Assembly (NCBI GenBank): GCA_963805085.1
Contig: CAWDTA010000004.1
Coordinates: forward strand, 410,233 to 474,232
DNA: 64,000 nucleotides
Direction of reading: 5' to 3'
DNA from: an uncultured Veillonellaceae bacterium
GTDB taxonomy: Bacteria; Bacillota; Negativicutes; JARBTT01
The number at the start of each line of letters is the position of its first letter. Positions within the stretch are counted from its first letter, which is position 1. The notes under the pieces are model-generated. The model was not told the origin of the DNA. It ran no database searches and saw nothing but the letters and a program-made list of their open reading frames with translations. Below, piece after piece: positions 1 through 64,000 of the stretch. The position numbers and the translations under genes are program-made.

Positions 1-1113
1 GCTTTGACTGTCTGCCAATGTAACAGAATTACCAGCATAATCAATCTTAAATATACCCCGTAAAAATCTGCGTTGCGGGCTATTTTTTTTAAAATCATTC
101 ATCAAAACTGCTTTCGTTGTTGTTGAAAAACACTCTTTTAATCCCATTAATCTTTTTATCAAAGGAATCGCGATTAATTGAAATGTCACCGTTGCTGCCG
201 CTGAGTTTCCTGACAAAGCAATAATAAACTTATCTTGTTTCTTTGCCACAATAATTGGTGAACCAGGTTTCAATTTTACCCTTTTAAAAATAATACCAGC
301 ATTAATTTCTAGTATTGCATCGGGAACAAGATCATAATCGCCTACAGATACACCACCTGTAGTTATTACTATATCAGAAATTTCTAATGCTGCTAATAGT
401 TTATTAACAATTTTTTCTTTATCATCAGGCACTATCCCCATCATGATCGGATTGGTTGCTAAATTTAGACAAGCTGCTCTTAAACCGTGCAAATTGCTAT
501 TGTATATCTTTCCTACTGGTAATTGTTCTGAAGGCTCTACCAGTTCATCACCGGTACTTAAAATGGCAATATCCACTTTCTTATAAACTGGCACCATAGC
601 TATCCCGACTGCCGCTAGTGCACCAACCAATGCCGGAGTTATGACATCGCCAGAATTTGCAATGACTTCATCAACAGCTACATCTTCACCAGCAAAAATG
701 ACATTGCTATCTTTTTTAAGCGGCTGAAAAACTCGGATAACGTCTCCGGTTCTTTCAATATCTTCATACTTTATCACAATATCGGCACCCTTTGGCATCG
801 GTGATCCTGTCATAAGTTTAATCGTTGTGCCTGTTACGACTTCACTTTTCGCCACATAACCTGCATGAATTTCCTCAACTACCTTAATAATTGTAGGCTC
901 AGCTGGAGTTGCCTGCTTGATATCCTCAGCTCTTAGTGCATACCCATCTAGTGGAGATTTACTAAACGGCGGCAATTGGTACGGTGCCTTTATGGGCTTA
1001 GACAAAACCCGTCCTACTGATTCTTCTAAACACACGGATTCTTCAAGTTCACTTGGTTTCGCTAACGCTAATAAAGTCTCTTGCGCCTCTTCTAATGAAA
1101 TATTAGTTTTCAT
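1..1113 (-). CDS. moeA: Molybdopterin molybdotransferase MoeA (3' end runs off window)
   Basis: Manual translation from ATG 1113 (AGGAGG RBS): MKTNISLEEAQ...PPFSKSPLDGYAL...LMTGSPMPKGAD...STGDEL...TTGGVSVGDYD, all MoeA motifs; absent from ORF track because no stop in window. Confidence 0.93.
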   Translation of the reverse strand, partial: MKTNISLEEAQETLLALAKPSELEESVCLEESVGRVLSKPIKAPYQLPPFSKSPLDGYALRAEDIKQATPAEPTIIKVVEEIHAGYVAKSEVVTGTTIKLMTGSPMPKGADIVIKYEDIERTGDVIRVFQPLKKDSNVIFAGEDVAVDEVIANSGDVITPALVGALAAVGIAMVPVYKKVDIAILSTGDELVEPSEQLPVGKIYNSNLHGLRAACLNLATNPIMMGIVPDDKEKIVNKLLAALEISDIVITTGGVSVGDYDLVPDAILEINAGIIFKRVKLKPGSPIIVAKKQDKFIIALSGNSAAATVTFQLIAIPLIKRLMGLKECFSTTTKAVLMNDFKKNSPQRRFLRGIFKIDYAGNSVTLADSQS

Positions 1114-1130
1114 GCTCTAATCCCTCCTAT

Positions 1131-2153
1131 TCACGCACCTGTGCCGAATGCACACATTGGATAATGGCATTCTTCACACTCTAAGCACAAACCACCTAAG
1201 CCTAACTTAACCACCATTGGCCGGGTAATTTTTTGTCCTGTCAAAGCCAATGGCAAGAGTAAATCAAACACCGTAGTTTTATGATACATTACACAACCTG
1301 GTAAACCTAAAATAGGAACTCTGCCAAGGTAGGCGACCATTAACATGGAGCCAGGTAAAACCGGCGCCCCATAGGTAACAATGTCAGCCCCTGATTTTTT
1401 TATTCCGCTCGGTGTCACATCATCTGGATCAACTGACATTCCACCTGTAGTTAAAATCAAATCCACCCCTTTTCCTATTAATGATTTCACTGCAGTTGCA
1501 ATTTGCTCTACATCATCATCAACAATAGTATGCGCAATGACTTCACTGCCGAATTTTTCTACTTTAGCTTTTACCACCGGACCAAATTTATCTTCAATTC
1601 GTTTATGATACACTTCACTACCTGTTGTTATCACACCAACTTTACACTGGTGAAATGGCTTAATCTGAACAACACATTTATCTTGTAACATTTGTTCAAT
1701 TGCATTAATTTTTTCTTCATCGATAACCAGTGGAATCACTCTTACACCAGCAACAATATCACCCTTTTTTACAACACGCCGCTGATTGACCGTGGCAGCA
1801 ACAATTTCTTCTATCATATTAACCTGAAATAAAAGCTCCTCATCAATCTGACATAAACCATCTTGTTCGGCAACGAGTGAGACTTTTCCTTCGTTTGGTT
1901 CAGTCAAACGAAGACTTGGTCCTACAATCGCTTTAGCCAACCTAATTCCAGCTTCATTTTCATGAATAAAGCCTTTTTTTAGTTCCCAAACGTAGAGATG
2001 TTCTTTGCCTAATTTTAAAAGTTCAGGAATATCCTTCTGCGTTACAATATGCCCTTTTTTAAAGGCTCTTCCTTTGAACTCACCAGGTACGATTTTCGTA
2101 ATATCTTGGCATAAGATACTGCCAACAGCATCTTGTACGTTAATCAACTTCAT
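1131..2153 (-). CDS. Molybdopterin-binding protein (MoeA-like, MoCF_biosynth domain, C-terminal Cys cluster)
   Basis: TTGGMSVDPDD, PVLPG and GLPGC motifs; C-terminal CLECEECHYPMC; start moved to ATG 2153 behind GAGGGG. Confidence 0.85.
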   Translation of the reverse strand: MKLINVQDAVGSILCQDITKIVPGEFKGRAFKKGHIVTQKDIPELLKLGKEHLYVWELKKGFIHENEAGIRLAKAIVGPSLRLTEPNEGKVSLVAEQDGLCQIDEELLFQVNMIEEIVAATVNQRRVVKKGDIVAGVRVIPLVIDEEKINAIEQMLQDKCVVQIKPFHQCKVGVITTGSEVYHKRIEDKFGPVVKAKVEKFGSEVIAHTIVDDDVEQIATAVKSLIGKGVDLILTTGGMSVDPDDVTPSGIKKSGADIVTYGAPVLPGSMLMVAYLGRVPILGLPGCVMYHKTTVFDLLLPLALTGQKITRPMVVKLGLGGLCLECEECHYPMCAFGTGA

Positions 2154-2190
2154 TGTTGTAGTACTTCCCCTCATAGACTAACAAATGTCT

Positions 2191-2631
2191 TTACTTTTCT
2201 ATTATAACTTCAATGCTATCACCAGATCTGATCCAACCCGACTCGAGTACTTCCGCAAAAATTCCTTCTTTAGGCATGATACAGTCACCGGTTTTTTGAC
2301 GTATCGCACAACCTATATGACACTTTTTCCCGATTTGTGTAACTTTCATGATCGTTTCGCCAATTCTCATTTTCGTACCAATCGGTAATTCGTACAATAC
2401 AATTCCTTCTGTCGTAATATTTTCAGCAAAATCACCAGATTTTAATTCATCAAGCCCCATTGACCGCATTTTATCAATACTTTCATTTCCCAACAAGCTT
2501 ACCATTCTATGCCAATCACCCGCATGAGCATCGCCTTTCAAGCCACAATTTACTTCAAAATAGCCTTGTTCAATCGTTGTCTTAGGTACCCCTTTTAGTT
2601 CACTAATATTAATTGCTACTACTTTCGCCAT
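2191..2631 (-). CDS. MOSC domain protein
   Basis: GDAHAG, FAENITT, TQIGKKCH, CIMPKEGIFA motifs. Confidence 0.88.
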   Translation of the reverse strand: MAKVVAINISELKGVPKTTIEQGYFEVNCGLKGDAHAGDWHRMVSLLGNESIDKMRSMGLDELKSGDFAENITTEGIVLYELPIGTKMRIGETIMKVTQIGKKCHIGCAIRQKTGDCIMPKEGIFAEVLESGWIRSGDSIEVIIEK

Positions 2632-2660
2632 GATATTCACGCTCCCTTATGATAGATTTA

Positions 2661-3149
2661 TTAACCTTTCCCACATTCAACCGCTGATCCAGAAATAATA
2701 CCGAGCGCATGATCTAGAACTGGCAAAATCGCTTCTAAGGATTCACGCACACCTTTAACACTCCCAGGCATGTTAATGATCAGTGTATTTTTTCTTATCC
2801 CAGCTACAGCTCTAGAAAGCATAGCTTTTGGTGTTTTAGCAAGTCCATAATAACGCATCGCTTCTGGTATGCCTGGAATCACTCTATCAATCACTTCTAA
2901 TGTCGCATCAGGAGTTACATCCCTTTTAGAAAATCCAGTTCCACCTGATGTAAGCAATAAATCTACAGCCACTTCATCACAAATATGACAGATTTCTTTC
3001 TTAATTAATTCTTTTTCATCAGGAATCAAATTGTAATAACTAACGCTATATTGCTCTCCAAGGCACTCACGGATTTGTTTACCACTTAAATCTTCTCGCT
3101 CTCCTCTGGAGCCTTTATCACTTAAAATAAGAATGCCTACATTGTACAT
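2661..3149 (-). CDS. mog: Molybdopterin adenylyltransferase Mog/MoaB
   Basis: SDKG..GEREDLSG, TSGGTGFSKRDVTPDAT, INMPGS motifs. Confidence 0.9.
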   Translation of the reverse strand: MYNVGILILSDKGSRGEREDLSGKQIRECLGEQYSVSYYNLIPDEKELIKKEICHICDEVAVDLLLTSGGTGFSKRDVTPDATLEVIDRVIPGIPEAMRYYGLAKTPKAMLSRAVAGIRKNTLIINMPGSVKGVRESLEAILPVLDHALGIISGSAVECGKG

Positions 3150-3345
3150 GCGTACCATCTCCTTACCTTTTTATTTAGTTACAAATTTTGGAAAAGAAAG
3201 CTTGTCCAGGACGCTCACTATGAGAATCCCGAACAAGCTTATCAAAAAATCTTTAAGCCTATTTTATTATACTACAATCTCAAATAATCGCGCTCAATAT
3301 TACAATAGACGAGGCCATTCAATTTGAAAATTAAGTCCAATAAAA

Positions 3346-4065
3346 TCAACCTATTTTTGTGTTCGGTTTTTCTTGATTTATACCAATTGCTTTATCCACT
3401 TCTTCACGAGTGATTTCACCTTTGGCGATCAATTCATCAATCCATTTTCCATGATGGGCACTGGCATAACGGGCATCAATATTGCCTTCTTGCATACCAC
3501 GCATGGAATCAGGGTTAACCGATGCCGCCAAATAAATATGGCCAATCGCTGCTGCAAAGCCGATGCCAGCAGCAATGCTATGTAGCGGGATCATCCAAGC
3601 AAGCGTTTCTTTGCCGATCAGTCCGTTACCAAACCAGATTACCAGACCAGAAACGACCAAAAGAAGCCAGATTATCGCCTGCAGACTTATATTCATTTTC
3701 TCGCCGCCATTATAGAAAGTCTGTTTTGGCATTCCTGATGGATGAACACCGATGAGTTCAGGTGGGAACTTCTGCATGAAAACCATATCATCTTTATCGA
3801 AACTGAGGACTTCCTTGGCCAAGGTACCAAAACCTTTGCGAGCAATCAACATGCCAATTAGAGGCGTCGCAATGAAGACGACAGCAAATACGCGGTGCAA
3901 GATCTGCAGTGTATGTGCGCCAAAGACATCATAGAGGAAACGGAACGTATCCGCATAAAGTGGCAAAGCCGTCAGAAAAAGCATTAAAAATGAAAATGCA
4001 TTCAGCCAATGACAGATGATAAAGCTTTTTTCATGACGTGGCACATATTTTTTATCAATCAACAT
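3346..4065 (-). CDS. fdnI: Formate dehydrogenase cytochrome b (gamma) subunit
   Basis: Four hydrophobic helices with heme His residues (CHW, LHR, LHS, GHIY), YNGGEK motif; follows beta subunit. Confidence 0.85.
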   Translation of the reverse strand: MLIDKKYVPRHEKSFIICHWLNAFSFLMLFLTALPLYADTFRFLYDVFGAHTLQILHRVFAVVFIATPLIGMLIARKGFGTLAKEVLSFDKDDMVFMQKFPPELIGVHPSGMPKQTFYNGGEKMNISLQAIIWLLLVVSGLVIWFGNGLIGKETLAWMIPLHSIAAGIGFAAAIGHIYLAASVNPDSMRGMQEGNIDARYASAHHGKWIDELIAKGEITREEVDKAIGINQEKPNTKIG

Positions 4066-4876
4066 GCGAATCCCCACCTTTCCCGTTTTCTTGATGTTCC
4101 TTTTGCTTTTTCGCGATGACCTTGCTCAAGGTATAAGCCCCAGCACAGCCGACAATGGCAGCAACGCCTGCGACCTTTCCAATCGGGCGGATGATATCTT
4201 TCCATAAATTCATCGCATCCGATGTCTTAGGATCATCTGGCAGACCATAAACAGAAGGTTTATCGGTCAAAATGTACGTCATATGAGTCCCGCCTACACC
4301 ATTTTTATCTACGCCATAAAGCTGAGCATTGGGAAAAGAAGCTTTAACCGCAGTTAAACGTTCTTGAGCCAAAGCGCTCATTTCTTCTTTTGTTCCAAAA
4401 TTGATTGCGCTTGCTGTACAAGTCTGTGCACAAGATGGCACCATCCCGTTATCGATACGGTCTACGCAAAGATTACATTTTGTTGATTTATGCGTTTTTT
4501 CATCAATTTTTGGCACGTCAAACGGGCAATTGATGGCGCAATAACCGCAGCCGACACATTTATCCCGATCGATCACAACAGCGCCCGTATCAGTTTTACT
4601 GATCGCATCTTCCGGGCAGCCCTTCATACAGGCAGGATTCTCGCAGTGCATGCACTGCACTTTGATCATATCCCAATGAAACTTGCCGTCTTCGACGCGT
4701 TCATTCATTTTCACCAAATTATAAGTCTTCGAGCTCAGACTCTTATGTGACTGGTATTCGCCATCGAACGGCGTATTCTCAGCCGGGAGATTTTTCCACT
4801 GTTTACAAGCTACCATACAGGCACGACAGCCGGTACATCTTGAAACATCATGCAGCATGGCCATTTCTTTTGCCAT
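4055..4876 (-). CDS. fdnH: Formate dehydrogenase Fe-S (beta) subunit
   Basis: Four 4Fe-4S motifs (CTGCRACMVAC, CMHCENPACMKGC, CVGCGYCAINC, CNLC..CAQTC) and C-terminal TM anchor. Confidence 0.92.
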   Translation of the reverse strand: MAKEMAMLHDVSRCTGCRACMVACKQWKNLPAENTPFDGEYQSHKSLSSKTYNLVKMNERVEDGKFHWDMIKVQCMHCENPACMKGCPEDAISKTDTGAVVIDRDKCVGCGYCAINCPFDVPKIDEKTHKSTKCNLCVDRIDNGMVPSCAQTCTASAINFGTKEEMSALAQERLTAVKASFPNAQLYGVDKNGVGGTHMTYILTDKPSVYGLPDDPKTSDAMNLWKDIIRPIGKVAGVAAIVGCAGAYTLSKVIAKKQKEHQENGKGGDSHVD

Positions 4877-4901
4877 GTATACCACTCCTTTATCTTTGAA
4901 A

Positions 4902-5756
4902 CTATATTAGAGAGTTACCTTTTTGCTTAAGTCCTTCTTCTTCTGCTACCATATCCAAATGAAGCGTTGTCCAGTCGGCCAGATAAATCGCTTCTTTACC
5001 TTCATTTAGGTAAGTTTTGATGTAAGACTGGCATTCATCGCATACATCTATTCGCATTTCCGGTTCTGCTTCGCTTTCGAGCAAGCGAAGTTTATTCAAA
5101 TCCTCGTTGCCACAACAAACGCAGCCGATACGCTTATAATGCCAAATCTCATGGCAATTACCGCAGACAAGGTGGCGTTCACGCCCTTGGTTCTTTTTCT
5201 TGAGCTGTGCCAATACTGGCAAAGAACCGCAAACTGGACAATAATTTCGATCCCAGTTAAGGTCTTTTTGCCATTCGTCTTTTTCCTTCTCTAATGGCAC
5301 CAATACACGCGAAACTGCAAGCCATACGATATAACTCAAAGCGTTTGCGTTCAGTTCTTTCTTTTCACAAAAACTACGAATACTATCCCCTTCTTGACAA
5401 AGGACATAACCGATCATTTCTGTTGCGGCGTTTTCAGCCAGATATCCCTCTAGCGATTGGCAAAAGCTTTTTAAGGCTTCTGGAATCTCCTCTTTTAGTA
5501 ACCCCTGAATCAGTTTGCGCATCACATTTTCAACAGGCTTGCCTAATGCTACCTGAAAATCTGCATGCTGTAACAGCGGGATTCCTTGTTTAAAATCTTC
5601 TGCATAAGCAGAAAAAGACGGCAAAGAAAATTTTTCCACATCAAGCTCAGCTAAAATCGCTTCCGCTCCTGTATGGAGCTTACCGATTTCCTGCAAAAAA
5701 GGATGTTTCTCAAGATATGCCGAGAGCAGTTCCTTTTTCCCGTTATTACTATTCAT
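4902..5756 (-). CDS. fdhE: Formate dehydrogenase accessory protein FdhE
   Basis: CPVCGS, CGNC, CVCCG, CDECQSYIK zinc-ribbon pattern. Confidence 0.92.
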   Translation of the reverse strand: MNSNNGKKELLSAYLEKHPFLQEIGKLHTGAEAILAELDVEKFSLPSFSAYAEDFKQGIPLLQHADFQVALGKPVENVMRKLIQGLLKEEIPEALKSFCQSLEGYLAENAATEMIGYVLCQEGDSIRSFCEKKELNANALSYIVWLAVSRVLVPLEKEKDEWQKDLNWDRNYCPVCGSLPVLAQLKKKNQGRERHLVCGNCHEIWHYKRIGCVCCGNEDLNKLRLLESEAEPEMRIDVCDECQSYIKTYLNEGKEAIYLADWTTLHLDMVAEEEGLKQKGNSLI

Positions 5757-5772
5757 TCTTTATCCACCTTAC

Positions 5773-8700
5773 TTATGCTTTCTTGATATTAATCAAACAA
5801 GCCTTGAATTCCTGTTCCTGAACATTCGGATCAAGCGCATCAATCGTAAGAACGTTTGTGCTCGGTCCTTTAGCCAATCCCTTGAAGCCCCAGTTATACG
5901 GCATCCAAACGATATGAGTTTCTTCACCGTTTATGGTCAATGGTTTAGCACGATTGGTAACCATAGCTTTTACTTTTACTTCGCCACGCGCGGAGCAAAC
6001 ATTCACATAGTCGCCCTGCTTAACACCAATTTTTTTCGACAATTCTATAGAAATCTCAGCAAATGGTTCTTTTACAAGCTCGTTGAGGTAAGGAATATTA
6101 CGGGTGATGGTTCCCGAGCACCAATGCTCGGCGAGACTTGATGTACAAAGTACATATGGAAATTCATCTTTGGTACCGATTCGTTGTCCATCAGGCAGAC
6201 GTGGATAGATTACGCAAGGATTGAATTGTGTTTTTTCATGTAACGAATTCTTCGCCGGGCTTTCCACTGGTTCGTAAAATTCCGGCATCGGACCGTCAAC
6301 TGGCGTGTAGGAATGATCCCTGGTCGTCATATCCGCATTGCGATCCTTGTAGGCAGCAGCAAACAAGCGGCTAAAGCCTTCACCGTTCATGCGGAACGGT
6401 TTCTGCCCGCCTGGCGTGTTCGGACTATCCTTGAGATTGGCAACATCCGGACGGTCATAACCATCCCACTGGCCTTTCGCTTCATCCCACCATACGATCT
6501 TGTTTCTTTCATCAAGTGGCTTGCCATTTTTATCGCAGGAGGCACGATTGTAAAGGATGCGGATATTATCTGGCCAGCACCAAGCATATTCTGGGAAGAT
6601 ACCCATATTGCCCTTATCTGCTTGTCCACGACGCTTCGCTTGGTTCTTATCTCCAGCAAATACGCCGGCATAGATCCAGAGGCCACTGCTGGTTGTTCCA
6701 TCGTCCTTGATCTCGGCAATCCCATTTAAGAGCTTGCCCGTTTTCAAGTCGTAGCCGTTGATTTCCCTAAGCACAGCTTCCGCCATATTTTCTTCCGGAT
6801 AATTCCAAACCAAGTCCAGAATTGCTCGATCTTTTTGTACGGTCGAATCCTTGTAAAGTTCGCGTAGCTTCTTGAACAGGCGGTCAATAATCCAAAGATC
6901 CGCTTTAGAATCGCCGACTTTATTAGGGCCCGCCATGCGCCACTGAATCATGCGCATCGAATTGATCATCGTGCCTTCGCGTTCAAGATAGGAACATGCT
7001 GGCATGAAGATAACTTCCGTATTAATCTTGGAAGCATCTGATCCCGGGCGTTCCCAAAAAGCTGCCGTTTCATTGATAAATACATCCTGCACAATCAAAG
7101 TTTCAAGATTGGATAAACCCTTGTGCGTCAAGTTCAGATTCGCCTGTGACATCATTGGGTTCTGTCCGGCAACATAGGTGCATTTCACCTTGCCTTCGAT
7201 CATTTTTTCAAACGAAATATAAAGAGAATCATTATGATGGCTGTTGCGGATTGGCAGATAGCTGAATCCGTAATCGTTTTCCTTCGTCGCTTTTTCACCG
7301 TACCAAGCCTTTAGTAGATTGACCACGAATTTAGCACGGAAAGAGCCACTTTCGTCGGACCATTCAGGCAAGGTACCAGTCGCCTGCGTCGGATAAGAAA
7401 GATACCCTGGCAGATACTGGAACATGATGCCAAAATCCGTCGATCCCTGTACATTCGGTTGCCCACGCATGGCATCAATACCTGTACCTGGCTTGCCGAC
7501 ATTGCCGAGCAAGAGTTGCAGGATCGTAAAGCAACGAATATTTTGCACACCAACCGTATGTTGCGTCATGCCAAGCGCATAAAGCATTACACAAGGTTTG
7601 GTTGTAATAAGTAATTCAGCGGCTTCTTTGATTTTTTCTGCTGGCGTACCAGTGATATTTGAAGCCATCTCAAAGGTATAACGTTTGTAATGCTCACGCA
7701 TTTTTGTGTATACGCTATCCGGATGGTTGATGTCGTCGGTCTTGATCGGTTTGCCAGCTGCATCAATCTGATAGCCCCAGCTGTGCTGATCATACGTACG
7801 TTTCTCGGCATCATAACCAGAAAACACGCCTTCTTTAAAGTCAAAATCCTTCGTAACAAGACAATACGCATTGGTATTGAGCTTAACATACTCTTCATCA
7901 TAGCGTTTATTCTCCAAAATATAGCTAATAATCGCTCCCAAAAAGGCAATATCCGTGCCTGGGCGTAACTGAATATGCTGATCAGCAATTTTCGAAGTAC
8001 GCGTGAATCTTGTATCGATATGTACAATTTTCGCTCCGCGTTCCTTAGCCCTCATAATGGCCTTCATTCCCATCGGATGACATTCGGCAACATTACTGCC
8101 TTCCACCCAGATGAGTTTTGCGTTCTGTATATCTGGCCATGGGTTGGTCATCGCCCCGCGACCAAAAGCAGCGTTCAGTGCTGGCGGCGTAGTTGCATGG
8201 CAAACACGAGTCTGGTTGTCCGTGAACACGGCCCCCACAGCACGCGTCATTTTTATCAGCGCATAGCATTCTTCGTTATTGACCTGAGAACCGCCGATGA
8301 AGCTGATCGCATCTGTACGATTTACTGCGTATTCTTTACCGTCAATCGTTTCTTTTTCAATCCAATTCTCATCACGAGCTTTTTTCATCGCTTTTGCTGA
8401 CCGCTCAATCGCTTCGTCCCAGCTGATTTCTTGCCATTTATCGCTACCAGGCGCCCGATAAAGTGGTGTCTTTGGACGCTGGTCGGAATTCGGGATATGT
8501 CCATAGCCTAAGCCTTTGCTACAAAGGCTACCTCTATTAATTGGGCTGTCTGTAGCCCCCTCTAAATTAATCAATTTTCCATCTCTCACATGACCAATGA
8601 CACTGCACCCACATGCGCAGAAATGGCATACAGAGGTAAATTCTTTAGCGCCAGTTAGTTTGAAATCCTTCGTGGCAGCTTTTACTTTAGGGATATCAAA

Positions 8701-8775
8701 TCCAAAATCTGCTAGCGCAAATCCAATACTGGCTGCCCCGGCACTTTTGATAAAATCCCTTCTGTTGATATACAT
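5773..8775 (-). CDS. fdnG: Formate dehydrogenase-N type catalytic (alpha) subunit, Tat-exported, Cys-containing
   Basis: NRRDFIK twin-arginine signal; CHFCACGC...LCSKG Fe-S motif; NQTRVCH..FGRGAMTN active-site segment; MRGQPNVQG. Confidence 0.95.
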   Translation of the reverse strand: MYINRRDFIKSAGAASIGFALADFGFDIPKVKAATKDFKLTGAKEFTSVCHFCACGCSVIGHVRDGKLINLEGATDSPINRGSLCSKGLGYGHIPNSDQRPKTPLYRAPGSDKWQEISWDEAIERSAKAMKKARDENWIEKETIDGKEYAVNRTDAISFIGGSQVNNEECYALIKMTRAVGAVFTDNQTRVCHATTPPALNAAFGRGAMTNPWPDIQNAKLIWVEGSNVAECHPMGMKAIMRAKERGAKIVHIDTRFTRTSKIADQHIQLRPGTDIAFLGAIISYILENKRYDEEYVKLNTNAYCLVTKDFDFKEGVFSGYDAEKRTYDQHSWGYQIDAAGKPIKTDDINHPDSVYTKMREHYKRYTFEMASNITGTPAEKIKEAAELLITTKPCVMLYALGMTQHTVGVQNIRCFTILQLLLGNVGKPGTGIDAMRGQPNVQGSTDFGIMFQYLPGYLSYPTQATGTLPEWSDESGSFRAKFVVNLLKAWYGEKATKENDYGFSYLPIRNSHHNDSLYISFEKMIEGKVKCTYVAGQNPMMSQANLNLTHKGLSNLETLIVQDVFINETAAFWERPGSDASKINTEVIFMPACSYLEREGTMINSMRMIQWRMAGPNKVGDSKADLWIIDRLFKKLRELYKDSTVQKDRAILDLVWNYPEENMAEAVLREINGYDLKTGKLLNGIAEIKDDGTTSSGLWIYAGVFAGDKNQAKRRGQADKGNMGIFPEYAWCWPDNIRILYNRASCDKNGKPLDERNKIVWWDEAKGQWDGYDRPDVANLKDSPNTPGGQKPFRMNGEGFSRLFAAAYKDRNADMTTRDHSYTPVDGPMPEFYEPVESPAKNSLHEKTQFNPCVIYPRLPDGQRIGTKDEFPYVLCTSSLAEHWCSGTITRNIPYLNELVKEPFAEISIELSKKIGVKQGDYVNVCSARGEVKVKAMVTNRAKPLTINGEETHIVWMPYNWGFKGLAKGPSTNVLTIDALDPNVQEQEFKACLINIKKA

Positions 8776-8925
8776 TTTTTTGCCCCCTTAAACGGAAAAT
8801 CTATATGAGTAAATTTCCTTCTGATCAATTCATAAGCCATGATTGAAAAAAGAAACATTCTCCAAACTTTATCTATATGAATAAATTATAATTATATTTA
8901 AATAAATATAATTTATTAATAACTT

Positions 8926-8943
8926 TTGTGCAATTAATCACAA
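8926..8943. promoter_or_regulatory. Rex operator-like site between divergent fdnG and fdhD
   Basis: TTGTGCAATTAATCACAA versus Rex consensus TTGTGAA-N4-TTCACAA. Confidence 0.6.
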
Positions 8944-9272
8944 TTATAATATACGTCCCCAGTGTACAGATGTCAATGAGTCTGTATACAAAAAGCTTAT
9001 AATTTTTTTGTGAATAAACATTTCATGGACACATTTTTTATGGTATATAGTAATATAAATAAAATTAATATATCTAGTGTATTTATTTAAATCAAATTTA
9101 TATGTTATAATGAATTAAAAGTCATATCGTAGAGATTTTTGTAAAATAACTTTAACAATGATAAGCTAAAAAAATCATGTTCCTGTAAAAAGGTTGCTTT
9201 ATGTTATAAATCAGGAACTTTTAGAATTTTAAAATGTGCTAATTCGCTAGAATAAAGAATAGGAGCAAGCAT

Positions 9273-10073
9273 ATGGAACAAGGAAAAATAGAAGCAATAC
9301 AAACATACGAAGTCGTTCAGTTTAAAAATAATGAATTCAGTGAATCTAAGCAAATGATATCCGAGGAAATGCCGCTTACCGTATATTTAAATGGCAAAGA
9401 AACAACAACGATGCTTTGTTCACCAGTTGATCAAAAATACTTGGTGATCGGGTTCTTGATTTCTGAAGGAATGGTTCGATCTATTGAAGATATCAAAGAA
9501 CTGATACTTAATGAAGACGACGGTTTGGTACACGTCGAGGCTGACATTATCGAAAAGGAATCGACAGAAGGATATTTACGCCGCTGCCTGACTACCTGCT
9601 GTGGACGTGGACGGGCCGGATTTTATTTTGCTAATGATCATAAAACAACAAAACATATTGATAGCAAAGCACGATTTATTGCAGCTGATATTTTAAAAAG
9701 CACAGCAACTTTACTACATGAGGCTTCAGCAACACATAGTAAAACGTATGGCGTACACAGTGGCGCTATTGTGGAGAAGGGCGAACTGATCTTGTATTCG
9801 GAAGATATTGGGCGTCATAATATTTTTGATAAATTATACGGTAAATGTTTAGAGCAAAAGATGTCAATGGAAAACAAACTGATTGTGTTCAGCGGCAGGA
9901 TTTCTTCTGAAATTCTTATTAAGGTGAGTAAAATTGGGATTCCTTGCGTTGTGGCAAAGTCAGTACCAACGACACTAGCTTTAGGGATGGCAAAAGAATT
10001 GGGCATTACAATTGTCGGACGTATGCGTCGTGATTCTTTTTGTGTTTATACACATCCAGAACGAATTGTTTAG
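9273..10073 (+). CDS. fdhD: Formate dehydrogenase sulfurtransferase FdhD
   Basis: EMPLTVYLNG, TYGVHSGA, EDIGRHN, SGRISSE motifs. Confidence 0.93.
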   Translation: MEQGKIEAIQTYEVVQFKNNEFSESKQMISEEMPLTVYLNGKETTTMLCSPVDQKYLVIGFLISEGMVRSIEDIKELILNEDDGLVHVEADIIEKESTEGYLRRCLTTCCGRGRAGFYFANDHKTTKHIDSKARFIAADILKSTATLLHEASATHSKTYGVHSGAIVEKGELILYSEDIGRHNIFDKLYGKCLEQKMSMENKLIVFSGRISSEILIKVSKIGIPCVVAKSVPTTLALGMAKELGITIVGRMRRDSFCVYTHPERIV

Positions 10074-10160
10074 AATAAAAACAAGTGTTAATTTACTATA
10101 TAAAACGATAAAGTTACTCCTAATTAATGTATACATTAAACAACATGCGAGGTGTAAAGA

Positions 10161-10646
10161 ATGAACGGATTATCACATTTTGATACAAACGGAAATGCAA
10201 TTATGGTTGATGTAAGTGAAAAAATGAGTACTAGCCGTATTGCAGTTGCCAAAGGAAAAATTGTCGTAAATAAAGAAGTGTATAAAGCGATTGCCGAAGG
10301 TACTGTAAAAAAGGGCGATGTCTTAGGTGTAGCTCGTGTAGCTGGCATCATGGCTGCAAAACAAACGAGCAGTTTAATTCCCATGTGTCATCCACTACTT
10401 ATCACGAAATGTAGTGTTGACTTTGTCCTACTACCAGACGAATCTGCTGTAGAAGCAAGTGCAACGGTAAAAGTCAATGGACAAACTGGGGTGGAGATGG
10501 AAGCATTGACAGCTGTAAGTACGGCACTTTTAACAATTTATGATATGTGCAAGGCATTAGATAAAACAATGGAAATTCAAACAATCGCTCTAGTAGAAAA
10601 AGCTGGTGGAAAAAGCGGTCATTTTGTAAATCCAAATGTTTTATAA
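10161..10646 (+). CDS. moaC: Cyclic pyranopterin monophosphate synthase MoaC
   Basis: [34 protein letters not shown]. Confidence 0.97.
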
Positions 10647-10664
10647 AGTAAGAAGGTACGCTTG

Positions 10665-11645
10665 ATGTTAGATCAGTTTGGACGAACAATAGATTATATG
10701 CGAATTTCACTTACGGATCGCTGTAATTTATGCTGCAAATATTGTATGCCAGAAACCGGTGTCGAACAACTCGGTCGTAAGGATATGCTCTCTTACGAAG
10801 AAATTATAAGATTAGCAAAAATTTTTGCCGGACTTGGTATTAAAAAAATCAAATTAACTGGAGGGGAACCGCTAATCAAGTTAAATATTTGCCATCTTAT
10901 TCGGGAATTGAAATCTATTCCGCAAATTGAGCAAGTTACAATTACGACCAACGGTATTTTGCTTTCCAAAATGGCGAAGGATTTAATTTCAGCAGGAGTT
11001 GACGGGTTTAATATCAGTTTGGATACGCTCGATAGAGAAAAATTCCATCAGTTGACGCGCCACGACCAATTGTCTAACGTAATACAAGGCATTGATACTT
11101 TACTTGCGTTAAACTGTGAAAACATTAAAATCAATTGTGTACCAATTGAAGAAATTAATGAAGATCAATTACTTGATATTGCTGGTTTTGCACAAAAACA
11201 TCCAATTTCGGTTCGATTTATTGAATTGATGCCAATTGGTATGGCACATGATTTTACGGCAATTGAAAAAACTACGATTGTTTCGATGTTGCAAAAAGAA
11301 TATGGTAAATCATTTCCTTGGTCAGGGCAACTTGGTAATGGTCCTGCAACTTATTATTCATTTCCCGGATTTAAAGGAAAGATTGGCTTTATTGAAGCAA
11401 TGCACAATAAATTTTGCATGACCTGTAATAGAATTCGTCTAACAGCCAATGGTTTTTTAAAACTTTGTCTCCAATATGATAAAGGTGTAGATTTAAAAAA
11501 TCTGTTGAGAAATCAAAACGATAATGATTCTATTCGGGCAGTAATCGAAAAAAGCATTTATAAAAAACCACAAGAGCATCATTTTAATGATGGCTCAGTA
11601 GTTGAAGGTCAAGATTTACGCAAAATGTTCCAGGTTGGTGGCTGA
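10665..11645 (+). CDS. moaA: GTP 3',8-cyclase MoaA
   Basis: CNLCCKYC radical SAM motif, LTGGEP, FCMTCNRIRL, C-terminal VGG. Confidence 0.96.
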   Translation: MLDQFGRTIDYMRISLTDRCNLCCKYCMPETGVEQLGRKDMLSYEEIIRLAKIFAGLGIKKIKLTGGEPLIKLNICHLIRELKSIPQIEQVTITTNGILLSKMAKDLISAGVDGFNISLDTLDREKFHQLTRHDQLSNVIQGIDTLLALNCENIKINCVPIEEINEDQLLDIAGFAQKHPISVRFIELMPIGMAHDFTAIEKTTIVSMLQKEYGKSFPWSGQLGNGPATYYSFPGFKGKIGFIEAMHNKFCMTCNRIRLTANGFLKLCLQYDKGVDLKNLLRNQNDNDSIRAVIEKSIYKKPQEHHFNDGSVVEGQDLRKMFQVGG

Positions 11646-11656
11646 ACATAAAGATA

Positions 11657-11694
11657 AGGGGTTATCACACTAAAGATTAGTGCGTTAACCCCTT
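11657..11694. terminator. Hairpin between convergent moaA and dbpA
   Basis: AAGGGGTTA..CACTAA/TTAGTG..TAACCCCTT inverted repeat. Confidence 0.65.
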
Positions 11695-11761
11695 AAAAAT
11701 TTATCGATATATAATTAAAACAAAAATATCTTTATCAGTTATAATGCTCTGCGATCACTGA

Positions 11762-13210
11762 TTATACTACGTGAACTTCTTTTATCGTATGAATCTTCCC
11801 TTTGATCTTCGTGGTTTTAAGTGCTTCAATGACAAGTTCACCTTTATCATTGAGAATTTCAACATAGGAGCATGTATCTTGGATATTGATAATACCAATA
11901 TCACTTCCACTGATCCCTTTAATCGTAGTAAGTGCTCCCATTATATCGCCTGGGCGCATCTTAGTTTTTTTACCAGCATTAATTCGAATTCTTGTAATAT
12001 GCTCATTCAATTTTTCGCTTTTATCAATTTTCAAAGTCGGCCCAATCACCTCAAGCTTATTAAGAATTAATTTTCCCTCTTCCACTTCATCTATGGTCGG
12101 AATTTCTTGCTCAGGAATCTCATAATCAACATAATCTTCAATCTTATGCAATAATTTGTATTCATACCTAGTTGCAAAGGTAAGCGCTACCCCAGAATTA
12201 CCAGCCCGCCCTGTTCTGCCAATTCGATGAACATAGCTTTCATTTTCTTGCGGCATATCATAATTGACTACCAATGAGATATCGTCTATATGGATTCCCC
12301 GCGCTGCTACATCTGTGGCAATTAAGAATTGAAATTCACCTCTTTTAAACTCTTGAATTGAAGCTAACCGATCTCGCTGTTCCATTCCGCCATGCAATGT
12401 CTTACAGGAATAATCTTTACATTTCATCTTCGCAAACACGTCTTCCACTTTGTCTCTCGTATTGCAAAAGATGATACAACTCTCCGGTCTTTCAACATAG
12501 ATAAGTTTCATCATCAGCTGAAACTTATCTTCTTCACGTACTTCATAATAACCTTGACGAATGTTTTCCAGACCAAAAGTCTGAGAATCAATTTCTATGG
12601 TAACAGGATCTTTCATGTATTGCTTGCAGATTTCCCGAATTTTAGCTGCCATTGTAGCTGAAAACAACATCGTGATCCTATCTTCTGGCAACACTTTTAT
12701 GATGTCCTCGATCTGATCAATGAACCCCATCTCCAACATTTTATCCGCTTCATCAATAATGAGGTACTTCACCTCTTCTAGATTTATATTACCTCTCTCG
12801 ATATGATCAAAAGTTCTTCCTGGCGTTCCAACCACAACATGTACTCTTTGTCTTAATTCCCGTTTTTGCACCTCAATAGGTTGTCTGCCAAAAACAGCAG
12901 CACATTTTACTCTCTTAAATCTCCCTATATTAGAAATCTCCTGCTTGATTTGTACTGCTAATTCTCTCGTTGGCGTAAGTACCAATACTTGAGGATTTTT
13001 TTGTTCGATTTCTATTTTTTCACAAACTGGAATAGCAAAAGCCGCTGTCTTACCACTTCCAGTCTGGGATTTAACGATGATATCTTTTTCTGCAAAAACG
13101 CAAGGGATAACTTCCTCCTGAACCTCAGTTAGTGTCTCATACCCCAATTCTTTTAATGCGCTGGCTACTTCTTTACTAAAAACATGCTTTTCAATGTTTT
13201 GACCATTCAT
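11762..13210 (-). CDS. dbpA: DEAD-box RNA helicase, DbpA type
   Basis: QTGSGKT, PTRELA, DEAD, SAT, HRIGRTGR; C-terminal GKKTKMRPGDIMGAL DbpA RNA-binding domain. Confidence 0.92.
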   Translation of the reverse strand: MNGQNIEKHVFSKEVASALKELGYETLTEVQEEVIPCVFAEKDIIVKSQTGSGKTAAFAIPVCEKIEIEQKNPQVLVLTPTRELAVQIKQEISNIGRFKRVKCAAVFGRQPIEVQKRELRQRVHVVVGTPGRTFDHIERGNINLEEVKYLIIDEADKMLEMGFIDQIEDIIKVLPEDRITMLFSATMAAKIREICKQYMKDPVTIEIDSQTFGLENIRQGYYEVREEDKFQLMMKLIYVERPESCIIFCNTRDKVEDVFAKMKCKDYSCKTLHGGMEQRDRLASIQEFKRGEFQFLIATDVAARGIHIDDISLVVNYDMPQENESYVHRIGRTGRAGNSGVALTFATRYEYKLLHKIEDYVDYEIPEQEIPTIDEVEEGKLILNKLEVIGPTLKIDKSEKLNEHITRIRINAGKKTKMRPGDIMGALTTIKGISGSDIGIINIQDTCSYVEILNDKGELVIEALKTTKIKGKIHTIKEVHVV

Positions 13211-13313
13211 ACGATGTTAACCCTCATTTTCTTCAAATTCTCTTAGTGCTAGCTTACTGTAGTTTATCAATCCTTATACCTATCATAGCACATTGCCAAG
13301 AACAAAGTCGCTA

Positions 13314-14504
13314 TTACTTTTCACTTTCAACTTTTTGCGTGAAGAGAAACAAGATCATTGATAACAGCAGTAATACAAGATAAATAAATGACAACGGAAT
13401 TTGCGAATCGGTTTTTAAGCTACTACCAAAGATCGTTACGAAGAATACGATGATTCCCGTTAATGTGCCGAAAATCGAGCTCGCTGTTCCAGCGGTTTTA
13501 GAAAACAGCGTCATGGTTTGCACAAGTGCATTTGGAATAATAAAACCAATGAAAAAGAAAATGAGGAAGGTAGGAATTAAAACAACATATAGATTCATTT
13601 CGAACGTAAAACCTAATAGTATCATCAATATACTACTGGTCAAAGCGCTAATCAATCCAAAAAGCAACAACGTTTTGCTCTTAAAATAATTACTAGCAAA
13701 ACGGTTTGATAACGCACCTAAAAAGTAAGCACACCCTAATACCAAAGCAAGATTTCCATAGTCAATCACCGAATACTTTAGCACTGTTTGAATCAAAAAT
13801 GGACCAACTACATTAAATAAGACTACAATTGCATAACAAAAACCTGATACTGTCGTAAGCAGCATAAATACCGGATGCGCGCCAATCAAACGTATACTGT
13901 TATAAGTTTTTGAAAAGCTTAACTCAACTAGATGCAAATTTGTCTCTGGCAGCTTGGTAAAAGCATACACAAAAATAAACAATCCATACAAACCAAAAAG
14001 ATAAAAATTGGCTTGCCAATCAAAGTAATGCTGTAAGTAACCGCCAATGAAAGGTGCAATGATCGGACCCAACGACCAACTCAGGGTAAGCGAATTGGTT
14101 GCTTTCGCTAATTCAGCACCAGAAAAAACGTCTACTATAATTGCTCTGGCTACAACTGCCAAGCCTGCTACACTGATTCCTTGTAGAAATCGGCACACTT
14201 CTAGCATAAACACATTAGATGCTAAAATCGCTAAAAAGCTTACCAATGTAAAGAACAACGCACTCAGCAGCAGAACTTTCCTACGGCCAAAGCTATCCGA
14301 CACGACCCCAAGAATAGTCTGCCCAATGCCATAGCCTAACATATATAAGCTAATCGTCAATTGTACAAAATTCGCTTGCGTCTGAAAGTAATTGGTAATT
14401 GCCGGCAGGGAAGGAACATATAGATCTACCCCTAGTCCGAGCAAGAATGGTACAATAAACACCAAAGAATTTATATTTCGTTTTTGCGATAAAGAATATT
14501 CCAT
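13314..14504 (-). CDS. MFS drug efflux transporter, Bcr/CflA family
   Basis: DLYVPSLP, SDSFGRR, GPIIAPFIGG; about 12 TM segments. Confidence 0.88.
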   Translation of the reverse strand: MEYSLSQKRNINSLVFIVPFLLGLGVDLYVPSLPAITNYFQTQANFVQLTISLYMLGYGIGQTILGVVSDSFGRRKVLLLSALFFTLVSFLAILASNVFMLEVCRFLQGISVAGLAVVARAIIVDVFSGAELAKATNSLTLSWSLGPIIAPFIGGYLQHYFDWQANFYLFGLYGLFIFVYAFTKLPETNLHLVELSFSKTYNSIRLIGAHPVFMLLTTVSGFCYAIVVLFNVVGPFLIQTVLKYSVIDYGNLALVLGCAYFLGALSNRFASNYFKSKTLLLFGLISALTSSILMILLGFTFEMNLYVVLIPTFLIFFFIGFIIPNALVQTMTLFSKTAGTASSIFGTLTGIIVFFVTIFGSSLKTDSQIPLSFIYLVLLLLSMILFLFTQKVESEK

Positions 14505-14520
14505 TTTTATTATCCTCTTT

Positions 14521-14564
14521 CGATACTCAGTTATGTAAAATTTATTTTACATAACTGAGTATCG
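14521..14564. repeat. Perfect 21-bp inverted repeat upstream of the MFS gene
   Basis: CGATACTCAGTTATGTAAAAT-TT-ATTTTACATAACTGAGTATCG. Confidence 0.95.
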
Positions 14565-14661
14565 GTCCTTTTCCACTTGATTTTCTTCTTTCCATTGTAT
14601 ATGATTTAAAATAAAAAGAAAGTATGCACTTTTACGGTAGATACTATCTAAAAGGAGAGCA

Positions 14662-15006
14662 ATGATGCAAAAATGGTCGCCAGCTGAATGTAATTGTTCC
14701 ATCGCTTATACACTATCTGTGGTCGGTGGTAAATGGAAATGGATGATCCTTTATAAACTATTTCAAAATGGCATACAAAGGTATGGAGAAATCAAAAAAT
14801 CAATACCACCGATCACCCATAAAATGTTAAGCCAGCAACTAAAAGAACTAGAAGCCGAGCAATTGATTGACCGAAAAGAATATCATCAAATTCCGCCCAA
14901 AGTGGAATACTCCTTAACCGAGAGAGGCAATACCTTGCTTCCCATATTAGAGCTCATGTCTCATTGGGGAGCAGAAAACAAACCTATTGGAATGATTAAA
15001 TCATAA
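14662..15006 (+). CDS. HxlR-family winged-helix regulator
   Basis: GGKWK, ITHKMLSQQLKELE, IPPKVEYSLT; N-terminal Cys. Confidence 0.93.
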   Translation: MMQKWSPAECNCSIAYTLSVVGGKWKWMILYKLFQNGIQRYGEIKKSIPPITHKMLSQQLKELEAEQLIDRKEYHQIPPKVEYSLTERGNTLLPILELMSHWGAENKPIGMIKS

Positions 15007-15131
15007 TATAAAACTATACAAGTAATTTAATATTTTTTAAGCTGTTATTCTAACCCAAGAATCATTCTGCCAGCATTTACGATAGCGCCATTAGAAATAT
15101 ATTTGTTTGTTAGAATGACTCCCAACTGTCC

Positions 15132-15950
15132 TTACTGTAAAACTTGCAGGTCTTTTAATATTGATTTCGTTATCTCTCTAGCTTTTCCACCAATTGCGCC
15201 GTCGGGTGCTTGAATATCGGTGGCGAAGAAATAGCGATGCCCCTGTTTTTCGACACAGCCAACAAACCATCCTAATATCCATTTATCATCCTGTAATCCC
15301 GAACCTGTTTTACCCATAAATCGCACATTATCATTTTCCAATAAAGTAATATTCTTTTTCACTATCTCCACATTTTGAGGAGACACCGGCAATTCTCCTG
15401 CGTATAGACTGTGCAACAAGTCCACTTGTTCACGCGCCGAAATTTTTAATGAAGAACGCAGCCAGAATGTGGTCAGTCCGCCAGAAATATCCCGATTGCC
15501 ATACCCTATAGTATCAAGACCTGCCTGCATTCTCTCTGTTCCAATTCGCCGTGCAAGTTCTTGGAAATACCAGACAACAGAATCCTTTGTTGCAGACGCC
15601 AATGTTTGATCATGGTTCCAAGCAGGAAACGAATATTGCTTTCCATTCCATTTAAATATTGTATATACATCTTCTTGATCCAAGATACCAGTTTCCAATC
15701 CGATAAGTGAATTATAAATTTTAAAGGTAGAACATGGCGACAGACGTTTCATACTTTGAGGCTCGTTGAAAACTGTATATTTATCATTAGCCTCATCGTA
15801 CATAATAAACGTACCAGTAGTGAATCCATCAAAGTACTTTGCAAAGTCTTCCTTTATCACAACCTCCGCTGCACTCGTACTACTAATTGAGCTAAAATTA
15901 ACAAGGGCAGCTGTCAATAAAACTAGAAAGCATTTTTTCAATTTAATCAT
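15132..15950 (-). CDS. Class D (OXA-type) serine beta-lactamase
   Basis: Signal peptide; STFK, SVVWY, YGN, FWL, KTG, GWFVG motifs. Confidence 0.9.
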   Translation of the reverse strand: MIKLKKCFLVLLTAALVNFSSISSTSAAEVVIKEDFAKYFDGFTTGTFIMYDEANDKYTVFNEPQSMKRLSPCSTFKIYNSLIGLETGILDQEDVYTIFKWNGKQYSFPAWNHDQTLASATKDSVVWYFQELARRIGTERMQAGLDTIGYGNRDISGGLTTFWLRSSLKISAREQVDLLHSLYAGELPVSPQNVEIVKKNITLLENDNVRFMGKTGSGLQDDKWILGWFVGCVEKQGHRYFFATDIQAPDGAIGGKAREITKSILKDLQVLQ

Positions 15951-15967
15951 CCTTCTTTATAGTTCAT

Positions 15968-16067
15968 TTTACAGTTGTAATCTAAATATCTTATTATCTC
16001 TAGCACATTTTAGATTACAGTTGTAGTCCTTGGTTAATATATTACACTTGTAATCTATTAATGTCAA
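15968..16067 (-). promoter_or_regulatory. Beta-lactamase promoter with three BlaI operators
   Basis: TTACA-N2-TGTA dyads at 15968-15983, 16012-16028 and 16039-16056; minus-strand TTGACA-17-TAATAT overlaps the third. Confidence 0.85.
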
Positions 16068-16080
16068 TATACACCATACA

Positions 16081-16137
16081 ATTTTACATTCAAAAAAAAC
16101 GCATGGCAATGAACCATACGTTTTTTGAATGTAAATT
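16081..16137 (-). terminator. Hairpin after blaR1
   Basis: TTTACATTCAAAAAA..CG.ATGG/CCAT.CGTTTTTTGAATGTAAA inverted repeat. Confidence 0.7.
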
Positions 16138-16138
16138 T

Positions 16139-17947
16139 CTATAAAATATTTTTTTCTTTAAGAATTGATACTGTTATATTTCTGGCATTATTGCCGTCAG
16201 CTCGCTCTTTTCCTTGAATATTGGTTGCAAAGATATAGACTTTACCTTCTCTCTCCACATACCCTACATACCAACCGTTGACACTATTGCCGTCCACTAC
16301 TCCGGTACCAGTTTTCCCATATAAAACTACTTTGTCCTGTTCAGACACTTTGATTACTTTTTTGACGATATCGATATTTTTTTGAGAAAATGGCATTTCA
16401 TAAGTATAGAGTTTTTTTAGCATCTCTACCTGTTCTATCGGGGATATTTTCAGGGAAGATTCAACCCAGAAATCACGAATACCACCAGAAAGATCATTGT
16501 TACCGTAGCCAATTTGTTTTAAATAGTCCTCTATTCTAGTCTTTCCCACGCTAGAATCAACTTTCTGAAAATACCAGTTTACCGAGTAAGACATCGCAGA
16601 CGTTAGTGTCTGATTTCTATTCCATTGTTCGAATGGATAAATAGTTTTATCCCACTCTAATAGAGTATTTTCATCTGTTAGAATTCCACTCTCAAGCCCG
16701 ACTAAAGAACTGACTATCTTATAAGTTGAATTCGGTGATTCACGTTTTTTACTGTTGTCGTCATTATATACCTGATACTGTCCTTTTTTTAGGTCAAGTA
16801 AAACGAAAGTTCCGTCGTACCCTTGAAAATAATTACTCAAATCTTCATAGACAATATTTGGGTTTACCACCGTCAATTTTCCTTCCGGCGTCGCTCCAGC
16901 TGTTGAATTTGCATCAGTCAGCACGATACAACCTATCAGTAAAAAAAGCAGTATTTGCCAGATAAGACTAGTTACAGTTCCTTTTTTATACGAAGCAATC
17001 ATTGTCATTCTTTTCTTAATATGGCCTTTACCACTTGCCAATCTAGCCATCGTGTAATCGTATCCATGATATGAGTTTCTTTCCAGAAAAGCAATAATCG
17101 CCGTGCCATAGTTTTTATATTCATCGGGTTTTAGCATAGAAAGCACATAAGCATCGCAGGCCACTTCCCGATCCTGCCGCATTTGATAGAAGGCATACCA
17201 GATAAATGGGTTAAACCAGTGCATGATTTGCAAAAATACTGTAACCCAATTGATATAAAGATCTTTGCGTTTAAGATGAGCCAATTCATGTAGCAAAATA
17301 AACCGTAAATCCTCATTGCTAAAATTGCTGATAATGCCACTTGGCAAGATAATATGCGGATTTGTTGCTCCCACCACCATTGGGATTCGGACTTTTGGTG
17401 ACTCAATCAGCACGATATTACGCTTAATGTTGATTATACTCTTACATTCTCCAAGCAATTTGATTGCAGGGTTATCATTTACCACGAAACTATCCTTTAT
17501 CAAGCATTTTAGCTTAAATGTCAAATGAATCGTGTAAAATGTTAAGCCTATCACTCCAATGAACCAGACAATAAATAGGACACCGTATCTAGAGTTAATG
17601 AATTTTCTACTGACAGATAACGAATAATCGTCAGTAACATTTATCATATTTACGATCGGCGAATGTTTTTCTTTATTCTGAACTGTCTTCTCATTATCTT
17701 GACTGTCAAAATAATTGCCGGTCAAATTCTGAATGCTTATATGATTAAAAATATTAAATACGCTTAATGAACTTTCAGGCGCGTAAGGAATTAACAACTT
17801 AAATATCAACAAAAACCATATGAGATACTGCCAAGTAGCATTCATTCTATTTTTCAGAACCAATCGAAGAATTGTAATCAGACCTATTAGAATGCTCCCC
17901 ATGAGTGAAGAGTATAGTAACCAAGAAATAAAGGAATATATCTCCAT
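16139..17947 (-). CDS. blaR1: Beta-lactam sensor/signal transducer BlaR1
   Basis: M56 peptidase HELAH and REVACD; C-terminal sensor STYK, SVN, KTG. Confidence 0.95.
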   Translation of the reverse strand: MEIYSFISWLLYSSLMGSILIGLITILRLVLKNRMNATWQYLIWFLLIFKLLIPYAPESSLSVFNIFNHISIQNLTGNYFDSQDNEKTVQNKEKHSPIVNMINVTDDYSLSVSRKFINSRYGVLFIVWFIGVIGLTFYTIHLTFKLKCLIKDSFVVNDNPAIKLLGECKSIINIKRNIVLIESPKVRIPMVVGATNPHIILPSGIISNFSNEDLRFILLHELAHLKRKDLYINWVTVFLQIMHWFNPFIWYAFYQMRQDREVACDAYVLSMLKPDEYKNYGTAIIAFLERNSYHGYDYTMARLASGKGHIKKRMTMIASYKKGTVTSLIWQILLFLLIGCIVLTDANSTAGATPEGKLTVVNPNIVYEDLSNYFQGYDGTFVLLDLKKGQYQVYNDDNSKKRESPNSTYKIVSSLVGLESGILTDENTLLEWDKTIYPFEQWNRNQTLTSAMSYSVNWYFQKVDSSVGKTRIEDYLKQIGYGNNDLSGGIRDFWVESSLKISPIEQVEMLKKLYTYEMPFSQKNIDIVKKVIKVSEQDKVVLYGKTGTGVVDGNSVNGWYVGYVEREGKVYIFATNIQGKERADGNNARNITVSILKEKNIL

Positions 17948-17962
17948 GAAAAAACTCCACCT

Positions 17963-18337
17963 TTATTTTTCTTTTCGCTCAAGGATATCCTTTAGTTCAG
18001 CAATCTCTTCTTTTGATAATTGTTTTTCTTCTAAAAAATTGGCAAACATAACATTTAAAGCACCAGAAAATACCTTTTCCAAAAAAGAATGACTTTCCGC
18101 TTTTACACACTCATTCTCTGATACCAGCGGATAATAAACATATGTCCGGCCATCCTTATCAAACGAAATTGCATTTTTCTTTACCAATCGTCCAAGCAGT
18201 GTTTTCACTGTCTTTGGCTTCCATGACGTAAGACCTTCAATTTTCTTGATAACTTCGTTCGCGGTAAGTGGCTGACCTGCCCATAAAATCTTCATGATTT
18301 GCCACTCCGTATCGGAGATCTGCGGTAATATTTTCAT
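17963..18337 (-). CDS. blaI: BlaI/MecI repressor
   Basis: ISDTEWQIMKILW, WKPKTVKTLLGRLVKK. Confidence 0.95.
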   Translation of the reverse strand: MKILPQISDTEWQIMKILWAGQPLTANEVIKKIEGLTSWKPKTVKTLLGRLVKKNAISFDKDGRTYVYYPLVSENECVKAESHSFLEKVFSGALNVMFANFLEEKQLSKEEIAELKDILERKEK

Positions 18338-18352
18338 AGTTTTCACCTCGTA

Positions 18353-18368
18353 AGATTACAAATGTAGT
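18353..18368. promoter_or_regulatory. BlaI operator upstream of blaI (autoregulation)
   Basis: AGATTACAAATGTAGT, same dyad as the bla promoter sites. Confidence 0.8.
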
Positions 18369-18476
18369 ATATAACTAATATAGCTTTTTTACTACCACTT
18401 GTCAAAAATATGTTTCACAAAAAAGCACCTATCTTTCGATAAGTGCCTTGGGAACCGCTGGAAAGACGGCCATTTT

Positions 18477-20198
18477 TTAAACTTTAAATTTTTGAATGGC
18501 ATCTTGTAAATCTGTCGCCATTTTTGATAAATGGGTGCTCGCTGAGGCAATTTCCTCCATTAATGCTGATTGTTCTTGGGTTGCTGCTGCAATTGTCTCT
18601 GTCTGATCAGCAACATTTTTACTTTCATTATTTATCGTGCTTGCAGCATCAACGACACCTTTCGTACCACCAGTTAATTTTTCACTGGCAGCTGAAATTT
18701 CATTGATTTCAGCAGACATCGTTTTAATCATTTGTAAAATTTCATTAAAACTCGCTCCAGCTAAACCAACTAACTCTGCACCTGCTTTTACTTCTTTTTT
18801 ACTTTCAGCCATAAAGGACACCGCGTTGTTTGTTTTTGATTGAACATCTCTAATTAACTCCGTAATTTCTTTGGTTGACTGAGCCGATTGTTCAGCAAGT
18901 TTTCTTACTTCTTCTGCAACAACAGTAAATCCTCTACCAGCATTACCAGCCCTAGCTGCTTCAATTGCCGCATTTAAAGAAAGCAAATTTGTTTGCCCCG
19001 CAATATTTGCAATCAATTCAACGATCTGTCCAATTCGCTTTGATTTTTCCTCTAATTCACCAATTACACCAGCGGTATCATTTGTTTTCTGTTCAATATC
19101 ACCCATTTGATTCACTGTTTTTTCAATTGCCTTGCCACCTTCAGTTGCCGAAATAGTTGTTTTTTCTGCCGTCTTTGCTACATCTATCGTATTTGCGGTA
19201 ACTTCATGAATCCCCTTTGCCATTTCATCTACAATTAGATTTGTCGTTATTGATAATTGCAGTTGTTTTTCTGCACCTTTAGCGACTTCAGTAATCGATT
19301 CTGCGACTTGTGCCGATGCCTGAGCAGATTGTTCAGCACTTGCTGTTAACTCTTGTGATGCCGCAGCTAATTGTTCTGATGTATTTGATAAATGTTTAAT
19401 CAGCGTTCTAATATTTTTATTCATTGTATCCACCGCTTGTGATAATGCGCCAAACTCACTTTTATCTTTCATGCTTCTTTCTGAAACATCTTGCGAAAAA
19501 TCACCAGCAGCTATTTCGCCTAAAAAATCTACTGATTCCCTTAACCGAGTAGTAATTTGTTTTACAATCATAAAACCAAGACCTACACCAATAACAATTG
19601 AAACTAACGTAATCGTTACAAAGACCATACTTGCCTTAGCAAAATCTTCTTTCGCTTGTTGATTCATTTTATTAGCATTTTTTTTCGAATTTTCCGATAT
19701 ATTTATCAAATTTTTAAAAGTCTTGTCCGCTAAAACTTGACCTTTTCGTTGATATAAGAGATATGCTTGTTCATTTTTATTTTGCATTGCTAAATCAATA
19801 ATCTGCGTATTCGCTTCCCGATACGGTTCAATCGATTCTTGCAGAGATTTAAGATTCTCTTTCTCTACTTCACCTAATGGTAGCTGCCCATATTTGGTAA
19901 GATTCTCAGTAAATGATGCTCTTAACTGACCAATTTCATTTAAGAATCGTTTATTTTCATTCTCATCAGCAGTCGCCATTAATCCATAAATATTGCCTTG
20001 AATCTGCTGTACATATAACCGATTTTCATAGGCTAATTCAATCTCTGTTAAATTATTGGCATACAAATCCTCTGTATTTTGGTTACTTTGTTTTAAATTT
20101 AAATAACCAATGCTCCCAACACTAATAATAGCAATGCTGAATACCGCAATGAGAAGATACAACTTTTGTCTAATTTTTAAATTACTTAATAAATTCAT
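18477..20198 (-). CDS. Methyl-accepting chemotaxis protein (four-helix-bundle sensor)
   Basis: Two TMs, [24 protein letters not shown] hairpin tip. Confidence 0.95.
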
Positions 20199-20623
20199 TT
20201 TACATCTCTCCTTGTACAAAAATTTTAATAAACATGGAACTATATTCAATATATGAACCCAAAGCTTAATTTTTTTAAAACTTATGGTGTCATATCCTTG
20301 GTTAAGATAATATTATTTTTATTTATACTAAGATTTAGAGATATTAAAATTATAAAAAAGCTTATTAAACTTGCATCATTTATTCCTATTCAGATTTACA
20401 TTTGTAAATTTTTATCTTTTTTGTACAAAATTTTAAGATATTACTACTTTTCGGTTTTTCCCCTAGTATACCTTCCTAAAAATATAAATTTTTACATTTT
20501 TATAAATATTTTTAATAATTAATTTTTTTAAGGCGGAGTTTACTACAACTGAGTACAAAAAAAAAGGTACATTGACAACGTTTCAAAATAAATGAACCGC
20601 CGTTTTGTACCCCTTTATATTTT

Positions 20624-22600
20624 CTAAATTCTAAACTTTGTCACTTCACTCTGTAAATCCTGAGCCAACTTAGCTAGCGCTTGACTGGAAGATGCGATTT
20701 CCTCCATAGAAGCCAATTGCTCCTCTGCAGCTGCAGAAACATTTTGTGACTCACCTGCCGATTTTTTACTAAATTCATCTATTCTCTTAACAGAGCTATC
20801 TATTCTCTCACTACCAGCGGAAATTTGTTGCATAGCTACCGAAATTTCCTTAACTTGCCCTGATACTGCAGTAACCATAGTGACAATTTCCTGGAAAGCC
20901 AATCCTGCGGCATCCACTGATTCAGCCCCGATCTTAACTTCACGTGTACCATCATTCATCGCAACTACTGCTTTATCAGTTTCTCCTTGGATTTCTCCGA
21001 TAAGTTCAGCGATTTTCTTGGCAGCTTCCTGAGATTGTTCCGCCAATTTACGCACTTCCTCAGCTACAACTGCGAAACCTCTTCCCTGTTCTCCCGCCCG
21101 TGCTGCTTCAATCGCAGCATTAAGCGCTAGTAGGTTCGTCTGCCCAGCAATTCCAGAAATAGTATCAACAATCTGACCAATTTCTTTTGATCGTTCACCC
21201 AATTTAGCCACGACTTGAGCCGAGGTATTGACCGTTTTTTCAATCTGATTCATTTGTACGACCGCTTGTTTTACTGTTTGATCTCCATCTTTTGCCTTAT
21301 CAGCTACTTGACCTGATTGCGCAGCGGCCTGACTGGCATTATCTGCAATTTGCTGAATACTAGTACCCATCTGATTTACAATGGCAGAGGTTTCGTTCAC
21401 TGCTACCATTTGTTCACTAGCACCTTCTGCAACATCGGTAATTGACGTAGCAATATGATTTGCAGCCTCAGCTGATTGCTGCGAACTGGCAGTAAGTTCT
21501 TCCGAGGAAGCTGCCAACTGTTCGGTCGCACTAAGTATTTTATGAATGAGATGGCGCAAATTTTTCTCCATCTGCTCAAAGCTTTTTCCTAGTCGACCAA
21601 TTTCATCATTCGAATCAATATTCAACTGAACATCTGAGATATCACCCGAAGCAATACGATTTGCTTCTTCCTCCAGTATCTGAATCGGTCTAGCAATGCG
21701 TCGAGCAAACCACCAAATAATCAATCCCGCTAAGATCAGAACTATGATAATTGTTACTAATGAAATCATTGTTAAGGAGGAGATTGCTCCCATAACCTCC
21801 GTTGTTGGAACATTGATTGCAAACGACCATTTGGTACCTGGCACTGGCGCAAAAGCCACTATCTTATTAGTACCAGCATACGCATAACCAGCTACCCCAG
21901 ATTCACCTTTGACTAAGCGCTCATTGACTAAGCGAAGTTCTTGCGGAAGTTTAGGATCTTGTACGGCATTTACCTTCATCGCAATTTCCTTGTCAGGGTG
22001 AATGATTGCCAACCCATCGCCTTGCAAAACATAGGCATAACCTGTCTCTCCAGCCTTTATATCCAATACTTTTTTCGTTACCTCTTCCATTGTAATCGAA
22101 CCATAAATTACACCAGTGACCTTACCATCTGTTTTAACAGGAACTGCAATTACCGTTATCATTTTACCACTGGCCTTGGATACCACCGGATCCGAAATAG
22201 CAATTTCTCCCTTAATCGCTTTTTGATAGTACTCTCTATCAGCTAAAGTACCATGTGATCCTAAGGAATTTATATTCTCACCATCCAGCTTAATGTAGCC
22301 GATGGCATCATATGCAATATTAGTTTTTGCCGCATTGACTAAAAAGGGCATCATCACCGCGAAATCACCACTCTGCACCTGTGGAGAAACAGACACAATG
22401 ACTAACTCTGCCTGCCTAGCCTTTAACCAGTCTCCAACATCACCTGCATGACTTTTCGCAGTTTCTGCAATTTCAACATTTAGATTTTGCGTAATAATCT
22501 GCCTTGCTCGCCAGTAGTTCAGCCCACCTAAAATACTCATTGATACTAGGAAGATGCTCAAAATAACTATGATTAGTTTTGTCTGTATGCTTCTCATCAT
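20624..22600 (-). CDS. Methyl-accepting chemotaxis protein (dCache sensor)
   Basis: [26 protein letters not shown]; HAMP; [23 protein letters not shown]. Confidence 0.95.
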
Positions 22601-22821
22601 GTCCGCCCCCAGTTTTCATACTATTCCGACTATTATACAAGTATAATTCGAGACAATACCAATAATAACCTGCTTTTTTTTAATATTTTTAGAACTTTTG
22701 ACCTAATTACACTTTACATTGCAACTTATACAAATTATGGTTAATTGAAAAGTTTCTGGGCACAATAACCGACAGTAACGATGATATTCTAATAAGTACA
22801 AATTGATTGGCAGGGTAAACT

Positions 22822-24429
22822 ATGCGACAAAGCGTCCTGATAAAAATTATTCATCAGCTAAAAACTTTCCTAAAAGCAAAAAAGATAAAGAATTGGAAAG
22901 CACCCCCGTTGTCATATGACAACGGTAATCTTGGTGCAATATCGAAGGATTTAGATCGTAATCTATATTTCATAAAGCATATCTTTGCCCAATGTAGTGA
23001 TATCATCATCCGAGAATTTAAAATTGGCATGGATCAACAAATCGAAGTTTTTTTAGTTATGGTAGATGGACTTACAGACAAATCAGCAATCCATGACAAT
23101 TTGATAAAAGCCCTACTTCTATCTCATTGTAAGATAAATAAGCATAATGCATTGCCGATTGTGGAGCAGTGTGTTTTATCGCTTGCTTCTATAAGTAAAA
23201 CTAAGACTTTGGACAATGTCGTTCATGCTATACTTGCTGGTGATACCGCACTATTTATTGATGGATCAGATACTGTCATGATTGCTTCCCTTCGCGCTTG
23301 GGAATCTAGGAGTGTGGAAGAACCAGATACGGAAGCGGTTGTACGAGGACCACGCGAAGGTTTTATCGAAACATTGCGCAGTAATACCGCCTTATTGCGT
23401 CGGTATATTAGAACTCCTAATCTAAAAACCGAAATGATGAATATCGGAACACAAACAAAAACAGATGTATGCATTATTTATATCAAAGGTATTGTCGATG
23501 AGAAAATCGTCCAAGAAGTAAAGCTTCGATTATCAAAGATTGAAATTGATTCTATATTGGAATCTGGCTATATTGAGTCCTTTATTGAGGATGCACCATT
23601 TTCACTATTTCCAACTGTTGGAAATAGTGAAAAACCTGATGTGATCAGTGCAAAATTACTAGAAGGCAGAGTTGCAATTCTTGTTGATGGCACCCCTTTT
23701 GTCCTCACAATTCCTTATTTATTTATCGAAGCCTTTCAATCTAGTGAAGATTATTATTTACGCCCCTACTATGCCAGTTTTATCAGATTGCTAAGATGGC
23801 TATCGTTTTCTATCGCGGTTTTTTTACCTTCGGTATATGTCGCACTTACCACTTTTCATCAAGAAATATTACCCCTTTCTCTATTACTAAGCATTGCCGC
23901 CGCGCAAGAAGGCACCCCATTTCCCGCAGCATTCGAAGCTATTCTCATGCAAATCATCTACGAAATACTAAAAGAAGCTGGTGTCAGGCTTCCTAGGCCT
24001 GTTGGTCAGGCGATTAGCATTGTCGGCGCTCTCGTTATCGGCGAAGCAGCCGTTACCGCAGGATTGATTGGCGCGCCCATGGTCGTGATCGTAGCACTTA
24101 CTGCAATTTCTTCCTTTGTTGTTCCCTCGTTAGGTGATGTTAATGTCATGATGCGACTTGGACTGCTTATTTTGTCAGGATTTTCTGGGCTCTATGGAAT
24201 TATTATGGGGTTTGTCGTGATTCTTATCCATCAATGTTCGCTACGTTCATTTGGTATTCCTTACATGTCACCAATCGCACCAGCCAATCTTTCTGACATG
24301 AAGGATGTCTTTGTCAGAGTTCCTTGGTGGGCGATGCTGACAAGGCCAAATTTTTCCGGTGCTAAAAATCGCAAACGACAAAAATATGGTCAAATTCCCC
24401 AGCCACCTAGTAACGAACGCAAAATTTAA
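22822..24429 (+). CDS. Spore germination receptor subunit A (GerA/GerKA family)
   Basis: EAVVRGPREGFIE, LEGRVAILVDG, EAGVRLPRPVGQAISIVGALVIG. Confidence 0.95.
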   Translation: MRQSVLIKIIHQLKTFLKAKKIKNWKAPPLSYDNGNLGAISKDLDRNLYFIKHIFAQCSDIIIREFKIGMDQQIEVFLVMVDGLTDKSAIHDNLIKALLLSHCKINKHNALPIVEQCVLSLASISKTKTLDNVVHAILAGDTALFIDGSDTVMIASLRAWESRSVEEPDTEAVVRGPREGFIETLRSNTALLRRYIRTPNLKTEMMNIGTQTKTDVCIIYIKGIVDEKIVQEVKLRLSKIEIDSILESGYIESFIEDAPFSLFPTVGNSEKPDVISAKLLEGRVAILVDGTPFVLTIPYLFIEAFQSSEDYYLRPYYASFIRLLRWLSFSIAVFLPSVYVALTTFHQEILPLSLLLSIAAAQEGTPFPAAFEAILMQIIYEILKEAGVRLPRPVGQAISIVGALVIGEAAVTAGLIGAPMVVIVALTAISSFVVPSLGDVNVMMRLGLLILSGFSGLYGIIMGFVVILIHQCSLRSFGIPYMSPIAPANLSDMKDVFVRVPWWAMLTRPNFSGAKNRKRQKYGQIPQPPSNERKI

Positions 24430-24457
24430 TAATTGAAAAATGAAAGGAGTGGTTCAT

Positions 24458-25579
24458 GTGTTGGAAGATGGCAAAATCAGCAATAAACAATTGATCCTAA
24501 TTGTATTTATCTTTAGAGAAGTCGTAAATTTAACTTATTTCCCGTTTCTAACAGCACCACCGGAAAACCAAGATATATGGATTTCCATATTGCTGAGCTT
24601 GCCCGTTCAGTTAGCATTAACCGCTCCTGTTTATTATTTATGGACAAAATTTCCTAATAAGACCATCATTCAATATAGTCAACTAATTGTCGGGAAGGCT
24701 GGTAAATTAATAGGATTTATGTATATATTGTTTTTTATTCAGTTAACTGCCTTACTTATGGTTCAATTTAGCTACTTTTTTCTCATAGCAATTATGCCAG
24801 AAACCCCGATCGCTTTTTTTCTAATTTCATTTATGCTTGTTTGTGCTTATGCTGTACGAAATGGTCTTGAAGTAATAACTCGTTTAACGGAAATATTCGT
24901 ACCAATTACTATAATTGCAGTAATCATTATTCTCATATTTATGTTTAAAACTATGGACTTTAAAGCGTTATTACCAATTATGGAGAATGGCTTTACCCCT
25001 GTATTTTATGGCGGTTTAATCACAGCAAGCCGCTTTGTAGAAATTATGTATTTTGCAATGTTATTACCATTTTTAAACAATTCTCGAAAAATAAAATCTA
25101 CAATTTTATTCACTTATTTACTGATTGATATTAATGCTTTACTTATTGCAATTCCAATCATAACAATTTTTGGTACAGCAGATGCCAAGATTCATTTATT
25201 TCCTTTTTTCGATGCAATTAGATTGGTAAATATCGGCGATTTTTGGGAACACATCGAAGTTATCCATCTGGCAGTTTGGCTGTGTGGAATCGTTGTTCAA
25301 GTATCTACGCTTTATTATTTAGCAGCTTTAGGAATTGGTCAATTATTCAATTTAAAAGATTATAAACCTTTGGTTTTACCACTAGGCACTATTATTATTT
25401 CTATAGCTATCTTGATAGCGCCAAACGTTGTTGAACAATTTAGATTTTTAAATTATAAAATATTTATTTGGTATAGTTTGTTTTTTATTTTAGTGATCCC
25501 ACTCATCCTTTTAATCCTATCGCTCATTCGTAGAAAAGGAGAAAAACGCCCATGGGCAAACAAAAAACCTTTAGTATAA
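24458..25579 (+). CDS. Spore germination receptor subunit B (GerAB/GerKB family)
   Basis: Polytopic, QDIWIS, MPETP, GLEVITR motifs; GTG start behind AAGGAG. Confidence 0.9.
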   Translation: MLEDGKISNKQLILIVFIFREVVNLTYFPFLTAPPENQDIWISILLSLPVQLALTAPVYYLWTKFPNKTIIQYSQLIVGKAGKLIGFMYILFFIQLTALLMVQFSYFFLIAIMPETPIAFFLISFMLVCAYAVRNGLEVITRLTEIFVPITIIAVIIILIFMFKTMDFKALLPIMENGFTPVFYGGLITASRFVEIMYFAMLLPFLNNSRKIKSTILFTYLLIDINALLIAIPIITIFGTADAKIHLFPFFDAIRLVNIGDFWEHIEVIHLAVWLCGIVVQVSTLYYLAALGIGQLFNLKDYKPLVLPLGTIIISIAILIAPNVVEQFRFLNYKIFIWYSLFFILVIPLILLILSLIRRKGEKRPWANKKPLV

Positions 25580-26721
25580 TTTTGTTGATAGCATTATCTC
25601 TTTTATTGAGTGGTTGCTGGAATCGCAGGGAATTGAGTAATCTAAGTATTATGCAAGCAATTGGTATTGACAAAACAGAAGACGGACAAATTAGCATTAC
25701 TGTCCAAATTCTCAAGCCTGGTTCCATTAAAAGTAAAAATTCTGAAGATGATAAGGCAACAACGACACTTACAGTTACCGGAAAAACTATTCAAGAAGCA
25801 TTCCGCAATGCAACAACAGAAGCAGACAGAAAACTATACGGAGCTCATGTGAAAGTTGTTGTGATTGGCGAAGAAACTGCCAAAATGGGCATTGCACCAC
25901 TACTTGATTTATTCAATCGTGATCATGAAGATCGAAGAACTCGGTTCATGTTCATTGCGCACGGCAAGGCAAAAGATGTCCTAGAAACAGAAAATCCCCA
26001 AGAAAAAATCCCTGCAAAAGCAATTGAAAGCTTAGCGAAAGCAACCACGTCTACTTCACAAATACCGAAAGTCATTCTAAATGACGTTTTAAAAACCATT
26101 GCCAGCAAAACGAGTGCTCCCTTTATTCCGGGTATTGAGGTTATAGAAGAAAAAAAAGCTGAAAAATCAAAGAAAAAGCTAAAACTTGAAGGTACTGCAG
26201 TTTTCAAAGAAGATAAATTAATTGGCTGGTTAGATAAAAAAGAAACGCGTGGTTTGCTTTGGATATTAGGTCAAGTGAAAAGCGGCATCCTTATTGTTAA
26301 CTCACCTAGTGATGAAGATAAATATGTAAGTTTAGAAATCATTAGGGCTTCAAGTAAGGTTAAACCGAAGTTTATGGATGACAGATTCATCATGAATGTT
26401 AAAGTTACCGAAACTGGAAATTTTTCAGAGCAATTTTCAGGCGCACGCTTAACGACGCCTGAAACTTTCAAACAACTCGAAGAAAAACAAAAAGCTGCTA
26501 TTCATGAGGAAATCAATGCTGTTATTTATAAAGCACAAAAAGAATTAGGCGTTGATATCTTTAAATTTGGTGAAGCTGTTCATCGGGAATATCCACAGGA
26601 ATGGAAAGAACTTAAAACGAGATGGGCTGAAGAATTTACTAATCTAGACATTAATGTAGACATTGATGCCAGTCTTCGTAATGTTGGCATGATTATGTCG
26701 ACAGAAGAAGCAGCTGAATAA
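25552..26721 (+). CDS. Spore germination receptor subunit C lipoprotein (Ger(x)C)
   Basis: Lipobox LLSGCW, AIGID, DIFKFG motifs. Confidence 0.93.
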   Translation: MGKQKTFSIILLIALSLLLSGCWNRRELSNLSIMQAIGIDKTEDGQISITVQILKPGSIKSKNSEDDKATTTLTVTGKTIQEAFRNATTEADRKLYGAHVKVVVIGEETAKMGIAPLLDLFNRDHEDRRTRFMFIAHGKAKDVLETENPQEKIPAKAIESLAKATTSTSQIPKVILNDVLKTIASKTSAPFIPGIEVIEEKKAEKSKKKLKLEGTAVFKEDKLIGWLDKKETRGLLWILGQVKSGILIVNSPSDEDKYVSLEIIRASSKVKPKFMDDRFIMNVKVTETGNFSEQFSGARLTTPETFKQLEEKQKAAIHEEINAVIYKAQKELGVDIFKFGEAVHREYPQEWKELKTRWAEEFTNLDINVDIDASLRNVGMIMSTEEAAE

Positions 26722-26738
26722 AGGAGTGAAAATAGACA

Positions 26739-26956
26739 ATGAAAATACTTATGGTAATTGGTGCTTTTATTTTTATTGGATGGTTAGAAATACCCCAATT
26801 ATTAAAAAAAAACATTGGAATGAACTTGCAACCTTTTTAGTATTACTATTCATCGGTTTTACGTTAAATTTTCTTTATATTATTGATATAAAATTACCAA
26901 ATCCTAATAAAGGCATAGAATATTTGATCCACTTCGTGCAATCAACACAAAAATAA
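26739..26956 (+). pseudogene. Small membrane protein of ger operons, frameshifted at an A9 run
   Basis: ATG 26739 gives MKILMVIGAFIFIGWLEIPQLLKK; one extra A in 26804-26812 joins it to KHWNELATFLVLLFIGFTL...LPNP (72 aa). Confidence 0.7.
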
Positions 26957-27020
26957 ATTCTTGTTTTTGATGCTTGCACTCCTGAAAACAAAATAAACGC
27001 TTTACTTACCTGCTGGCAAA

Positions 27021-27047
27021 AAAGGAAATTTCCATCCTTTGGAGAAT
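27021..27047 (+). promoter_or_regulatory. SigH-type promoter of the PocR kinase
   Basis: AAAGGAAAT...GGAGAAT (AGGA-17-GAAT). Confidence 0.55.
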
Positions 27048-27124
27048 CATTAAATTGAATATTTATTTTTCTGATAAAACGGAAGATTGATTTGGCTACG
27101 AGTGATGCGTATGGAGGATGTTGA

Positions 27125-28570
27125 ATGGATCAAGAAAACCAAGTGAAAGCAACAACAAAAACTGATTTGAAATTAAATAATATACGACTGGCAGACGTTA
27201 TAGACACTAAATTTCTACAGCATTTTCAAGATGATTTTGCTAAAGGTATGGGTGTTGCCAGTATTACTGTTGATCTTGAAGGAAAGCCCGTTACAAAGCC
27301 AAGTAATTATACAAGATTTTGTATGGATTATACCCATTCCACAGAGTGTGGAGACAAACGTTGCGCAGAATCACATATGCGAGGCGGTGAAAAGGCGGCT
27401 CGTCATGGCAAGCCAATTGTGTATGAATGCCATGCTGGACTAATTGATTTTGCCGCTCCTATCATATTAGAAGGGCAACACATCGGCACAATATTAGGCG
27501 GTCAAATCCTCACGAATATTCCTAATGAAGGAAAATGGCGTAAAATTGCCAAGGAAATTGGTGTTAACGAAGCAGGCTACCTTGAAGCAATAAAAGAAAT
27601 ACGTCAATTATCAAAAGAGCGTGTGGAAGCAGCAGCAAATGTACTTTACATCGTTGCTAATAATATGTCGAAAACCAAATATCATCAGCAGAAATTAACC
27701 GAAAAATCCAATTTACTTAGTAATAGTCTTGATAAAATATCACTGGCAATGCAGGAAGTAGCTGCTTCCTCCAAGCGAGTAAGTGCCGAACAAATAAATC
27801 CAGTTAAAGTGCTCAGTACTGTTGATGCCATAACAAACAAAATGAATGAAGTGATTAATTCAACGAAGGAAATCGCCGCGATGCTGGCTAAGCAAAAATT
27901 AGAAATGGCTCGTTTAGATAGGCTAAACTTAGTCGGAGAAATGGCAGCTAGTCTTGGTCATGAAGTTAGAAATCCCCTTACTACGGTTAGAGGCTTCTTA
28001 CAGCTTTTCTACAAAAAGGATGAATTTAAAAAATATACTTCCAGCTTAGATATTATGATTGAAGAGCTAGATCGTGCCAATGAAATCATTACGGAATTCT
28101 TATCCTTGGCAAGAGATCGTAAATTAGATTTAAAAACATTGGATTTAAATCTAATAATAAAGAGAATAGTGCCTCTATTTCAAGCCGCTGGAATCCTTAA
28201 AAGCGTACAGATTAAGCTTGAACTTGAAACGATTCACCTTCTATTATTAGACGAAAAAGAAATTAGACAATTAATCTTAAATTTAGTGATCAATGCAATT
28301 GAAGCAACTAGTAAAGATGGCATTGTAACAATAAAAACATTGCAAGAGGACGGTAGAATTAGTTTGATAATCAGTGATAACGGCTGCGGCATTTCTCCAG
28401 CTATTATCAATAAGCTTGGAACCCCTTTTTTATCAACAAAAGCACAAGGAACCGGACTAGGGTTAGCAATCTGCTACAATATCGCCGATCGCCATTCTGC
28501 AACCATAACCATTACAAGTAATGAAGGTATCGGAACTACTGTAGCCGTTGCATTTAATAATTCTATCTAG
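27125..28570 (+). CDS. Cytoplasmic PocR-domain histidine kinase (sporulation-kinase-like transmitter)
   Basis: PocR (FC...[16 protein letters not shown]), H-box GHEVRNPLT, N-box LNLVINA, DNGCG, GTGLGL. Confidence 0.9.
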   Translation: MDQENQVKATTKTDLKLNNIRLADVIDTKFLQHFQDDFAKGMGVASITVDLEGKPVTKPSNYTRFCMDYTHSTECGDKRCAESHMRGGEKAARHGKPIVYECHAGLIDFAAPIILEGQHIGTILGGQILTNIPNEGKWRKIAKEIGVNEAGYLEAIKEIRQLSKERVEAAANVLYIVANNMSKTKYHQQKLTEKSNLLSNSLDKISLAMQEVAASSKRVSAEQINPVKVLSTVDAITNKMNEVINSTKEIAAMLAKQKLEMARLDRLNLVGEMAASLGHEVRNPLTTVRGFLQLFYKKDEFKKYTSSLDIMIEELDRANEIITEFLSLARDRKLDLKTLDLNLIIKRIVPLFQAAGILKSVQIKLELETIHLLLLDEKEIRQLILNLVINAIEATSKDGIVTIKTLQEDGRISLIISDNGCGISPAIINKLGTPFLSTKAQGTGLGLAICYNIADRHSATITITSNEGIGTTVAVAFNNSI

Positions 28571-28599
28571 AATACTTATACAATATAAGCAATTAAATA

Positions 28600-28658
28600 A
28601 AAAAATAGTAGATATGTTAAGCTAAAAAGCGTTCCGCCTAACATATCTACTATTTTTT
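28600..28658. terminator. Bidirectional terminator between kinase and CheY-like gene
   Basis: AAAAAATAGTAGATATGTTA...TAACATATCTACTATTTTTT. Confidence 0.8.
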
Positions 28659-28696
28659 ATTTTTCAATAATAATATAAATATAAAAATTACTGAAG

Positions 28697-29080
28697 TTAG
28701 TTTGCCTTCACCAAGCCGTTCTGCTCCAACACCAGATCAACGACAGGTAGCAATTTATCCTCGGAAAGTGGCTTTAACACATAATTTTTGGCCCCATTAC
28801 TCAAGGCTTCAAAGACGATAGATTTTTGACCTAACGCACTTACAACGATAATATTCGCTTGTTGATCAGATTCTAAAATACACTTCATGGCTTCAATTCC
28901 ACTTAAACCAGGCATGGTGATATCCATGGTTACTATGTCAGGCTGACATTTAGGGTAATTTTCAATCGCTTGTTGTCCATTTATCGCTTCCCCAACTACC
29001 TCATGACCCGCTTTTTCAAGCATTTTGCGTAAAGTTACCCTCATAATCAAGGCATCATCAACAATCATAATTCGTGCCAT
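28697..29080 (-). CDS. CheY-like single-domain response regulator
   Basis: IVDDA, TMDITMP, VSA, KP. Confidence 0.92.
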   Translation of the reverse strand: MARIMIVDDALIMRVTLRKMLEKAGHEVVGEAINGQQAIENYPKCQPDIVTMDITMPGLSGIEAMKCILESDQQANIIVVSALGQKSIVFEALSNGAKNYVLKPLSEDKLLPVVDLVLEQNGLVKAN

Positions 29081-29122
29081 TTTACTCTTCCTTTCTTTAT
29101 TCTTAATATTTTTTAATCATTG

Positions 29123-32100
29123 CTAAAACACCAAACTTAAAGTAATTTTCCCTAGATCGGTATCAAGTATCCAAGTCGGTGTTTCCAATTGTGGATACTT
29201 AGCTGAAGCATCTTCTGCCAGAATACTAACTAATGTTTCGGCCGTTACAGCCCCACTCCATCCATGCAGTTCTTTTACTGCATCTTCAAAGATCTTTTTA
29301 GCATAATGAGATAACATATTTTCCAGCCTTCTATCAATGGATGCTTCTGTTACTTCTATAGAATCTCCGGTAAAATATTCAGCCGCCAAATGTTCTACAA
29401 CTGCCTGATCAGCGCTTAACACCATTCTGGAATTTCCTAGTCCTTTTATACCAAGGAAAGTTGTAACCTTACGTAGTTTTAGTTTTCCGCCCACCGCAGC
29501 TTCTAGATAAGTACAATTATTTAACTGCAACCCAGCATTTTTCTTAAAAAGAACTTCTGTCGCACGTACTAATGGATTTCCAAGTTGTCGTATCGAATAA
29601 GGCTGCTGCTCTTCAACTTGTGTAAATGGTAAGAAAAATTCAAACTGTGTACCTTCACCCAAAATAGTATTTACACGAACTGAGCCATTAAGTTTTTCTA
29701 GTTCAGTGCGCACAGCAGAAAGTCCAACACCACGGCCTGCTAGCGTATCGACATCTTTTGCCCCTGAAAAACCATCCGCAAAAATTAGCTTTATAATTTC
29801 TTCTGGTTGCATACCATTTACCAACTTTGCAGTGCATATTCTTTTTTTTATGGCAATATCACGAATATTGCTTACGTTCATCCCACGTCCATCATCAGTA
29901 ATAACAATTGTTATTCCTAATGGATTTTCTCTAACCGTACAAGTAATCTTACCGCTTTCATCCTTACCATTTTCTACTCTTTCTGCAAATGACTCCACCC
30001 CATGAACAATTGAATTGCGAAAAACATGTCCTAATGATTTTATAAAATCATTATATTTCAAAGGATCGACCAGCGTCTCTCCTCCCTCAATCTCAAAAGA
30101 ATGGATAGACTTTTCGTTTCGTTCAGCTAAAGAAACTACATAGTCAGGATATGACTGCAATAAATTTTTGATCGGCTGATACCGCAAGCGACGTAACTCT
30201 GGCAATAGCAAGTTACTCTCGCCATAAGGTAACATCCGTTGAACTTTTTCTTCAATTTCTAACAATCGATCATTGTCAATTACCAGCATATTTTCCTGCT
30301 GAAAAAAACTATCACCAAGCTTATCTTTCAATAATTCCAAGTCTTCATCAAGCCAACTAAGCATATTTTCCGGTGTAATATCACTAAGCTTTTCTAACAA
30401 CTGCTGACGATCTAATCGCACAATTTCATTGGAACGAATCGTAGCAAGCTTTTCCTCCAAATCATGCAATTTAGCCATAACATTTCCCATATGTAATTGA
30501 CCAAACGTGCCTTTAAAAGTATGTATGGTTCGAAACAAACTTGCCAATAGATCTCCTGCTGTTTTTTTCTCATTTAACAAACATGCCATTCCTTCTTGAC
30601 AAAAGCTTGTATATTGACTAACAGTTGCAAAAAAATCAGCTGAATGTGTCACTACATACACAATCATTGCAAGAATATCTCGCTCAATTTGGACACGATC
30701 TTCCATAGCCTTTCGCATCGTCTGGTCAGTAAGAATCAGCATAATTTTTTGTTGCTTCCGATCATTGGTATTCTCAATCAATTTATATGCCACACCAACA
30801 TAACTGCTGCCTAGCACAACTTCTTCTGGCAAAAGAGAAAAATATGTTTCCCGCAAGAACTCTTTTTCTTCACACAAAATTTTTTTAAATACAGCTTCTA
30901 GAAATACTTGTTGATCACGATCTTCTGGATAAATTAGAGCTGGAACAGCTGTTCCAACAATTTCACGGCGAAAAATTGTCCCACACTCCGCACTATACTC
31001 CCCACTAACAATTAGGTCTTCACCAAACGAGAGAAACCCCTGTCCTGCATGATCAAGAAGATTTCTCAAGGACGCTGTTCGTTCAGCTACCTTTTGCTCT
31101 AGCTCTTGATTCCAGATTTCAAGTTTTTCCTGGGAGGACTGCACTTCTTGATACATCTCCTGCAATGAATCCAAGGTATTGTTAATGGCATGCGTCAAAG
31201 CCCCCATCTCATCTTGTGAATAAATCTTGCCACGAAGGTTTAAATCCCCTTTTCCCGTGCCAGCCATTACGTTAGCCAATTGATATACCGCTTTGCGTAC
31301 CGACATATCAAAACCTACGAACAGATAACAAACCAGTAGCAAAATACCACCCGTAAACCAAACTACTATATTTCGATATTTCGAATATTGATCAATTCTC
31401 ATAACAAGCAATTGGTCAATGACATTCAGTTCTTCCTTATCTAACGCCTCGACATTTTCGATGGCTTGATTCCCCGTAGTCGTCAACAATTGTTTGGGAA
31501 TAGGTAACCCCTGCTGCCCCACCGTTTTTTGCTCAATATTCCAAGCGAAGATTGGCACAGAGTCTGCGAGTGTAGTATGTAATGTTTTCAATTTTGCCTT
31601 TATATTTTCATTGTGACGAAATACCAGTTGTACATTATGCTCAACCTGCTCCAAGCTAGAGTGTACCAAACCAATTACCTGTAACATCTGATTTCTACTA
31701 TCTGACGGAAGATTGTCATCATATAACTGAATCGATAAACTCTGTGCTGTACTCAGGCTATACATCAATCCAGGCAATTTTCGCAGTACAGAATCGACAA
31801 GATAGGATGTATCAAAATCAGAATCCATAGCCAAATTTGACTGATATCCTACATGCTGCATAAAATCCGTTACTTCATTAAGCCATCGGCTATCTAAGTC
31901 AAAAGCAACTTGCGCATGCCCAGTATCAGACTGCATTGCCGCTTGCTTACGAGCAAGCCAATCTTGCCGTAACATCTGTAATTTCCAAGTTGTATCCATT
32001 TGACTAGCTACCTGCTTGTCGATGGCATCCACCACCGCCAAAGCGTCATCCACTTTAGCTTGTTGAGCAAGCACTTCTCCCTGTAAAACACCATTTCCAT

Positions 32101-32344
32101 GCAAAAAATCATAATGGACATTACGATATACGTGTGCCTCATTGAATAAATTGGTCAGTGCTTTGATATATTGAACACCAACTCGCTCACTTCTTGCAAA
32201 ATCGATATTCTTATTCAATTCCGATACCAGCATATAAATTAATACAGACGCCTGCAACACAATCAATAAACCAATAACACCAAATTTATAGACATATTTC
32301 AAACGATTCATTATTTGAACTGCTGGTTCAAACAAATATCTCAT
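29123..32344 (-). CDS. Membrane sensor-fused CheA-like histidine kinase (TM sensor-HAMP-HPt-HATPase-CheX-like)
   Basis: Two TMs, HAMP (DEMGAL), HPt FRTIHTFKG, HVFRNSIVHG, DDGRG, IFADGFS, GRGVGL. Confidence 0.85.
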   Translation of the reverse strand: MRYLFEPAVQIMNRLKYVYKFGVIGLLIVLQASVLIYMLVSELNKNIDFARSERVGVQYIKALTNLFNEAHVYRNVHYDFLHGNGVLQGEVLAQQAKVDDALAVVDAIDKQVASQMDTTWKLQMLRQDWLARKQAAMQSDTGHAQVAFDLDSRWLNEVTDFMQHVGYQSNLAMDSDFDTSYLVDSVLRKLPGLMYSLSTAQSLSIQLYDDNLPSDSRNQMLQVIGLVHSSLEQVEHNVQLVFRHNENIKAKLKTLHTTLADSVPIFAWNIEQKTVGQQGLPIPKQLLTTTGNQAIENVEALDKEELNVIDQLLVMRIDQYSKYRNIVVWFTGGILLLVCYLFVGFDMSVRKAVYQLANVMAGTGKGDLNLRGKIYSQDEMGALTHAINNTLDSLQEMYQEVQSSQEKLEIWNQELEQKVAERTASLRNLLDHAGQGFLSFGEDLIVSGEYSAECGTIFRREIVGTAVPALIYPEDRDQQVFLEAVFKKILCEEKEFLRETYFSLLPEEVVLGSSYVGVAYKLIENTNDRKQQKIMLILTDQTMRKAMEDRVQIERDILAMIVYVVTHSADFFATVSQYTSFCQEGMACLLNEKKTAGDLLASLFRTIHTFKGTFGQLHMGNVMAKLHDLEEKLATIRSNEIVRLDRQQLLEKLSDITPENMLSWLDEDLELLKDKLGDSFFQQENMLVIDNDRLLEIEEKVQRMLPYGESNLLLPELRRLRYQPIKNLLQSYPDYVVSLAERNEKSIHSFEIEGGETLVDPLKYNDFIKSLGHVFRNSIVHGVESFAERVENGKDESGKITCTVRENPLGITIVITDDGRGMNVSNIRDIAIKKRICTAKLVNGMQPEEIIKLIFADGFSGAKDVDTLAGRGVGLSAVRTELEKLNGSVRVNTILGEGTQFEFFLPFTQVEEQQPYSIRQLGNPLVRATEVLFKKNAGLQLNNCTYLEAAVGGKLKLRKVTTFLGIKGLGNSRMVLSADQAVVEHLAAEYFTGDSIEVTEASIDRRLENMLSHYAKKIFEDAVKELHGWSGAVTAETLVSILAEDASAKYPQLETPTWILDTDLGKITLSLVF

Positions 32345-32638
32345 AAACTGCCCCCTATCTTAAATTCAATACAACAGTTAAAATCTCTTAGACTACATAT
32401 TATATAGTCTAAAAGATTTATGTAAAAAGTAGGTGAACTTTTAGTTAAATTTTTGTTAAATTTTAAAAGGTTTAACAATTTCACAGTTTCAATCTTCTAT
32501 TGTATTTCATATTTCCACTTTAGCATTAAACAAAAAACTGACCTCCCCTCGCCATTTGCAGAGGTAAGATCAGTTCTCGTATCAAAAATATTTTAGAGAT
32601 ATACCATACTATTTGATTGCTATCTATTACATATTTTT

Positions 32639-33946
32639 TTAATCCAAGGTAGCATCTTTTGTTTCCGTCACAAAGAAGAACACATTAACTGCAGCCGCCA
32701 AATACATAAATGCCAATATAATAAGTGCACCATTCAATGTATACTTGGTTGCCAACAAGCCAATAATAACTGGCGCAAAACCGCCGACAGCACGACCAGA
32801 ATTAAAAATAAAATTTTGCGCGGTTGATCTAGCATCCGTGGTGTAATGCTCTGATAGCAATGCACCATAGCCAGCCATCATTCCATTACAGAAAAATCCC
32901 AAGATAGCACCGCCAATTAAAAGAAAAATAGGATCATTTAAATTTGCGTATAACCAGACAGCCGCAGCTGAGCAAATATAAAAAGTAATATAAGCTGGTT
33001 TTCTACCCACTCGGTCAGCAAATTGACCAAAAAGATAAATTCCTAACATCATACCAATTACCGTAACGATCATCCAAGTCGTTGTCTTATTCAATGTCAG
33101 ATTATGCTTTTGCATTAAAATAGTTGGAAGCCAAATCATAATTCCGTAATAACCAAAGTTTTGCACACTTGTCATTACAATGAGTGCAAACGTAGTGATC
33201 GATTTTCTTTTCCCAGAAAATAGCTGTATCAAGGGGAACTTATTTGCCTTGTTCCAAAATTCTTGTTCAACCTCAGAAAGGATTTCACCAGCCGCTAACT
33301 TTTTATAGATGGTTTCTTTCATTGCCTTGCGATTCACCCATAGATCAGGCTCGGGAATTCCGCGCCTTGACCAAGCCGCGAATAATGCCGGTAAGACACC
33401 GATGACAAAAAGTCCTCTCCAGCCAAAGTGTGGTACTACTAAAGCTGCAATTACAGCTGCTAGCACTACACCTAACTGCCAACCAATCGCGACTCCCGCA
33501 CTTGCGCGTGCTCTTTTCGCAGCTGGCCATGTTTCAGTTACCAGAGTCATCCCAATACCAAATTCCCCCCCTAGGCCTAAACCGGACAGAAAACGGTATA
33601 CATTCAATTCCGTAAGAGAAGTAGCGATTGCACATAATCCTGTGAAAATGGAAAAAAGAATAATTGTCCCAGCAAATACTTTTACACGACCTATGTAGTC
33701 CGACATAATACCAAAAATATATCCACCAATAACCGCCCCAATCAAAGTATACGTCGCGACTAATCCCGCTTCAGCAAAACTCATTCCAAATTCCTTGATA
33801 ATCTCCGTCATAACAAAAGACAGGATTAACATATCCAAACCATCCATGGCATAGCCTGCTATGGATGCATACATGACTTTCCATCGACGTTTCCATGTAG
33901 CTTCATCATCACCTGAAAATAAATCTTGTCTAGTTTCTAAATTCAT
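32639..33946 (-). CDS. MFS transporter (aromatic acid/niacin-type)
   Basis: GYAMDGLD, SDYIGR, GLGLGGE, ETWP, PEP, ADRVGRK. Confidence 0.85.
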   Translation of the reverse strand: MNLETRQDLFSGDDEATWKRRWKVMYASIAGYAMDGLDMLILSFVMTEIIKEFGMSFAEAGLVATYTLIGAVIGGYIFGIMSDYIGRVKVFAGTIILFSIFTGLCAIATSLTELNVYRFLSGLGLGGEFGIGMTLVTETWPAAKRARASAGVAIGWQLGVVLAAVIAALVVPHFGWRGLFVIGVLPALFAAWSRRGIPEPDLWVNRKAMKETIYKKLAAGEILSEVEQEFWNKANKFPLIQLFSGKRKSITTFALIVMTSVQNFGYYGIMIWLPTILMQKHNLTLNKTTTWMIVTVIGMMLGIYLFGQFADRVGRKPAYITFYICSAAAVWLYANLNDPIFLLIGGAILGFFCNGMMAGYGALLSEHYTTDARSTAQNFIFNSGRAVGGFAPVIIGLLATKYTLNGALIILAFMYLAAAVNVFFFVTETKDATLD

Positions 33947-34013
33947 AGTATTCTCCTTCGTCTTATCGTTTTAATTTTATTTCGACCAGCGATACAAATC
34001 ATAGTATCTTTTT

Positions 34014-34065
34014 AAGGCAAAAAAAAACACTCTACAGTTTAAATTTCTGTCAAAGCGCCTTTGCC
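34014..34065 (-). promoter_or_regulatory. Leader terminator with ANTAR-like hairpin upstream of the MFS gene
   Basis: Minus strand: TATAAT then GGCAAAGGCGCTTTGACAG-AAATTTAAA-CTGTAGAGTG followed by a T run. Confidence 0.45.
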
Positions 34066-34154
34066 CGATATATTATACTATAATTTTATATATTTTGATA
34101 TCATTTTAAACACATCAAGAAAAAAACCTGCGAAAGATCGCAGGTTCTCATTTT

Positions 34155-35441
34155 TTATATTACGGGTTCATGTACTGTATCTGGTTCCTCAGAATTATAC
34201 ATAACTTTTTCTAGTTTATCCATATCAAGCTCATTCTCCCATTTCGCCATAACAATCGTTGCAACGCCATTACCGATAAGATTGGTAAGTGCTCTACCTT
34301 GCGTCATAAAACGGTCAACACCAAAGATGAGCGCAAGTGCTCCCACTGGAATCATTGGCATCGTAGATAATGTCGCTGCCAAAATAATAAATCCACTTCC
34401 AGTAACACCTGATGCACCTTTTGATGTTAAAAGCAATACTGCTACAATTGTAAGTTGTTGAATAAGCGTAAGATCAGTGTTGGTTGCCTGTGCCAAAAAG
34501 ATTGCTGCCATAGTCAAATAAATCGATGTACCATCAAGATTAAACGAATATCCAGTTGGAATCACTAAACCTACAATCGACTTAGAGCAACCCGCTTTTT
34601 CAAGTTTTTCCATCATCCGCGGCAAAACGCTTTCTGAAGATGCAGTACCAAATACAACTAGTAATTCTTCTTTAAAATAGGAAATATACTTTGCAAAACT
34701 AACACCTGCCCATTTGGTAATTGGCCAAATAACCAAGACGATAAAGATAAAACAAGCAAAGTAAAAAGTACCTAACAATTTTAATAATGGCCCAAGTGAG
34801 CCTATGCCATATTTACCAATCGTAAATGCCATTGCCCCAAAAGTACCAATCGGCGCTAATTTCATAATAATATCAACAATTGCAAATAAGACATGTGATA
34901 CATCACCGATTACATTTAGGAGCATTTGCCCTTTAGCGCCCAATTTAGATAATGCCCAACCAAACATCACAGAAAATAGTAAAATCTGCAATATTTCACC
35001 TTTAGCAAACCCATCAACAACAGTATTCGGTATAATATTCATAAAAAAATCTGCCCCATGATGCGTCTGTGCACCATTCGTATACATTGCTACTGATGCT
35101 GGATCAAGGGTACTAACATCTATATTCATCCCAGCACCAGGCTGCAACCAATTCACTAATATAATCCCAAACAAGAATGCAAATGACGTAACGACTTCAA
35201 AATAAAGCAACGCCTTGCCACCGACTCTCCCAACTTTCTTCATGTCCCCCATACCTGCGATACCACAAACGATTGTACAAAAAATGATTGGTCCAATGAT
35301 CATTTTGATTAATTTGATAAACGCATCACCAAAAGGTTTCATGCTTTCTCCAAAGGCTGGAAACCAATAACCAACTAAGATACCGATAATAATAGAAGCA
35401 AAAACTTGGAAATGTAACGATTTAAAAAAACTTTTTTTCAT
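34155..35441 (-). CDS. dctA: C4-dicarboxylate:cation symporter DctA
   Basis: [48 protein letters not shown]. Confidence 0.92.
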
Positions 35442-35716
35442 AATATTTACACCTGCTTTACATTTGTATTCCATAATTCTATTAATTGAGTTCATATTTC
35501 CGCAACACTGATTCTATTTTAACATGATTATCATTACTTTTAAACATAATCTTTTTAAAATACTGTATACATGAAAAATTCACCTTATTTTTTCATGTAA
35601 AAATGGCCTCAAACCAGCATTATGCAAGGTAGAGACCATTTTTTACCGTTATAGATAAATCAATATCCGTTTTTTTATGAAACTTTTCTAAATTACTTCA
35701 TTGTATAAAGTTGGAT

Positions 35717-36661
35717 TTAGTTTAAAAACCTCGCTGGATCAAACGCAGTACCATTTACTCTAATTTCATAATGAACATGTGGACCAGTGCTATAACCCGT
35801 AGAACCGCTATAGGCAACGAGCTGGCCTTTTTTCACTTCTTGACCGTTAGCAACTACAATTTTAGAGTTATGGCCATAGAGTGTATGGATACCATTTCCA
35901 TGATCAATTTCTACTAACTTGCCATAGCCACCATCATCCCATTGACTTTGAACCACAATACCATCAGCAGTTGCCACAACTGGAGTCCCCATTGCAGCGG
36001 CAATATCAATTCCTAGATGAAACTCTCCATAGCCATCCATACCTCGTCGCCCAAAAGGTGAAGTAACCTGACCATTCGCTGGCCAGATAGATGGCGTTGC
36101 AGCAACTCTTGCCTGTTTAGCCAATAATTCTTCTTTTAAACTATTTAGACTTGCCTCTCGTACTCTCATGGCAGATTGCAATTGACTAACACGCTTGCTA
36201 ATATCATCAATCTCAAGCTGTTCCTGTTCGCTAGCTTGGCTATAAAAAGCAATACTAGGACGCACTAAACCAGCCCGCGATGTGGATGTCGGACTATCAT
36301 TATTAACAATGGTACGAATTTCCGCATCCAAGGCATTTAACCGATCCATATCGCTCTGCAACTGAATTGTCACCTTTGATAGCTCATCAATCTTTGCCAG
36401 TTGACTCTGATTATTACTGCGCAAAGACTCTAATTCTGCCTTTTCTTGATTGGCAGTACTGACCACTTGTTGATAATGAATAAAGGCACCTATAATAAAT
36501 ATCATCAGTAAACATACTCCACCAGCGATATATTTAATCATAACTTTCGGTATAGAAATACGATCAAATTGCTGATTATTTTGGGGTACAACTGCCTTAG
36601 AAGCCAATAAATTGAGTTTTTCATTTGTTTTATTATTTATTTTCTTTCTTATTCTCGTCAA
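35717..36661 (-). CDS. Membrane-anchored M23 family peptidoglycan endopeptidase with coiled coil
   Basis: TM, coiled coil, HLGIDI, YGHN, STGPHVHYE; TTG start at 36661 behind AAGGAG. Confidence 0.9.
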   Translation of the reverse strand: MTRIRKKINNKTNEKLNLLASKAVVPQNNQQFDRISIPKVMIKYIAGGVCLLMIFIIGAFIHYQQVVSTANQEKAELESLRSNNQSQLAKIDELSKVTIQLQSDMDRLNALDAEIRTIVNNDSPTSTSRAGLVRPSIAFYSQASEQEQLEIDDISKRVSQLQSAMRVREASLNSLKEELLAKQARVAATPSIWPANGQVTSPFGRRGMDGYGEFHLGIDIAAAMGTPVVATADGIVVQSQWDDGGYGKLVEIDHGNGIHTLYGHNSKIVVANGQEVKKGQLVAYSGSTGYSTGPHVHYEIRVNGTAFDPARFLN

Positions 36662-36761
36662 AATAAAACTCCTTCGAACCATTTCATTGTTCCGTTAGAA
36701 CTGATGAAATCTTTTACTTTTTTCTTATAGCTGCTCGTACTATCTATTTTCTAGACGAAAT

Positions 36762-36812
36762 AAAAATGCCAAGTTGCCCAGTAAAATGAAACTTTACTGA
36801 TGCAACCTGGCA
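36762..36812 (-). terminator. Riboswitch expression-platform terminator
   Basis: TGCCAGGTTGC-ATCAGTAAAG..TTTTACTGG-GCAACTTGGCA-TTTTT on minus strand. Confidence 0.8.
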
Positions 36813-36880
36813 ATCATTGATAAAACTATCTTTAGACCCATGGCTTTGCGTCCTCATCTTTAGATAAGTTTGCCAAAATA
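36800..36880 (-). ncRNA. c-di-GMP-I (GEMM-I) riboswitch
   Basis: GGCAAAC-TTATC-TAAA-GATGA-GGACGCAAAGC-CATGGGTCTAA...ATGATTGCCAGGTTGC matches GEMM-I layout. Confidence 0.9.
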
Positions 36881-37216
36881 TTCAATTATTAATAATAAAT
36901 TTATTTTACTATACTTTGCTAGCGCTTGCAATAATTAGACAAAAAATAGCATAATTTTTCTAAAATCATGCTGCCCGTTAAGCCACTTATTTGTATTTGC
37001 TAAGAAAATATACAATTTTTTATCAAAATAAATAGAGCATGTACACTTCAAATTATTCTTGAAGTTTATACATGCTCTATTTATCAGTTGACTGGTGCTA
37101 TACTTGCTAATTCAACATACACTTAGACAGTGAGCTACTAGAAGATCTAATACCAACAACAGCTCGCTATCATCCGTAAGTTCATCGCTCCAGTATATGC
37201 CTGTTTGCTAGACGAA

Positions 37217-39349
37217 TTATATTCCAAGTTCCTTACGTTTCTTTTCTATATGGTCTACATAAATTTGAACAGTTTTATCAGCACTAGTTTCTACCGTTAA
37301 TTTACCCAACCCTAAAGTTTCCGTTGTTTCCGTTAATGTTTTTACTACTAAGTTACTACCTGTTACCGAAGGAACAGGTGCAACATGCACTAACCAGCCA
37401 AGAGCAATCGCCGTACAAGCATCCGCCACCGCCTTTTGTTCCAAATATTCCGGCGCACCAATGACAATAGGCAACATATTGGTATCTACATCTAATGCCT
37501 CAGCAATCTCTTTTGCTGTCTGAGTCATTTTCCCGATATCTACACATGCTCCGTAAGAGAGTACTGGAGGAATGCCTAATGACTTGCAAACTTCCTGCAA
37601 TCCAGCTCCAGCTTCATCAGCCGCTCTAGGATCAGCTAACCCAGTATATTGCATCACAGAAGAAGTGCAACCTCCCGACAAGACTAAAATATCCTTTTCA
37701 ATCAAGCCTTTTGTAATCCTAAATATATTGCTGCCGCCCTGTCCGTAACGAGCTGTTGTACATCCAACGATGGTTGCAATACCACGAATTTTCCCCGCCA
37801 CAATCGCATCAATCAGTGGTTTCCATGAACCGCCGAGTGCTGCTTTCACTGATTCTGTACTAAAACCAATCATACAGTCAGAAACATGTGGTGGAATGTA
37901 GACTTCCCGATTCTCAGCTTTACGTTTAGAATAAGCTTCGATTGCCATGTTTAAAATTTTTTCCGCTTGTGTACGCATCTCTTCCGGCTTAAATTCTACC
38001 ACCTGTGTATCTGGCATCCGAATCACTTCATGAGTACTTACCATCGTCGTACCAAACCGTTTTGCATACAGTGGTAACGTTGGAATCGTACAGTTATAAT
38101 CAAACATAAATAAATCAACCGCCCCAGTTGCTAGCAAATATTCTTCGGATAACCACTCGCCTTCTTGACCCCCGTAGGCACTCATTCGCCCAGTATTATC
38201 ATAGTTGAGCAGCTGCTGACCTTCACAAACATGACCAAGTATTTGAAGGCCAGTTGCCCCTGCTTTTTTTGCTTTATCCTGCCATTCTGGAGTGGAAGCC
38301 AATTCAATGACAATATGTGCGGTAAGCGGCATATGACCATTGGTGATGATATTTACCATATCTTTTTTGAGCAGCCCCATATTTTGCTTTGCAGTTCTGA
38401 TCTGCTGGGTGCCAATTAGTATTTCTTGCAATATGCAAAGCGCAAATAAACCTTGGTATTCGTTAGCAATGCCTAGACGTACCGAAGTGAGTAGAAAATC
38501 AACTGGATCTGCGTTAAGGTTGGTCATACATTTAGTTTGCGCTAATGCAACTTCACTAAAACCACCGCCGGGAAATAAATTTAGCTTGCGCCATAATTCT
38601 TGCCGTCTTGGCGGAGCAAACGCTTTTACCATGGATGATTCTTCCCAATATGGTCTACCCATATCATTAAGTACCCAGTTAGCAAAACTAACTGCAACTT
38701 TGTTGACCTCTTCACGATGATTTAAACCAGCCAATTCAGCATATTTTAGCAACTTTTCTTTATCACGAATCTTTAGCCCACTATCTGGCTTTTCTGCGGC
38801 TGCCTTTAAGGTACGGGCAGCTTGCTGTGCATGAAAAATATTGGCTGACGTCCCGATCGTTACATGACGATAAACAAAGTTTCTCGCTACCATCACATCG
38901 GCATCAACACCGCAGTTTCCCCGTGGTGTCTTTGCATTAATACGACAAGGTCCGTTGGCGCACAATTGACAAGATAAACCTGATGAACAAAAATTACAAC
39001 GAATTTTTTCTTGTTGTTCAAAGCGATCAAAAACATTGGTGAGTCCTTGTTCATGAACATGCTGATACATCTCACGCATAGCTGGATCTATAATAACATT
39101 AAGAGGATAGCCATCTTTACTTTGATCATGGGTCTGAATATGTTGGCGCTGCCATTTATGTACCCCTTCCATAGAAGCAGGCGACTTTTCGATATCATAG
39201 TATTTTTTTGAATTCTCATGAACATCAAAATGGCGATTAGGATCATTCGTACCACTCGCATCCCCTTTTCCCGCAATGGACTCTACATCACCACAACTCG
39301 TTTCATCTGTACTTTTGATCAACGTTTCTTGCTCATTTGACACTAACAT
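37217..39349 (-). CDS. cooS: Anaerobic CO dehydrogenase catalytic subunit-like protein (atypical CooS)
   Basis: CNFC..LSCQLCANGPC..CG, NGH, DYNC, VGC, GGC, GACVD, EQKA motifs. Confidence 0.9.
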   Translation of the reverse strand: MLVSNEQETLIKSTDETSCGDVESIAGKGDASGTNDPNRHFDVHENSKKYYDIEKSPASMEGVHKWQRQHIQTHDQSKDGYPLNVIIDPAMREMYQHVHEQGLTNVFDRFEQQEKIRCNFCSSGLSCQLCANGPCRINAKTPRGNCGVDADVMVARNFVYRHVTIGTSANIFHAQQAARTLKAAAEKPDSGLKIRDKEKLLKYAELAGLNHREEVNKVAVSFANWVLNDMGRPYWEESSMVKAFAPPRRQELWRKLNLFPGGGFSEVALAQTKCMTNLNADPVDFLLTSVRLGIANEYQGLFALCILQEILIGTQQIRTAKQNMGLLKKDMVNIITNGHMPLTAHIVIELASTPEWQDKAKKAGATGLQILGHVCEGQQLLNYDNTGRMSAYGGQEGEWLSEEYLLATGAVDLFMFDYNCTIPTLPLYAKRFGTTMVSTHEVIRMPDTQVVEFKPEEMRTQAEKILNMAIEAYSKRKAENREVYIPPHVSDCMIGFSTESVKAALGGSWKPLIDAIVAGKIRGIATIVGCTTARYGQGGSNIFRITKGLIEKDILVLSGGCTSSVMQYTGLADPRAADEAGAGLQEVCKSLGIPPVLSYGACVDIGKMTQTAKEIAEALDVDTNMLPIVIGAPEYLEQKAVADACTAIALGWLVHVAPVPSVTGSNLVVKTLTETTETLGLGKLTVETSADKTVQIYVDHIEKKRKELGI

Positions 39350-39650
39350 TCCCCCTCTTTTTTTGTTAGTATGAGCAGTTGAGATGATATTATGTATTTG
39401 AATTTCCATTAATAGTTTTTTATCAAAATAAAAGAATTAACTGCATGGATCAAGGAGCCAGCTTCCATGAAATTGGTCCCTTTCAATTCCCCCCCTAATT
39501 TGCTCGGATTATTCCCCCAAGATTTAATAAAACTAAATTTGATATTCACAAGAATTTGGCAATAAAAATATAGTCTTCTATAAACAAGAAGGCTATATTT
39601 TATATATATTAAATTCGTGAACGAGATTATGATCTAAAATATTAATGATT

Positions 39651-39908
39651 CTAGTATCCCATGCCGCCGCCATAGCCCATATGACCCATACCCATATGAC
39701 CCATATGGTGTCCATAGCCACCGCAGCGAGGGCACATAGGATGAACATGTGCTTGATACTCAAAACCGCAGGCCGAACAAATCTTTACTACTTCACGGCA
39801 GCGCACCTCATAAACTTTGAATTTTTCAACAAATTCTCCTACACATTTACGTTGGCATTTTGGTTTACAACCATCATGCATAGTCATTTGCTCTTTCCCA
39901 TACTCCAC
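39651..39908 (-). CDS. Small Cys-rich protein with Gly/His/Met-rich tail
   Basis: AGGAGG RBS before GTG; CSACG..CPRCG; GHHMGHMGMGHMGYGGG; AC-16-CATATGATA SigK-like promoter upstream. Confidence 0.7.
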   Translation of the reverse strand: MEYGKEQMTMHDGCKPKCQRKCVGEFVEKFKVYEVRCREVVKICSACGFEYQAHVHPMCPRCGGYGHHMGHMGMGHMGYGGGMGY

Positions 39909-40211
39909 AGAAACAACCTCCTTTGTTTTACTTCAATATATCATATGTATGCTGTTTTAAAAGGTTACATAAAAGTAAATATTTTGTTAACCTACCGTCA
40001 ATAAGATATTTACTTCTAAAAGATACTCAACGCTTTATTACAAATACCATTGTTACTAGCAGGTCTGCCCTCCGCAACTTATTTACCTCATATACAGAAC
40101 AAAAAGGACTTGCTTTAAACAAATCCTTTCTAAATTAACACTCATCATTACAGCACTCTCACCATTATAGAGGTGGAAACAGATCCTAAACTTAATAACC
40201 TAAGTTCTCGT

Positions 40212-40415
40212 TTAGTCCCAGTCATCAAAATCATCTAAGTCACCGGATTCACCGAATCCGAATGGGATGAAGCCGAATCCAAACGGACTCAAACCAAAGC
40301 CATGCTCCAAAAATCCACCATGTCCAAATCCACCATGCTCGAATCCACCATGTCCAAATCCACCATGTCCAAATCCACCATGGAAAGGACGCCATTCGCC
40401 ATAATCATCATTCAT
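40212..40415 (-). CDS. Small Gly/Phe/His-rich repeat protein
   Basis: GGAGG RBS; five HGGF(G/E/L) repeats; acidic C-terminus; AC-17-CATAATATA SigK-like promoter. Confidence 0.7.
   Translation of the reverse strand: MNDDYGEWRPFHGGFGHGGFGHGGFEHGGFGHGGFLEHGFGLSPFGFGFIPFGFGESGDLDDFDDWD
40311..40383. repeat. 15-bp tandem repeat (about 5 copies), coding
   Basis: AAATCCACCATGTCC units without spacers. Confidence 0.95.
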
Positions 40416-40583
40416 GTTCTTACCTCCAGTAATTGTATTTGCTATATATTATGTATACCTAATACCAAAAGTGCTAGTTACAAAATTTTTAAATGGTCTA
40501 CAGTTACATCCTTCATCTATTCTTCTTTATGACATATCAATACAACACTTTTAGCACTATCGATTATTCCAAACCATAAGAAG

Positions 40584-40626
40584 AAAAAAGGCTTAGTCAT
40601 ACTTTAAATATGACTAAGCCTTTTTT
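40584..40626 (-). terminator. Intrinsic terminator after cheW
   Basis: AAAAAAGGCTTAGTCATA..TATGACTAAGCCTTTTTT. Confidence 0.85.
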
Positions 40627-40722
40627 CAACATTCATTTTTTAATTACTTCTCAATCTATTTACTTGACATAAGAAGTTCATAATCAATAGAATAATCATT
40701 TTTACAATTGTCTCAACCTTTA

Positions 40723-41148
40723 CTACTCAATAAATAGTCGTTCTGGATCTAATATAATAATCATCCGTTCATCGATTTTACCAATACCAGTAATACAATC
40801 CGTACTACCACCATTAACAAAGTTGGGGGCTGACTGAACATCATCGTCATTTAGCTTAACAATATCTGTTACTTCATCTACAATACACCCCGTCGTCGAT
40901 CCATTGACATTTAACATAATAAATTTACTTTCTTCAGAAAGTTCTTTTTCCACCAAGTTAAATTTATTTCGCAGATTGAAGATATAATTAACGTTTCCTC
41001 TTAAATTAATCATGCCTTCTACTGCCTGGTTAGTCCCAGGCAATGGCTGTATTTTAAACTTTTTCGAACGCAAAATACCGTTAACTGCTGAAACATCAAT
41101 ACCATATTCTTCATCATCTAATGCAAACACCACCAATTGGATGCTCAT
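40723..41148 (-). CDS. cheW: Chemotaxis coupling protein CheW
   Basis: QLVVF..EEYGIDV, GMINLRG, GCIVDEV. Confidence 0.92.
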   Translation of the reverse strand: MSIQLVVFALDDEEYGIDVSAVNGILRSKKFKIQPLPGTNQAVEGMINLRGNVNYIFNLRNKFNLVEKELSEESKFIMLNVNGSTTGCIVDEVTDIVKLNDDDVQSAPNFVNGGSTDCITGIGKIDERMIIILDPERLFIE

Positions 41149-41180
41149 AATGATTGCCTCCTTTCTCTGAAAAATTTTAC

Positions 41181-42236
41181 TTATTTATCATTTGCAAGAT
41201 CATTTAATTGCTCGGTAAGACTGGTAATTTCCTGTACACTGGCTGTCACTTCTTCAATAGCAGCGGCTTGTTGCTCAATCGTACAAGTAGTTTCGCCTCC
41301 CATATGCACGGTTTTGTCTACAGATATTTTTATAGTCGTCGTTAAATCTTTTATTTTACCAACCGTTTCTTTGGAGTCAGCCGAAAGCTTTCTAATTTCT
41401 TGGGCTACAACACCAAATCCTAGTCCAGCTTCGCCAGCTCTAGCTGCTTCAATGGCTGCATTTAGACCTAGTAAGCGAGTTTCATCAGCAATATCCTTAA
41501 TGAATTCCATGACTTCATCAATTTTACCAGTCACTGTATTTACATTTTTAATCTCATTATTTAAATTTGCTTGATTCCCACTAATATCGCTAGCCGAAGC
41601 TGCCAATTCTTCCATTGTTGCCGAAACTTGATGTAAATTATCACTCAATGTATCCGCCATAGCCTTTAGCTTTAATTGTTGATAAGCCGCCTTTGACATA
41701 TTATTAGCCACAAGAAACAGTACATTTGCCGCCGCCTCAATACTTTCACGTGATAATTGACGGATTTCTTGTACAGCTTCTACATAGCCCTCTTCGTCCA
41801 CGCCAATCTCTTTGGCAATCTTGCGGTACTTCTGATCCTGTGGAACAGTCGTTAGTACTTGTCCTCCTAAAATAGTACCAATCAGCCGTCCTTCTAGCAT
41901 AATAGGAGCCGCAAAATCAATAAGCCCTGCATGACACTCATAGACTACTGGTTTACCTGAACGAGCTGCTTCTTCGCCACCTTTACGATGTGATTCTGCA
42001 CAGCGTTTATCACCACATTCTGTGGAATGGGTATAGTCCATACAAAATCGAGTATAACTACTTGGATCCGTAAGAGGCTTTCCTTCGGGATCAACCGTCA
42101 CACTTGCTAAACCAACACCTTTAGCAAAATCATTCTGGAATTGTTGTAAAAATTCCAGATCAATAACGTCTGTCAATTTTATTTCACTCAAATTTAGTTC
42201 ACTCACTGTATTGTTTAAATTTTTCATTTGCACCAT
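41181..42236 (-). CDS. Cytoplasmic PocR-domain chemoreceptor
   Basis: PocR domain plus short MCP signalling domain [22 protein letters not shown]; no TM. Confidence 0.92.
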
Positions 42237-42522
42237 GATAACCCCTCCTATTTTTCATTTTATTATCTTTTGAACCCGCGTGTCTTTGTGTAAACTTCCA
42301 AATTTGAAGAGATGCTACCATTACCTCTAGTTCTGGTTCATTACCAATTAGCTTTTTTTCTTCGATAACTTCATCCACCATGATCATGATTTGAACTCCG
42401 TTGGTGTTGGTTATTACAGCTAAACCATTTGTTCCTGTGTTAGAGATAATTCCAATTACTTCTTCAACAGGGATACCATAGGTTTCGCCCACACACCGAA
42501 ATATGAGTAATTGTTTTCCCAT
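42199..42522 (-). CDS. Degenerate/shortened CheW-like protein
   Basis: [17 protein letters not shown] and IMVDEV retained, central NLRG region absent; GGAG RBS. Confidence 0.5.
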
Positions 42523-42804
42523 TGCAACACCAGCTCTCCATCTTGCTGTTATGAATCAATCTTTGATATCATTTGCATTCAAGAAGTTTTACTGTCTTCA
42601 TTTTAGCCTACTACATCGTCACTAACATCCAGCAAAAGATATACCTAGAAAAAAAATTTTATCTACCTAAAGCTATTGAAATTCAAAAGATCAGACAATA
42701 TATACAACAAATATTAAAATCTATCAAAAGGTAGAGGAAAAAGTCGTTTTAAGTATAATATAAGAATTGAATAACGTATTTGAACGCAAGAAGGTGCTAA
42801 TTTG

Positions 42805-43479
42805 ATGAGTAAAGAAAAATGTCCTAAAATATTACTTGTTGACGATGATAACAGTTTTTTATCATCAATGCGACGCATTATGCGTGGTCATTTTGAAATT
42901 GTAACAACTACTGATCCCGTCCAAGCGCTAAAAATCATTGAACATCAGGGACCTTTTGCAGTCGTAATATCAGATTTTCGAATGCCTTTCATGAATGGCA
43001 TAGAGCTTTTCTCTAGAATCCATAGTTTTGATAAAAACATCCAACGAATCATGCTAACAGGCTGTGCTGAGCTTCAGATGGCAATCGATGCAATAAACCA
43101 TGGTAAAATTAATGCTTTTTTAACAAAACCAACACCATCTGGTTCTATTCGTTTAGTCGTTCTTGATGCCATTCGAGCCTATCATGAATGTATCGCCGAA
43201 GATACCCCAAACTTCGAAGGCGAAAAAAGATGTTTATTAGAAAACCGTAACTCTTCTCAACTACATACACCTTTAACAATAAAAGAAACAGAAGTTCTTG
43301 CTATATTAGCAAAAGGTTTTTCCAATGTGGAAATAGCAACTGAACTACAGGTAACCATCGGCACGGTAAAAACGCATTTGAACAATATTTTTGAAAAATT
43401 CAATGTAAATAACCGCACTAAGGCTGTTGCAAAAGGTAGGGAGCTCACTCTTATCAAAGACCCAATTACAGATGAATAA
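42805..43479 (+). CDS. Response regulator, receiver plus LuxR-type HTH
   Basis: LVDDD, SDFRMP, LTKP; LTIKETEVL..GFSNVEIA..TVKTHLNNIFEK. Confidence 0.92.
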   Translation: MSKEKCPKILLVDDDNSFLSSMRRIMRGHFEIVTTTDPVQALKIIEHQGPFAVVISDFRMPFMNGIELFSRIHSFDKNIQRIMLTGCAELQMAIDAINHGKINAFLTKPTPSGSIRLVVLDAIRAYHECIAEDTPNFEGEKRCLLENRNSSQLHTPLTIKETEVLAILAKGFSNVEIATELQVTIGTVKTHLNNIFEKFNVNNRTKAVAKGRELTLIKDPITDE

Positions 43480-43572
43480 ACCCGATACCCTTTAAATAAT
43501 AAAGAAAGTTAGTCCATATCTTTTATGATACGAACTAACTTTTTTATTATTTAATCGTGAACACTGATACGC

Positions 43573-45627
43573 TTAACTTCCATGCCTTTCATTGATTCCC
43601 ATAAAATCATGCTGTATCGGCAACTTTATTGTGAATTTTGTTCCTCTACCAAGGCAACTTTCAACAACAATATCCCCTTTGTGGCGATTGACAACGATGT
43701 CATAGGAAATACTAAGTCCAATTCCTGTTCCCTGACCAGTAGGCTTTGTAGTGAAGAATGGATTGAAAATTTGATTCAGATTTTCTGAGGAAATGCCAAT
43801 ACCATTATCTTCAACTTGGCAAAAAACGAACTGTGCATCGCACCACGTCACTATCTTAATTTCCCCTTTTTCTTCAGTGTTCCTTTCTTTAATGGCGTGT
43901 GCAGCATTAACTATGAGGTTAAGCAACACTTGGTTAATTTCACTACCAACCGCCTCAATGCTTGAAATTTCGCCAAATACCTTTTCAACGGCTGCATTAT
44001 GCTTAAATTCATTACAAGCCATCAATAATGTGTTCTCTAATCCCTTATGTAGATCATACTGCGTAAAAACTTGTTCTTGATCTATTCTTGAAAAAACTCC
44101 GATTCCTTTAACGATTTTGCATATTCTGTCTAACCCTTCATTTGTATCTCTAAAAAGTTCTGGAAGGTCATGGAGAATATAATCTAGTTCTTGCTCACGT
44201 TCCAATCTAAGAATTTGGTTCATTTTTTCAGAAATTTGTAGATCATCTTTGGTAGCGATACTAGTGCCAATTTCTTGGTACCCTGTAATGATGCTACGAA
44301 AAGCAGAATAATATTGTTCTAAGCTTTCGACATTATTCGTAATATACCCCAATGGGTTGTTGATTTCGTGAGCAACGCCAGCAGCCAGTTGTCCAATTCC
44401 CGCCAATTTTTCCTGCCTAATCAGATCATCCTGGGTTCTCTTTACCGTTTCTAACGCAATTGTCAACTCGTTATTTTTTTGTGTCAACGCCTCTTGGGAA
44501 CTTTTTAATATACGTTCTATTCTTTTTCTATCGTCGATTTCTTTCTGTATTTCCTCATTGTTATGGCGAAGTTCTTCGTTCAGTGCAACATGCTCCTCAT
44601 TCATTGCCATGAGTTCTTCATTCGCAGAAAATAGTTTCTGCGTTCTTTTTCTTACCTTAACCTGCAAGCTATCTCTAGCACGTTTCATTGCTTGAGAATT
44701 ACGTTTTTGCCTCTCAAACGCACTTAGCAGCAAAATAATAAACATGATAATCATAAAGGTAATCCCTGATGAAATATAATAATAACTAGCAATTCTTTGG
44801 TTTAAATCTTTAAAAGCTTCCTCTTCGTCAATTCCAACCACTACGACCAATGGATAGTCTTTTAAGGCACGATAGCTATAGACGCGTTTAACTCCATCAA
44901 CTTTACTTTTAGCAATATACTGACCAGTATCGCTAACTTTCAAATACTCCATTAGCGGACTGTCACTCAAATCAACTCCAATATGTTGATTTTGATCTAC
45001 CCCATGAGCTCTCACGATGCCATCTCGACCAGCTAAAGAAATAATAGCCCCTTTACCCAAATCGACTTGTTTATAAAATTCGCTAAAGTAAGAGGGGTCC
45101 ACAGAAATAACCACGATCCCACCAAATGAACCATCTGGGTTATTGATACGCCGAGTCATTTGAATGGACCATTTTCCCGAAGATCGCCCCACTAAAGGCT
45201 TACTTATAAATAACTGTCCACTATCAAAATCTTTATGTATAGAAAAATGCTCGCGATCGCTTACATTGGATGGTACAAACGGAACTTGACTACTGCTGGC
45301 TAAATCTCCGTTTTTATCTATGATACCGAGTAACAATAAGGGTTGCCCTATAAGCATTTCTCCGTCTATATATTGAGAAATATCAATATTTTTTCCCATT
45401 TTTTCATATTGATATTTTAGAAATAGTGAGATCTGATCTGCGCCCTTAATCGTACGTGAACTATGTTCTTCAAAGGAACGAGCCAAATTGCCAGCTTCTT
45501 TATATATAGAATTAATTTCCATTTTCCGTTCATTTTGCACTTTGTAATGAAGCCCTACCCAAAGAATACTAAGTAAAACAACTCCAAATAAAACAATCAC
45601 CACACTATTATTACTAGTAAATAACAA
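43573..45627 (-). CDS. Membrane sensor histidine kinase (Cache/PDC sensor, NtrB-like transmitter)
   Basis: Two TMs, SDREHF, GRSSGKW, AHEINNP, NLIVNA, DNGIG, PFFTTK, GTGIGL. Confidence 0.92.
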   Translation of the reverse strand: MLFTSNNSVVIVLFGVVLLSILWVGLHYKVQNERKMEINSIYKEAGNLARSFEEHSSRTIKGADQISLFLKYQYEKMGKNIDISQYIDGEMLIGQPLLLLGIIDKNGDLASSSQVPFVPSNVSDREHFSIHKDFDSGQLFISKPLVGRSSGKWSIQMTRRINNPDGSFGGIVVISVDPSYFSEFYKQVDLGKGAIISLAGRDGIVRAHGVDQNQHIGVDLSDSPLMEYLKVSDTGQYIAKSKVDGVKRVYSYRALKDYPLVVVVGIDEEEAFKDLNQRIASYYYISSGITFMIIMFIILLLSAFERQKRNSQAMKRARDSLQVKVRKRTQKLFSANEELMAMNEEHVALNEELRHNNEEIQKEIDDRKRIERILKSSQEALTQKNNELTIALETVKRTQDDLIRQEKLAGIGQLAAGVAHEINNPLGYITNNVESLEQYYSAFRSIITGYQEIGTSIATKDDLQISEKMNQILRLEREQELDYILHDLPELFRDTNEGLDRICKIVKGIGVFSRIDQEQVFTQYDLHKGLENTLLMACNEFKHNAAVEKVFGEISSIEAVGSEINQVLLNLIVNAAHAIKERNTEEKGEIKIVTWCDAQFVFCQVEDNGIGISSENLNQIFNPFFTTKPTGQGTGIGLSISYDIVVNRHKGDIVVESCLGRGTKFTIKLPIQHDFMGINERHGS

Positions 45628-45884
45628 ACCTTTAGAAATTCTGATATCATTTATTAGATTCTTCAGCAGACACTACTCCCTTCAAAACACTGTCCATTTC
45701 TACGTTTTATTCAATGCTAACGCGAAATTTTTATAATTATAATTATAAAGCATAAAGATTAATTTCTAAAGGTGTCCATCCATAAATAGATATTAATTTT
45801 ATTTAAATTTTAGATAGCAAATTAAATCCTTTTTGAATTCGATTTTTTAAACATAGAAGAAGATATTTTTCCTTATAGATTCTA

Positions 45885-47042
45885 TTATTTATTTAGTGCT
45901 TTTTCTTTATATCGATACTTACGTTCCCACCACATAAGCAGAGAAATAGAGAATGCCAACCACATTGTCCCAGCGGTGTAGCCGGCAAGGACATCACTGG
46001 GATAATGAACGCCTAGATAGATACGACTAATCCCAATCGAAAGAATGAATAATGCAGCACTGACCATAACAACCAAACGCCAACGCCATAATGGAATATT
46101 ACGAGCAATCAAAAAAGCAATCATCCCATAAAAACATAACGACACCATAGCATGCCCACTGGGAAAGCTGTATCCCGCTGCTTCCACAACCTGAAATGCG
46201 TCCGGTCTAGCACGTTCAAATAAACGCTTGAGCAACTCATTCAAAGCCACCCCACCTAACAAACAAATGAGCAGTCCTTTGACCTCTAGCCAACGTTTCT
46301 GTATCACCAATACGAGAAAGGCAGCTAATACGATAACTCCGTAGGTATAACCATACCCGAGATTCGTAATAATTATCATAATCCGATCTAGCGTCCCCGT
46401 AGCAAAATACTGCACCAGCCAAATAAAAGCATTATCAAAAGCCCCCATCGTATGACGAAAGATTGTTTTCCAAGCCAATTCTGAGAATACAATCAATGTA
46501 ATTCCGCTAATCGCGAATGTACTTGCAATATAAATTGATGGCCAACGATGTTGTAGTCGAAAAAACTGGCGTTTGATATAGCGATACCAAGCTACGTTAC
46601 GTAAAAAATGTATCATCGACCATATAACAAACGGAAAAATAAACACTGGAAAAATAAACAGTAAAAATAAAATACCAATAACCACATTTTTCAAGGGAAC
46701 GCCGCTAGCCGCAATAATCCATGGCTTACTTTCGATTTTTGCACCAGATTCACGATGAAGCTCACCACCTAAAATAATAATCTTACCGTCCACCTTAGCT
46801 CCATGCATAATGGTTAAATTGCCGTCCACGACGATAATACCTTCTTTAACAACTCCTGCTACAACTGCATCTGCGTTGGCAATTAAGAGCCGGTGAATCG
46901 TTTGTGATGACTCTATTTTGATATTTTCTTGTGAAAATATATCTACTTCCTGTACTTTTTCTTGTGCATAGACAAATACACAAAATTGTAGCAAGAATAA
47001 AAGCACAATGAGGATGCTGCCCATGCGTTTTTGGTAAATCAT
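45885..47042 (-). CDS. PAP2 family phosphatase with N-terminal extracytoplasmic beta-rich domain
   Basis: KRLFERARP, SFPSGHA, SRIYLGVHYPSDV; ATG 47042 behind GGAGGAGG. Confidence 0.88.
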   Translation of the reverse strand: MIYQKRMGSILIVLLFLLQFCVFVYAQEKVQEVDIFSQENIKIESSQTIHRLLIANADAVVAGVVKEGIIVVDGNLTIMHGAKVDGKIIILGGELHRESGAKIESKPWIIAASGVPLKNVVIGILFLLFIFPVFIFPFVIWSMIHFLRNVAWYRYIKRQFFRLQHRWPSIYIASTFAISGITLIVFSELAWKTIFRHTMGAFDNAFIWLVQYFATGTLDRIMIIITNLGYGYTYGVIVLAAFLVLVIQKRWLEVKGLLICLLGGVALNELLKRLFERARPDAFQVVEAAGYSFPSGHAMVSLCFYGMIAFLIARNIPLWRWRLVVMVSAALFILSIGISRIYLGVHYPSDVLAGYTAGTMWLAFSISLLMWWERKYRYKEKALNK

Positions 47043-47352
47043 CTTCTCCTCCTCCAAGCAACCCATATTACAAAATCTCGCTGTATTATATTTTCCAAAT
47101 TAAACTTAGCTATCCAGTATTCCTTCATTCAACTCCAGTTAAATGAAGAATATAGTATTATATTACACGATACCTAAATATTAGGAATGCTTTTATACGC
47201 ACACCTACAAGCTAACCATTAAAGTCAAACTTAATCGAATTGCTTTATGCTTATCTTTATTTTTAAAATTTTTTAATATGTAAATATATTTCTCCTTTAT
47301 TGGAACACTAATAAAGATTCCTTATTTAATCAAATTTAAAGGAGTTGTTGAT

Positions 47353-47541
47353 ATGAGAAAAGCTAAATTAGGTTATGGACCAAATGACAGGGGATATTTT
47401 AAGCAAAAACCACGTCTATACAAGGCCTATTCCGCTAAAGATTATACTTTACTTCCTGACCCAGTAAGAGATCCTATTGTATCAAACAACATTTCCAACG
47501 TTGAATTTGATTACACGTATGATCGAGGCGCATTAATCTAA
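47353..47541 (+). CDS. Small hypothetical protein
   Basis: AAGGAG RBS at normal spacing, downstream bidirectional terminator. Confidence 0.5.
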   Translation: MRKAKLGYGPNDRGYFKQKPRLYKAYSAKDYTLLPDPVRDPIVSNNISNVEFDYTYDRGALI

Positions 47542-47625
47542 CATAATATGAGTAAAATAAAATCATCTTGTGTAAGATTGTAACCATTAAAATTTCTGAG
47601 TGTTGTATATTGTTTTTCATAAGAA

Positions 47626-47672
47626 ATAATAGTAAAAAGCTATTGGCGATCGCCAATAGCTTTTTACTATTA
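47626..47672. terminator. Bidirectional terminator (perfect palindrome)
   Basis: ATAATAGTAAAAAGCTATTGGCGATCGCCAATAGCTTTTTACTATTAT; related copy at 50108-50150. Confidence 0.85.
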
Positions 47673-47704
47673 TATAGATATAAATTCTACTCTATGTAAA
47701 TTAT

Positions 47705-48568
47705 TTATTGAATAAATACTACCGAACAATTTTTCAAGAAATTACTTTCTTGATTTTTGGCTATAATCTTGTCAGCATCTTCCCTGGATATCACTGGGTT
47801 TCTACTAAAGTCTTTTACCTCAACTGCTTTTATTACCAAAGGATTGATGCCAGCAACTGCGAGGTCAGCTGGGTTATCAGTCTTGGCATAACTAGCGAGA
47901 CCTTTTTTAACAATCAAACTATTATCTACATTTTGAGAATTATAAATGGTTCTCCCCGTAACATCTAAAATATTTGGAGCCATCGCTCTTTCTAGACCTA
48001 GGCCTCTACAATCAATGACAACACCGGTAACCATACCTGCTGGAATTACTTCATTCTTAGGCGTTACTGGGATTGGCTGTATTGCATCACTGTTATTAGT
48101 TTTAGTTGCAGGAATTACTGGAGTTACCGGAGCCACAGGAACTGGTATCACTGCCACATGCTCCTCATTTTCCCATACAGCAGATGCCAAACTGTTTTTC
48201 GATCCAAAAATTGGCATAGTAATCGTAATCTGATAGTTCCCATCATCAAGTTTTTCTTCATCAACGATGCGAGCATTGCTAATAACGCCAGATACTAGCG
48301 TTTTAATCTTATCTTGCTTTACGGCCAATTGCTCTACTGTCGTATGATTTTCAATCTCTACACCATATACAATACTCGCAAGATTCCGATATGCATCTAC
48401 AACTGCTGCTCTTCTGGCTAAAGCATCCGCTGGCCCTTGCTTTGTAGCAGAATCCGGTGCAGCACCAACGCCTATTGCCGAAATAGTATTACTATTCCAA
48501 TCGACACCAATAGCAAAACACGTGTTGGATATGAATAGCGTGAACAAAAATATAATTATTTTTTTCAT
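47705..48568 (-). CDS. LPP20-family secreted protein (copy 1)
   Basis: Signal peptide, ARRAAVVDAYRNLA, TGVVIDCRGLGL..AMAP; closely similar to copy 2. Confidence 0.8.
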   Translation of the reverse strand: MKKIIIFLFTLFISNTCFAIGVDWNSNTISAIGVGAAPDSATKQGPADALARRAAVVDAYRNLASIVYGVEIENHTTVEQLAVKQDKIKTLVSGVISNARIVDEEKLDDGNYQITITMPIFGSKNSLASAVWENEEHVAVIPVPVAPVTPVIPATKTNNSDAIQPIPVTPKNEVIPAGMVTGVVIDCRGLGLERAMAPNILDVTGRTIYNSQNVDNSLIVKKGLASYAKTDNPADLAVAGINPLVIKAVEVKDFSRNPVISREDADKIIAKNQESNFLKNCSVVFIQ

Positions 48569-48594
48569 AAAACCAGCTTCTTTCTTTATGTAAA

Positions 48595-48860
48595 TTTTTT
48601 TAAAATTCCAAATCAATGATATGCTTTCTCATCCTTACTATCTTTATTAACCACACTAGGGGTTTGGTTACATATGATTGAAATGCTTGGTTATCGCCAT
48701 GAAGGCTACGAACAATAGCTGTTGCAGCTTTGCATAACTCCTAATGTAAATATGCCGTCTCTCCCAAATATATTGTTTAAATAGTGCTTTCCTAGGGAAA
48801 GATAAGTTTGGTGCTTTTATTATGAACATATATCGTATAAAATTTCAGGCAATTAGCACG
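48595..48860 (-). pseudogene. Decayed 3' remnant of a paralog of the 51219-52343 gene
   Basis: TTTGCATAACTCCTAATGTAAAT and ATGAACATATATCGTATAA match 51355-51377 and 51447-51465. Confidence 0.65.
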
Positions 48861-49190
48861 TAATTTTTAAAATTGATTTGGCTATCATTAACCTGCGCCC
48901 TACTCCTATCTCACATTCTCTGTAACTGTTTTACGATATAGTCTAATTTTCAATCTATACTCATTTAGAAATAATTCTAAATAAAGTGGTCACTTACTTT
49001 AACATTGCAAGATACTTATCACCGCATATGACAACATACCAAGCTATACCATGCAGAAATATTTTTAAATGCGATACTCCAAAATATCGTTTCTAAAATA
49101 AGCCAGCATTTCTGCAAGCAAGCTATTTATCAGCATTATTTAATTATACTTATACATTAAGATTATTTATTTCATCTTATCTGCTATAAC

Positions 49191-49231
49191 AATTTTAATA
49201 AAACATTCCCTATTTGTCAACTTTTAGCTAT
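49191..49231 (-). promoter_or_regulatory. SigA promoter, copy of the csgG-operon promoter
   Basis: TTGACA-AATAGGGAATGTTTTAT-TAAAAT; near-identical copies at about 53504-53544 and 53881-53920. Confidence 0.75.
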
Positions 49232-49446
49232 TATTTGTCTGAAAGAGTTTGTTAATCACTCAACTTTATGACCCGTACACCTCTCACCCCTGTGTTATAG
49301 CCTTTAATCACAATTTAGTGACACATGATTTCTCACCTATTTCTACCTTTTTTTTACAAAAAATTATTTTTTATTACTATCACATGTTCTAGAACTTTTG
49401 TCTTATCTTTTCACCTTGTTCAAAAAAAAATATATACAAAATGAAT

Positions 49447-49473
49447 TAAGTTTTTTTGTAAAGTTGTCGATAT
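49447..49473 (+). promoter_or_regulatory. Sigma28 (SigD/FliA) promoter
   Basis: TAAG-15 nt-GTCGATAT versus consensus TAAA-N15-GCCGATAT. Confidence 0.7.
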
Positions 49474-49541
49474 AAATATTGTGTGAAATAACTTATAGGA
49501 ACCAAGGATGAAGGAAACTATGGAAACAGGGATGATGACAC

Positions 49542-50057
49542 ATGATGAAAATGAGATCTACACCAGAGGAACTATCTGCCATTAAACTCGCCATGGAGAA
49601 GGAAAAATTAGCGCGAGTTTATAAACGATATCAAGCACTCTATTTATTTCTTTCGGGCAGAACCTGCAAAGAAATATCAGATTTGATTGGTATAACCTCC
49701 ATTACTGTATGTAATATTCACAGAGCATATAAAAAAGGAGGTCTTGATGTAATTCCTGATAAATCAAAACCAGGAAGACCATCACGATTAACCCAAGACC
49801 AACGCAATGAACTAAAACAAGTAATTTCAAACAGGGTACCATCTGAAGTCGGTTTTTTAACAAACTTGACTTGGACAGCAAACTTAATCGGCAAGTATAT
49901 CAAAAGAGAATATGGTTGCACATATTCTATTCGTGGAATTACTGGTATGTTGGCACGGATGGGCTTCTCCTACATCCACCCATCCTACGTACTTGCAAAA
50001 GCCCAACTAAAGCAAGATCAAGTTGCACAGAATTTTGAAACTGTGCAAAATTCTTAA
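49542..50057 (+). CDS. IS630-family transposase N-terminal HTH region only (no DDE domain)
   Basis: RYQALYL..G..EIS..G..TV..YKKGG..PGRPSRLT..WTA..G.TYS.RG..L.RMGFSY..PSY pattern typical of IS630 ORF A. Confidence 0.8.
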   Translation: MMKMRSTPEELSAIKLAMEKEKLARVYKRYQALYLFLSGRTCKEISDLIGITSITVCNIHRAYKKGGLDVIPDKSKPGRPSRLTQDQRNELKQVISNRVPSEVGFLTNLTWTANLIGKYIKREYGCTYSIRGITGMLARMGFSYIHPSYVLAKAQLKQDQVAQNFETVQNS

Positions 50058-50185
50058 AAAAAGTGTATTATTGCTCATAAAGTATAATGCTAAGCAAGCA
50101 ATTGCGAAACTAAAAAGCTATTGGCGATACCGTCAATAGCTTTTTTAGTTTTTATATACTCAGCCCTCTACTTTATTTAAATAAA

Positions 50186-51013
50186 TTATTCAATAAATAC
50201 TACCGAGCATGTTTTGAAGAAATGGTTTTCCTTATTTGCATCTAGTATCTTGTCACCATCTTCTTTTGAGACAACTGGATTTTTATTAGAATCTTGTACA
50301 GCCATCGCTTTCACAACCAAAGGATTACTTCCAGCAGATGTAAGATCAGCTGGGGCATCGGTGTTAGAATAACTAGCCAGACCGTTTTTTACAATAGTAT
50401 TATTATCTACATCTTTGGAATTGTAAATGGTTCTCCCTGTGATATCTACAATATTAGGCGCCATTGCTTTTTCTAGTCCCAGTCCTCTGCAATCAATAAC
50501 CACACCAGTAACAGTACCTACTGAAGTTTTTTCTAACTTAGGAGGCAATGGAACTGGCAGTAATATATCACTGTTCATTGGAGGAGTCGCAGTCACTGGC
50601 ATTTCATGATCCTCGTTTGGCCATACAGCAGCTGCTAAACTATTTGTCCCAAACAATGGCATAGTAAGCGTGATCTCATAGTTGCCATTATCAAGTTGTT
50701 CTTCATCAACGATGCGAGCATTCTTGATAATACCAGATACTGAAGTCTTAATTGTATCTTTTTTAACGGCCAATTCCGCCACTGTTGTATGATTTTCAAT
50801 TTCTACACCATATACAATACTAGCGAGATTTCTATATGCATCTACCACTGCAGCTCTTCTTGCCAAAGCATCCGCTTGCCCAGGCTTAATAGCATAATCG
50901 GGTGCAGCGCCAACGCCGATTGCTGAAATCGTATTACTGTTCCAATCAACACCAATAGCAAAACATGTGTTGGATATAAATAATGTGAATAAAAATATAA
51001 TTACTTTTTTCAT
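50186..51013 (-). CDS. LPP20-family secreted protein (copy 2)
   Basis: Start MKKVIIFLFT at 51013 by comparison with copy 1; same motifs. Confidence 0.8.
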   Translation of the reverse strand: MKKVIIFLFTLFISNTCFAIGVDWNSNTISAIGVGAAPDYAIKPGQADALARRAAVVDAYRNLASIVYGVEIENHTTVAELAVKKDTIKTSVSGIIKNARIVDEEQLDNGNYEITLTMPLFGTNSLAAAVWPNEDHEMPVTATPPMNSDILLPVPLPPKLEKTSVGTVTGVVIDCRGLGLEKAMAPNIVDITGRTIYNSKDVDNNTIVKNGLASYSNTDAPADLTSAGSNPLVVKAMAVQDSNKNPVVSKEDGDKILDANKENHFFKTCSVVFIE

Positions 51014-51196
51014 AAAAACAGCTTCTTTCTTTATGTAATTTATTTTTAAAGTTCTTAATCGATTGTACTGTTTATTATCCTTGATATTATGAATATAAAT
51101 CGTATAATTCTCAATGTATTTGCAGCATAAAAAAGCAAAACATGTTGTTGATAATAATAACGAAGACAAAAGCAAAAACAGCACTAACTTCTTCAT
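51014..51196 (-). pseudogene. Collapsed duplication remnant (signal peptide plus pieces of the upstream gene's 3' end)
   Basis: MKKLVLFLLLSSLLLSTTCFA then NYTIYIHNIKD (cf. NYTVYVHDIKD); AAAGAAAGAAGCTGTTTTTATG repeated at both ends. Confidence 0.6.
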
Positions 51197-51218
51197 AAAA
51201 ACAGCTTCTTTCTTTAAT

Positions 51219-52343
51219 TTATTTTTGAAAAGTTAAATCAATTGTACTGTTTGTTATCTTCGTTATATTGGCTGGACATGCTAAGTCTTCCGTTAAATAC
51301 GATGCCAGTGCTTGATTGTCACCATTAAAACTAATATCTATGACTGCTGTATTATTTGCGTAACTCCTAATGTAAATGTCTTGCACTCCATCTATATTGT
51401 TCAAGTAATCCTTTAATAACGAAAGATTGGTTTGATCCTTTATATCATGAACATAAACCGTATAATTTTTCAAAGCTGTTGCTGCATAATTTACCAACCG
51501 ATTTGCGATATCATACCCTGCTTTTTCCCCTGTTTTATATTTCGCATTCTCTGCAGCTGTTTTTTGCGTGATATCTATTCCGCTGTCTTCATATTGCCCC
51601 AACTGAATTGTTTCTCCGGTATCACACTTTGTCGTATTGATATTTAGCGTAGCACCATTCGATTTAATTGGTACTTGTGTATCAAATTTAATTTCAATAT
51701 CATTTGAGCTTATACTTCCCGTTACAATATAATCCAATTGTTCCTGTGCGCCAAGTAAGGCAATTGTATTAATATCTCCTTTATCCACAGCTGCTTGGAA
51801 ACGTTCTTTTTTAATTTGCGCCAACTGATTCATATTGATTACGTGAGAAAAACCTGATTTATTTAAACTTGATGCAATCGCATTTTCTGCAGATGCATCA
51901 GAAGTTTGATTGTTATTATTATGATTTAAAATAACAATGCCAATTCGCGGATCACCAATCCCCGTATGAATTGTTCTTACTTTATCCAAGCTTGTCATCA
52001 ATTTGGAGTTTGGTTCCATATCGATAATAACTTTCGTCTTAACCGTATACTTTCCATCATTTTCACTCTCTTTTAATATCTCATAACTTCTGATATAGCC
52101 ATCTGTATGAGAATAAATTTGATCGCGAATTAATGTATTATTTCTGACATAGGTGCTCGTATTGATTGCTATCCCAACAACTTTTTCTAATGCAATGCGA
52201 AATGAATCTTGTATTGCTGCTTTTCTATTTGGGCCAGTTCCCTCCGCAATATATTCTAAAGCATAAACATTCGAGGTCATTGTTAATAAGTAACTCATAC
52301 ATAACAGAACTGTAACTTTTTTGATGGTTGTCCTTATTTTCAA
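51219..52343 (-). CDS. Secreted protein with FlgT N-terminal-like domain
   Basis: Signal peptide; AEGTG..AAIQDSFRIALEKVVG.I.T.V.N..I.D.I..GYI.SYEIL pattern. Confidence 0.65.
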   Translation of the reverse strand: MKIRTTIKKVTVLLCMSYLLTMTSNVYALEYIAEGTGPNRKAAIQDSFRIALEKVVGIAINTSTYVRNNTLIRDQIYSHTDGYIRSYEILKESENDGKYTVKTKVIIDMEPNSKLMTSLDKVRTIHTGIGDPRIGIVILNHNNNNQTSDASAENAIASSLNKSGFSHVINMNQLAQIKKERFQAAVDKGDINTIALLGAQEQLDYIVTGSISSNDIEIKFDTQVPIKSNGATLNINTTKCDTGETIQLGQYEDSGIDITQKTAAENAKYKTGEKAGYDIANRLVNYAATALKNYTVYVHDIKDQTNLSLLKDYLNNIDGVQDIYIRSYANNTAVIDISFNGDNQALASYLTEDLACPANITKITNSTIDLTFQK

Positions 52344-52388
52344 TTTTCCACCAACCTTTTAGTCTCATTAAAATATACTGAAACTAGC

Positions 52389-53267
52389 TTATTGCCTGAT
52401 CGCCGTATCCCCAATTCTTATATCGTATACATCGCCGCTTCTAACGGTTCCTGATGCCATTTTATGCTCTACACTTCCAATGGTAATTTGGCAAATTGGT
52501 TTGCTCTGAACCCCTAAGACTTCACCTGTAATTGGATGTCGAATTGATTTACCTTCCTGATACACAACAAAAATTTGACCAGGTTCAACTTTCTTATTTT
52601 CCCCAACATCAAGATATATCATGTTCCCATCTATTCCTGCTATATGAGCCGAAATAGATGGTATATTCAACTTTTCATCTAAAGTACTACAAATTTTTTC
52701 GACTGTGCTCTGCGCAGCATTTGTATATGCAGTGGAGCTTATTGTCCATACTTTCTTCCCATTTTTATCTTTACCAATTGTATGACTGACGCTCCCCGTT
52801 ACCGTATCTGCAAAAACAACAGCCCCCGAGGTTGTATCAACGACTTTCCAAAATACCATTACATTCACGGCTGGGGCACTTCGTGATTTAGTATCTGGAG
52901 TTGTAATACGAGCATCCAAAATTGTTCCTGTTACAAGATAATTAATCCCAACAATGCGTCCCATTTGAACCGCACTATCCTTAGAAATAATTCCCGTACG
53001 ACCTAATCCCTGCTCATTTAGAACTTCACCTAAATTAACGCGGTCAATAACATTAAACTTTTCATTCTTAGATAATTCAGACATAAGAGAATCTGTTACA
53101 ACTTGTTCAAGCCCACGCCGTGTAGAAACATTTTTAAATGTAAGAATTCCAATAGATTTTTGCTGCGCCGCATACGCTATCTCTGTAAAAGAAAAAATAA
53201 AACACATGAAAAACAGCAACATCATAGCACAGGAAAGAATGCGTTTTTGTTTTATCATTGCCATCAT
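52389..53267 (-). CDS. CsgG/HfaB-family protein with FlgT C-terminal-like domain
   Basis: FNVIDR.NL..VLNEQ..G.I....A...G...G..YLVTG; IYLDVG..GQIFVVY..HPITGEVLG. Confidence 0.8.
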   Translation of the reverse strand: MMAMIKQKRILSCAMMLLFFMCFIFSFTEIAYAAQQKSIGILTFKNVSTRRGLEQVVTDSLMSELSKNEKFNVIDRVNLGEVLNEQGLGRTGIISKDSAVQMGRIVGINYLVTGTILDARITTPDTKSRSAPAVNVMVFWKVVDTTSGAVVFADTVTGSVSHTIGKDKNGKKVWTISSTAYTNAAQSTVEKICSTLDEKLNIPSISAHIAGIDGNMIYLDVGENKKVEPGQIFVVYQEGKSIRHPITGEVLGVQSKPICQITIGSVEHKMASGTVRSGDVYDIRIGDTAIRQ

Positions 53268-54069
53268 TTTTTATTGCCCTTCTTTATTTTTTTATTGTAG
53301 GATATATCCCCAAAAACTTAAATATGTAGATAAACAATTCATTTTTTCACAATGATAGTCGTACTCAGTTTCTGATTAAAATTCTCTTATTCAAGCTAAT
53401 TTTTTTATAATATAATCAACTTTTAAAAAGCCATCTAAGCAATAAATCCAAGTATGTTATAAAAATATATATTAAAATTATTTAATTCAACTTCACACAA
53501 AGTAATTTTAATAAAACATTGCTTATTTGTCAACTTTTAGCTATCTTCTTTGCACCGTATAAATTATTTTGAAATTTCAATTGTCGCAATAAAATGTAAT
53601 CTTGTATTTTTATCAAATGGAATGATTAAAGAAAAAAGGATTTCCGATGCCACGCTGGCTCGAAAATCCTTTTTCCGCTTTGTATTTCCTATACACGTCA
53701 TTATAGTTCAAGTACTATAAAATCTTAATCATTCACAAAAGATAAATATCTTTGCTCTCCTATGATCCTTCATCAAAAGCAAATCTTTTCTCTTGGTTTT
53801 ATAAAAGCATTCAATAAAAATTGCAATATACTTATAAATTGTGTATTAAAATTATTTAATTCAACATTCGTACTAAAATGATTTTAATATATTATTCCCT
53901 ATTTGTCAACTTCTAGCTATTTTCTACTATAAATCGCTAATTTTGATGATTTTTGCGCTTTGCGAAGATAGCAGCTGATTTTATCACCCGATATACACCT
54001 TAATAAGAAATAAAATTTATCCTAAAATAATAGACTATTGCATTTTTAGTTTTATGTAATATCAAAAAT

Positions 54070-54370
54070 TAAATGACCCGTAGAAGACTACTCTCCTACG
54101 GGTCATCCCGACACTTCCTTTTTAACTTGGTTAATTTTTGATTAAGCTTTCTCTTACGATCATCACCTAAACTCTTTGAAAGGAACAACCTCCCACCTAT
54201 CCAAGTTATGACGCTATCTATGCCGGTTTTTATGAACCTACCTGTCACTAGCGCTTTAGCTACATCAACTAATAAGGTGTGACTTTGGTAGCCCTTTTAG
54301 AGAAACCATCCGAATCTCCCCTATGGACCTTGATACCTGACCGGTATCTTCCGAACAGCCCCTTTTATTG
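54070..54370 (-). ncRNA. Putative stand-alone structured ncRNA (~300 nt)
   Basis: GC-richer island between a SigA promoter and a strong terminator; hairpins GATACC/GGTATC, GTCAC/GTGAC, TAGC/GCTA; no ORF of 60 aa or more. Confidence 0.7.
54073..54106 (-). terminator. Intrinsic terminator of the putative ncRNA
   Basis: ATGACCCGTAGGAGA-GTAG-TCTTCTACGGGTCAT followed by TTAATTTTT. Confidence 0.8.
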
Positions 54371-54375
54371 ATTTA

Positions 54376-54421
54376 AATATACCATAAACCTATTGATTAT
54401 TCAATACATTTTCAGAAAATT
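54376..54421 (-). promoter_or_regulatory. SigA promoter with adjacent CodY box
   Basis: TTGAAT-17-TATATT with TG extension; AATTTTCTGAAAATG (14/15 to AATTTTCWGAAAATT) at 54407-54421. Confidence 0.8.
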
Positions 54422-54505
54422 TTATATTTTCTATTATTATTTATATTAACATAATAAGCTTCATGCTAACGCTTATGAAAAGTGGTACAGCCAAAGTATG
54501 ATACG

Positions 54506-54733
54506 CTAGCTATCAAGTACTCGGTATGGACTTAGTTGTTCTAAATCCTTGAGGATATCCGCCCTGCCAAATTGATTCAAACAGTCCTTGATAGATTCCG
54601 GTGATTTCCCCATATTAACCAAAGTACCTTTTTTGTCTTTTAACAGATAAATATTAGAAAATTTTACAACGCTTTGATTTTCATCATTACTCAGCCATAA
54701 AATTTCTCCTGAATCTGCATTTACTTTGTTCAA
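54506..54733 (-). CDS. Small hypothetical protein
   Basis: AAGGGGG RBS before TTG; SigH-like CAGGAAAT...GCGAAT upstream. Confidence 0.6.
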   Translation of the reverse strand: MNKVNADSGEILWLSNDENQSVVKFSNIYLLKDKKGTLVNMGKSPESIKDCLNQFGRADILKDLEQLSPYRVLDS

Positions 54734-54972
54734 AATAAAGCAACCCCCTTATTCTATTTTAATATCTATTATAATTCGCTAAAAATAAACAATTTCCTGT
54801 AATTCATAAAATATCACCATAAATATTTCCAAGTTTTTTAGCAAGAAAATTTATGATAAAAATTCAACTTGGTTTTATCTTACCGTCACACAACTCTTCA
54901 TCATATGAATGAATTGTTTGTCCATTTATCTAGCAAAACCTCATGATAATCATAAAAAAATTTAGATTCATT

Positions 54973-55971
54973 CTATTTTCCACGACAAATCTCATCAATG
55001 CGCTGTAATTGTACTTCACTAAATTCTGTATGACCGATAATTTTTAAATTATCCAGAATTTGCTCTGGTTTCGAAGCACCAATAAGCACGCTCGTTACAA
55101 TATCATCTTTAAGTACCCAGCTCAAGGCCATCTGCGCCAAGCTCTGTCCACGTTCCAGTGCAATTTCATTGAGTAGCGTAATCTTTTTCATCATTTCAGG
55201 AGTAAGTTGGGCTTCTTTCAGAAAACGTCCATCTTTATGAATACGGCTATCCGTTGGGACGCCATCTAGATATCGGTTCGTCAACAAACCTTGTGCCAAT
55301 GGACTAAATGCGATAATGCCACAGCCATTACTTTCAGCAAATTCTTTTAAGCCATTCGTTTCAATGCTTCTATCAAATATAGAATAGCGGCTTTGATTGA
55401 GCACAAATGGACACTTTAGTTCCTGTAAAATTTCGATTGCTTTTTGGGTATGGACACCATCATAGTTAGAAATTCCCGCATATAGTGCCTTCCCACTCTT
55501 TACAGCCGTATCTAATGCCATCATACTTTCTTCAAGTGGCGTTTGGGGATCCATACGATGATGGTAAAAAATATCTACATAATCTAAACCCAATCGCTTT
55601 AAACTCTGATCAAGACTTGCCAAAAGATACTTTCGACTGCCCCAGTCACCATAAGGGCCATCCCACATCGTATAACCCGCCTTCGTACTAATGATGAGTT
55701 CATCACGATAAGCTGACATTTCCTGTTTTAAAATCTTACCTAAATTGATCTCTGCGCTGCCTGGCTCGGGGCCATAATTATTTGCCAAATCAAAATGTGT
55801 AATCCCATGATCAAAAGCGGTAAAGCACATCGCCTTCATATTCTCCACATTATCCTTCGTACCAAAGTTATGCCAAAACCCCAAAGAAACAAGCGGCAAT
55901 TTCAGACCACTCTTACCACACCGGACATACTTCATTTCTTGATATCTAGCTTGATTGGCAATATAATGCAT
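54973..55971 (-). CDS. Aldo/keto reductase, L-glyceraldehyde-3-phosphate reductase (YghZ/Gpr) type
   Basis: SLGFWHNFG, HFDLANNYG, STKAGYTMW, YVDIFYHHR, FSPLAQGLL. Confidence 0.92.
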   Translation of the reverse strand: MHYIANQARYQEMKYVRCGKSGLKLPLVSLGFWHNFGTKDNVENMKAMCFTAFDHGITHFDLANNYGPEPGSAEINLGKILKQEMSAYRDELIISTKAGYTMWDGPYGDWGSRKYLLASLDQSLKRLGLDYVDIFYHHRMDPQTPLEESMMALDTAVKSGKALYAGISNYDGVHTQKAIEILQELKCPFVLNQSRYSIFDRSIETNGLKEFAESNGCGIIAFSPLAQGLLTNRYLDGVPTDSRIHKDGRFLKEAQLTPEMMKKITLLNEIALERGQSLAQMALSWVLKDDIVTSVLIGASKPEQILDNLKIIGHTEFSEVQLQRIDEICRGK

Positions 55972-56194
55972 GAAAAACGCCTCCTACTAATTTTATCTTA
56001 TTTATTATAACATAATTTACAAATATCACCTTACTCATTATTCATCCCGCTAGCATTATTACTCCATTGTAAATAAGCGTATACAATAAACATAGCACTT
56101 ATAAACTTACTGCAATTCAAGTTGCTCCATAAAGTTAGCTGGATAACCCCATAAAATTCTTGACAAAATATAGAGATTATGACATTATTATTTC

Positions 56195-56210
56195 AAACAA
56201 TCGTTTGTTT
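56195..56210. promoter_or_regulatory. TetR operator (copy 1)
   Basis: AAACAATCGTTTGTTT dyad just downstream of TTGACA-17-CATTAT; identical copy at 56906-56921. Confidence 0.8.
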
Positions 56211-56246
56211 TATTTTTTATATAGACTTGCGCTAAAGGAGGTTATT

Positions 56247-56843
56247 ATGATAAAAACGACTACGCAGGAAAATTTAATTGAAATTGCGACACAACTATTT
56301 GCGACGAAAGGATTCGCTGCAGTATCTGTTCGCGAACTAACCGATGCCGCACACATCAATGTATCCGCCATTTCTTATCATTTTAACGGCAAGGAAGGCT
56401 TATACCAAGCGGTATTGAAAGAACAACTTTCTCCTATACTAACGGCTTTGCAGCTTGTCAAAAGCAAAGATTCTCTATCTCCAATTGAACGGCTAACATT
56501 TTATGCTGATCAAATTGCTCATATCCATAATCAAAGACCTTTTTTAGCTCGGTTTATGAACAGTGAATCAATTACGCCTACGCCTTTTGGTGGTCCTATT
56601 ATTGAAAATCATCTTTCCCAAGTGTATCAGTTTATTCAGGCTATGCTTCATGAAGGTATTGATCAGGGTGATTTTCAAGTGGATTTAAATGTCACTTATG
56701 CGACAATTTCTCTGGTTGGAAGTCTAAATTTTTATTTTATAGTTAAACCGCTAATTCAAAAATTCACTTCACTAACCAATGACGATCATGCAAAATACAC
56801 TGCACATGCTTTTCGCATTTATCTGCACGGTATTTTAAAATAA
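56247..56843 (+). CDS. TetR/AcrR family regulator
   Basis: ATQLFATKGFAAVSVREL..ISYHFNGKEGLY; ATG 56247 behind AAGGAGG. Confidence 0.93.
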   Translation: MIKTTTQENLIEIATQLFATKGFAAVSVRELTDAAHINVSAISYHFNGKEGLYQAVLKEQLSPILTALQLVKSKDSLSPIERLTFYADQIAHIHNQRPFLARFMNSESITPTPFGGPIIENHLSQVYQFIQAMLHEGIDQGDFQVDLNVTYATISLVGSLNFYFIVKPLIQKFTSLTNDDHAKYTAHAFRIYLHGILK

Positions 56844-56905
56844 TAAATATTGAGTAGTATTTCGAAGATGATACTGCTCAATATTTATTATTTTTCTTTT
56901 TACTA

Positions 56906-56921
56906 AAACAATCGTTTGTTT
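56906..56921. promoter_or_regulatory. TetR operator (copy 2) upstream of the efflux genes
   Basis: AAACAATCGTTTGTTT. Confidence 0.8.
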
Positions 56922-56962
56922 TAATAAAAAGAAAAACTAATGTTTAACGAAAGGTTGATACT

Positions 56963-58021
56963 ATGAAAACTACTAAAAATTTTATTAAAATGGTCATCAT
57001 ATTTTTACTTATACTCACAGGTGGTAGTACCTATTATTATTTTCACCACAGTGAAGTATCGACAGATAACGCTGCCATTGATGGGCGCACAGTAGTCATC
57101 AGTCCAAAGGTACAAGGCTATGTAAAAAACTTATATATCCAAGATAATCAAGAAGTTAAAGCTGGCGATGTTCTATTGGAAATTGATCCAACCGATTACA
57201 CAATCCGTCGCGACCAAGCCAAAGCTGCACTCGCTGCTGCTCAGGCTGCGGCAAATGCCTCACAAAACAATTTAGAAACAACATCAATTTCTGCTCCTGC
57301 TAATATTGATGCGGCACAAGCGCAGGTGTCTTCTGCTGAAGCTACTTGGGAAAAATCTTTTGCCGATAAACAACGTATGGAAAGCTTGTTCAGCGCGGGT
57401 GCCTGCTCACAACAACAACTTGATCAAGCCATTGCTACGGAAAAATCTTCTCATTCTGCACTTGAACAAATGCGTGCCACACTTCATTCGGCCAATACAG
57501 CCCCAAGCGTAGTGGCGGCAGCCAAAAATACAAGTGAACAATTACAAGCACAGGTCAAACAAGCTGAAGTAGCTCTTGCTCAAACCGAAAATGACCTTGC
57601 CAATACAAAAATTATTGCTCCCATAGATGGATACATCACCAAACGCAGTGTAGAAGTTGGCAATTATGTGCAAGCTGCTCAACAATTAGGCTCATTAGTC
57701 GGCACTGATTTATGGGTCATTGCTAATTTTAAAGAAACGCAATTAGAACATATGCGCCCAGGTCAAACTGTTGATATTAAAGTTGATGCCTTTCCTAATA
57801 TAATCTTGCACGGTAAAGTAGATAGCCAACAATCCGGTACTGGTGCACATTTTTCACTTTTTCCAGCCGAAAATGCAACAGGTAATTTTGTCAAAACTGT
57901 ACAGCGCGTTCCAGTAAAAATTGTATTTGACGGCTCATTAGACAAAACACTTCATTTAGGACCTGGTATGTCAGTAGTGCCAACTGTCTACACAGATGGA
58001 AGAGACGCAAAAAATGAGTAG
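56963..58021 (+). CDS. EmrA-like membrane fusion protein (HlyD family)
   Basis: STDNA, ANFKETQL, PAENATGNFVKTVQRVPVKI. Confidence 0.92.
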   Translation: MKTTKNFIKMVIIFLLILTGGSTYYYFHHSEVSTDNAAIDGRTVVISPKVQGYVKNLYIQDNQEVKAGDVLLEIDPTDYTIRRDQAKAALAAAQAAANASQNNLETTSISAPANIDAAQAQVSSAEATWEKSFADKQRMESLFSAGACSQQQLDQAIATEKSSHSALEQMRATLHSANTAPSVVAAAKNTSEQLQAQVKQAEVALAQTENDLANTKIIAPIDGYITKRSVEVGNYVQAAQQLGSLVGTDLWVIANFKETQLEHMRPGQTVDIKVDAFPNIILHGKVDSQQSGTGAHFSLFPAENATGNFVKTVQRVPVKIVFDGSLDKTLHLGPGMSVVPTVYTDGRDAKNE

Positions 58022-59603
58022 CGCTGTATTAAAAGCCAGTCCACTCTTTATATCGATTGCTGTTAGTCTTGCCGCCTTTATGGAAGTACTAGATACAACA
58101 ATTGCTAACGTTGCTCTAAGTAACATTGCTGGCTCACTTGGTGCCACTTCTGAGGAAAGCACTTGGGTACTGACCTCCTACCTGGTTTCTAATGGTATTG
58201 TACTGCCATTGTCCGGCTGGTTTTCCAGCCTTATAGGTCGTAAAAATTTTTTTATACTTTGCATTCTCGGTTTTACCTTAACTTCATTTCTCTGTGGCAT
58301 TTCGACTTCTCTACCCATGCTCATCATATTTCGATTATTACAAGGATTAGCTGGCGGCGGTTTACAGCCAACGCAGCAAGCGATCATCAAAGATAGCTTT
58401 CCTCCTGAAAAATTAGGTATGGCTTTTGCTATTACTGGCATAACGACTGTATTAGCCCCTATACTTGGGCCGGTACTTGGAGGCTATATCACAGATAACT
58501 TCAATTGGCGATGGATTTTTTTCATGAATGTGCCTGTTGGCATACTTGCAGCCTTTTTAGTCAAAACCCTAGTCCAAGATTCGCTCGAATCGCAAAAACA
58601 AAAAACAACCTCTATCGATTATATCGGCCTTAGTCTAATTACTTTGGGACTTGGCGCATTACAGATTGTTCTAGATAAAGGACAGCAAGAAGATTGGTTT
58701 GACAGCTTTTTTATTATAGGATTTTCCTGTATTGCTGCTGTCGGTCTTATCTTAGCAATTTTTTGGTTATTAAAACAAAAAAATCCGATTGTTGAACTAA
58801 AACTTTTTGCAATTCCAAGCTTTAGCATGTCCTGCTTGATGATTTTCTTTGTCGGCTTTGCTTTATATGCAAGCGCTGCACTACTGCCAATGCTCGTACA
58901 AACAAATTTTGGCTATGATGCTACATTGTCTGGATTTGTCCTCTCACCAAGCGGAGTCACCACCATCTTGTTAATGCCTGTAGTCGGAAAGCTTGTAACT
59001 AGAGTGCAAGCCCGCTATCTGATTGCATTCGGCATGTTCCTAAACGCCATTGGCATGTTAGTAACTGGATTTATAACACCGCAAACTGACTATATCACCC
59101 TTGTCTTTATGCGCATCCTGCAGACAATTGGCTTACCATTTTTATTTGTCTCTGCCGGTACACTTGCTTTCTCAAAAATTTCATCAGAACATAGCAGCAA
59201 TGCTTCGGCAATTTTTTCTCTAATGCGAAATCTCGGTGGTAGCATTGGTATATCTCTTGCCACAAGCCTGCTAGCACATAACCAGCAAATACAGCAAGCA
59301 AATTTAGTTCAACATTTAACAACTGCCGATCCCGGATATCAAAGTACACTTTCATCCTATACACAAACAATTATGAATTTAGGCATTCCCGCTGCTAAAG
59401 CTGCCAGTTTAGCATTAGCGCAAATCTCTAAAGAACTCGCCCATCAAGCCAGCATCTTAGCTTATCGAGATGTTTACAACTTTTTTGCTATCACTTTAAT
59501 TATTTTAGCAATTATTGCTTTATTTATGCCAGGCAACAAATTGCAGAAAAAGGATTCTCCCCTAGAATCTAAGCAAGAAACTTTATCTGTACCTTCTAAC
59601 TAA
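58014..59603 (+). CDS. EmrB-like DHA2 MFS efflux permease
   Basis: FMEVLDTTIANVAL, WVLTSYL, WRWIFFMNVP, LDKGQQEDWF, RNLGGSIG. Confidence 0.93.
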   Translation: MSSAVLKASPLFISIAVSLAAFMEVLDTTIANVALSNIAGSLGATSEESTWVLTSYLVSNGIVLPLSGWFSSLIGRKNFFILCILGFTLTSFLCGISTSLPMLIIFRLLQGLAGGGLQPTQQAIIKDSFPPEKLGMAFAITGITTVLAPILGPVLGGYITDNFNWRWIFFMNVPVGILAAFLVKTLVQDSLESQKQKTTSIDYIGLSLITLGLGALQIVLDKGQQEDWFDSFFIIGFSCIAAVGLILAIFWLLKQKNPIVELKLFAIPSFSMSCLMIFFVGFALYASAALLPMLVQTNFGYDATLSGFVLSPSGVTTILLMPVVGKLVTRVQARYLIAFGMFLNAIGMLVTGFITPQTDYITLVFMRILQTIGLPFLFVSAGTLAFSKISSEHSSNASAIFSLMRNLGGSIGISLATSLLAHNQQIQQANLVQHLTTADPGYQSTLSSYTQTIMNLGIPAAKAASLALAQISKELAHQASILAYRDVYNFFAITLIILAIIALFMPGNKLQKKDSPLESKQETLSVPSN

Positions 59604-59745
59604 AAATCTTATTTTTCTCCACAAAAATAGCCGTCTAAAAGTTATTTTTTAGACGGCCTGAGTCACAATGGAACTTTTCTCGCGATGATGTTTAATAAAT
59701 CATCTTATATTTTATTGAACATCATCGCCATCTTCAATTACAAGA

Positions 59746-61122
59746 TCATTGTCTGTTTTTTTTAGCTACTTGACGCTTATGAATGCAAAAAAAATAATAG
59801 CATATGGTAATGACAGCACAAAAAACTGCGCCAGCAATTAATCCGCCCTGCGTATCCTGATTAAACCACATTCCTACTAAAACAAGTGCTAAAAATATCA
59901 ATGTGATGTAGTTACTAATTGGAAACAACACTGATTTGAAAGGATGTGCATCCATTTCATTTTTCCATTTTTCCCTAAACTTAAGTTGGCTAATGCATAA
60001 TACAATCCACGGAGCCATCCCCGGAAGAATACTAGCACTGTAAATATAAATAAATAATTTGGAGTTTGGATAGATATAGTTGAAAAATACACCTACAAGT
60101 AGACAACCAATTGTTACTTTAATACTATTGCTAGGAATGCCTCTTGAGGAAACTTTTCCTAAGAATCTAGGAGCCTGCCCATTTTGAGCTAATGTATAAA
60201 GCATTCTGCCGGCACTGTATATACCGCTATTGCAGCCAGACATTGCAGCAGTAAGAACGACAAAATTGATAATACCAGCTGCCGAAACAATCCCTACTTT
60301 AGCGAATGTCATAACAAAGGGGCTACCGATTGTACCAATTTGATTCCAAGGGTAAATCGCTAAAATCACAAATATAGCACCAACATAGAAAATCAAAATA
60401 CGCCAGATAATATTTTTTATTGCCTTACGTAAAGTATTTCTAGGATCTTCCGCTTCACCAGCAGTAATCCCTACAAGTTCAACTCCTTGATAAGATGCGG
60501 TTACAAGACACAATGCAAAGATAAACCCTTCCCAACCGCCCGTAAAAAAGCCGCCATTATTAAAAAGATTACCAATCCCCATTGCTTGTCCTTCATTACC
60601 AAAGCCAAAAAAGATTACGCCAGCACCGACGACCAACATTGCCACAATCGTAGCTACTTTGATCAGTGCAAACCAAAATTCAAATTCTCCATAGTATTTA
60701 ACGGAAACTAAATTGGCTGCAGCAACAATTGCCACTCCTATTAAAGCAGGTATCCATTGCGCCAGATCAGGAAACCAATAATTGATGTAAATACCGATAG
60801 CTGTTACTTCCGACATCCCTACGGTAACCCACAAAAACCAATAACACCAAGCCGTCAAATAGCCGGCCCATGGACTAATATATTTATGTGCATATGTAGC
60901 AAAGGAGCCAGTAACTGGTTCCAGATAAAGCATCTCTCCCATAATGCGCATAACAAAAAACATAATAAGCCCAGCCAATCCATACGCAATCATTACAGAA
61001 GGTCCCGCCCATTTAATCGTACTCGCTGAACCCATAAATAGCCCAACACCAATCGTTCCACCTAAAGCAATCAATTCAATGTGCCGCGCTTTTAGGCCAC
61101 GGCTTAATTCTTTTTCTTCCAC
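59746..61122 (-). CDS. Amino acid permease (APC/AAT family)
   Basis: [47 protein letters not shown]. Confidence 0.93.
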
Positions 61123-61500
61123 GAACATTACTCCTTTTTGAAAATCAACACTTAATTTTATTCCTTTTAACGCCACTTTTTATTATGGCTTTACGTAAAT
61201 AATAGAATCTTTTATACCTTTACAAGTATTTTGTATACTTGTAAAGACAAATCTCCTCAAAAATTATAACATCATTTTTGACGAACGCCAAATAAAACTC
61301 TTTATCATTTATTTTTATTTCTATCCCCTGTCTCAAAGCACGCTAATTTCGTATGCTTTATATTCTGCCCTTTCCTTTATTTTTTTAGAGCTTTTACTAT
61401 AAAGATATAAAACTATATCCTTCCATTTTTGTATACAATAGAATATTAAACAGCTATACTAAGGGTATACTACCAAAAATAGATTAGGGAGATTTAACAC

Positions 61501-61953
61501 ATGCAATTTCGGAAGAAAAAAACATATGAAGATGTTTATAAGTGGCGTCGCCATAATAATGGTACCTGCTTTTATTGTTACGAAGACAAACCTATCGAAT
61601 ACGCTTTTGTAGGCGAGAAAGGCATTTGCCGAGAATGCTTAGACCAATTTAAAATTGGCCACGCTGGCACAGATCGTCACATAATCACTTACCTTACACA
61701 AGGTCTTAAAAGCCATGAAGAAACAGTTGAATGGCTAAAGAAGCACGGTTTAAAGTTGACACCCAATGGCGAGAAAAATGGTGTTCATTATTATATTGCC
61801 GTTAACAACCTAGGAACCTTTAATACGTATTGTGCTATTATTTATGGAGATATTGATATCTCCACGGTAAGTAGTGACACTGCAAAAAAAATAATGGATA
61901 GCTACAATGAAATAGAAATCTTCAAGGATGGCAGCATTCGCATTATCTATTAA
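61501..61953 (+). CDS. Hypothetical protein with CxxC...CxxC motif
   Basis: AGGGAG RBS; CFYC..ICREC; terminator at about 61986-62023. Confidence 0.75.
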   Translation: MQFRKKKTYEDVYKWRRHNNGTCFYCYEDKPIEYAFVGEKGICRECLDQFKIGHAGTDRHIITYLTQGLKSHEETVEWLKKHGLKLTPNGEKNGVHYYIAVNNLGTFNTYCAIIYGDIDISTVSSDTAKKIMDSYNEIEIFKDGSIRIIY

Positions 61954-62134
61954 AGATATTTTTCTTAGTAGCACCCTTTACGGCAAAAAGCACGCTTTGT
62001 TAATTCTACAAGGCGTGCTTTTTATTTAATTCTTAACTTTATTTTATCTTGAAAATTAAAGTCGTAGCTCCTACTTTCCAAAGACGAAAATTCCGTCTAG
62101 TTCTGCGCATGAAAAAATAGCTGTAACGAAATAT

Positions 62135-62470
62135 TTACCGAATGATAGTTACAATAGTTCCAATTGGAACTATGCTTGATAGTTCCAGCACATTCTGATT
62201 GTACATTCGAATACATCCGTGAGATACTATTTTTCCAATGGATGCTGGATTATTGGTCCCATGAATACCATAGTGCGGTTTGCTTAAGCCCATCCACATA
62301 ACGCCAAAAGGACCTCCTGGATTTGGTACCTTGTTGATGATATTGTAGGTACCTATTGGTGTTGGCGTAAGCATTTTACCAATCCCAACGGGATATGATT
62401 TTTCAGGGGAATCGCCTTGATAAAGTGTAAGCTGCTTTTTCGATATATTCACAATAATCGAGTATGTCAC
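62135..62470 (-). CDS. Stand-alone L,D-transpeptidase domain (YkuD family)
   Basis: YPVGIG, TPIG, YGIHGT, SHGCIRM. Confidence 0.92.
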
Positions 62471-62530
62471 CTTATCACCTCCTGTTTCATCCTATGCAAA
62501 ACAAGGAGGAATGGAAATTCTATTTTCTTA

Positions 62531-63868
62531 TCACTTATGCCGCACGACCTCAAACCGCTTCATACTATAGTTCTCGTCTTTGCCAATTCCAGCCTTCATA
62601 AGAGAAATTTCAATTTGCTCCTCAACAGAGTCAACCCCTTCAAGATTAGGCAATAATAATCCATTTCGATGTCCCGTTGATACAATCACCCCATACTTGG
62701 AGACATTTAATTCTTCCTTCGATGTTATATCTTCCGGTGGATACAAAATATCTACAGAATAAACCAAATCACCAAGTTCATCCTCAGTCACTGGATCGAA
62801 TCTAGGATCATGAATTCCTGAACTAACTGCATTTTGTATGATTTCCTGGGCTATATTCTCCCGATAGGGTTCTATTGTTCCAATACAACCTCTTAAGTTT
62901 CCAGCTTTCTTTAAACTGACAAATACACCCCTTCGGTTATCCAGCATCTCTGCAGGTAAACTGCTGAAATCATGATAGTAACTGCCAGACCTTATATAAT
63001 GTTCTAAACTAGCTTTAGCAAGCTTTACATAGGGATCGTCTTCCATACTTACGATTAACTTTGCGGTACCATATCCTACGCCAAAAGGTCCTTCATAAGA
63101 AATCACTTGTGTACATAAATTTTTATTACTTAATGCCCCTGCTGTTATAATCAGCGATCTTAGTCCGCACTCTCCTGCCTTATCTGCTAGGCGAAAATCA
63201 AAGTTTACGATTTCCTCCATGCTGCCTCTTTTTATAATATCCATGATTTTTTCATCAAATTCCTTCCCGTATGGCGAATAACTATATGGACCTTCATTTG
63301 ATAGTTTATGAGAAAGATCACCACTGGAAATAATGATAACCTGCTCGTCAGATTTCTCCACTACTTTAGCTAACAATTTTCCGAACTTAGCCAACAGATT
63401 TGGTGCTAGTAAACCATAAGTAAGATGCACCAGCTTATAATTGTTATATTCTTTATTCACAAAATGTAACGGCACCAATGCGCCATGGTCAAGTTTTTCC
63501 TCAATATCCATTTTAGTTGCAGACTCTTTGCTGATTTGCACCAATGGAATATCTTCGCGCGAGCTCTCACTTACGATTGCTTGCACCATTTCTACATTAT
63601 TTTGAAAGGAAATTTCTAAATTTCCGCACCCAAAACGACTAAAATCTCCTGCTAACTTCTTCTCTGTAGAGATTGCAATCCCATCACGAAAAACTGGTCC
63701 ATGGGGTGTGATCAATATAATCGTTGAAGGTTCTCTATTCTTTATATCTAAAACCAATCCATCAATACCAGCAATCGTTTTTGCCGCTTTGAGTTCTTCC
63801 CCTCTGCCGATCTCTTCAATTAAAATGGGAGGATGAGGAAATAAATATCCGCCTAATAATTTACCCAT
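62531..63868 (-). CDS. amrA: AmmeMemoRadiSam system protein A (LigB/Memo-like domain fused to AMMECR1)
   Basis: PHPPI, DHG..VPL, SGDLSH, YEGPFGVGY; GVFVSL..LRGCIGT, DPRF, GLLLP. Confidence 0.9.
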   Translation of the reverse strand: MGKLLGGYLFPHPPILIEEIGRGEELKAAKTIAGIDGLVLDIKNREPSTIILITPHGPVFRDGIAISTEKKLAGDFSRFGCGNLEISFQNNVEMVQAIVSESSREDIPLVQISKESATKMDIEEKLDHGALVPLHFVNKEYNNYKLVHLTYGLLAPNLLAKFGKLLAKVVEKSDEQVIIISSGDLSHKLSNEGPYSYSPYGKEFDEKIMDIIKRGSMEEIVNFDFRLADKAGECGLRSLIITAGALSNKNLCTQVISYEGPFGVGYGTAKLIVSMEDDPYVKLAKASLEHYIRSGSYYHDFSSLPAEMLDNRRGVFVSLKKAGNLRGCIGTIEPYRENIAQEIIQNAVSSGIHDPRFDPVTEDELGDLVYSVDILYPPEDITSKEELNVSKYGVIVSTGHRNGLLLPNLEGVDSVEEQIEISLMKAGIGKDENYSMKRFEVVRHK

Positions 63869-63880
63869 AATCGCACCATC

Positions 63881-63952
63881 CTATATGATTAACCCTTGAA
63901 TCGCATTCTTACAAGCATTACATTTTTTATCTTTTATTCCAACTACACTCGT
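63881..63952 (-). CDS. C-terminal fragment of probable AmrS radical SAM enzyme
   Basis: TSVVGIKDKKCNACKNAIQGLII-stop immediately upstream of amrA. Confidence 0.45.
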   Translation of the reverse strand, partial: TSVVGIKDKKCNACKNAIQGLII

Positions 63953-64000
63953 GTGATGCTCCCTTAATATGACGGGCAAGGGTGGGGCCGGCGCATGAGG

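Follow-up and report, generated by a model that had tools for sequence, protein, structure and literature searches.

Can the DNA-binding half of a dead transposase, together with the promoter that it came with, become a motility-linked regulator of its host? The question is raised by a small gene in the 64,000-nt stretch of DNA analyzed here (the window), which comes from an uncultured Veillonellaceae bacterium (genome G000). The earlier note on this DNA had seen in the gene either a transposase DNA-binding domain recruited into the motility regulon or an IS fragment that had captured a flagellin-style leader. As that note read it, an uninterrupted 171-aa ORF on the + strand (49542–50057) ends at a TAA (50055–50057) within TTAAAAAAAG (50054–50063). 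The first in-frame ATG is at 49542, and comparison with orthologues places the conserved start at the second ATG, 49545, giving a CDS at 49545..50057 (+) and a protein of 170 aa, hereafter the HTH protein.

Of an IS630 transposase, the gene encodes the N-terminal half alone: the OrfA-derived, bipartite helix-turn-helix (HTH) DNA-binding region. The IS630 origin suspected earlier is borne out by Pfam matches to HTH_23, HTH_32 and HTH_33 and by a partial match to the NCBIfam model transpos_IS630 (NF033545), which covers only profile positions 2–130 of 299 and, at 79.7 bits (E 2.4e-22), scores below the full-length cut-off of 100 bits. The protein is 63% identical to a 347-aa IS630 transposase from Sporomusa carbonis (P0061). 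The absence of a DDE domain was likewise correctly recognized: the gap from the stop to the next gene is 128 nt, and PF13358 (DDE_3) has no match in the whole of G000, which is 83% complete. A right terminal inverted repeat (TIR) is also absent, and the sequence 3′ of the stop is unrelated to IS copies. An A7 run (50056..50062, +) forms a relic IS630 slippery (frameshift) site with no orfB after it; IS-type relatives have an A8 run at this position, followed by the start of the DDE part in another frame. The run is missing in L029, the 90% orthologue, and the frameshift role that had been suggested for it is not supported. Within G000, the HTH gene occurs once, along with one truncated IS-type paralogue (71% identical); near-identical full-length IS630 copies, the observation that the earlier note set against domestication, were not found in this genome.

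An AlphaFold2 model of the HTH protein has a mean pLDDT of 84.5. Its two-domain structure matches are Pax paired domains, the SETMAR DNA-binding domain, Mos1 and Tc3, with Z scores of 4.8–6.2 that are not decisive; for Pax and SETMAR, Z is 5.7–6.2 and the Foldseek E value 0.014 or worse. Foldseek gave no match to the model at E ≤ 0.001, VIA Z scores for the model were at most 6.5, and a sequence search of the PDB returned nothing significant (SETMAR, E 0.079; SB PAI, E 0.37).

DDE-less orthologues lie at the same site in Propionispira arboris, P. raffinosivorans, one other genome of the class (G318) and nine metagenome contigs. In all, 13 metagenome loci and the two Propionispira genomes were fetched, plus G318; two of the 13 (L030 and L031) are IS-type loci and not orthologues. 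Several of the carriers are described as motile soil and plant bacteria. The syntenic anchor is an operon convergent with the HTH gene (50186..53267, −; Pfam matches), consisting of genes for an LPP20-like lipoprotein (50186–51196, −), a 373-aa protein (51219–52343, −) and a CsgG/LpoB-like lipoprotein (52389–53267, −). The convergent LPP20-like gene is present in 11 of the 12 loci examined, the twelfth (L033) ending inside the HTH gene and L041 (1268 bp, also cut) being left out of the count. It is also present in G318, and the HTH gene has the same neighbours at every locus with enough flank. A two-way intrinsic terminator (50112..50145, serving both strands) is common to the HTH gene and the convergent LPP20-like gene; the terminator scan gives 15 pairs and then a T run, the hairpin is conserved at all orthologous loci, and a copy of it is found at 47633–47719, after a paralogous LPP20-like gene. 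In addition to the LPP20 and CsgG/LpoB-like family matches, the operon has sub-threshold matches to FlgT_N (E 0.002) and LipL46; a flagellar role of the operon cannot be claimed.

Upstream of the HTH gene, TAAG (49447–50) and GTCGATAT (49466–73), separated by 15 nt, constitute a predicted sigma-28/SigD-type promoter (49447..49473, +); this arrangement, and the five downstream GGA motifs, are present in the sequence as the earlier note described them. An alignment of 13 orthologous upstream regions shows TTAAG and CGATATA, always 15 nt apart, without variation in any of them. The spacer of L024 is 14 nt, and all 14 orthologous loci keep TTAAG, 14–15 nt and nnCGATAT. The Propionispira-clade promoter is TAAG-N15-GCCGATAT; at the flagellin genes of G000 and P. 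raffinosivorans, TTAAG is followed after 14 nt by TACGATAT. The C and G of CGATAT are a hallmark of sigma-28 promoters, and a sigma-70 −10 box can do without both; no sigma-70-type site is predicted at the HTH gene promoter. G000 encodes FliA (FliA_WhiG, 253 bits, above the cut-off), and from the flagellin promoter motif we infer that this sigma factor is used at flagellin in the same genome. The SigD motif quoted in PMC5200910 is TAAA-N15-GCCGATAT, which the HTH gene promoter matches (PMC5200910). Judging from consensus and conservation, the HTH gene is most likely transcribed by FliA/SigD. A search of sequencing runs for 49300–50200 found no RNA run containing this stretch, and the only runs returned were DNA metagenomes with at most 0.38 of its sequence words.

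The promoter −35 lies within an older structure, a relic of an IS630 left TIR (49431..49450, +) that includes the TAAG. Of the two ends, then, only the right one is lacking, whereas the earlier note had seen no evident terminal inverted repeats. L030 contains a complete related element with a 19-nt TIR (arms 95% complementary and 1100 nt apart), and the relic aligns with this TIR. It also aligns with the left ends of two IS copies in G072 (L023 and L026) and, in reverse complement, with the right end of L027; the core common to the relic and the right end of a related IS reaches to about 49460. At the position of the HTH gene promoter, full-length IS630 relatives carry TAAA, 16 nt and (A/G)CCGATAT. 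Since the −35 is inside the left inverted repeat and related full-length copies have the same layout, the promoter was borne by the IS and not captured, as one of the two earlier suggestions had it. Among IS-type copies, CGATAT is degenerate or missing (CAATAT in three of three paralogue-lineage copies), and there are 0–1 GGA sites. Sigma-28 spacers need not be conserved; in the region where the inverted repeat overlaps the promoter, TTAAGTTTTT is invariant among the orthologues. A possible relic of a TIR-like site was seen at G000:C4:150680–150722; beyond it and the two IS-derived loci, no further TIR-like operator sites were found in G000. The two Propionispira genomes gave 5 and 6 TIR-like matches, against 4 and 4 in the control. 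As such sites do not exceed chance in G000 or Propionispira, no regulon can be named.

From the predicted start point, the mRNA would have a 5′ leader of about 64 nt (49481..49544, +) with five GGA motifs, at 49498, 49506, 49513, 49522 and 49530, spaced 7–9 nt apart; four of the five are ANGGA. This density, taken as a statistic, was discarded because it does not rise above shuffled sequence: the genome has 34 clusters of at least five GGA in 37 nt, and contig C4 has 4, against 2–7 in shuffles. Two of the motifs are conserved, a distal ACCAAGGATGA (49501–49511) and a proximal ACAGGGATGA (49526–49535), the latter overlapping the ribosome-binding site. All 13 loci have the proximal ACA(A/G)GGATGA without change, and all 13 keep the distal GGA, as the full CCAAGGATG in 10, CCACGGATG in two and CCATGGAAG in one; the L024 leader has two ACAAGGATGA sites. 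The distal and proximal sites are 19–24 nt apart among orthologues. The proximal site agrees at 9 of 11 positions with the SELEX consensus for CsrA reported in PMC4347634, RUACARGGAUGU, and the same source lists FliW as a CsrA antagonist (PMC4347634). In the source genome, csrA and fliW are present and adjacent. The leader of the HTH gene shows no significant fold (z = +0.3) and no hairpin with GGA in its loop; four of the five HTH-gene leaders that were folded have z of +0.2 to +0.8, and in the Propionispira leader the minimum-free-energy fold is a weak hairpin with the distal GGA partly paired. A flagellin leader, as the control, has z of −2.9 with GGA in the loop, and hairpin-presented GGA is found in both flagellin leaders examined. 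The two conserved motifs resemble CsrA sites. Membership of the HTH gene in the motility regulon and its putative control by CsrA are plausible but unproven; the proximal motif may be a Shine-Dalgarno sequence alone.

Truncated transposases and OrfA-type proteins restrain their own elements, and the HTH protein could be a transposition inhibitor or immunity factor that keeps the transposase of incoming IS630 relatives from acting by sitting on their inverted repeats, the motility-style control being incidental and inherited from the IS. Such a role would fit the retention of the whole TIR-binding domain under selection, the circulation, in the same metagenomes as well as within the class, of IS630 relatives that share the TIR core, the promoter arrangement that mobile relatives share, and the state of G000, which has only a truncated IS-type copy and no DDE_3. 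However, the domesticated clade never departs from CGATAT and the second GGA site, which are degenerate or missing in IS-type copies. This contrast suggests host-side selection on the regulation itself. We regard an inhibitor as unlikely.

A loose sigma-28 pattern occurs 200 times in G000 (about 173 expected), 72 of them intergenic, and within G000 alone the sigma-28 and GGA motifs are not remarkable; it is their invariance across 14 orthologous loci that raises those of the HTH gene above chance. Among 20 G000 ORFs downstream of loose-pattern sites that were searched with Pfam, only a FliD_C-like gene is flagellar, besides flagellin itself. A genome-wide sigma-28 regulon drawn from this pattern was rejected, the pattern being too common in G000 to be useful. 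With a strict pattern, the two Propionispira genomes gave 23 and 25 matches versus 13 and 17 in the control, a modest enrichment; of 30 strict-pattern loci fetched, only 8 lie outside long open frames, amounting to 5 distinct sites over the two genomes, the HTH gene included, and two further proteins downstream of such sites in Propionispira have no family match.

The frequency of the loose pattern leaves some room for a domesticated regulator outside the flagellar regulon, read by a housekeeping or other sigma factor from the TATAAA in CGATATAAA as its −10, with the GGA motifs serving as Shine-Dalgarno sequence and purine-rich leader and CsrA having no part. In most loci TATAAA does overlap the −10, the flagellin leaders present GGA in a hairpin and this leader does not, and no sigma-28-like site occurs at the neighbouring lipoprotein operon among the loose-pattern matches in that part of the window. 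Yet there is no near-TTGACA −35 at the right distance, the would-be −10 of L033 is TATAGA although CGATAT is kept there, and the −35 TTAAG and its spacing are invariant and equal to those of the flagellin promoters. Transcription outside the flagellar regulon is unlikely, and FliA/SigD is the better candidate.

The coding sequence shows that the gene has been under constraint for a long time. None of the 12 full-length syntenic copies, even at 53–56% identity, has a broken frame. The HTH proteins of the Propionispira clade are 69–75% identical to that of the window, with 58–62%, 65–66% and 55–57% for the neighbours; L032 and L029 show no such excess of conservation over the neighbours. Over 55 pairs from 11 syntenic CDS, NG86 dN/dS is 0.062–0.193, with dS saturated in many pairs; between the window gene and L029, pN is 0.048 and pS 0.38. 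The truncated IS-type paralogue lineage has dN/dS of 0.38, 0.54 and 1.03. In a tree, the 12 syntenic rows and P0031, whose genomic context is not known, form one clade against 26 IS-type rows (support 97/99; unrooted, drawn with a midpoint root). DDE-less orthologues with the same promoter and leader and with dN/dS below 1, which the earlier note had proposed to look for, thus exist, and its suggestion of a domesticated transposase DNA-binding domain is supported by the synteny, the single clade and the dN/dS of 0.06–0.19. A neutral, decaying IS630 fragment without host function, the reading that a 3′-truncated IS with a relic TIR and relic slippery run and a second truncated copy in G000 might invite, is highly improbable, given orthologues at a fixed site in one clade, a frame that is never broken, dN/dS of about 0.1 versus 0.4–1.0 in the truly decaying lineage, a gene conserved at least as well as most of its neighbours, and conserved noncoding signals.

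The distribution of the gene is narrow. No close orthologue was found in 60 relatives, and among 401 sampled genomes of the class the HTH gene occurs in two (G000 and G318) and IS-type copies in G072 and G200. The neighbour family occurs in 102 of the 401, so one has to suppose either that the gene was lost many times or that the locus was transferred.

Collectively, the whole is probably best explained by a domesticated IS630 DNA-binding gene that is linked to FliA/SigD, binds its own promoter and is possibly gated by FliW–CsrA. An IS630-family element would have inserted just downstream of the envelope-lipoprotein operon in an ancestor of the source organism, Propionispira and a few other Negativicutes, and would later have been stripped of the right end and the catalytic DDE half. 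This would have left the bipartite, OrfA-like HTH domain behind the promoter and leader that the element brought with it, together with the left inverted repeat. Synteny, a single clade and strong purifying selection show that the remnant has since been kept as a host gene. Consensus and conservation suggest transcription by FliA/SigD from a promoter whose −35 sits in the old inverted repeat. The HTH protein should still recognize that repeat and so probably binds the promoter of its own gene and keeps its synthesis in check. The two conserved GGA motifs may, in addition, place translation under the FliW–CsrA checkpoint that governs flagellin, although this gating is speculative. The HTH protein is thus most likely a self-regulating DNA-binding protein expressed with the late flagellar genes, and the gene probably represents a new motility-linked regulator with a flagellum-type promoter derived in part from an old transposon end.

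A more far-reaching version is possible but doubtful. A Negativicutes clade of IS630 elements might carry the sigma-28 promoter in its left end and so tie transposase synthesis to flagellar assembly; one copy would have been exapted whole, with promoter, leader and DNA-binding domain, as a transcription factor of the late flagellar class that is gated by FliW–CsrA through the two GGA sites and binds its own TIR-derived operator and other host sites. If true, this would be a bacterial counterpart of the Pax/SETMAR-type domestications, prewired by the transposon. The comparative evidence at this locus is unusually clean: the site is fixed, the copies form one clade, dN/dS is about 0.1, and the decaying paralogue lineage of IS type acts as a built-in control. 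It indicates that a regulatory cassette can come ready-made from an IS, here with an old inverted repeat that has become a segment of a conserved promoter. Should the proposed sigma-28/CsrA wiring prove right, diderm Firmicutes would have a new regulator in their flagellar hierarchy. The case is open to direct test, since two cultured type strains carry the gene (P. arboris DSM 2179 and P. raffinosivorans DSM 20765). Full-text searches of the literature consulted gave no paper with a title or abstract on a bacterial IS630-derived host gene, a sigma-28-driven IS promoter or a CsrA-controlled IS630 gene.

Among known systems, the closest is the OrfA of frameshift-type IS630 elements (P0061 of S. 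carbonis and the G072 copies), to which the HTH protein is homologous over its full length, with the same bipartite HTH and, for P0061, the identity given above. These elements also have the same left TIR, promoter position and A run after the HTH region. In contrast to them, the HTH gene has no orfB/DDE and no right TIR, is present as a single copy at a fixed chromosomal site, belongs to a separate clade, has been under long-term purifying selection since its truncation and has a second GGA site in its leader. IS1 InsA and IS911 OrfA are HTH-only IS proteins that repress a promoter in their own left inverted repeat. Like them, the HTH protein is a small HTH protein from the 5′ end of an IS, with a promoter overlapping the left inverted repeat, and it is from this likeness that autoregulation is proposed as probable. 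InsA and OrfA, however, belong to active elements of other IS families, whereas the HTH gene is a vertically inherited remnant of a dead element.

The regulatory region recalls Bacillus subtilis hag, which has a SigD promoter and two CsrA sites relieved by FliW. The HTH gene likewise has TAAG, N15 and nnCGATAT and two GGA motifs at a distance of 19–24 nt, one of which covers the ribosome-binding site; the source organism has fliA, fliW and csrA, and its own flagellin has the classical layout. Unlike hag, the distal GGA of the HTH gene is not in a stable hairpin loop, and the product is a DNA-binding protein, not a filament subunit.

The making of regulators from transposase DNA-binding domains is a textbook theme in eukaryotes; to our knowledge, few bacterial cases have been documented. 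Eukaryotic domestications of Tc1/mariner DNA-binding domains, as presented in PMC7386202 and PMC13548663, include SETMAR, the Pax paired domain and CENP-B/pogo-derived genes. As in these, an IS630-Tc1-mariner transposase DNA-binding domain has been kept by the host without transposition, and among the best two-domain matches of our model are Pax paired domains and the TIR-bound SETMAR DNA-binding domain. Unlike these, the HTH gene is bacterial, its domain stands alone and unfused, the IS promoter and TIR relic have been kept, and the structural scores are middling. In bacteria, the TldR proteins are described in PMC10705468 as TnpB-derived, RNA-guided repressors of fliC. As with TldR, a transposon-encoded protein appears to have been exapted as a putative transcription factor tied to the flagellar system; TldR, by that account, is a relative of an RNA-guided nuclease that acts by a different mechanism on a target that is known and tested (PMC10705468).

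The HTH gene lies in an uninterrupted open frame of 171 codons at window positions 49542-50057 (+), in which orthologue comparison places the conserved start at the second ATG, 49545, giving a 170-aa product. The product matches Pfam HTH_23, HTH_32 and HTH_33 and covers only positions 2-130 of the 299 in the NCBIfam IS630 transposase model (79.7 bits, compared with a full-length cut-off of 100), so the gene encodes only the DNA-binding half of an IS630 transposase. As the earlier note had read it, the frame stops at a TAA inside TTAAAAAAAG and no DDE domain follows: only 128 nt, holding a 15-pair terminator hairpin (50112-50145), separate the stop from the next, opposite-strand gene, and the whole genome (G000, 83% complete) gave zero DDE_3 matches. 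An AlphaFold2 model of the product (mean pLDDT 84.5) is helical and has two lobes. In structural comparison, the strongest matches spanning two domains were to Pax paired domains, to SETMAR's DNA-binding domain bound to its terminal inverted repeat (TIR), to Mos1 and to Tc3, with middling scores (Z 4.8-6.2; Foldseek E 0.014 or worse).

Searches recovered homologues in 13 metagenome loci and in the genomes of Propionispira arboris DSM 2179 and P. raffinosivorans DSM 20765, and a scan of the class added a further carrier, G318. Leaving aside two IS-type metagenome loci (L030 and L031), the DDE part is absent from every copy, and the complete ones are 155-171 aa long. The same arrangement is common to every locus with enough flank, that is, 11 of 12 examined (L033 ends inside the HTH gene; L041 was left out of the count), plus G318. 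In it, the HTH gene stands tail-to-tail with an LPP20-like lipoprotein gene, the last of an operon whose other genes encode a CsgG/LpoB-like lipoprotein and a 373-aa protein; a conserved terminator is common to the HTH gene and this convergent operon. Compared with the window, Propionispira-clade loci show 69-75% identity in the HTH protein and 58-62%, 65-66% and 55-57% in its three neighbors; the values are 90% and 81-90% for the metagenome locus L029, and 76% and 72-82% for L032, so that gene and neighbors are about equally conserved there. Among 11 syntenic coding sequences (55 pairs), Nei-Gojobori dN/dS was 0.062-0.193, with dS saturated in many deeper pairs; for the window and L029, pN was 0.048 and pS 0.38. 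The IS-type paralogue lineage, used as an internal control, gave 0.38, 0.54 and 1.03, on few substitutions. An unrooted maximum-likelihood tree of 39 rows gathered the 12 syntenic ones and P0031, a protein placed by sequence only, into a single group, apart from every one of the 26 IS-type rows at a support of 97/99. The synteny, selection, tree and model results together are those by which domestication is usually recognized. The check proposed in the earlier note, a search for DDE-less orthologues with the same promoter and leader and dN/dS below 1, came out positive.

G000 carries one paralogue (C4:596-1117, minus strand, locus L002, outside the window; 173 aa, 71% protein and 76% DNA identity), which retains an A8 slippery run and, in a different frame, ~30 codons from the beginning of the DDE part before ending abruptly beside an 84-aa IS200/RAYT-like fragment; it reads plainly as a cut-off IS630. 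Its promoter has CAATAT in place of CGATAT. Near-identical metagenome relatives of this paralogue (L030, L031) include one complete element of ~1.14 kb with 19-nt terminal inverted repeats. The class relative G072 holds four IS630 copies. Over the region compared, their protein does not differ from a 347-aa IS630 transposase named for Sporomusa carbonis; with the HTH protein of the window it shares 63% identity. Comparison of these copies places the IS start ~75-80 nt upstream of the start codon, with a terminal-repeat core of TGAATTAAG followed by a T run, and (A/G)CCGATAT directly inside the left end. By this likeness window 49431-49460 is the left end of the IS, so the absence of inverted repeats claimed earlier is wrong for the left side. 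Nor was a sigma-28 promoter captured from a motility gene, as had been suggested: the −35 belongs to the IS repeat and the −10 lies directly inside the IS. The data show that an IS630 left end with its OrfA became established at a single locus, where selection has maintained it. None of the four copies in the complete G072 genome (L023, L026, L027 and L028) is whole; three share the left end, their mutual matches stop at differing right-hand points, and L028 has an internal inverted duplication. Elsewhere in G000 (C4:150680-150722, minus strand, outside the window), an intergenic stretch of ~40 nt upstream of a gene assigned by eye as cytidine deaminase-like is similar to the TIR-promoter region of the window, but lacks a CGATAT box, and may be a solo left-end relic.

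The TAAG, 15-nt spacer and GTCGATAT of the promoter, together with five GGA motifs 7-9 nt apart, are present exactly where they had been described. In 13 aligned orthologous upstream regions, TTAAG, the T run after it, the 15-nt spacing and CGATATA are invariant, and the −10 box opens with GC, GT or AC. The Propionispira-clade −10 is mostly GCCGATAT, the published SigD −10, the SigD motif being given as TAAA-N15-GCCGATAT (PMC5200910). G318 has TAAG, 14 nt and AACGATAT, and the flagellin genes of G000 and P. raffinosivorans have TTAAG, 14 nt and TACGATAT; FliA is encoded in G000. The pattern by itself proves little, since its loose form occurs 200 times in G000 (~173 expected), seldom ahead of flagellar genes, and its strict form is no more than modestly enriched in Propionispira. 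The case for sigma-28 rests on conservation and on resemblance to the flagellin promoters. Within the spacer, where sigma-28 does not need it, TTAAGTTTTT is also invariant, which supports a second constraint. We propose that transcription from the TIR-overlapping promoter would be FliA-dependent, and that the HTH protein would regulate itself negatively because it would bind the TIR relic in its own promoter; scans of G000 and Propionispira found no other operator-like sites beyond chance. The main rival, in which the protein inhibits transposition of related IS630 elements, we consider improbable; in its favor, the one IS-type copy in G000 is the cut-off paralogue, and the genome yielded no DDE_3 match.

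For the autoregulated gene that we favor, control might extend to translation, which, speculatively, would be gated by FliW-CsrA. Across the clade, conservation extends to just two of the five GGA motifs. The one nearer the gene, ACA(A/G)GGATGA, lies 10-12 nt ahead of the start codon, is invariant in 13/13 loci and agrees at 9/11 positions, including ACA and GGA, with the CsrA SELEX consensus RUACARGGAUGU, in which ACA and GGA are fully conserved (PMC4347634); it could be just a Shine-Dalgarno sequence. The distal one, 19-24 nt upstream, is CCAAGGATG in 10 of 13 loci, with GGA-keeping variants in the other three, and the G318 leader has two ACAAGGATGA sites. Since IS-type copies carry at most one GGA site, the second seems to be a trait of the domesticated clade. 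Genes for FliW and CsrA stand side by side, adjoining flagellin, in G000 (C2:1818318-1823451; loci L015, L016 and L106). The flagellin leader there has the classical CsrA layout, GGGA in a hairpin loop and GGA at the ribosome-binding site (fold z = −2.9), and that of P. raffinosivorans, judged by eye, looks the same. No significant fold was found in the HTH-gene leaders (z +0.2 to +0.8 in four of five, −0.5 in L032), and the density of GGA motifs did not exceed that of shuffles. CsrA control of the HTH gene is a fair hypothesis, but no more than that. Regulation of another kind, from a promoter that is not sigma-28 and with no CsrA, would sit with the leader folds and the pattern counts, and we give it slightly less credence still than transposition inhibition; no sigma-70-type site is predicted at the promoter position, and L033 retains CGATAT although the alternative TATAAA reading is weaker there. 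Neutral decay is contradicted by the synteny, the dN/dS values and the tree.

The family of the 373-aa neighbor occurs in 102 of 401 sampled class genomes and the HTH gene in two (G000 and G318), the Propionispira species having been found separately. The IS insertion is therefore younger than the operon, and it is either limited to a subclade, with losses, or has travelled together with the locus. In the window, the HTH gene sits between paralogous LPP20-like lipoprotein genes (47705-48616 and 50186-51196, both minus strand), each with the same terminator hairpin (47633-47719 and 50111-50200). The two-paralogue layout is common to L029 and L033; in L032 both copies lie on the same side, and in Propionispira there is just one, so the duplication is younger than the IS insertion. 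The 373-aa protein (51219-52343, minus strand), in the middle of the operon, has sub-threshold matches to FlgT_N (E 0.002), LpoB/CsgG and leptospiral LipL46, which, with the LPP20-like (FlgP-family) and CsgG-like proteins, hints at a flagellar outer-membrane disk set. Directed away from the HTH gene is a near-perfect sigma-70 promoter (49192-49220, minus strand; TTGACA, 17 nt, TAAAAT; 11/12 positions), ~575 nt before the LPP20-like paralogue begins, with no long ORF between; it could give rise to a small RNA or to an extended leader. Some 7-9 kb upstream of the HTH gene (40723-42522, minus strand) lie genes for CheW and for a PocR-domain MCP, and a 107-codon ORF that matches the beginning of CheW over its first 24 residues and may be a broken or fused cheW.

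In the literature open to full-text search, outside which most subscription journals lie, no title or abstract dealt with a bacterial host gene derived from IS630 OrfA, with an IS end bearing a sigma-28 promoter, or with CsrA control of an IS630 OrfA-derived gene. Domesticated DNA-binding domains of the Tc1/mariner/IS630 group are well known in eukaryotes (PMC7386202, PMC13548663), and in bacteria the TldR proteins, TnpB-derived repressors of fliC, are a case of transposon exaptation tied to flagella (PMC10705468).

Follow-up and report, generated by a model that had tools for sequence, protein, structure and literature searches.

CodY, as known from Bacillus and Lactococcus, represses most of its targets, and sites that touch the -35 element are sites of repression. 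BsrF of Bacillus subtilis is a CodY-activated small RNA whose promoter is immediately preceded by CodY sites. A different RNA linked to nutrient limitation is 6S RNA, an abundant, trans-acting, protein-binding molecule that folds as a rod with a central bubble. RsaD of Staphylococcus aureus is much shorter than the ~305 nt of the RNA that we describe here. The available part of its published account presents it as a CodY-repressed small RNA that pairs with alsS mRNA (PMC9266662). The raiA motif (RF03072) appears in the sections available to us of a recent study as a stand-alone ncRNA of a few hundred nucleotides that occurs in Bacillota including Negativicutes and has several covarying helices, pseudoknots and many conserved nucleotides, with its biochemical function unsolved (PMC10861870). 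Our literature searches found nothing on comparable regulatory RNAs in Negativicutes.

In this study we characterize an RNA gene from a Negativicutes genome that shares single features with each of these systems. Like RsaD it is a stand-alone RNA gene, RsaD being described as under CodY and the present RNA having a CodY-type box, but the two have no sequence or Rfam relation, and the present RNA is pseudoknotted and multi-domain and lacks a conserved unpaired seed. There is no homology to BsrF either, which is instructive as a case where an upstream CodY site can activate as well as repress. With the raiA motif the RNA has in common that it is large, structured and stand-alone, with covarying helices and a pseudoknot. 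However, it belongs to a separate family (no RF03072 match at E<=10) and is rare, whereas raiA is widespread. 6S RNA may serve as a model for action through a fold, although the present RNA is branched and pseudoknotted and the genome encodes its own 6S RNA elsewhere (69.2 bits).

The gene lies in a 64-kb stretch of DNA, the whole of which was analysed (the window). It occupies positions 54421..54064 of the minus strand, counted from the CodY-type box through the terminator, and is a real, independent structured RNA gene. A sequence-only reading of this DNA had described a complete minus-strand unit at 54070-54421 with a 14/15 CodY box, a TTGAAT-17-TATATT promoter, a GC-richer body and a terminator. 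All of these parts were confirmed; the unit itself stands, but its start had been placed slightly off, the element reaching about 54064. The palindromic box AATTTTCTGAAAATG (54407..54421, minus strand) agrees at 14 of 15 positions with the consensus AATTTTCWGAAAATT. It covers about -52 to -38 relative to the predicted start, and 2 nt separate its 3' edge from the -35 hexamer. The promoter scan identified a sigma-70-type promoter (54376..54404, minus strand) that is TG-extended and would start transcription near 54369, a position estimated from spacing. The predicted transcript is about 305 nt long (54369..54064, minus strand). The generic promoter scan of the window returned 13 sites against 10.0 expected, hence no enrichment. 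The promoter is present in 13/13 homologs, where TTG in the -35 element and ATGnTATA in the -10 element never vary and the spacer is 17 nt long.

At the other end, the terminator scan found an intrinsic terminator (54064..54108, minus strand) with a stem of 16-17 bp, a 4-nt loop and a U-run. Its hairpin (54108..54071) comprises 17 pairs including G-T and is followed by a T-run; one such structure was found against 0.4 expected. When the 13 homologs were aligned with MAFFT, the terminator helix showed compensatory change in 7/13 pairs, with 98.8% of cells paired. The body between promoter and terminator has a GC content of 42.2% vs 24.6% and 23.3% in the flanking spacers. A stretch of 308 nt folds with an energy of -94.5 kcal/mol, compared to -68.9 +/- 5.0 for shuffled sequences (z = -5.09), and the native stability was reached by 0/100 shuffles. 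The view that this is a stand-alone structured RNA gene was likewise upheld: it has its own promoter and terminator, and neither an ORF nor a neighbouring gene is conserved with it.

Homologs were collected in several ways. BLAST searches of whole genomes yielded full-length matches of 67-72% identity in 3 genomes, which belong to the same class but to two other families. A class-wide DNA search detected the RNA in 5/401 genomes, own genome counted, and one of the five (G200) carries two diverged copies. We built a covariance model, R1, from the 5' 139 nt; 5/151 class genomes were positive with it, which added a divergent member, G119, at 36.6 bits. A match in G208 (25.3 bits) consisted of a hairpin only and was dropped. 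In the family of G200, 3/20 genomes score with the covariance model, one of them with the hairpin only, and in the order of G048 the proportion is 1/3. No match at E<=1 was obtained by model search in five close relatives, including a genome of the same genus (84% complete), and none turned up when 150 further genomes of the phylum were searched with the model. Scanning 185,579 species genomes with a strict pattern gave 4 stretches in 3 assemblies, all already known; G048 was not returned though its sequence fits the pattern. A relaxed pattern retrieved 34 stretches from metagenome contigs, of which 11 score 111-132 bits with R1 (6 new sequences and 5 duplicates of known ones), while the other 23 fail the covariance model, as chance predicts.

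The resulting set holds 13 distinct homolog sequences from six Negativicutes genomes and from metagenomes, with a mean column identity of 64%. The RNA is single-copy in its own genome. Among the genomes searched its distribution is rare and patchy, and its carriers are a few soil and water Negativicutes, mostly uncultured. The two copies in G200 lie on different contigs, L021 (C116) and L023 (C69), of an assembly with 9% contamination, and the L023 copy has a closer relative, L052, among the metagenome matches. The two copies could reflect an ancient duplication or a transfer, or the bin could be mixed.

RNAalifold, applied to 6 and then to 13 sequences, produced a consistent set of helices, and the homologs have in common about ten helices and one pseudoknot. 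In our model the minus-strand transcript begins with a three-way junction, continues with a long interrupted hairpin and ends in a multi-branch domain, the third of its domains, which the pseudoknot ties to the hairpin. In the 5' half, aligned with R1, 24/45 pairs show compensatory change and 96.2% of cells are paired, figures that are read with the alignment being fitted to the R1 model and hence leaning towards structure. The observed values were matched by 0/500 shuffles, and partners slid against each other were paired in 35-45% of cells.

The 5' three-way-junction domain (54299..54365) is closed by P1 (54363-54350 / 54314-54301, 93.6% paired), which encloses the hairpins P1a and P1b. P1 is long and mostly invariant, includes several G-U pairs and holds the invariant blocks CUGUUCG and CGGAU. 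Its pairing is supported by one-sided G-U/A-U changes together with one compensatory change; the helix barely varies, and its pairing is weakly tested. P1a (GAUACC/GGUAUC, 54348-54343 / 54337-54332) shows compensatory change in 4/6 pairs with 98.7% of cells paired, P1b (54327-54325 / 54321-54319) in 1/3 pairs. The extended hairpin that follows (54234..54294) is built from P2, P2a and P2b, with 96-99% of cells paired. P2 contains one bulge (54294-54287 / 54242-54234) and shows compensatory change in 8/8 pairs (96.2% paired), P2a (54283-54279 / 54248-54244) in 5/5 pairs (98.4% paired) and P2b (54272-54267 / 54261-54256) in 4/6 pairs (98.7% paired).

In the pseudoknot, GCGCUA (54254-54249) on the 3' side of the internal loop of P2 pairs with UAGCGU (54216-54211), located 33 nt downstream inside the P3 domain. 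Compensatory change affects 3/6 of its pairs and 100% of cells are paired. The figures for the pseudoknot and for the terminator come from the MAFFT alignment, which was fitted to no model, and in an unbiased scan of that alignment the pseudoknot was the second-strongest covarying helix. A scan for further covarying helices returned only those already in the model. For the 3' multi-branch domain (54108..54226) we used an alignment to a second model, R2. Here P3 (54226-54220 / 54114-54108) shows compensatory change in 5/7 pairs and P4 (54208-54201 / 54130-54123) in 3/8, each with about 96% of cells paired. The hairpin P4a (54194-54189 / 54183-54178) has one compensatory pair of 6 and 83% of cells paired. 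P4b (54170-54166 / 54146-54142) is tentative; it has compensatory change in 0/5 pairs and 67% of cells paired, and it stays weak even with a model-guided alignment.

Conservation within this fold is concentrated in the helices: 40 invariant nucleotides are paired vs 4 unpaired, the hairpin loops are variable and the joints are A-rich. No two adjacent unpaired positions are conserved at 90% or more, except positions 73-74, which are adjacent, unpaired and conserved, but able to extend P1. The sequence-only reading had named three stems. The GAUACC/GGUAUC stem, our P1a, is upheld by covariation, but the other two are not and give way to pairings with better support. The UAGC/GCUA stem is paired in 43/52 cells and lacks compensatory support, its place being taken by P2b and the pseudoknot; the GGUU/AACC stem is paired in only 30/52 cells, again without compensatory support. 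The collection of homologs and the analysis of covariation, which that reading had suggested, revealed strong compensatory covariation. Its suggested Rfam covariance-model scan was carried out as well and found no family at the locus, so that the likeness it had noted to Rfam Clostridiales-1 or a clostridial ncRNA was not borne out, neither at gathering score nor at E<=10.

For this comparison all 4227 families of Rfam 15 were scanned, at gathering score over the window and at E<=10 on 53900-54600. No family matched the RNA locus at gathering score. At E<=10 the stretch 53900-54600 gave two noise matches only, both confined to the terminator hairpin and the 3' flank: rliA with 15.4 bits (gathering score 50) and MIR9481 with 14.7 bits (gathering score 130). 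We also considered a diverged copy of a housekeeping RNA, which is improbable. The genome has its 6S RNA, SRP RNA (84 bits), RNase P RNA (283.7 bits), tmRNA (181.7 bits) and raiA-motif RNA (197 bits) elsewhere, and none of these models, RF03072 for raiA included, matches the RNA locus, even at E<=10. The 64-kb window holds no tRNA or tmRNA genes. In our literature searches we found no description of the RNA, although supplementary tables of ncRNA surveys could still list it; the parts of Stav 2019, Brewer 2021 and Narunsky 2024 that were available to us give for Negativicutes only other motifs, or none. Hence the RNA represents a new family outside Rfam, of a known general kind, and a credible new RNA class.

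The CodY-type box deserves separate consideration. No site in the 64-kb window other than AATTTTCTGAAAATG (54421..54407, minus strand) comes within one mismatch of the consensus; with at most two mismatches there are 3 sites vs 1.69 expected, and the window count alone is not significant. Across the 13 aligned upstream regions the box has the consensus AGAATTTTCAGAAAATA and ends 2-4 nt before the -35 element. At that position 10/13 homologs have at most two mismatches and 11/13 at most three, and a random 60-mer of the same composition contains a site with at most two mismatches in 0.3% of trials. The homologs are related, and the conservation of the box therefore counts as about four independent lineages, not ten. 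A convincing box is missing from G048, which has 4 mismatches and a different spacing, and from G119, which has 6 mismatches. Further upstream, the DNA is not conserved across homologs. The own genome encodes CodY (PF06018, 207 bits), and codY scores above cut-off in 5/5 other carrier genomes, so that all six carriers encode the regulator. The CodY box that had been noticed next to the promoter is thus borne out by its conservation across homologs and by codY in the carriers.

Genome-wide, 10 CodY-type sites with at most one mismatch were found vs a composition estimate of ~3-6 by chance, a modest enrichment, and 5/10 of them are intergenic, the box of the RNA gene among them. Other intergenic boxes with one mismatch lie at C3:80313 and C5:89566, one upstream of an amino-acid permease and the other upstream of a PRD/HTH regulator that carries a PTS IIB domain, which would fit a canonical CodY regulon in this Negativicutes genome but is no proof of one. 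Another box is located upstream of a divergent pair formed by a 2Fe-2S ferredoxin-like gene and a gene without a Pfam family. A further one precedes hpf (S30AE) at C2:1867668; for S. aureus, the accessible portion of a published study reports hpf as CodY-controlled (PMC6256015). The raiA-motif RNA of this genome (C2:1863766-1863993, plus strand, 197 bits) lies ~3.7 kb upstream of this CodY-boxed hpf.

Given that homologs conserve the CodY-type box and that their genomes encode CodY, it is reasonable to suppose that the RNA responds to nutrients, as the sequence-only reading had proposed. With regard to the direction of control we lean towards repression, because CodY mostly represses and because sites touching the -35 element repress, while leaving activation a substantial chance. 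A site at about -45 could bring about activation instead. It might also be possible that the A/T-rich box serves as an UP element or as the site of another dimeric regulator.

Sequences of the RNA are present in RNA libraries. Seven contigs, each 91-242 nt long, all fall within 54085-54354; they come from four studies, with 4 metatranscriptome runs in total. The runs, labelled soil, freshwater or unspecified metagenome, were chosen because they hold the RNA sequence. One contig is 100% identical to the window and the others 87-98%, and most of them stem from relatives. In two small libraries, which comprise 36 and 103 million letters, the contig depths add up to about 30-38. Assembled contigs give no ends, strand or level, and bare flanks are no evidence. 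None of the contigs extends past the predicted transcript, as would be expected of a short discrete RNA, and what they establish is presence in RNA libraries, not the limits of a transcript.

The reading that we favour, and hold to be somewhat probable, is an independent ncRNA gene of ~305 nt that is controlled by CodY, linked to starvation and acts in trans through its fold. According to this proposal the conserved, extended -10 promoter would drive the RNA, and the CodY-type operator abutting its -35 element would be occupied by CodY loaded with branched-chain amino acids and GTP, which would hinder RNA polymerase. When nutrients run low the RNA would then build up. It would act in trans by means of its fold, in all likelihood as a binder of a protein or small ligand, and neither a linear seed nor a peptide nor an effect in cis would play a part. 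Action in trans is suggested because the homologs have no downstream gene conserved among them, and action through the fold because conservation sits in the helices, with variable loops and without a conserved unpaired run. Regarding the partner, none of our results points to a particular protein or ligand.

The strongest competitor, which we nevertheless consider rather unlikely, is a small RNA that belongs to the CodY regulon and works by classical base pairing, being derepressed in starvation and pairing with ribosome-binding sites of mRNAs in the manner of S. aureus RsaD. A stand-alone gene with a CodY-type box, promoter and terminator would suit such an RNA, the published description of RsaD as CodY-repressed offers a precedent as far as its available text goes (PMC9266662), and in one clade the RNA gene adjoins ilvD. 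However, the family as a whole has no single-stranded seed, the loops being variable and the helices conserved, and ~305 nt with a pseudoknotted multi-domain fold is atypical of the class. The anatomy argues against a classical seed-pairing small RNA because no single-stranded stretch is conserved, although with 13 sequences there may be clade-specific seeds. A bolder version of the fold-based reading, which we regard as possible but doubtful, is a new class of compact, pseudoknotted large ncRNAs, switched on by CodY derepression in starvation. Such an RNA might serve as a specific scaffold or sequesterer of a protein, or as a metabolite sensor, through its invariant, G-U-rich P1 and its pseudoknot core. 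If this were true, raiA and OLE would be comparable in kind, and diderm Firmicutes would possess an RNA effector of starvation that acts downstream of CodY.

Other explanations were weighed as well. A cis-acting leader, a riboswitch or attenuator in which the terminator controls read-through into a downstream gene, could be imagined from the terminator that directly follows the structured domain, and in the G029/G008/M039 clade a gene for a tRNA-binding domain does lie ~95 nt downstream on the same strand. Yet the homologs have no downstream gene in common, and synteny is restricted to close relatives: in the clade of the window an aldo-keto reductase gene and a 75-aa ORF lie upstream and a CsgG-like lipoprotein gene 800 nt downstream, in the G029/G008 clade ilvD lies upstream and the tRNA-binding-domain gene downstream, and in G048 both neighbours, genes for an SNF2-type helicase (so named by its translation) and for an FMN reductase, lie on the strand opposite to the RNA, with the downstream gene converging on it. 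The window has its next same-strand gene only after ~800 nt, behind two promoter-like sites, and no alternative pairing with the terminator is conserved; control in cis is accordingly very improbable. No more credit is due to a small-protein gene or dual-function RNA based on the longest same-strand frame, 50 codons from a GTG start (54248..54096). It is this frame, and not a 30-codon TTG frame as had been thought, that is the longest, but the earlier judgement that no ORF is convincing holds across homologs. The frame is present in the window and in its nearest relative M055 only, is cut to 30 codons in M050 and is absent from 9/13 homologs, with G200a having only an ATG frame from a different start. 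No ORF of at least 18 codons is common to all 13 sequences, the family shows indels whose lengths are not multiples of three, and substitutions preserve base pairs. An AUG frame inside the terminator hairpin was also considered and set aside, being present in some clades only. It is slightly easier, though still improbable, to think of an RNA belonging to a mobile element or defence system (a transposon guide, retron or RNA antitoxin) or of a diverged housekeeping RNA. The rare and patchy occurrence (5/401 class genomes), the absence from the searched genome of the same genus and the two copies in one genome would agree with mobility. Against it, the RNA is single-copy in its own genome, its annotated neighbours are ordinary chromosomal genes with no reverse transcriptase, transposase or nuclease among them, and no match was found in the viral contigs, phage records and plasmid records searched; a housekeeping copy is countered by the 6S, SRP, RNase P, tmRNA and raiA RNAs encoded elsewhere in the genome. 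Judged from these comparisons, the RNA is probably not coding, not cis-acting and not mobile.

If the favoured reading of a fold-based, CodY-controlled RNA is true, CodY-linked control of RNAs would extend to Negativicutes. To our knowledge, few structured RNAs reach several hundred nucleotides and combine pseudoknots with many invariant positions, and new biochemistry has emerged from every one whose function was solved. The conserved operator of a well-understood nutrient sensor provides an unusual handle here, as it indicates the conditions in which the RNA should be sought and a way of perturbing it. Its significance is limited by a narrow and patchy distribution, by carriers that are mostly uncultured and by functional clues that derive from anatomy alone.

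Several features close to the RNA genes, or elsewhere in the window, are worth recording in their own right. The 75-aa ORF (54506-54733, minus strand) is located on the strand of the RNA, 134 nt upstream of it, belongs to no Pfam family and is kept only in the nearest metagenomic relative (L055 939-1154). The tRNA-binding-domain protein of the G029/G008/M039 clade (L010 1923-2366, also in L011) is a stand-alone PF01588 protein scoring 81 bits, and its gene is followed in that clade by acetyltransferase-like and endonuclease IV-like genes, both named from their translations. The only Rfam match in the window at gathering score is a c-di-GMP-I riboswitch at 36798-36884 (minus strand), whose aptamer scores 75.9 bits vs a gathering score of 35 and covers the full model. 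Between the terminator of the RNA and the CsgG-like lipoprotein gene there is an ORF-free spacer of 800 nt (53268-54069, 24.6% GC). Its minus strand contains two promoter-like sites (53909 and 53533), each matching at 11/12 positions, which suggests a long leader or a further unannotated feature.
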